From the NCBI GenBank assembly GCA_030688545.1, contig JAUYHT010000005.1, positions 1 through 11,052 on the forward strand: a stretch of 11,052 nt of DNA, written 5' to 3'. Below, in pieces: positions 1 to 11,052 of this stretch. The notes under the pieces are model-generated. The model was not told the DNA's origin and did no database searches. It saw only the letters and a program-made list of their open reading frames with translations. Position numbers and translations under genes: made by a program. Every line of letters begins with the position of its first letter. Within the stretch, counting starts at the first letter, position 1. The DNA comes from Candidatus Iainarchaeum sp. GTDB lineage: Archaea; Iainarchaeota; Iainarchaeia; Iainarchaeales; VGJJ01.

Positions 1-1
1 G

Positions 2-2851
2 GATGTGAATGCCTGCCGGGCCAACCAGACGTTTTCCTCCTGCTTTCCCGATGCCAATGTAAGCCAAGTAACCGCGGGCACTCCCATCCCTAACTCCGCT
101 ACTCCCGTGCACGGCCGCCGAATATTCTTCAAGCAACAACCCTCCTCCCAATGCACCGACACCTTCCTCTCGCATCCGGGGGGATGGAATGATCTTTTCA
201 TGCAGGGCCCTGACGCGCGGTTTCAAGGATCGCCGGATGTGAACATTGTTCTGGATGTCAATGTCACCCCGGACGGGCCTTACTATTGTGACCAGAATAT
301 TTCTGTTACTTTATCCATCACCGCCAATGCCGGCACACGCAAACCGGTGGATGTGATGGTGGTGTTCGACAAATCAGGAAGCATGAGTTGGGGGGGCCAA
401 CTCTCGACTTCCGATGCTCTCGGTATCGCCCTCTCAACAAGCACCGCGCTTATCGCGGACAGCTCGGGGGGGTTGCGGGATATCAATGTTGCCAACCCCG
501 GCCTGCCCATGTTCTTCGACACCTATAATTCTCCCGGAATCGGCCGGGATGTGGACGCTTTCGGAAACTATGCGTATCTCGCGGACGGCACGCAAGGATT
601 AAGGGTCGTTGGCATCTCAAACCCCATCAATATCTTTCCAGTGGCCCAGGTGGATGTGGGAGGGGGCGCTTATGGGGTCGCGGCGGAGGGCGATAAAACC
701 TATGTGGTCACGTTTTCGTCGTCCAATGTGGATGAAAGCATGACCGCCGGTACCAACCAGGTCCTGGTGATTGGACGCAATGCGTCCAACCTATTCGCCG
801 CCCAATCCTTCATCCCCAGCGTGGATTTCGTGAGCGGCGCCATGGCATACGTGCGCCGAGTAGGCAACCCTATTGGTAATCTGGAGGTGAATATCCGCGC
901 CACGCTCAATGGGCCTAACTTAGGCACCGCTACGTTATCCCCTGGAAGCCTATCGGCTTCCTACCAAAGCGCTATCGTCTCTTTTCCATCCATCATCCCC
1001 CTCACGAGTGGTTCCACCTACTATTTGGTGCTCACCACCCCCTCTACTAATAATTCCAATTATTACCAATGGGGCGCACGCAATGGCAATGCTTATTCCA
1101 GGGGGAACGCCTACCAAAATACATCCTCCCAGAATTGGGATGCCCGTTTTCAAACGCATTTTATTGATGGATTAATTGTATTGGATACCAGCACCCCCAC
1201 TTCGCCGACTATCATTGGAGCGGCTAGTCTGGATGACGGGTGGCGGGTGTGGGTGGATGGTGGCTATGCCTATGTTGCTGATGGAATCTCGGGAATGCGT
1301 ATTTTTGACGTGACCCAAAACACTCCCCAGGAGGTGGGTTTTTACAACACATCCGGCTACGCCTATGAAGTCAGTGTGGACTACCCTTATGCGTTCGTCT
1401 CCGACGGTCTGGCGGGGGTGAGGTTCTTTGACATCTCTAATCCTTCTTCTCCCAACCTTCTCAGCACGTATAACACTCCCGGCACGGCCTACGCGGCAAG
1501 GGCAGATGGCACCATTCTTTATGTGGCCGATGGAAGTTCCCTGCAGGTGTTGGATTTCAGCACCATCAATACCCCCGCCTTTATCGATGCCTACACAACC
1601 CCCTACCGCTACCGGGATCTCGAGATAAACAACGGGTGGGCGTACCTCGCGGTCGATAATGCCATCCCCGGGCTCATCACCATTGATTTGTCCCAGGGCC
1701 CCAAAGTGGATCAGGCCATCGTCGCGGCCCAGACATTCATTGATTTCAATGGGTGGAGTGTTCTGCAGGATCAGATGGGGTTGGTTACCTACAACACCCT
1801 TTCGTACCTCGATGAAGTACTGACCTCCAATTTCGCGGCGGTGCGCAACACCATTGGAAACATTGTGGCATTTGGCGGCACCGCCACGGGATCCGCCATC
1901 GACAGGGCCACTAACGAATTACAGAGTGTGCGGGCGAACCCACTCGCATTGAAATTCCAGGTCCTCATGTCGGACGGCCAAACCAATTATGGAACAGACC
2001 CCGACACCGCCGCCATCGCCGCGGCCAATGCTAATATCATCATCTACACGATCGGCTTCGGTGCCGATGCGGATGAAGATGAACTCAAGAGCATCGCCTC
2101 CATTACGGGGGGCCAATACTACTTCGCCTCCGACGCCAATGCGCTCGTGGATATATACGCGCTCATCGCCCAGAACATCCAGAACCTCGCCACGGATGCC
2201 AACATCAGCACCTTCTTCGATCCGGGAACCATTCTTGTGGATGATGGAAATGGTTCCTTCTCCAATGGCACCCTCGTCTTCGACATCAACACTCAACTCC
2301 CACCCCCCTGGATGGCCTCTTACATATTCAATATCCCCTGCGATTCCCAGCTCGCGTGCGAGACGCAGGTCATTTCCATCCCCTCCCCGGGAACCTTTTT
2401 CGAATACATTGACACCAATGGGGAGTCAGTGAGAGTGGATTGGAATGTATTCGTGACGGATATCTTCAACCAACGCGACCTCAACATTCAAATTCATTCC
2501 GGCGACATCCTTTCCCCCGGAAATGTGGATTTAGGAGTGGAAGTGATCAGCGCTGGGACGTTGGATGCGCCTTCTTCCGAAGTGCGTTTCTACCGCGGCC
2601 CACCCACGCAGAATGATGTGCTCGCCTCCCATACGGTTCCTCCATTATGCGGCCAAGCGGACCCGGTGTGCGCTGCATACGCCTATACCTTCACCCAGAA
2701 CCTGGGGGCCGAAGGGGAATTGTATGCTGTGGTGAATCCGGATGGGATCATTCCAGAGTGTTCCTACAACAACGAGGATGTCATCTTCTGCTACGCATTA
2801 CCCAATACTCAATTCTTCACCCTGGATTATTGGGCGTGGTTGCATGAATAA
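2..2851 (+). CDS. Large surface adhesin-like protein, 5' partial. It has a vWA/MIDAS domain split by an LVIVD-repeat beta-propeller, followed by a beta-sandwich region and a CARDB-like C-terminal domain.
   Basis: The reading frame is open to the window edge, and the first 30 aa contain no signal peptide or hydrophobic N-terminus, so the gene probably starts upstream. The GTG at position 5 is only the ORF-caller start. vWA motifs: VDVMVVFDKSGSMSW (DxSxS at D122/S124/S126), GGTATGSAI (T626), LMSDGQTN (D657), IIIYTIGFG and ITGGQYYFASD. LVIVD-type repeats: YAYLADGTQGLRVVGISNP, YAYVADGISGMRIFDVTQ, YAFVSDGLAGVRFFDISNPSSP, LYVADGSSLQVLDFS and AYLAVDNAIPGLITIDLS. The C-terminus (aa ~824-930) ends in AVVNPDGIIPECSYNNEDV, which resembles the CARDB terminal signature. 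The stop TAA is at 2849-2851. Confidence 0.9.
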   Translation, partial: DVNACRANQTFSSCFPDANVSQVTAGTPIPNSATPVHGRRIFFKQQPSSQCTDTFLSHPGGWNDLFMQGPDARFQGSPDVNIVLDVNVTPDGPYYCDQNISVTLSITANAGTRKPVDVMVVFDKSGSMSWGGQLSTSDALGIALSTSTALIADSSGGLRDINVANPGLPMFFDTYNSPGIGRDVDAFGNYAYLADGTQGLRVVGISNPINIFPVAQVDVGGGAYGVAAEGDKTYVVTFSSSNVDESMTAGTNQVLVIGRNASNLFAAQSFIPSVDFVSGAMAYVRRVGNPIGNLEVNIRATLNGPNLGTATLSPGSLSASYQSAIVSFPSIIPLTSGSTYYLVLTTPSTNNSNYYQWGARNGNAYSRGNAYQNTSSQNWDARFQTHFIDGLIVLDTSTPTSPTIIGAASLDDGWRVWVDGGYAYVADGISGMRIFDVTQNTPQEVGFYNTSGYAYEVSVDYPYAFVSDGLAGVRFFDISNPSSPNLLSTYNTPGTAYAARADGTILYVADGSSLQVLDFSTINTPAFIDAYTTPYRYRDLEINNGWAYLAVDNAIPGLITIDLSQGPKVDQAIVAAQTFIDFNGWSVLQDQMGLVTYNTLSYLDEVLTSNFAAVRNTIGNIVAFGGTATGSAIDRATNELQSVRANPLALKFQVLMSDGQTNYGTDPDTAAIAAANANIIIYTIGFGADADEDELKSIASITGGQYYFASDANALVDIYALIAQNIQNLATDANISTFFDPGTILVDDGNGSFSNGTLVFDINTQLPPPWMASYIFNIPCDSQLACETQVISIPSPGTFFEYIDTNGESVRVDWNVFVTDIFNQRDLNIQIHSGDILSPGNVDLGVEVISAGTLDAPSSEVRFYRGPPTQNDVLASHTVPPLCGQADPVCAAYAYTFTQNLGAEGELYAVVNPDGIIPECSYNNEDVIFCYALPNTQFFTLDYWAWLHE

Positions 2852-3845
2852 GCACTCCAATCAACGTGGGGTGCTATTCACCTTCCTCACCTTCCTCCTA
2901 GTGGGGGTGGTCATTTCTCTTGTGGTTTTCTCAGTGAATGTCAACCAACGCACGGCCCGCAACACCATCGACATCTCGGCGCTCAATGCCATCAACGCCA
3001 AATACGACGACATCACGGATGACATTATTACCTTAGACCATCCCATTGGGGTGCCCAGCATCCGTCAACGCATATTCCCTTTTACGTATACTATTGACGC
3101 TAACCGCTTTCATGTCGACCAAACCCTCCCTATTGCCACGGGAAAACTGGGCGCCTACTTCGACCTCATCCATGCCTACCGCCTCTTCGCCATGGACAAA
3201 AATGTCAGCCGCACCTATGATGGGGTGGATGTGATGATTGACCTCCCGCGCCCCCCGGCCTGGGGGGGGACGGCCTCCACGGCTCAATTCAATCTCCTCC
3301 CCCAATGTATCCAATATGCCCTCCGCGACGACACCATGGTGTGGCTAGAAAGCATTTCCCAGTTGGGTTGCTCCAATACCTTCTCGATGAAAGACCAGGT
3401 GGAAAGAGTGGACATCACCCTATCCTTGTTATCCACCGTAGACGACTTCAATGGGGTCGCCTGCTCATTCGACAACACCCCCCAATGCCGCGACGACCCT
3501 TATGACCCCGATTCCCCATTTCCCTACATCCACCTTTCCTTTCAGGATAGCAACTGCGCGCTATGCCCACCCACCTATCCCCTCATCATCCGCGGCCATT
3601 TCGATCCCGAATTCCCAAACACGATTGCTTATTCCTGCGGGGACGCCAATTGTGTATCTTCTCCCATCATAGTGCAATTCAGTGAAGGGGTGCGTGTTAC
3701 CCACGCCGGCACCCCCATTCGACTTGAAATGGACATGACATTTGTCCAGAAAATAGCGACCTTCTATTATCAGGACGCCAACTATAACGTTCGAAAACCG
3801 GGGTTCGACACCTACAAGAGCAATGCGGTGGTGTTCCCGACATGA
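2844..3845 (+). CDS. Type IV pilin-like protein (archaeal class III signal peptide) with a large Cys-rich extracellular domain; candidate minor pilin or adhesin subunit
   Basis: The ATG at 2844 overlaps the upstream stop (ATGAATAA), which suggests translational coupling. The N-terminus MNKHSNQRG/VLFTFLTFLLVGVVISLVVFSV has a short charged leader, R at -2 and G at -1, then about 22 hydrophobic residues. That is the layout of archaeal prepilin-peptidase (PibD/FlaK-type) substrates. There is no Glu at +5, unlike bacterial T4a/Flp pilins. The predicted mature part contains 8 Cys. The 2742 start in the ORF track lies inside the upstream gene and was not used. Confidence 0.7.
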   Translation: MNKHSNQRGVLFTFLTFLLVGVVISLVVFSVNVNQRTARNTIDISALNAINAKYDDITDDIITLDHPIGVPSIRQRIFPFTYTIDANRFHVDQTLPIATGKLGAYFDLIHAYRLFAMDKNVSRTYDGVDVMIDLPRPPAWGGTASTAQFNLLPQCIQYALRDDTMVWLESISQLGCSNTFSMKDQVERVDITLSLLSTVDDFNGVACSFDNTPQCRDDPYDPDSPFPYIHLSFQDSNCALCPPTYPLIIRGHFDPEFPNTIAYSCGDANCVSSPIIVQFSEGVRVTHAGTPIRLEMDMTFVQKIATFYYQDANYNVRKPGFDTYKSNAVVFPT

Positions 3846-4960
3846 AGACTATGGATCTCTTCGCTCTCGCCTTGGCGCTCATCGTGGGGGGCGGGCTCTT
3901 CTACTATCTCATTTACCAACCCTACACCGAAACACCCGCTACGGCCCCCACCTGGACGATTGATGCTCCGTCCTCAGTGGGGGTGGGAGAATCTTTTAAC
4001 CTGACCATCACCCTCACAGGGGGGGATGGCCAGATGCTGACGCTCCAGCAGGACGAAAAGGAGTCCCAATCCCTCTGCTCGGGCGACCCATGTATCGTTT
4101 CATTCCCCCTCCGGTTCGACGCCGCTGGATTACAAATTCTGATTATCCGCCTCGGCCAATCCTTTCGACAAGTGGCAATTCCCGCCACCCAAACGGGACG
4201 CGTGTGCCTCGATGCCACCCTTGAAGGGCAGTGTTCCCAAACCCTTCCTTATCGGTGTTCGAACACCCACCTCATTGTCGATTGTGACAGGTGTGGGTGT
4301 CCAAAAGGGTTGGTGTGCACGAACACCGAATGTGTCGCGCCCCCTTTATCATTAACCATTTCCGCGCTTCTTGTCGACGAGGTGGCCTATTCGACACGCC
4401 CGGTGTCCCTTACCATTACCATCCATAATGACACAGAACATTCCGTGGAGGATATCTTCCTCTTCTTCATCGACGCGCTTGATAATAATATGGTTATCCA
4501 AACCACTCCCCAAACCGCGGTCTTCACCTTGCCTCCGCAAGGCAATCAGTCATTCACATTCTCATTCCGCCTTCCCGAGAATACACAAGCATTACGCGCC
4601 CGCCTGCACGAAAACACACCCCCCTACTCTTCCGATCACGCGCTTGCGACTTCGGAAGATATCCCTATCCACGTGATAATTGACAATGATCCCCCCGCAC
4701 CCCCCACCGGGCTCACATTCCAAAACCCCTATCTTGAATGGGTCGCTTCGATATCCCCCGACACGGAGGTTTACATCATTTACCAACAGGACTTAGCCGC
4801 GGGGGGATTCACTACCTATTCTATATTCGGGGAAACCCCCGACACCCACTATCTCCTTCCCCCCCAACTCGAGGCCCGCGCCTATGTCATCCGCGCGCGA
4901 GATCATGCTGGTAACCTGGGAAGCCCCTCTGACCCCCTCCTGGTTCCCGCCACCCCTTAA
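3842..4960 (+). CDS. N-terminally membrane-anchored surface protein with Ig/CARDB-like modules, an 8-Cys cluster and a C-terminal fibronectin type III-like domain
   Basis: The ATG at 3842 overlaps the upstream TGA (ATGA, 4-nt overlap). The N-terminus MKTMDLFALALALIVGGGLFYYLIY is a single hydrophobic helix with no obvious K/R-G cleavage motif. There are 8 Cys within aa 122-164 (CLDATLEGQCSQTLPYRCSNTHLIVDCDRCGCPKGLVCTNTEC). The C-terminus PPAPPTGLTFQNPYLEWVASISPDTEVYIIYQQD...YVIRARDHAGNLGSPSD looks like an Fn3 domain. Confidence 0.75.
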   Translation: MKTMDLFALALALIVGGGLFYYLIYQPYTETPATAPTWTIDAPSSVGVGESFNLTITLTGGDGQMLTLQQDEKESQSLCSGDPCIVSFPLRFDAAGLQILIIRLGQSFRQVAIPATQTGRVCLDATLEGQCSQTLPYRCSNTHLIVDCDRCGCPKGLVCTNTECVAPPLSLTISALLVDEVAYSTRPVSLTITIHNDTEHSVEDIFLFFIDALDNNMVIQTTPQTAVFTLPPQGNQSFTFSFRLPENTQALRARLHENTPPYSSDHALATSEDIPIHVIIDNDPPAPPTGLTFQNPYLEWVASISPDTEVYIIYQQDLAAGGFTTYSIFGETPDTHYLLPPQLEARAYVIRARDHAGNLGSPSDPLLVPATP

Positions 4961-4965
4961 AAACT
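4957..4965 (+). promoter_or_regulatory. Candidate archaeal TATA box (TTAAAAACT) for a leaderless transcript starting near the ATG at 4985
   Basis: This is the only A/T-rich element in a C-rich context. The octamer TAAAAACT starts exactly 27 nt upstream of the ATG at 4985. The identical octamer sits 27 nt upstream of the ATG at 10519. It overlaps the TAA stop of the upstream gene (4958-4960). Confidence 0.4.
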
Positions 4966-4984
4966 CCAAATCAATTTTTCTCCC

Positions 4985-5494
4985 ATGGAACGTCCCCCGG
5001 CTCCCCCCCACCCTTTCTGGAATGGGTTAACCAAACTCCTCCACCTGCATACCGCCCCCTCGCCAGGAAAGGAGGCTGCCTCTTTTTTACGCCCACCCAT
5101 TTCCACTATTTCACCCCCCCGCCCCGTGCGCGGGCCGTCCATCCCAATACCCACCATACCCCCCCGTCAGCGTTCACTTCTCCCACAAGGGTATGTCTCT
5201 TCCCCCCAAACCCCACCCCCTTCTCCTCTTCCCACACGAACCCGATCACCTAATCCTTCTTCCATGCCGCGCCAGGAGGAAGATCCATTCATCGTCACCG
5301 ACTATGATAAGATTCTCGAACTCGTGAAGAGCCGCCGCGCCATCAAACTGGATGAGATCGCCCGGCTATTAGGGCTCATGGAAGAGAAGGTGGCGCAAGA
5401 ACTCCAAACCCTGGAAGACAATGGTCTAGTCGACGTGAAATACCCCGCATTCGGGGAACCCATCATCCTCTACAAAGAACCCGTGGCTCGGTGA
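4985..5494 (+). CDS. Small winged-helix (wHTH) DNA-binding protein, with a Pro-rich low-complexity N-terminal extension if the 4985 start is real; the alternative start at 5264 gives a 76-aa wHTH-only protein
   Basis: The C-terminal 75 aa (DYDKILELVKSRRAIKLDEIARLLGLMEEKVAQELQTLEDNGLVDVKYPAFGEPIILY) have an HTH-plus-wing pattern. The stop at 5492-5494 lies 4 nt before the ATPase start. The first 93 codons are Pro/Ser/Thr-rich and read from a C-rich, G-poor tract, so they could be non-coding. The TATA-like box at -27 favours 4985. A mini hairpin plus T6 at 5072-5088 inside the ORF argues against it. Confidence 0.55.
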   Translation: MERPPAPPHPFWNGLTKLLHLHTAPSPGKEAASFLRPPISTISPPRPVRGPSIPIPTIPPRQRSLLPQGYVSSPQTPPPSPLPTRTRSPNPSSMPRQEEDPFIVTDYDKILELVKSRRAIKLDEIARLLGLMEEKVAQELQTLEDNGLVDVKYPAFGEPIILYKEPVAR

Positions 5495-5498
5495 AAAA

Positions 5499-6983
5499 AT
5501 GGCGACCCTGGACTCCTACCAAATCCCCTCCTCCATCCCCCTGCAAATTGATATCCGCACGGAGGAAAATGAGTTCGTCAACATCTACCACCTCCACACC
5601 CCCCGCGTGGGTTTGGGAACACGTGCCCTCCTCAATGACCTCAAATCCAGGATCATCTCGGAAGTGAACATCTCATCCGAAAAGATGCTCGACGCCAAAT
5701 TCGTGGGGGAACTCCGCACCCAATTCAGCGAAAAAGCCGAGGAACTCCTGTTGAAGGAATTACCCACCCTCTCAACCCTGGAAAGGAAACAGCTCGCGGC
5801 CATATTGCTCAATGAGATGGTGGGGTTAGGGCCCATCGAATTCCTATTGGATGACGGAAACCTCGAGGAAATCGTGGTGAACTCCGCCCAAGAACCCATA
5901 TGGGTGTACCACAAGAAACACGGGTGGCTGAAAACCAACATCACCCTCCACCCGGAGGCGGAGATACAGAACTATGCCAGCATCATTGCTCGGCGCGTGG
6001 GCAAACAAGTCACCATCCTCAACCCTCTTCTGGATGCCCACCTCATCACGGGGGACCGGGCCAACTCCACCCTCTTCCCTATATCATCACGCGGCAACAC
6101 CCTCACCATCCGCCGATTCCGCCGCGACCCTTGGACGGTAACGGATTTCAATTCAAGCAAAACCTCCACTCCTGAACTCATGGCCCTCATCTGGCTGGCC
6201 ATGGAATACGAACTGAACATCATCGTCTCCGGGGGAACAGGGAGTGGAAAGACCACCTTGTTGAATGTCATGCTCCCCTTCATCCAACCCAATCAGCGCG
6301 TGATTACTATAGAAGACACTCGTGAACTTTCTCTTCCCGACTTTTTACACTGGGTGCCCATGACGACGCGTGAGCCAAACTCGGAGGGCAAAGGATCCAT
6401 CACCATGTTGGATTTGCTCGTGAACTCATTGCGAATGCGCCCCGACCGAATTATTGTGGGGGAAATCCGACGCCAAAGGGAAGCGGAAGTGATGTTCGAA
6501 GCCATGCACACCGGACACTCCGTATATGCCACGGTGCACGCCAATACGGCAGAAGAAACCATTAATCGTCTCGTCAGCCCGCCCATTGAGATTGCCCCCG
6601 CCCTCTTGGAAGCGGTGCACCTGAATGTGGTGATGTTCCGCAACCGGCGATTGGGGGTGCGCCGTATCCTTCAACTGGCGGAGTTCGTTCCCATGAAGAC
6701 GGGGAGCGAAGGCAAAACCCAACTGAAACCCAATATCCTCTACCGCTGGCGCGCCGCCAATGATTCCATCGAGAAATACGCCGAAAGCATTCGCCTCTAC
6801 GACGAATTGGCTTTACACACGGGCTACACCCACCAGGAGATCAACCAAAACCTGGTGGAGAAAAAGAAGATCCTCGACTGGATGGGCACCCAAAAGTTGC
6901 GCGACATCAATGACGTAGGGAAGGTGATGGCTCAATACTACAGTGACCCCGATGCCATCCTCAAACGAGCCGGGGTGAAATGA
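5499..6983 (+). CDS. Type II/IV secretion-system ATPase of the FlaI/ArlI / PilB / TadA(CpaF) superfamily (T2SSE); the assembly motor of the pilus-like apparatus
   Basis: Walker A is SGGTGSGKTT (nt 6231-6257). The Asp box is VITIEDTRELSL. Walker B is RPDRIIVGEIR (from nt 6438). The His box is MHTGHSVYATVHAN. The upstream segment ANSTLFPISSRGNTLTIRRF and LIWLAMEYELNIIVSG resemble archaeal FlaI-type sequences (compare PRGSSFTIRKF and LWLAIEHKFSAIVVG, recalled from memory). Confidence 0.95.
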   Translation: MATLDSYQIPSSIPLQIDIRTEENEFVNIYHLHTPRVGLGTRALLNDLKSRIISEVNISSEKMLDAKFVGELRTQFSEKAEELLLKELPTLSTLERKQLAAILLNEMVGLGPIEFLLDDGNLEEIVVNSAQEPIWVYHKKHGWLKTNITLHPEAEIQNYASIIARRVGKQVTILNPLLDAHLITGDRANSTLFPISSRGNTLTIRRFRRDPWTVTDFNSSKTSTPELMALIWLAMEYELNIIVSGGTGSGKTTLLNVMLPFIQPNQRVITIEDTRELSLPDFLHWVPMTTREPNSEGKGSITMLDLLVNSLRMRPDRIIVGEIRRQREAEVMFEAMHTGHSVYATVHANTAEETINRLVSPPIEIAPALLEAVHLNVVMFRNRRLGVRRILQLAEFVPMKTGSEGKTQLKPNILYRWRAANDSIEKYAESIRLYDELALHTGYTHQEINQNLVEKKKILDWMGTQKLRDINDVGKVMAQYYSDPDAILKRAGVK

Positions 6984-6987
6984 CTAT

Positions 6988-7881
6988 ATGATCGTGCGTT
7001 TCACGATGCCCTTCAGCCTGCTCCCCATGCCCATGCTCCGCTGGGCGAGCAAACACTTCATCGGGTTGGGCAGCCAATTCGGAAAAATGCTGCCCCTTCA
7101 CGACAGCGACATGAAAAAAGCCGAATTTCCAGTGACGGTGAAGGAGTATGCCACCATGTCCATGGTGATCGTGCTCTTCTATTTCATCTTCTTCTCATTC
7201 CTTTTCTTCGTAATGAGCTTCCGCCTATTAGGGACACTGGACTTGCTCACCCCGCTCGGGGTGAGTTTCTTCCTCTCGTTCCTGGTTCTGCTCCAACTGA
7301 TCACGTATCCCATTATCAAGGTCAAGAAGAAAGTGCGCGATCTGGATAGGAATTTGGTGTACGCCCTCCGCACCATCCTCGTTCAACTCTACTCCGGGGT
7401 CTCATTGTATGATGCCATGAAGGTGGTGGCCGAAGGCAACTATGGCGCCGTATCCAAGGAATTCAAGAAGGCGGTTGATCGCATCTCCACCGGGGAAATA
7501 CAAGAGGTGGCCCTGGAACGCATCGCGGAATACAACCCCAGCCTCTATTTCCGCCGCGCCATCTGGCAAATAGTAAACGGGATGAAGGCCGGAGCGGATG
7601 TCACCGCGGTCCTTGCCGAGAGCGTGAACTCATTGACGGACGCCCAATCCATCCAGATTAGGAATTATGAATCCCAGATGAAAGTCCTTTCCCTCGTGTA
7701 CATGATGCTCGGGGTCATCGTCCCCGCGCTGGGAATCACCTTCCTCATTGTCCTATCCTCATTCCCCCAAATCCAGGTGAGCGAGACCTATTTTTGGATC
7801 CTCCTCCTGTTCGTGGGGGTGGGACAATTTATGTTCCTGGGCGTGGTGAAGAGCAAGCGTCCCACTCTGCTGGGAGAATAA
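6988..7881 (+). CDS. Polytopic membrane platform protein with a single T2SSF domain (TadB-like; equivalent to the N-terminal half of FlaJ/PilC)
   Basis: There is a 4-nt gap after the ATPase stop, and a GGTGA element lies about 8 nt upstream of the ATG. Hydrophobic helices flank a cytoplasmic helical domain, LVYALRTILVQLYSGVSLYDAMKVVAEGNYGAVSKEFKKAVDRISTGEIQEVALERIAEYNPSLYFRRAIWQIVNGMKAGADVTAVL, which is typical of T2SSF. The exact start is uncertain because internal Met codons exist. Confidence 0.85.
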   Translation: MIVRFTMPFSLLPMPMLRWASKHFIGLGSQFGKMLPLHDSDMKKAEFPVTVKEYATMSMVIVLFYFIFFSFLFFVMSFRLLGTLDLLTPLGVSFFLSFLVLLQLITYPIIKVKKKVRDLDRNLVYALRTILVQLYSGVSLYDAMKVVAEGNYGAVSKEFKKAVDRISTGEIQEVALERIAEYNPSLYFRRAIWQIVNGMKAGADVTAVLAESVNSLTDAQSIQIRNYESQMKVLSLVYMMLGVIVPALGITFLIVLSSFPQIQVSETYFWILLLFVGVGQFMFLGVVKSKRPTLLGE

Positions 7882-7883
7882 AA

Positions 7884-7888
7884 AGGAG
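7884..7888 (+). promoter_or_regulatory. Shine-Dalgarno-like AGGAG for the second platform gene
   Basis: In AAAAGGAGAAAAAGGTATG, the GGAG ends 8 nt before the ATG at 7897. It sits in the 15-nt intergenic gap after the TAA at 7879-7881. Confidence 0.6.
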
Positions 7889-7896
7889 AAAAAGGT

Positions 7897-8904
7897 ATGT
7901 CGGCTGACATTGGCATTCCCGTATTGCGGGAAATACAAGATGCGTTTGAAACGCAGTTCCGCTACCTCGGCATGCGGATATCTTCTCGAAAATTTGTCAT
8001 CAACATCGTCCTGATGGCCTTCGTATTAGGGGTGCTATCTACCATTATCACCTCCATTTTCCTCCAATGGAATATCATCCTCGTCTTCTTAGGAGCGGCC
8101 GTTGTATCCCTAGGGTTCATCGGCGCGACCTACCTTTTGCTCGATCTCCAAACGGAGGGGCGGGGCAGCCAAGTCGAAAAAATCCTTCCCGATGCGCTGC
8201 AACTCATCGCGAGCAACATCAAATCAGGGTTAACCACGGAACGCGCCCTCCTGGTGTCGGCGCGCCCCGAATTCGGGCCATTGGAAACCGAACTGAAACG
8301 GGTATCCACCCGCATCCTCTCGGGAATGCCAGTGGAGAAAGCCATTCTGGAGATTCCCCGCCACATCAAATCAACATTAGTTGAGCGTACCGTCTGGCTG
8401 CTCGCCCGAGGCATTTCTTCTGGGGGGGAAATAGCGGATCTCCTCTTACAACTTTCTCGCAACCTCCGCACCCAATTGGCGTTGCAGAGCGAGGCCCGCG
8501 CCTCCATTTCTATTTATCTAATTCTCATCTTCTTCTCCGCGGCATTCGGGGGACCCGCGCTGTATGCGGTGTCGTCGTTCATTGTGCAGGTCATGGCCTC
8601 CCAGATATCATCCACCCCGCAAGTAGACCCAGGGGTGCTCGCCCAAGCGGGATCGCGCTTCTCTGGATTGAGTGGGTTTATCAGCGGGCAAGGAGAGATA
8701 GTTGATCCCCAATTCATCGTCTTGTTCGCCCAAATCATGCTCTTCGTAGGAGGCATATTCGCCTCGCTCATATTGGGGGCCATCGCCACCGGAAGAGAAA
8801 AGGACGGGGTGAAATACATCCCCGTGGTACTGCTTTTCTCATTCGGCCTATTTTATCTTGTACGGTTCGTCCTGGTGGCGGCTTTCGGGGATCTGCTGCT
8901 TTAG
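7897..8904 (+). CDS. Second polytopic membrane platform protein with a single T2SSF domain (TadC-like; equivalent to the C-terminal half of FlaJ/PilC)
   Basis: The T2SSF-like cytoplasmic domain is ILPDALQLIASNIKSGLTTERALLVSARPEFGPLETELKRVSTRILSGMPVEKAILEIPRHIKSTLVERTVWLLARGISSGGEIADLLLQLSRNL. It is flanked by N-terminal hydrophobic helices (IVLMAFVLGVLSTIITSIFL, IILVFLGAAVVSLGFIGATYLLL) and several C-terminal ones. An SD element lies upstream. Confidence 0.85.
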   Translation: MSADIGIPVLREIQDAFETQFRYLGMRISSRKFVINIVLMAFVLGVLSTIITSIFLQWNIILVFLGAAVVSLGFIGATYLLLDLQTEGRGSQVEKILPDALQLIASNIKSGLTTERALLVSARPEFGPLETELKRVSTRILSGMPVEKAILEIPRHIKSTLVERTVWLLARGISSGGEIADLLLQLSRNLRTQLALQSEARASISIYLILIFFSAAFGGPALYAVSSFIVQVMASQISSTPQVDPGVLAQAGSRFSGLSGFISGQGEIVDPQFIVLFAQIMLFVGGIFASLILGAIATGREKDGVKYIPVVLLFSFGLFYLVRFVLVAAFGDLLL

Positions 8905-9010
8905 GGTCGGTTATGGGAGAATCCTGCCTGCTTTTGCTGGTAGATAAATTTGGGGGCTGAAATTGACGGGTCTACTTGAAATTTGGTAAATATCTGAATA
9001 CGAAATACCC

Positions 9011-9050
9011 ACTTAAAGATAGTTTAAAATACTTTAAGATACTTTAAGAT
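9011..9050 (+). repeat. Four tandem copies of a 10-bp unit (consensus ACTTTAAGAT) immediately upstream of the ATG at 9054
   Basis: The four units are ACTTAAAGAT (9011-9020, 1 mismatch), AGTTTAAAAT (9021-9030, 2 mismatches), ACTTTAAGAT (9031-9040) and ACTTTAAGAT (9041-9050). The second unit contains the TATA-like box. Confidence 0.8.
9023..9031 (+). promoter_or_regulatory. Candidate archaeal TATA box (TTTAAAATA) for a leaderless transcript of the 9054 gene
   Basis: It matches TTTAWATA-type archaeal TATA consensus sequences. It spans -31 to -23 relative to the ATG at 9054. No SD-like element lies between it and the ATG. Confidence 0.45.
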
Positions 9051-9053
9051 TGA

Positions 9054-10409
9054 ATGACTGTAGAAGAGCTCCTGAGTCAAGAGGAAAGCGAGTCGCTCGA
9101 AAGAAAGTCCAGTATAGCCGATTCAAAAGGCATTGGAGAAACGGCTTGTGCGTTCGCTAACCAGCCATCTGGTGGGTTTTTCCTAATTGGGGTAGATAAA
9201 GCAGGAAACGTAGTTGGTGTTCCCTCACAAAAGGTGGATGATTGGACTCAAGCGGTTGCGAGTATTATTCAGTCTGCAAGGCCAGTACCAAAAGCTGATT
9301 TCAAAATAGTTGAAAATAATGCCAAAAAGATCTTGGTTGTTCAGGTGCATTCAGTGAATGACGAATATGCTTGCTTCTATCATGGAAAAATATACGTCCG
9401 AGTTGGAAATACAACACGTGCATTAAATGAAAAGGAGTTAATTGATTTTTTGCGTGTAAGGCAAATCCTTAGTTTTGAGGAAACAGTTTCAAGCGTCAAA
9501 TTAGAAGATATTGAAAATTCCAAGGTTCAAGAATACCTAAAACTTCGAAATGAAAAAATAAGTCTAAATGAAAAAACGGCCCTTCAAAATATGGGGTTAC
9601 TGAAAGGCCCAAATAAAGAAACTCCTACAAATTTGGCCCTTCTATTTTTTGCCCGAAAAATCGAAGCAGTTATTCCACAAAGCGAAATACGGTTAACTCG
9701 GTTTAAGGGGGTTGAGCCCATTCATATTGCGAATACTCAGCGGCTTACGGCCACTCTCATTGATGCAATCGAAAAAACGATTGGATTCATTGATTTATAC
9801 ACTGAAAAAGAGGTAATAATCCAGTTAACCCGAAGAACCGAAAAGCCAACTTATCCTCTTGAAGTAATTCGTGAAGCCGTGATCAATGCGTTGGGGCATC
9901 GGGATTACTTTAATCAAAATGCGACTCAAGTAAGCATTTTTGATGATCGCGTTGAAATAACAAATCCAGGATCCTTGCCAAAGGGACTGCCCATTTCACA
10001 GCTCGGCAGACTGAGCGTCCATCGAAATCCAAGATTGTATCAATTGCTCAGTCATGCGAAATACGGTGAAGGGCTCGGGACTGGAATTCCACGAATGATT
10101 GAACGGATGCGTGCTTGGAAATTGCCTGATCCAAAATTTGAGGAAATTGGCAACGCTTTTCGCGTGACACTATATAACACTAAAAGTACCCAAAAAATCA
10201 AGCGATTGGAACTAACTCCGCTTCAGGAAAAAATACTCCAGCTTATCCGTGAATCCAAAAGTACAAAAACGAAGACGCTTACTGAAAAAACTAACTATTC
10301 TGCACCGACAATCATTAATAATCTGAATGAACTTGAAAAAAGAGGGCTGATTAAAAAAATAGGTAAGACACGCGGGGCTCATTACATTTTACGAAAAGGC
10401 AGCACTTGA
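9054..10409 (+). CDS. AlbA_2 (Schlafen-like / divergent AAA_4) - HATPase_c_4 - C-terminal wHTH protein, COG2865-type; commonly annotated as a putative transcriptional regulator or RecG-like C-terminal domain protein
   Basis: The N-terminus EESESLERKSSIADSKGIGETACAFANQPSGGFFLIGVDKAGNVVGV ... KILVVQVHS ... IYVRVGNTTRALNEKEL fits the AlbA_2 pattern (E..lE.K ... AfAN..GG.l.iGV.d.G.vvG ... yiR.G..t). The middle region YPLEVIREAVINALGHRDYFNQNATQVSIFDDRVEITNPGSLPKG ... HRNPRLYQLL ... GEGLGTGIPRMIERM fits HATPase_c_4. The C-terminus LTPLQEKILQLIRESKSTKTKTLTEKTNYSAPTIINNLNELEKRGLIKKIGKTRGAHYIL is a wHTH. Confidence 0.9.
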   Translation: MTVEELLSQEESESLERKSSIADSKGIGETACAFANQPSGGFFLIGVDKAGNVVGVPSQKVDDWTQAVASIIQSARPVPKADFKIVENNAKKILVVQVHSVNDEYACFYHGKIYVRVGNTTRALNEKELIDFLRVRQILSFEETVSSVKLEDIENSKVQEYLKLRNEKISLNEKTALQNMGLLKGPNKETPTNLALLFFARKIEAVIPQSEIRLTRFKGVEPIHIANTQRLTATLIDAIEKTIGFIDLYTEKEVIIQLTRRTEKPTYPLEVIREAVINALGHRDYFNQNATQVSIFDDRVEITNPGSLPKGLPISQLGRLSVHRNPRLYQLLSHAKYGEGLGTGIPRMIERMRAWKLPDPKFEEIGNAFRVTLYNTKSTQKIKRLELTPLQEKILQLIRESKSTKTKTLTEKTNYSAPTIINNLNELEKRGLIKKIGKTRGAHYILRKGST

Positions 10410-10464
10410 ACTGGAAGTTAGATGCAGCGACCGTGAGACGCGTTGCCAATTTGAATGCGATGGC

Positions 10465-10469
10465 TTTTT
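10465..10469 (+). terminator. Oligo-T tract (T5), a possible archaeal-style terminator after the 9054-10409 gene
   Basis: GGCTTTTTC lies 56 nt after the TGA stop. Only a weak 4-bp GCCA/TGGC stem precedes it. Confidence 0.3.
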
Positions 10470-10490
10470 CAGATATGATATCCGACATAA

Positions 10491-10499
10491 CTAAAAACT
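10491..10499 (+). promoter_or_regulatory. Candidate archaeal TATA box (CTAAAAACT) for a leaderless transcript starting near the ATG at 10519
   Basis: The octamer TAAAAACT at 10492-10499 lies exactly 27 nt upstream of the ATG at 10519. The octamer and the spacing are the same as at 4958-4965 relative to the ATG at 4985. Confidence 0.4.
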
Positions 10500-10518
10500 G
10501 AGCGCTTTGAATTTCGAT

Positions 10519-11025
10519 ATGAGTGAAGATATTGCAAAGAAAAAACTGTTTTTTCAAGCTCCTCCAGAGAAACTTACTGGAATTGCGAAGTCGATTCAAG
10601 ACTCTATTGACTCACTTAATAATATGTTCAAGCCACTCCCCATTTTTATCCCCGAATCTCCTCTCGTCATTCAAGAACGGAACCAGTGGGCCCGACATGA
10701 TGAAATGGTTGGAATTTTGAAAAGCGGTTCAAATCAACAAAATTTGTTGAGTTACATTGCAACGGTTGCAGCCTTGGTCGGATCTATTCCAACGGTTGAT
10801 ATCTTGATTGAATATGGGTTCATTACACCGGAGATTGGAAAGAGTTTGATAATGCTTCTTTCCTTTGGGCTAATCATTGCGCTTTTTCTCTTTGTAGTGT
10901 ACTATTGCGTACTTAATGTTAGATCTGCGGCTGAAAAAAAGCAACCTGAAAGTTTGACATTGAAGAACGAAAGTGACAAAGAGCTTGAGGATCAGGAGGG
11001 CTTTGTTAGCGCTATAGCGCTATAG
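10519..11025 (+). CDS. Hypothetical small membrane protein: soluble N-terminal half, two predicted TM helices and an acidic C-terminal tail
   Basis: The ATG at 10519 (MSEDIAKKK...) is preferred over the TTG at 10507 in the ORF track. The hydrophobic segments are LLSYIATVAALVGSIPTVDILI and SLIMLLSFGLIIALFLFVVYYCVL. I recognise no family. The last 5 codons and the TAG stop (11023-11025) lie inside the terminal tandem repeat. Confidence 0.55.
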   Translation: MSEDIAKKKLFFQAPPEKLTGIAKSIQDSIDSLNNMFKPLPIFIPESPLVIQERNQWARHDEMVGILKSGSNQQNLLSYIATVAALVGSIPTVDILIEYGFITPEIGKSLIMLLSFGLIIALFLFVVYYCVLNVRSAAEKKQPESLTLKNESDKELEDQEGFVSAIAL

Positions 11026-11052
11026 CACTATAGCGCTATAGCACTATAGCGC
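11008..11052. repeat. Tandem array of the palindromic octamer GCTATAGC, alternating with ACTATAGC (16-bp super-period), truncated by the window end
   Basis: The units are GCTATAGC (11011-18), GCTATAGC (11019-26), ACTATAGC (11027-34), GCTATAGC (11035-42), ACTATAGC (11043-50) and GC... to the window end. GCTATAGC is its own reverse complement. Confidence 0.85.

Follow-up and report, generated by a model that had tools for sequence, protein, structure and literature searches.

The window is an entire contig (11,052 bp) from a MAG assigned to Candidatus Diapherotrites (Iainarchaeota). It probably carries the last 7 genes of a non-motility type IV pilus operon of about 10 to 11 genes, which is Epd/Tad-like (archaeal "System 1") and is conserved across DPANN. 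Judged from sequence, the locus is best read as encoding an adhesive pilus of this Epd/Tad-like "System 1" kind, in which a modular pilin serves as the adhesin; System 1 here comprises 1 ATPase and a platform divided over 2 genes. The locus is a little-studied variant of a known machine and not a new kind of system. The contig opens inside a vWA gene, and 7 open reading frames, here g5 to g11, were identified on the + strand (..2851, 2844-3845, 3842-4960, 4985-5494, 5499-6983, 6988-7881, and 7897-8904). The co-directional 7-gene run described in the initial annotation was reproduced exactly, with recomputed spacings of -8, -4, +24, +4, +4, and +15 nt, and its gene order and domain calls (VWA plus LVIVD, T2SSE, 2 single-domain T2SSF proteins, and a weak wHTH) held.

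Operon organization across DPANN

A first pass with tblastn covered 85 loci, and iterated profiles recovered the gene order g1-g2-(g3)-g4-g5-g6-(g7)-g8-ATPase-T2SSF-T2SSF in nearly all loci for which 6 kb or more of upstream DNA was available, namely, a small pilin, 3 or 4 minor pilins, the wHTH gene, the ATPase, and 2 T2SSF genes. The syntenic loci, with ATPase identities of 82% down to 52%, belonged to Iain-, Micr-, Woese-, and Aenigmarchaeota and included the complete genomes CP064981.1 and CP010424.1. Because syntenic homologues of all 7 genes occur in dozens of genomes, the seven-gene arrangement is not due to chance. The adhesion block stays beside the machinery in relatives, in agreement with the proposal that the 2 blocks represent one conserved functional unit. 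The novelty first claimed for the architecture is weaker, as the accessory gene set is routine in this ATPase clade and the general form is already described. A layout of ATPase, 2 TadC, at least 5 minor pilins, and large tip adhesins is on record for archaeal T4P (PMC4858521; bioRxiv 10.64898/2026.04.22.720090; PMC6393860), as is the general layout of clade 1/System 1, DPANN included (PMC4858521; 10.64898/2026.04.22.720090; PMC5498576; PMC6393860).

In relatives, the operon has 4 further genes upstream, of which 3 encode a class III signal and one, g1, encodes a small pilin of the DUF361 type. The gene g1 and the other 3 lie outside the contig, and their presence here is deduced from relatives with 77% to 82% ATPase identity. 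The g1 proteins carry the motif [KR][GA]|Q-x-[SG]-x-E-Y-L, with a class III signal in 62 of 66 members and Q+1 and E+5 in 57 each, and class III signals were also found in 49 of 52 g2 and 45 of 52 g4 proteins. The Pfam family Class_IIIsignal (DUF361, EppA-substrate type) matched 15 of 24 g1 proteins, whose layout is pilin-like, with a hydrophobic alpha1-N, an amphipathic alpha1-C, and then beta strands. Highly conserved, about 125 to 135 aa long, and with a globular domain, g1 stands at the operon head in 47 loci and is our candidate for the small major pilin, placed just past the contig end. The reported lack of a small major pilin is literally correct for the window but is a contig-end artefact, because relatives carry the small pilin upstream. 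Similarly, the protein given as 334 aa is the only pilin-like gene in the window if taken literally, but the vWA protein has a class III N-terminus in its orthologues. The genes described as a three-gene adhesion cassette belong to a larger block encoding five pilins (g1, g2, g4, g5, and g6), with the 372-aa gene detected in just about one-third of loci, and the supposed adhesin cargo of a pilin-less machine consists of class III pilin-like subunits (the vWA/propeller and 333-aa proteins).

As noted initially, a prepilin peptidase is absent, both from the window and from the Pfam domains listed within +/-10 kb in 3 close relatives. The absence of a prepilin peptidase from a pilus locus is normal for archaea. 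The operon is flanked in relatives by a KaiC-like ATPase and a transglutaminase-like peptidase, neighbours known from archaeal T4P loci, with KaiC neighbours reported for clade 2 (PMC4858521).

The modular pilin g5

The gene g5 (1..2851, + strand; Pfam VWA 1.8e-17, LVIVD 1.2e-22) encodes a predicted modular minor pilin, truncated at the 5' side, with a nested adhesive head. The N-terminus is missing because the contig end cuts the gene, with 948 aa visible in the window compared with 1050 to 1060 aa in orthologues, so that about 105 to 110 N-terminal residues are absent (residue n at nt 5+3(n-1)). Profile matches, the comparison of orthologues, and the AF2 models (mean pLDDT 86.4 for g5 of the window) show a predicted pilin with an adhesive head inserted into its globular part, the modelled nesting order being pilin, vWA with invariant MIDAS, LVIVD propeller, and beta-sandwich. 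Since the C-terminal pilin motif comes after the head, the head is placed within the pilin module.

Strand betaA of the vWA domain (strand E115-122 in the model) and MIDAS loop 1 (VMVVFDKSGSMS; D122, S124, S126) occupy 347..385 (+ strand), with D122, S124, G125, S126, and M127 invariant in 46 sequences. They are followed by an insert in the vWA domain (residues ~129-561; 389..1687, + strand), identified by its LVIVD repeats as a beta-propeller with a nested beta-sandwich (~264-385), all-beta by DSSP, with pLDDT >90 in the AF2 model, and with a weak choice-of-anchor R match at residues 290-376. This insert, adjoining the MIDAS, is hypervariable, ranging from 40 to 942 aa across orthologues. The rest of the vWA fold, alpha1 to alpha7 (residues ~562-730; 1688..2194, + strand), shows alternating helices and strands (DSSP of the AF2 model) and includes the Pfam VWA match (residues 567-718, profile positions 16-172) and MIDAS residues T626 and D657; T626, D657, and G658 are invariant in the 46 sequences. 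The C-terminal beta-domains (2198..2851, + strand; DSSP strands 732-945) carry conserved Cys pairs and close in a pilin-module motif (..FFTLDYWAWLHE), with C779, C785, C919, C929, and W945 invariant in the same 46 sequences. The best Foldseek matches of the head were vWA proteins, among them the pilus tip adhesins SpaC and Mfa5. No match to Pfam TadE, Tad (PF13400), or PilY1 was found for g5, and PilY1 was absent among the best 50 Foldseek matches.

Among full-length orthologues, an N-terminal [KR][GA]|[FY]AFSxD motif with a hydrophobic helix was present in 48 of 58, with an acidic residue at +6 in 48 of 48. The AF2 model of one orthologue, P0138, has N-terminal helices at 18-34 and 41-62 and then a small beta-sheet. 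Small orthologues of 145 to 175 aa in distant relatives, assigned by profile and gene position and not by tree, share the gene position, the N-terminal motif, and a C-terminal YWxW motif.

Accessory genes g6 to g8

The gene g6 (2844..3845, + strand), overlapping g5 by 8 nt and syntenic in 55 loci, encodes a protein of 333 aa (MNKHSNQRG|VLFTFLTFLLVGVV..) that resembles a minor pilin and has a globular part rich in Cys; the protein matched no Pfam or PDB family. By eye, the orthologues inspected have an N-terminus of the form [KR]G|[VIL][LF]F, and a strict automatic filter finds the class III N-terminus in 23 of 57 family members; G9 is invariant and 7 Cys are nearly invariant. The next gene, g7 (3842..4960, + strand), shares a 4-nt ATGA overlap with g6 and encodes a 372-aa membrane-anchored protein with Ig-like, 8-Cys module, Ig-like, and Fn3 parts. 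The TM anchor, Cys cluster, and Fn3 domain assigned to it initially were all borne out, the cluster as an 8-Cys module and the Fn3 domain at the C terminus, with the Fn3 signature present and a profile match to Fn3 chains (E 6.8e-8). Its 10 invariant Cys comprise C79 and C84 in the N-terminal Ig-like domain and 8 in the module (C122-C164). A lipobox is present in some relatives, and a consistent class III site was not found in the family. As a membrane-anchored accessory protein of Ig/Cys/Fn3 type, g7 was detected in just 28 loci, about one-third, and is not universal.

The gene g8 (4985..5494, + strand) encodes 169 aa with an N-terminal FWNGLTKLLHLH motif, a Pro-rich linker, and an acidic C-terminal wHTH (residues ~100-169) weakly matching HVO_A0114, TrmB, and ArsR. 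The start at 4985 is right, as the N-terminal motif (F/L)(W/L)xGLxxxLHLH is kept in orthologues, which also retain the wHTH and have a variable linker; one public gene call puts the start at 5264. The placing of the wHTH gene directly before the motor ATPase, pointed out earlier, recurs in 78 loci. The net charge is negative in 57 of 76 members, and a search for g8-ATPase fusions found none. As to its role, the protein would be a dedicated regulator or, as a more speculative option, would partner the ATPase.

The assembly motor

A T2SSE/VirB11-type assembly ATPase of 494 aa, resembling CpaF/TadA-like archaeal pilus ATPases, is encoded by g9 (5499..6983, + strand; Pfam T2SSE 3.3e-39), with intact Walker A (GGTGSGKTT at 245), Walker B (DRIIVGE at 316), and His box (at 338) motifs. 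Against PDB it scored 226 bits with afGspE, the best full-length solved-structure match, 193 with CpaF, and 170 with FlaI. The best NCBIfam match was the FlaI model at 269 bits, short of the equivalog cut-off of 550, and the bindosome ATPase BasE model matched weakly (141 bits; cut-off 1000). In a quartet test using 3 references and simple distances, g9 paired with CpaF against afGspE plus FlaI in 85% to 99% of bootstraps. Orthologues are named "CpaF family" or "TadA" at NCBI, some are labelled "FlaI" at JGI, and some weakly match PilB3_C. The PDB, NCBIfam, and quartet results sustain the initial call of archaeal T4P/Tad-like machinery, with g9 of a non-archaellar archaeal, Tad/Epd-like type; its clade assignment is tentative, given the full-length afGspE match, the PilB3_C matches, and the KaiC neighbours. 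The platform proteins each have 1 T2SSF domain: g10 (6988..7881, + strand; Pfam T2SSF 3.2e-14) is like the N-half of ArlJ/UpsF, covering NCBIfam ArlJ profile positions 15-248, and g11 (7897..8904, + strand; Pfam T2SSF 7.2e-14) is like the C-half of UpsF/ArlJ, covering UpsF positions 263-423.

Comparison with known systems

The closest parallels are found in the Epd pilus of Methanococcus maripaludis (EpdA-L), Makarova clade 1 or "System 1" TFF, which has been reported in DPANN (PMC4858521; bioRxiv 10.64898/2026.04.22.720090). Shared features are a single ATPase followed by 2 platform genes with one domain each, pilins of the DUF361 type that have Q at +1, and an operon of about 11 genes that encodes 1 major and at least 4 minor class III proteins. 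Both also have large class III proteins resembling adhesins, for which a tip location is proposed, and a transglutaminase-like peptidase nearby. The adhesin there is of the DUF2341/LamG type, whereas here a vWA/LVIVD-propeller head is nested in a pilin; the pilin there is Flp-like and about 70 aa, whereas the candidate major pilin here has about 125 to 135 aa and a globular domain. EppA and FleN/MinD genes were not seen in the locus here, the wHTH gene is fixed before the ATPase, and membership of the ATPase in this clade is putative. With the bacterial Tad/Flp pilus (CpaF/TadA, TadB, TadC, TadE/F, TadG), the locus shares a CpaF-like ATPase (quartet test), a two-gene platform, and pseudopilins with a vWA-containing pilin-like protein (TadG) in one locus, but it has no secretin (RcpA), TadZ, TadD, or TadV, its signal peptide motifs are archaeal-type, and this organism is without an outer membrane.

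The bimodular vWA type IV pilin PilB of Streptococcus sanguinis (PMC8179133) likewise combines a class III signal, a pilin module, and a vWA module with a functional-looking MIDAS, and follows the same strategy of a module grafted on a minor pilin that serves as adhesin and is probably located at the tip. There, the vWA is appended after the pilin module and bears 2 short arms, whereas in g5 the head apparently lies inside the pilin module, a placement resembling GspK or ComZ, and a whole beta-propeller adjoins the MIDAS; no sequence kinship of the archaeal g5 with this PilB was found beyond the vWA fold. PilY1/PilC of Pseudomonas/Neisseria also pair vWA with a beta-propeller, are tied to a minor-pilin set, and have a proposed role in adhesion and surface sensing. 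In contrast to g5, PilY1 is not a pilin but is Sec-exported and docks on minor pilins, and its PilY1/PilC-type propeller follows the vWA, whereas the LVIVD-type propeller here is inserted into it. The DPANN "dark-matter" T4P islands (Makarova, Wolf, Koonin 2019, PMC6393860; Mia14 loci, PMC5498576) share an ATPase and TadC genes, together with surface proteins and unannotated proteins with signal peptides predicted as divergent pilins; these 2 papers describe neither a modular vWA-propeller pilin with its variable insert nor orthologues reduced to the bare pilin, nor the conserved wHTH partner.

Alternative explanations

One alternative, a display or secretion device as also raised in the initial annotation, would be a short pseudopilus or a bindosome-like structure that holds class III adhesins in a surface stub or uses T2SS-like export and forms no long pilus. 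Most class III proteins of the operon are large or decorated, unlike simple filament subunits, g9 weakly matches BasE, and a 2026 preprint argues that functionalised TFF machines displaying binding proteins are widespread in archaea (10.64898/2026.04.22.720090). We consider this device unlikely, given a BasE score far under its cut-off (141 vs 1000), the absence of substrate-binding-protein domains, the highly conserved small pilin with Q+1/E+5 heading 47 loci, and a set of 1 major and 4 minor pilins that fits the filament-forming Epd and T4P systems (PMC4858521). Still less probable is a competence- or conjugation-like pilus for DNA or cytoplasmic exchange, with the wHTH handling DNA and the vWA pilin merely docking. 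The tight linkage of the wHTH protein to the ATPase in 78 loci would suit it, and exchange with hosts through T4P has been a subject of speculation for DPANN (PMC5498576), but the wHTH is net acidic in 57 of 76 members, no operon gene is specific to DNA uptake, and no nuclease, DNA translocase, or ComEC-like gene was among the called genes within +/-10 kb in 3 close relatives.

A motility organelle, either an archaellum or a retractile twitching pilus, that is not primarily an adhesin carrier is very improbable. The FlaI model being the best NCBIfam match of the ATPase (269 bits), the "FlaI" label of some orthologues at JGI, and the KaiC-like (ArlH-like) gene nearby in relatives point in that direction; however, the score is under the FlaI cut-off of 550, the quartet test sets the ATPase apart from FlaI, the two-gene platform is unlike ArlJ, and a second, retraction ATPase is absent. 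ArlF, ArlG, ArlX, ArlCDE, and archaellins were looked for in the relatives' loci, and none were found. That the adjacency of 2 functionally unrelated blocks reflects chance or an assembly artefact is scarcely credible and is effectively refuted by recurrent synteny. The abrupt shift of GC content at ~8.9 kb of the contig warrants some caution on the assembly, but it lies 3' of the operon and not between the blocks, neighbouring genes overlap by 8 and 4 nt, and the same order occurs in dozens of independent assemblies, including 2 complete genomes.

Proposed role of the pilus

Under the preferred reading of an adhesive Epd/Tad-like pilus, we infer processing, filament, and binding from the gene content of this locus. 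The class III signals would be cut by a prepilin peptidase encoded elsewhere, and g9 on the g10/g11 platform would assemble the small pilin g1, with its Q(+1)/E(+5), into a filament. The minor pilins g2, g4, g5, and g6 would probably prime assembly and cap the filament, with the four-pilin priming complex and the position of g5 at the tip suggested by analogies to bacterial systems. The g5 head may depend on metal to bind its ligand, carried by a surface or by a partner cell. The attachment role put forward initially is the most reasonable reading, with an invariant vWA MIDAS and a hypervariable adjoining head, and specificity would come from the variable insert adjoining the MIDAS.

Operon structure and conservation in relatives

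The ORF listing and translation placed seven plus-strand genes in one direction in the window, the first ending at 2851 and the others spanning 2844-3845, 3842-4960, 4985-5494, 5499-6983, 6988-7881, and 7897-8904, with junctions of -8, -4, +24, +4, +4, and +15 nt, exactly as given in the initial annotation. Numbered by their place in the operon of relatives, these genes are g5 to g11. Searches of Pfam and NCBIfam identified VWA and LVIVD repeats in the first protein (g5), weak wHTH matches in the fourth (g8), and T2SSE in the fifth (g9; Pfam 3.3e-39), where Walker A, Walker B, and His box are intact at residues 245, 316, and 338. The second protein (g6) had no match in either database, and the third (g7), identical in sequence to the 372-aa Q8P05_02910, had none in a single-sequence scan. 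The g10 and g11 proteins contain one T2SSF domain apiece and correspond to the N- and C-halves of ArlJ/UpsF, and the platform is therefore split. Three TFF hallmarks are represented, namely a T2SSE/VirB11-family hexameric secretion ATPase, a T2SSF platform, and subunits with class III signals.

The window is the entire 11,052-bp contig, whose edge truncates the first gene. The reported absence of a small major pilin and the presence of only one pilin-like gene hold for the window and not for the operon, as relatives have upstream pilins; the pilins appear to be missing because the contig stops inside the vWA gene, about 105-110 codons past its start. The original observation is thus real, though clipped at the contig end. 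No A24 prepilin peptidase was identified in the window or in the Pfam lists covering 10 kb on either side in three close relatives.

Homologues of the ATPase number in the thousands and come from DPANN archaea, mainly Diapherotrites/Iainarchaeota and also Micrarchaeota. Contigs of close relatives (77-82% ATPase identity) harbor an 11-gene cluster, all in one direction, made up of g1 (134 aa), g2 (534 aa), g3 (385 aa), g4 (162-174 aa), the vWA/LVIVD protein g5 (1050-1058 aa), g6 (about 328 aa), g7 (about 377 aa), the wHTH protein g8 (166-190 aa), the ATPase g9, and the two T2SSF genes g10 and g11. In three of these loci (L002, L003, and L005), the operon is preceded by a divergent transglutaminase-like (DUF553/CEP76-peptidase-like) gene and followed by a KaiC-like ATPase gene and a DUF7504 (KaiC-related) gene. 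Neighbors of the transglutaminase-like and KaiC types are among those linked to archaeal T4P by Makarova et al. 2016 (PMC4858521).

Scanning one genome per species yielded 80 loci. The block upstream of the ATPase was found by tblastn in most Iainarchaeota, and iterated profile searches of all locus ORFs recovered the order g1-g2-(g3)-g4-g5-g6-(g7)-g8-ATPase-T2SSF-T2SSF in almost all loci with enough upstream DNA, at ATPase identities from 82% down to 52%. Two complete genomes, CP064981.1 and CP010424.1 (archaeon GW2011_AR10), are among these loci, as are contigs labelled Micr-, Woese-, and Aenigmarchaeota. The pilin block was absent within 10 kb in two loci (L028 and L079) and nearby but inverted in two others (L014 and L054). 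In 80 of 85 loci, T2SSF genes adjoin the ATPase, and no locus with sufficiently long downstream DNA lacks either of the two. The adhesion block is thus kept beside the machinery in relatives, in agreement with the coupling first proposed, and this conservation supports a functional link. The same layout is routine across this ATPase clade, so the architecture, initially presented as unusual, is not a one-off novelty. A chimeric joining of the two blocks, raised by a GC break in the window, was rejected, given the widespread synteny and the location of the break beyond the downstream end of the operon.

Several loci depart from the common pattern. The g3 gene is limited to the 13 closest loci (L003 2546-3703 and 12 others), where it separates the second pilin gene from the third, a position beyond the 5' end of the window, and encodes a membrane-anchored protein of 385 aa that weakly matches PLD-like/TrmB-C-like and lamin-tail domains. 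The searches recovered g7 in 28 loci. In locus L027 (1-9950), two tandem pilin blocks, g2-g4-g5-g6 and then g1-g2-g4-g5-g6, precede a single ATPase, with a 958-aa vWA-propeller g5 in one block and a bare 147-aa copy in the other, and locus L020 (1777-6473) has two vWA-type g5 genes in tandem. These duplications suggest one motor with alternative tips. Six operon contigs with ATPases 53-63% identical (L031, L047, L053, L066, L068, and L075) come from MAGs labelled Falkowbacteria, Chloroflexota/Chloroflexi, Thaumarchaeota, and Methanosarcinales, most likely reflecting binning contamination by DPANN contigs.

The pilin set

The N-termini of g1, g2, g4, g5, and g6 are predicted class III (prepilin) signals. 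In relatives, g1 (134 aa) begins with MNARA↓QVGLEYLVF and g4 (162 aa) with MRNA↓QASLPDLLF (arrows mark the class III-like site), and SRG↓QVSAEYL, SRRG↓FAFSADIILALVLV, and CRG↓VFFTFLSFIL occur in g2 (534 aa), the vWA protein g5, and g6 (328 aa), respectively. The signal of g6, QRG↓VLFTF, lies inside the window, and those of g1, g2, g4, and g5 come from orthologous loci. Such a site was identified in 62 of 66 g1 members (Q at +1 and an acidic residue at +5 in 57 each), 49 of 52 g2 members (Q at +1, E at +5), 45 of 52 g4 members (Q at +1, acidic at +6), and 48 of 58 g5 members (F/Y at +1, acidic at +6 in 48/48). Under a strict filter, 23 of 57 g6 members had the form [KR]G↓[VI], without an acidic residue, and more were recognized by eye. 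No consistent site was found in g7, which has a plain TM anchor and in some members a lipobox, and none in g3.

Mature g1 is about 125-135 aa long, with invariant Q+1 and E+5 and a hydrophobic and then amphipathic helix followed by beta strands. Pfam Class_IIIsignal (PF04021/DUF361), a family defined by EppA-processed euryarchaeal pilins, matches 15 of 24 g1 proteins, and the DUF361-type motif (Q at +1, QxSxE) occurs in the g1, g2, and g4 families, as seen in relatives, these genes lying beyond the contig end. A g1 profile search found nothing in the PDB and Class_IIIsignal alone in Pfam; one g1 member had a very weak TadE match (E 0.25).

The Epd pilus of M. maripaludis is composed of the major pilin EpdE and EpdA-D, that is, one small pilin and four minor pilin-like proteins, the same composition as here. 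Bacterial T4P and T2SS offer a further parallel in their four core minor pilins. Loci of clade 1, the archaeal Epd/Tad-like kind of type IV pilus, have been described as encoding an ATPase, two TadC, major pilins, at least 5 minor pilins, and large tip adhesins (Makarova et al. 2016, PMC4858521). The features listed as unusual in the initial annotation are accordingly not upheld, as the adhesins are themselves pilins and a candidate major pilin exists upstream in relatives.

A pilin with a nested vWA-propeller head

A homologue search found the combination of VWA and LVIVD in about 55 clusters, every one from DPANN, and outside these it yielded bacterial LVIVD propellers only. The AF2 model of the window g5 (mean pLDDT 86.4), taken together with Pfam coordinates, resolves four segments. 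Residues 115-127 contain strand betaA and the DxSGSM motif of the vWA fold, and residues 129-561 form an all-beta insert consisting of the LVIVD propeller with a nested beta-sandwich at about 264-385. The remainder of the vWA fold follows at 567-729, and C-terminal beta domains occupy 732-945. The MIDAS signature DxSxS ... T ... D sits on a Rossmann-like alpha/beta fold modelled at pLDDT >90, and the MIDAS residues D122, S124, S126, T626, and D657 are invariant in a 46-sequence alignment, as are four Cys pairs; the vWA domain is thus predicted to have a functional MIDAS. In the model of the full-length orthologue P0138 (pLDDT 85.1), two additional N-terminal helices (18-34 and 41-62) together with a small beta-sheet form a pilin-like module.

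The best Foldseek matches were vWA proteins, among them SpaC, a tip adhesin of sortase pili, and Mfa5, a tip protein of type V pili, and also generic propellers. With the whole model, propellers and generic vWA proteins dominated, no global template was found, and PilY1 was absent from the top 50.

Module content varies strongly among orthologues. A vWA domain was found in 40 of 54 members, a propeller in 23, and a beta-sandwich as well in 11, and the distance from the MIDAS loop to helix alpha1 takes values of 40, about 95-150, about 245, about 290, about 435, and 726-942 aa. Bare orthologues of 145-175 aa occupy the same gene position in loci including L014, L019, L057, L062, L065, L071, and L074-L076, and L027 has a small copy besides a large one. 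The N-terminal [KR][GA]↓FAFSxD with its helix is present in 48 of 58 members and falls outside the window, where the protein ends in FFTLDYWAWLHE. The small proteins keep both the N-terminal [KR]G↓[FY][VI]F[ST]xD and the C-terminal YWxW[LI]K motif of the large ones, and therefore the adhesive head appears to be inserted within the pilin fold. The nesting order is pilin, vWA, propeller, and beta-sandwich, from outside to inside. Variability in a module next to an invariant MIDAS would be expected of a ligand-recognition surface.

With its class III signal, pilin module, and functional modules that are not T4P-specific (vWA and propeller), g5 fits the modular type IV pilins in the sense of Raynaud et al. 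2021. Its head appears to be placed inside the pilin fold as in GspK or ComZ, unlike the vWA module of S. sanguinis PilB, which is appended (PMC8179133). PilY1/PilC proteins are Sec-exported non-pilins with a C-terminal PilY1-type propeller, whereas g5 has an LVIVD propeller and a class III N-terminus, and no Neisseria_PilC (Pfam) match was obtained.

Accessory genes

The g6 family (2844-3845 in the window) is an orphan, which profile searches against the PDB and Pfam linked to no named family. Its members have a class III N-terminus, and seven of their cysteines are nearly invariant. For g7 (3842-4960), a homologue search with the 372-aa protein returned only itself, and the family was assembled from locus translations. 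Its members combine a TM anchor with an Ig-like domain, in which two Cys are conserved, and a module in which eight Cys are invariant (C-x-DGT-x2-G-x-CS-x3-P-x-YC-...-C-x2-CGC-...-C-...-C). Next come another Ig-like domain and, at the C-terminus, an Fn3 domain revealed by the family profile. We regard g7 as an envelope-anchored accessory protein and not as a demonstrable adhesin.

The g8 gene (4985-5494) is present in 78 loci, every time directly before the ATPase. Its product has a conserved N-terminal motif, G(L/F)(L/W)xGLxxILHLH, which supports the start at 4985, then a Pro-rich linker of variable length and, at the C-terminus, a highly conserved wHTH that closes with YPAFGEP. GC skew is strongly negative at 4000-5500 (down to -0.36), coinciding with C-rich codons of this linker and the end of g7. 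Both a regulator and a motor partner are candidate roles for g8. The wHTH is net negative in 57 of 76 family members, with a charge of about -3 to -4 for the window protein, which is atypical of a DNA-binding domain but not decisive. Against the PDB, its profile gave only insignificant matches. An origin as a split-off ATPase domain was rejected, as BLAST against 120 ATPase homologues was negative. An HMMER scan of 1.84 billion representatives gave 91-262-aa orthologues with a C-terminal wHTH, and the proteins of about 500 aa in the same scan were unrelated, none being a T2SSE ATPase, so no fusion was found.

A joint reading of g5 and g8 can be proposed, though we consider it rather improbable as a whole. 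The fourth pilin, g5, would be a plug-in adhesin scaffold, in which a bare pilin of about 150 aa gained a vWA head inside its fold, after which the MIDAS-side loop turned into a preferred site for exchanging recognition modules (none at all, a propeller, a propeller plus beta-sandwich, or inserts of 700-940 aa), making it the main determinant of surface or host choice in each DPANN lineage. The acidic g8 would act not as a DNA-binding regulator but as an obligatory partner of the pilus motor that has so far gone unrecognized.

Relationship to known type IV filament systems

Among PDB structures, the ATPase scored 226 bits with afGspE (full length, and the best full-length match), 193 with CpaF, and 170 with FlaI, and it reached 269 bits against the FlaI equivalog model, for which the cut-off is 550. 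In a four-point distance test on 250 ungapped core columns, with PDB references only, every DPANN sequence tried grouped with CpaF against afGspE plus FlaI in 85-99% of 200 bootstraps. This result, the two platform genes, the Q(+1) DUF361-type pilins, the transglutaminase-like neighbor, and the names "CpaF family" or "TadA" given to orthologues by PGAP/NCBI point to the Epd/Tad-like clade 1 or System 1, whose ATPases are those of arCOG01819 (CpaF family). Toward clade 2 point the KaiC-like neighbor, the full-length afGspE match, and weak PilB3_C matches in some orthologues, a domain undetected in the window ATPase even at E 10. An archaellum has a single ArlJ, the stator ArlF/G, ArlH, ArlX or ArlCDE, and archaellins; here the platform is split, the ATPase scores below the FlaI cut-off, and no Arl accessory families were identified in the loci examined. 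The bacterial Tad pilus differs in its Flp pilin of about 50-60 aa, TadV, TadZ, and RcpA secretin with TadD, and none of these families appeared in the Pfam results for the window and relatives. The initial interpretation was right in spirit, in that the genes probably form a single attachment apparatus of the archaeal Tad/Epd-like type.

The platform of two genes adjoining the ATPase (6988-7881 and 7897-8904) is that of System 1, but other features differ from described clade 1 loci. Those encode DUF2341 PilY-like adhesins, in place of which a vWA/LVIVD adhesin is found here, as well as EppA and MinD, neither of which was seen in the locus; the Pfam results for the window and relatives' loci contained no DUF2341 or FleN/MinD/ParA families. 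The candidate major pilin is also larger here, and a wHTH gene is fixed before the ATPase. System 1 has been reported in DPANN in the 2026 preprint of Sivabalasarma and Albers (bioRxiv 10.64898/2026.04.22.720090), Golyshina et al. annotated it in the micrarchaeon Mia14 as a CpaF-family ATPase with two TadC genes after it (PMC5498576, Supplementary Table 2), and Makarova, Wolf and Koonin (PMC6393860) described DPANN T4P islands as rich in unannotated predicted pilins. The pilus system is a DPANN version of an already known machine and involves no new principle.

Intein and downstream segment

Four close ATPase orthologues of 670-679 aa (P0009, P0014, P0017, and P0086) contain an intein (Pfam Intein_splicing), located in P0009, the one scanned, at residues 293-457, shortly past the Walker A region; the window copy is without it.

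Just past the last T2SSF gene, at 8,905-9,050, a GC content of about 54% abruptly gives way to one of about 40%. The junction is probably real because an independent Logan contig (L001) has the same one. Relatives have a KaiC-like ATPase on the opposite strand at this position, whereas the window has instead a Schlafen-type gene (9054-10409) for a 451-aa AlbA_2, HATPase_c_4, and wHTH protein, which matches the N-terminal part of the PADLOC pAgo model (E 4e-25). Five nt upstream of its ATG, in an AT-rich stretch, lies a perfect tandem duplication, TACTTTAAGA TACTTTAAGA (9030-9049), which may be a promoter or operator element. A 172-aa ORF with a TTG start and a C-terminal hydrophobic segment follows at 10507-11025 and matched no family in Pfam, NCBIfam, or PADLOC. 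At the very end of the contig (11007-11052), the 8-nt palindrome TAGCGCTA is repeated in tandem, with some copies in the variant form TAGCACTA, an array that probably explains the assembly stop. The low-GC segment (8905-11052) looks like a foreign or defence-type insertion and belongs outside the pilus system.

Implications for DPANN surface attachment

We found no description of a modular pilin that has a nested vWA-propeller head, a hypervariable insert, and orthologues reduced to the bare pilin, nor of an invariable wHTH gene preceding the ATPase. The "modular pilin" idea is carried from bacteria to archaea, with unusually deep nesting. For annotation, 'hypothetical' genes that flank such ATPases in DPANN MAGs can now be assigned to a pilin set. 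Most DPANN lineages, including Iainarchaeota, are uncultivated, and to our knowledge little is known about how DPANN archaea recognize and hold surfaces or host cells. The operon is among the few surface systems common to several DPANN phyla and offers a concrete, testable candidate for surface or host attachment. Within it, g5, a pilin with a MIDAS-bearing vWA head and a lineage-variable insert, is the likely contact point; it provides targets in the form of recombinant heads, MIDAS mutants, and antibodies for cryo-ET or fluorescence, and the type of its insert is a possible marker to correlate with habitat or host.

What the first reader, a model, noticed from the sequence alone, without database searches (positions are those of the whole stretch)
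392..1699. vWA/MIDAS domain split open by a ~435-aa LVIVD beta-propeller, which is itself interrupted by a ~150-aa module (three-level nested domains)
Seen in sequence:
- The vWA beta1 strand and MIDAS loop (VDVMVVFDKSGSMSW, aa 115-129) are canonical.
- The next expected vWA element is helix alpha1 (KVDQAIVAAQTFIDF). It and the remaining MIDAS residues (GGT626, SD657G) do not appear until aa ~566-727.
- The intervening ~435 aa consist of about 7 LVIVD-type blades.
- One blade is broken between KTYVVT (aa 231-236) and DGLIVLDTSTP (aa 388-398). The break holds ~150 aa (nt 713-1162) with the pattern AQSF..VDFVSGAMAYVRRVGNP.GNLEVNI...GP.LGTATL...SYQSAIVSFPS.IPLTSGSTYYLVL.
- From memory, that pattern resembles DUF4082-type beta-sandwich modules. 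This is unverified.

Established knowledge: bacterial T4P tip adhesins of the PilY1/PilC class combine a vWA-like domain with a beta-propeller, and TadG-type pseudopilins carry vWA domains.

Inference: this protein may be an independently evolved, architecturally different analogue (propeller inside the vWA rather than after it). It may act as the adhesive or tip component of the adjacent archaeal-type pilus machinery. An insertion directly after the metal-binding loop could couple ligand binding by the propeller to MIDAS geometry.
Basis: partly seen in the sequence, partly recalled or inferred. Interest (0 to 1): 0.78.

Follow-up and report, generated by a model that had tools for sequence, protein, structure and literature searches.

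The report
Nested-domain vWA adhesin of archaeal pilus
A large surface protein in a type IV pilus operon of a DPANN archaeon (Iainarchaeota) has its metal-binding vWA adhesion domain split by a seven-bladed propeller that itself carries a lectin-like module, and related proteins hold other domains at the same split point, so it looks like a swappable binding-head slot.

Summary
The ORF at nt 2-2851 (949 aa, 5' end cut by the window) holds a vWA domain in two pieces. The first piece is beta1 plus the DxSxS loop (aa 116-130). The second is alpha1 to alpha6 (aa 567-731). Between them lies a 7-blade LVIVD propeller (aa 131-566). A ~150-aa beta-sandwich (aa 239-388) interrupts blade 3 between its strands C and D.

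All five metal-site (MIDAS) residues are invariant in 43 homologues. Splicing the two pieces restores a full-length Pfam VWA match. AlphaFold2 is confident (pLDDT 86).

The family is confined to Iainarchaeota and unnamed-archaeon MAGs and always sits in the same pilus operon. Full-length orthologues start with a class-III-like signal, [KR][GA]|FxF[ST]x[DE].

New here:
- Orthologues in the same operon slot carry a different, non-propeller insert at the same split point. Micrarchaeota vWA pilins are split there too.
- The inner module is distantly DUF4082-like and resembles phage tail receptor-binding domains. It varies in copy number and sits in blade 2, 3 or 4, or in the vWA alpha3-beta4 loop.

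Best reading: a pilin-like adhesin of an archaeal type IV pilus. The architecture is shown; the function is inferred. It is a new variant of a known kind.

The parts
2..346 (+). N-terminal region of the big ORF (aa 1-115). It is cut by the window edge, and the pilin-like signal and TM helix seen in orthologues lie upstream of the window.
   Evidence: The ORF runs off the 5' end. Invariant Cys C5, C14, C51 and C96. pLDDT is low for aa 1-80. Orthologue N-termini carry [KR][GA]|FxF[ST]x[DE] followed by about 20 hydrophobic residues.
347..391 (+). vWA piece 1: strand beta1 plus MIDAS loop 1, D123-x-S125-x-S127 (aa 116-130).
392..715 (+). Inserted LVIVD beta-propeller: blades 1-2 and strands A-C of blade 3 (aa 131-238).
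   Evidence: Pfam LVIVD. AF2 strands 132-238 with pLDDT above 90.
716..1165 (+). Second-level insert: a ~150-aa jelly-roll / CBM-like beta-sandwich module (aa 239-388). It is distantly DUF4082-like.
   Evidence: Module HMM. 13 of 21 family copies hit PF13313. AF2 pLDDT 94. Foldseek matches phage baseplate and tail proteins, PHR domains and CBM6. Weak NCBIfam choice-of-anchor R hit.
1166..1699 (+). Propeller continued: strand D of blade 3 and blades 4-7 (aa 389-566).
1700..2194 (+). vWA piece 2: alpha1 to alpha6 with MIDAS T627 and D658 (aa 567-731).
   Evidence: Pfam VWA profile positions 16-172. T627 and D658 are invariant. AF2 element order is alpha1, beta2, beta3, alpha2, alpha3, beta4, alpha4, beta5, alpha5, beta6, alpha6.
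2195..2851 (+). Two C-terminal all-beta domains with conserved Cys pairs (aa 732-949), plus the stop codon.
   Evidence: AF2 strands 733-946. Invariant C780, C786, C920 and C930. The top Foldseek hit 4fx5 is annotated only as a von Willebrand factor type A protein, with 291 aligned columns. Which residues it covers, and whether it carries a beta domain after the vWA, were not checked.
2844..3845 (+). Downstream gene g2 (333 aa), with a pilin-like N-terminus ..NQRG|VLFTFLTFLLVGVV. It overlaps the big ORF by 8 nt.
   Evidence: conserved in all related loci. No Pfam family.
3842..4960 (+). Downstream gene g3 (372 aa), with an N-terminal TM helix. Function unknown; conserved partner.
4985..5494 (+). 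Small protein with a Pro-rich N-terminal half and a winged-helix HTH.
5499..6983 (+). Type IV filament assembly ATPase (TadA / ArlI-FlaI-like).
   Evidence: Pfam T2SSE, E 3e-39. NCBIfam FlaI 269 bits and TadA-family 206 bits.
6988..7881 (+). Platform protein 1 (T2SSF; resembles the TadB/TadC or N-terminal half of ArlJ/UpsF).
7897..8904 (+). Platform protein 2 (T2SSF; resembles the TadC or C-terminal half of ArlJ/UpsF).

Best explanation
The gene encodes a large pilin-like adhesin of an archaeal (Iainarchaeota, DPANN) type IV pilus.

Shown:
- Its ligand-binding head is one vWA/MIDAS domain whose chain leaves the fold straight after the first metal-binding loop.
- The chain then builds a complete 7-bladed LVIVD propeller and returns to finish the vWA fold.
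- The propeller chain leaves once between strands C and D of blade 3 to build a lectin/CBM-like beta-sandwich.
- The split point is a conserved insertion slot. The two vWA pieces and all five MIDAS residues stay constant, while the inserted cargo differs between lineages.

Inferred:
- In full-length orthologues an N-terminal class-III-type signal and hydrophobic helix lets the protein be processed and mounted on, most likely at the tip of, the filament built by the ATPase and two platform proteins encoded downstream.
- The insertion point is at the MIDAS end of beta1, so the propeller should sit beside the metal site. The two would then form a composite binding face, with the module adding glycan or surface recognition.
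- Variation of the cargo tunes what the pilus sticks to.
For: Split vWA:
- Discontinuous Pfam match, restored to full length by splicing.
- Unbiased window scan: z of about 20 for aa 107-130.
- Gap-free alignment across the junction to the vWA structures 6pyo and 4rck.
- D123, S125, S127, T627 and D658 are invariant in 43 sequences.
- AF2 pLDDT is 86 overall and above 90 across both junctions. The C-piece supplies only beta2 to beta6.
- The vWA pieces are the most conserved parts: mean pairwise identity 0.75 and 0.54, against about 0.42 for the propeller.

Insertion slot:
- Orthologues P0125 and P0135-P0138 have the same N- and C-terminal regions, and P0125 sits in the same operon position. 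They carry 1-2 copies of an unrelated Cys-rich ~125-aa module at the same point and have no LVIVD.
- Micrarchaeota vWA pilins (P0150 and others) are split there by about 115 aa. P0150 passes the Pfam Class_IIIsignal cut-off (24.5 bits against 23.7) and lies in a T4P operon.

Module:
- HMM hits in blade 2 (P0224), blade 3 (most members), blade 4 (P0024, P0026), as tandem copies (P0002, P0050) and in the vWA alpha3-beta4 loop (P0002, P0008, P0011-14, P0029, P0226). It is absent from about 20 members.
- Fold matches phage tail and baseplate proteins (TM 0.69-0.85), CBM6 and PHR domains.

Pilus context:
- Gene order is conserved in every locus with enough flank.
- Upstream small genes carry Flp-like or class-III-like N-termini, such as KGQ|VALEY.
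- The family N-terminal motif is present in about 42 of 49 members.
- The top whole-model structural hits include the pilus tip adhesin SpaC.
Against: - The window copy lacks its N-terminus, so its own signal peptide cannot be seen.
- Pfam PF04021 does not detect the N-termini of Iainarchaeota orthologues. The motif rests on pattern inspection.
- No prepilin peptidase gene was found within 10 kb in L001 or L002.
- The window's own module fails the Pfam DUF4082 model.
- There are no experimental data for any family member, and no paper was found in the searched library.
- The lifestyle of Iainarchaeota (symbiont or free-living) is unsettled, so the ligand is unknown.
Confidence: 0.7

Rival explanations
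1. The protein is a membrane-anchored surface adhesin or pilus-base component. Its N-terminal helix is an uncleaved signal anchor. It is co-expressed with the pilus but never polymerised into it, as has been hypothesised for TadG.
For: - No Pfam or NCBIfam pilin or class-III model matches Iainarchaeota N-termini.
- The protein is very large (about 1050 aa) for a filament subunit.
- Makarova et al. 2016 (PMC4858521) note that bacterial TadG vWA proteins are hypothesised to anchor the pilus.
Against: - The conserved [KR][GA]|F motif with an acidic residue at +6 and a 20-residue hydrophobic stretch looks like a prepilin cleavage site.
- Three or four neighbouring genes carry the same kind of N-terminus.
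- A Micrarchaeota relative passes the Class_IIIsignal model.
- Bulky modular pilins are documented: PilB of S. sanguinis (PMC8179133).
Confidence: 0.22
2. It is a BatA/BatB-type or regulatory vWA membrane protein that is unrelated to adhesion and only happens to neighbour pilus genes.
For: - The best sequence matches of the vWA core are BatA-like (NCBIfam NF047508, E 6e-14) and 4rck / 3ibs BatB.
- g3 has a faint BatD hit (E 0.047).
Against: - Scores are far below the family cut-off (52 bits against 380).
- No MoxR ATPase lies in the locus.
- Synteny with pilus genes is strict across about 35-60% identity.
- The extracellular-type propeller, lectin-like module and Cys-rich beta domains fit a surface binder.
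Confidence: 0.04
3. The apparent nesting is an artefact: a misassembly, a frameshift or a chance motif.
For: The window is a metagenomic contig with a GC break near nt 8900.
Against: - There is one continuous ORF.
- An identical independent record exists (P0001).
- More than 40 orthologues on separate contigs share both junctions.
- The window scan gives a z of about 20.
Confidence: 0.01

Closest known systems
PilB of Streptococcus sanguinis (modular type IV pilin with a C-terminal vWA module; PMC8179133)
   Same: - A class-III-type N-terminus followed by a bulky vWA/MIDAS adhesion module.
- The gene lies in a type IV pilus operon.
- In PilB the MIDAS is flanked by inserted 'arms'.
- Likely tip location.
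   Different: - PilB is bacterial and its inserts are short arms (one is a four-stranded sheet).
- Here the insert is a whole 7-blade propeller with a third domain nested inside it.
- There are also extra N- and C-terminal domains, and the organism is an archaeon.
- No sequence relationship beyond the vWA fold.
Sortase-pilus tip adhesins RrgA / GBS104 / SpaC (vWA with two inserted arms; PMC7893114; PDB 6m48, 6m3y)
   Same: - vWA at the distal end of a pilus.
- Insertions around the MIDAS form the binding cradle and are the most variable part.
- SpaC is among the top structural matches of the whole model.
   Different: - Unrelated assembly system (sortase, covalent).
- The inserts are hairpins and loops, not autonomous domains.
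- No propeller.
PilY1 / PilC (bacterial T4aP tip adhesin; vWA-like N-terminal domain followed by a C-terminal propeller)
   Same: The same two fold types (vWA and beta-propeller) are combined in a pilus-associated adhesin.
   Different: - In PilY1 the domains are in series, not nested.
- PilY1 is not a pilin and has a different propeller family.
- No PilY1/PilC Pfam match here.
- The resemblance is an analogy, not homology.
Integrins (own knowledge: the alpha-I vWA domain is inserted into the alpha-subunit propeller; the beta subunit nests PSI > hybrid > beta-I)
   Same: - A vWA/MIDAS domain and a 7-blade propeller are joined by domain insertion.
- Three-level nesting has a precedent in the beta subunit.
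   Different: - The topology is inverted: here the propeller is inside the vWA.
- The insertion is in the beta1-alpha1 (MIDAS loop 1) connection.
- No sequence relationship beyond the fold.
DUF4082 (PF13313), choice-of-anchor R, and phage tail or baseplate receptor-binding beta-sandwiches
   Same: The inner module shares this fold and has weak sequence similarity to it.
   Different: - The window copy scores below threshold.
- Here the module occurs only as an internal insert whose position and copy number vary.

Membership tests
vWA domain (PF00092) with MIDAS | Full alpha/beta fold, beta1 to beta6 with the flanking helices | tested here: met
   It is met only when the two pieces are joined: profile positions 1-172 of 174 at 81.4 bits. 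AF2 gives beta1 at aa 116-123 and alpha1 to alpha6 at aa 568-731.
vWA domain (PF00092) with MIDAS | DxSxS ... T ... D metal-coordinating residues | tested here: met
   D123, S125, S127, T627 and D658 are invariant in 43 sequences.
vWA domain (PF00092) with MIDAS | Binds Mg2+ or Mn2+ | not testable with these tools
   This needs purified protein.
LVIVD-repeat beta-propeller (PF08309) | Repeated LVIVD units forming a closed propeller | tested here: met
   5 repeats at 107 bits after removing the module. 7 blades of 4 strands in the AF2 model. WD40 and DDB1 propellers appear among the Foldseek hits.
DUF4082 (PF13313) | Match to the family model above threshold | tested here: inconclusive
   The window copy has no hit at E <= 1. 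13 of 21 homologous copies hit, with a best E-value of 1.5e-8. The fold is compatible.
Type IV pilin / class III signal peptide proteins (modular pilins) | [quoted passage not shown] | tested here: inconclusive
   The window copy is truncated. Orthologues show [KR][GA]|FxF[ST]x[DE] plus a hydrophobic stretch, but PF04021 does not score them. The Micrarchaeota relative P0150 passes PF04021.
Type IV pilin / class III signal peptide proteins (modular pilins) | Encoded with the assembly ATPase, platform proteins and other pilins | tested here: met
Type IV pilin / class III signal peptide proteins (modular pilins) | Cleaved by a prepilin peptidase and incorporated into filaments | not testable with these tools
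   This needs biochemistry or imaging. No peptidase gene lies within 10 kb in L001 or L002.
PilY1 / PilC | PilY1-type C-terminal propeller domain | tested here: not met
   The Pfam scan gives only LVIVD and Beta_propel matches and no PilC/PilY1 family.
TadG-type pseudopilin | N-terminal Tad (PF13400) domain followed by an uninterrupted vWA | tested here: not met
   Neither the window protein nor the orthologue N-termini hit PF13400, and the vWA is interrupted.

The most novel reading that the evidence does not exclude
The connection after MIDAS loop 1 is an evolved 'cargo slot'. DPANN archaea swap whole binding domains into it (a propeller, Cys-rich sandwiches, lectin-like modules). Ligand capture by the cargo is mechanically coupled to the adjacent metal site. 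The result would be an inverted-integrin adhesin that sets the host or substrate specificity of the pilus.
Probability: 0.2. Interest if true: 0.8.

Novelty: new variant of a known kind. Interest (0 to 1): 0.6.

Why it matters
- It is a clear natural case of three-level domain nesting with the integrin topology inverted (propeller inside vWA).
- The insertion site is demonstrably reused with different cargo. That is useful for understanding how domain insertion evolves and for engineering vWA scaffolds.
- It gives DPANN biology a concrete candidate for the molecule that mediates attachment, in a group whose cell-cell or surface recognition is largely unknown.
- The variable cargo suggests where specificity lies and gives testable constructs: MIDAS mutants and the isolated module on glycan arrays.

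Tried and rejected
- **Module homologues.** The word-indexed protein search with the module alignment A2 returned no hit at all, not even the family itself. I treated this as a technical failure, so the module's distribution outside the family is still unknown.
- **Module against PDB sequences.** The module profile found nothing. Only fold comparison was informative.
- **Pfam on other pieces.** Scans of the orthologue N-terminal regions, g2, g3 and the alternative inserts gave no significant family.
- **Exhaustive profile search with the whole-protein alignment**. It was swamped by giant LVIVD proteins (112,345 hits). It served only to show that the family is small, about 35-40 clusters at 50% identity, and to add a few members.
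- **Whole-model Foldseek**. The output lists no aligned ranges and coordinates are not exposed, so I could not measure beta1 packing directly. I substituted HMM splicing, the window scan and comparative evidence.
- **Literature searches**. No description of this family or architecture was found.
- **Rejected readings.** A Bat-type protein: scores are far below cut-off and there is no MoxR. A PilY1 or TadG homologue: the defining domains are absent. An intein: the inserts are folded beta domains with no splicing motifs, unlike the true intein seen in a related ATPase. An assembly artefact.
Full report
**What is there**

The window opens inside a long + strand ORF (frame of nt 2, stop at nt 2849-2851; 949 aa present).
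- VDVMVVFDKSGSMSW at aa 116-130
- KVDQAIV at aa 568
- GGT at aa 625
- SDG at aa 657
- KTYVVT at aa 232-237
- DGLIVLDTSTP at aa 389-399

**The vWA domain really is split**

- Pfam VWA matches aa 568-719 to profile positions 16-172 of 174 only. The piece carrying beta1 and DxSxS is missing from that stretch.
- An artificial join of aa 96-130 to aa 566-735 extends the match to positions 1-172. The score rises from 69.1 to 81.4 bits. VWA_2 rises from 25.5 bits (below its cut-off) to 40.7 bits (above it).
- I built an HMM from 30 canonical uninterrupted vWA domains and spliced every possible 22-aa window of aa 1-545 in front of aa 566-735. Windows starting at aa 107-118 score highest (146.1 bits). 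The C-piece alone scores 112.9. All other windows score 114.3 +/- 1.6, with a maximum of 126.3.
- The spliced sequence aligns gap-free through the junction to the CLCA1 vWA structure 6pyo: VCLVLDKSGSMATGNRLNRLNQAGQLF against VMVVFDKSGSMSWGPKVDQAIVAAQTF.
- In an alignment of 43 family members, D123, S125, G126, S127, M128, T627 and D658 are invariant. That is the complete MIDAS set, although its parts lie 300-600 residues apart.
- AlphaFold2 with this alignment gives mean pLDDT 86.1, above 90 through both junctions. Beta1 is at aa 116-123. After the insert the order is canonical: alpha1 (568-580), beta2, beta3, alpha2, alpha3, beta4, alpha4, beta5, alpha5, beta6, alpha6 (to 731). The C-piece therefore supplies only five of the six strands and no DxSxS.

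**The insert is a propeller, itself interrupted**

- The AF2 secondary structure shows 28 strands in seven groups of four between aa 132 and aa 562.
- An all-beta block at aa 243-386 sits between strand C (aa 232-238) and strand D (aa 390-395) of blade 3.
- Deleting aa 238-388 raises Pfam LVIVD from 3 to 5 repeats and from 79 to 107 bits.
- Modelled alone, the module has pLDDT 94 and pTM 0.89.
- Its best structural matches are:
  - phage phi812 baseplate proteins and a mycobacteriophage central fibre (TM 0.60-0.70), then PHR domains, CBM6/CBM36 and the Cwp84 lectin-like domain;
  - predicted viral proteins, several of them annotated as phage minor tail or tail proteins (TM up to 0.85 at 2.4 A; the two best matches carry no name).
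- By sequence, the window copy matches no Pfam family. 13 of 21 homologous copies hit DUF4082 (best E 1.5e-8).
- NCBIfam gives a sub-threshold choice-of-anchor R hit.

**Family and distribution**

- About 50 homologues share the architecture. At 50% clustering the exhaustive search shows roughly 35-40 clusters.
- In GTDB species representatives, matches beyond the vWA C-piece occur in Candidatus Iainarchaeum and unnamed 'archaeon' MAGs. One 3-kb contig is labelled Thaumarchaeota. Everything else matches only the vWA C-piece.
- Every member has DxSGSM followed 306-322 residues later (no module), about 455 residues later (one module) or about 605 residues later (two modules) by helix alpha1.

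**The split point is a reusable slot**

- I searched with an orthologue from which the propeller had been deleted. This recovered P0125 and P0135-P0138, which share the N- and C-terminal regions and have no LVIVD.
- Their vWA is split at the same place by one or two copies of an unrelated Cys-rich ~125-aa module with no Pfam match.
- P0125 sits in exactly the same operon position.
- More distant Micrarchaeota proteins such as P0150 are pilins by the Pfam Class_IIIsignal model (24.5 bits; cut-off 23.7). They lie in T4P operons, end in a vWA, and are split after DRSGSM by about 115 aa.
- The DxSxS-to-Thr spacing runs as follows:

| Protein group | DxSxS-to-Thr spacing (aa) |
|---|---|
| Canonical vWA | about 69 |
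| Micrarchaeota | about 180 |
| P0125 | 189 |
| P0135 | 316 |
| Propeller, no module | about 360 |
| Window protein | 502 |

Constant halves with variable cargo are strong evolutionary evidence that the halves form one domain.

**The inner module is itself mobile within the family**

- It is absent from about 20 members.
- It is present once in blade 3 in most other members.
- It is in blade 2 in P0224 and in blade 4 in P0024 and P0026, always replacing the same C-D turn.
- It is tandem in P0002 and P0050.
- It is additionally inserted in the vWA alpha3-beta4 loop in P0002, P0008, P0011-14, P0029 and P0226. From known vWA topology (not measured here), that loop lies opposite the MIDAS.
- In neighbour-joining trees the vWA-loop copy of P0029 groups with the propeller copies of its own lineage. 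The loop copies of the window's clade group with that clade's propeller copies. This suggests at least two independent intragenic duplications into the same loop. These trees are rough.
- Within the window's clade the module is the least conserved region (0.53 identity) and the vWA pieces the most conserved (0.86 and 0.70).

**Context and function**

- Downstream genes in the window are:
  - a 333-aa protein with a pilin-like N-terminus (QRG|VLFTFL...);
  - a 372-aa TM protein;
  - a wHTH protein;
  - a TadA/ArlI-like ATPase;
  - two T2SSF platform proteins that match the two halves of ArlJ/UpsF.
- This order is conserved in all related loci with enough flank.
- Upstream in full loci lie three or four small genes with Flp-like or class-III-like N-termini: KGQ|VALEY, RRGQ|ISVEL and RKGQ|SIML. 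The first has a weak PF04021 hit.
- Full-length orthologues of the big protein begin with a short basic segment, then [KR][GA]|F[AVT]F[ST]x[DE] and about 20 hydrophobic residues, in about 42 of 49 cases.
- Whole-model Foldseek puts the vWA protein 4fx5 and the pilus tip adhesin SpaC at the top.
- Together this supports a pilin-like adhesin mounted on the pilus.
- By topology the propeller leaves and re-enters at the MIDAS end of beta1. It should therefore flank the metal site, as the 'arms' do in RrgA, PilB and SpaC (PMC8179133, PMC7893114).
- Filament incorporation, metal binding, ligand identity and any propeller-MIDAS coupling are inference.

**Comparison and novelty**

- It works like PilB, RrgA, SpaC and PilY1. 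It fails the membership tests for PilY1 and TadG, because no defining domains were found.
- Relative to integrins (own knowledge) the nesting is inverted.
- Makarova et al. 2016 list vWA proteins only as putative regulators of archaeal T4P and do not mention this family.
- No paper in the searched library describes the architecture.
- The proteins are deposited as 'VWA domain-containing protein'.
- I rate it a new variant of a known kind.

Noticed in passing
window 8900-11052: GC falls from about 0.54 to about 0.40. The stretch holds an AlbA_2/Schlafen + HATPase_c_4 + wHTH gene (9054-10409) and a small TM ORF (10507-11025). In related loci the second platform gene is followed by KaiC-like ATPase and DUF7504 genes instead. 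This could be a foreign island or a chimeric join.
   Followed up: partly
window 9031-9050: A tandem 10-mer, 'tactttaaga' twice, lies just upstream of the ATG at nt 9054.
   Followed up: no
L003 15498-18533 (probably also L012 about 16960-20700): The pilus ATPase orthologue is a 1011-aa ORF. It carries a ~515-aa insertion right after the Walker B motif (LTIED|S...) that ends ...VVCHN|T and contains LAGLIDADG-like motifs. This is an intein. The window's ATPase has none.
   Followed up: partly
window 4985-5494: The small wHTH protein has a Pro/Ser-rich low-complexity N-terminal half. GC skew here reaches -0.36. Its length varies widely between loci, from 169 to about 596 aa.
   Followed up: no
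window 2844-2851: The downstream pilin-like gene most likely starts at the ATG at nt 2844. It would then overlap the stop of the big ORF by 8 nt, which suggests translational coupling.
   Followed up: no
P0220 (family member, 1262 aa), aa 447-687: The module HMM hits in two adjacent pieces, which suggests a partial duplication of the module or a further insertion inside it.
   Followed up: no
L001, L002, L083, L084: KaiC-like ATPase genes (PF06745/DnaB_C, DUF7504) flank these pilus operons. This matches the association reported by Makarova et al. 2016.
   Followed up: no
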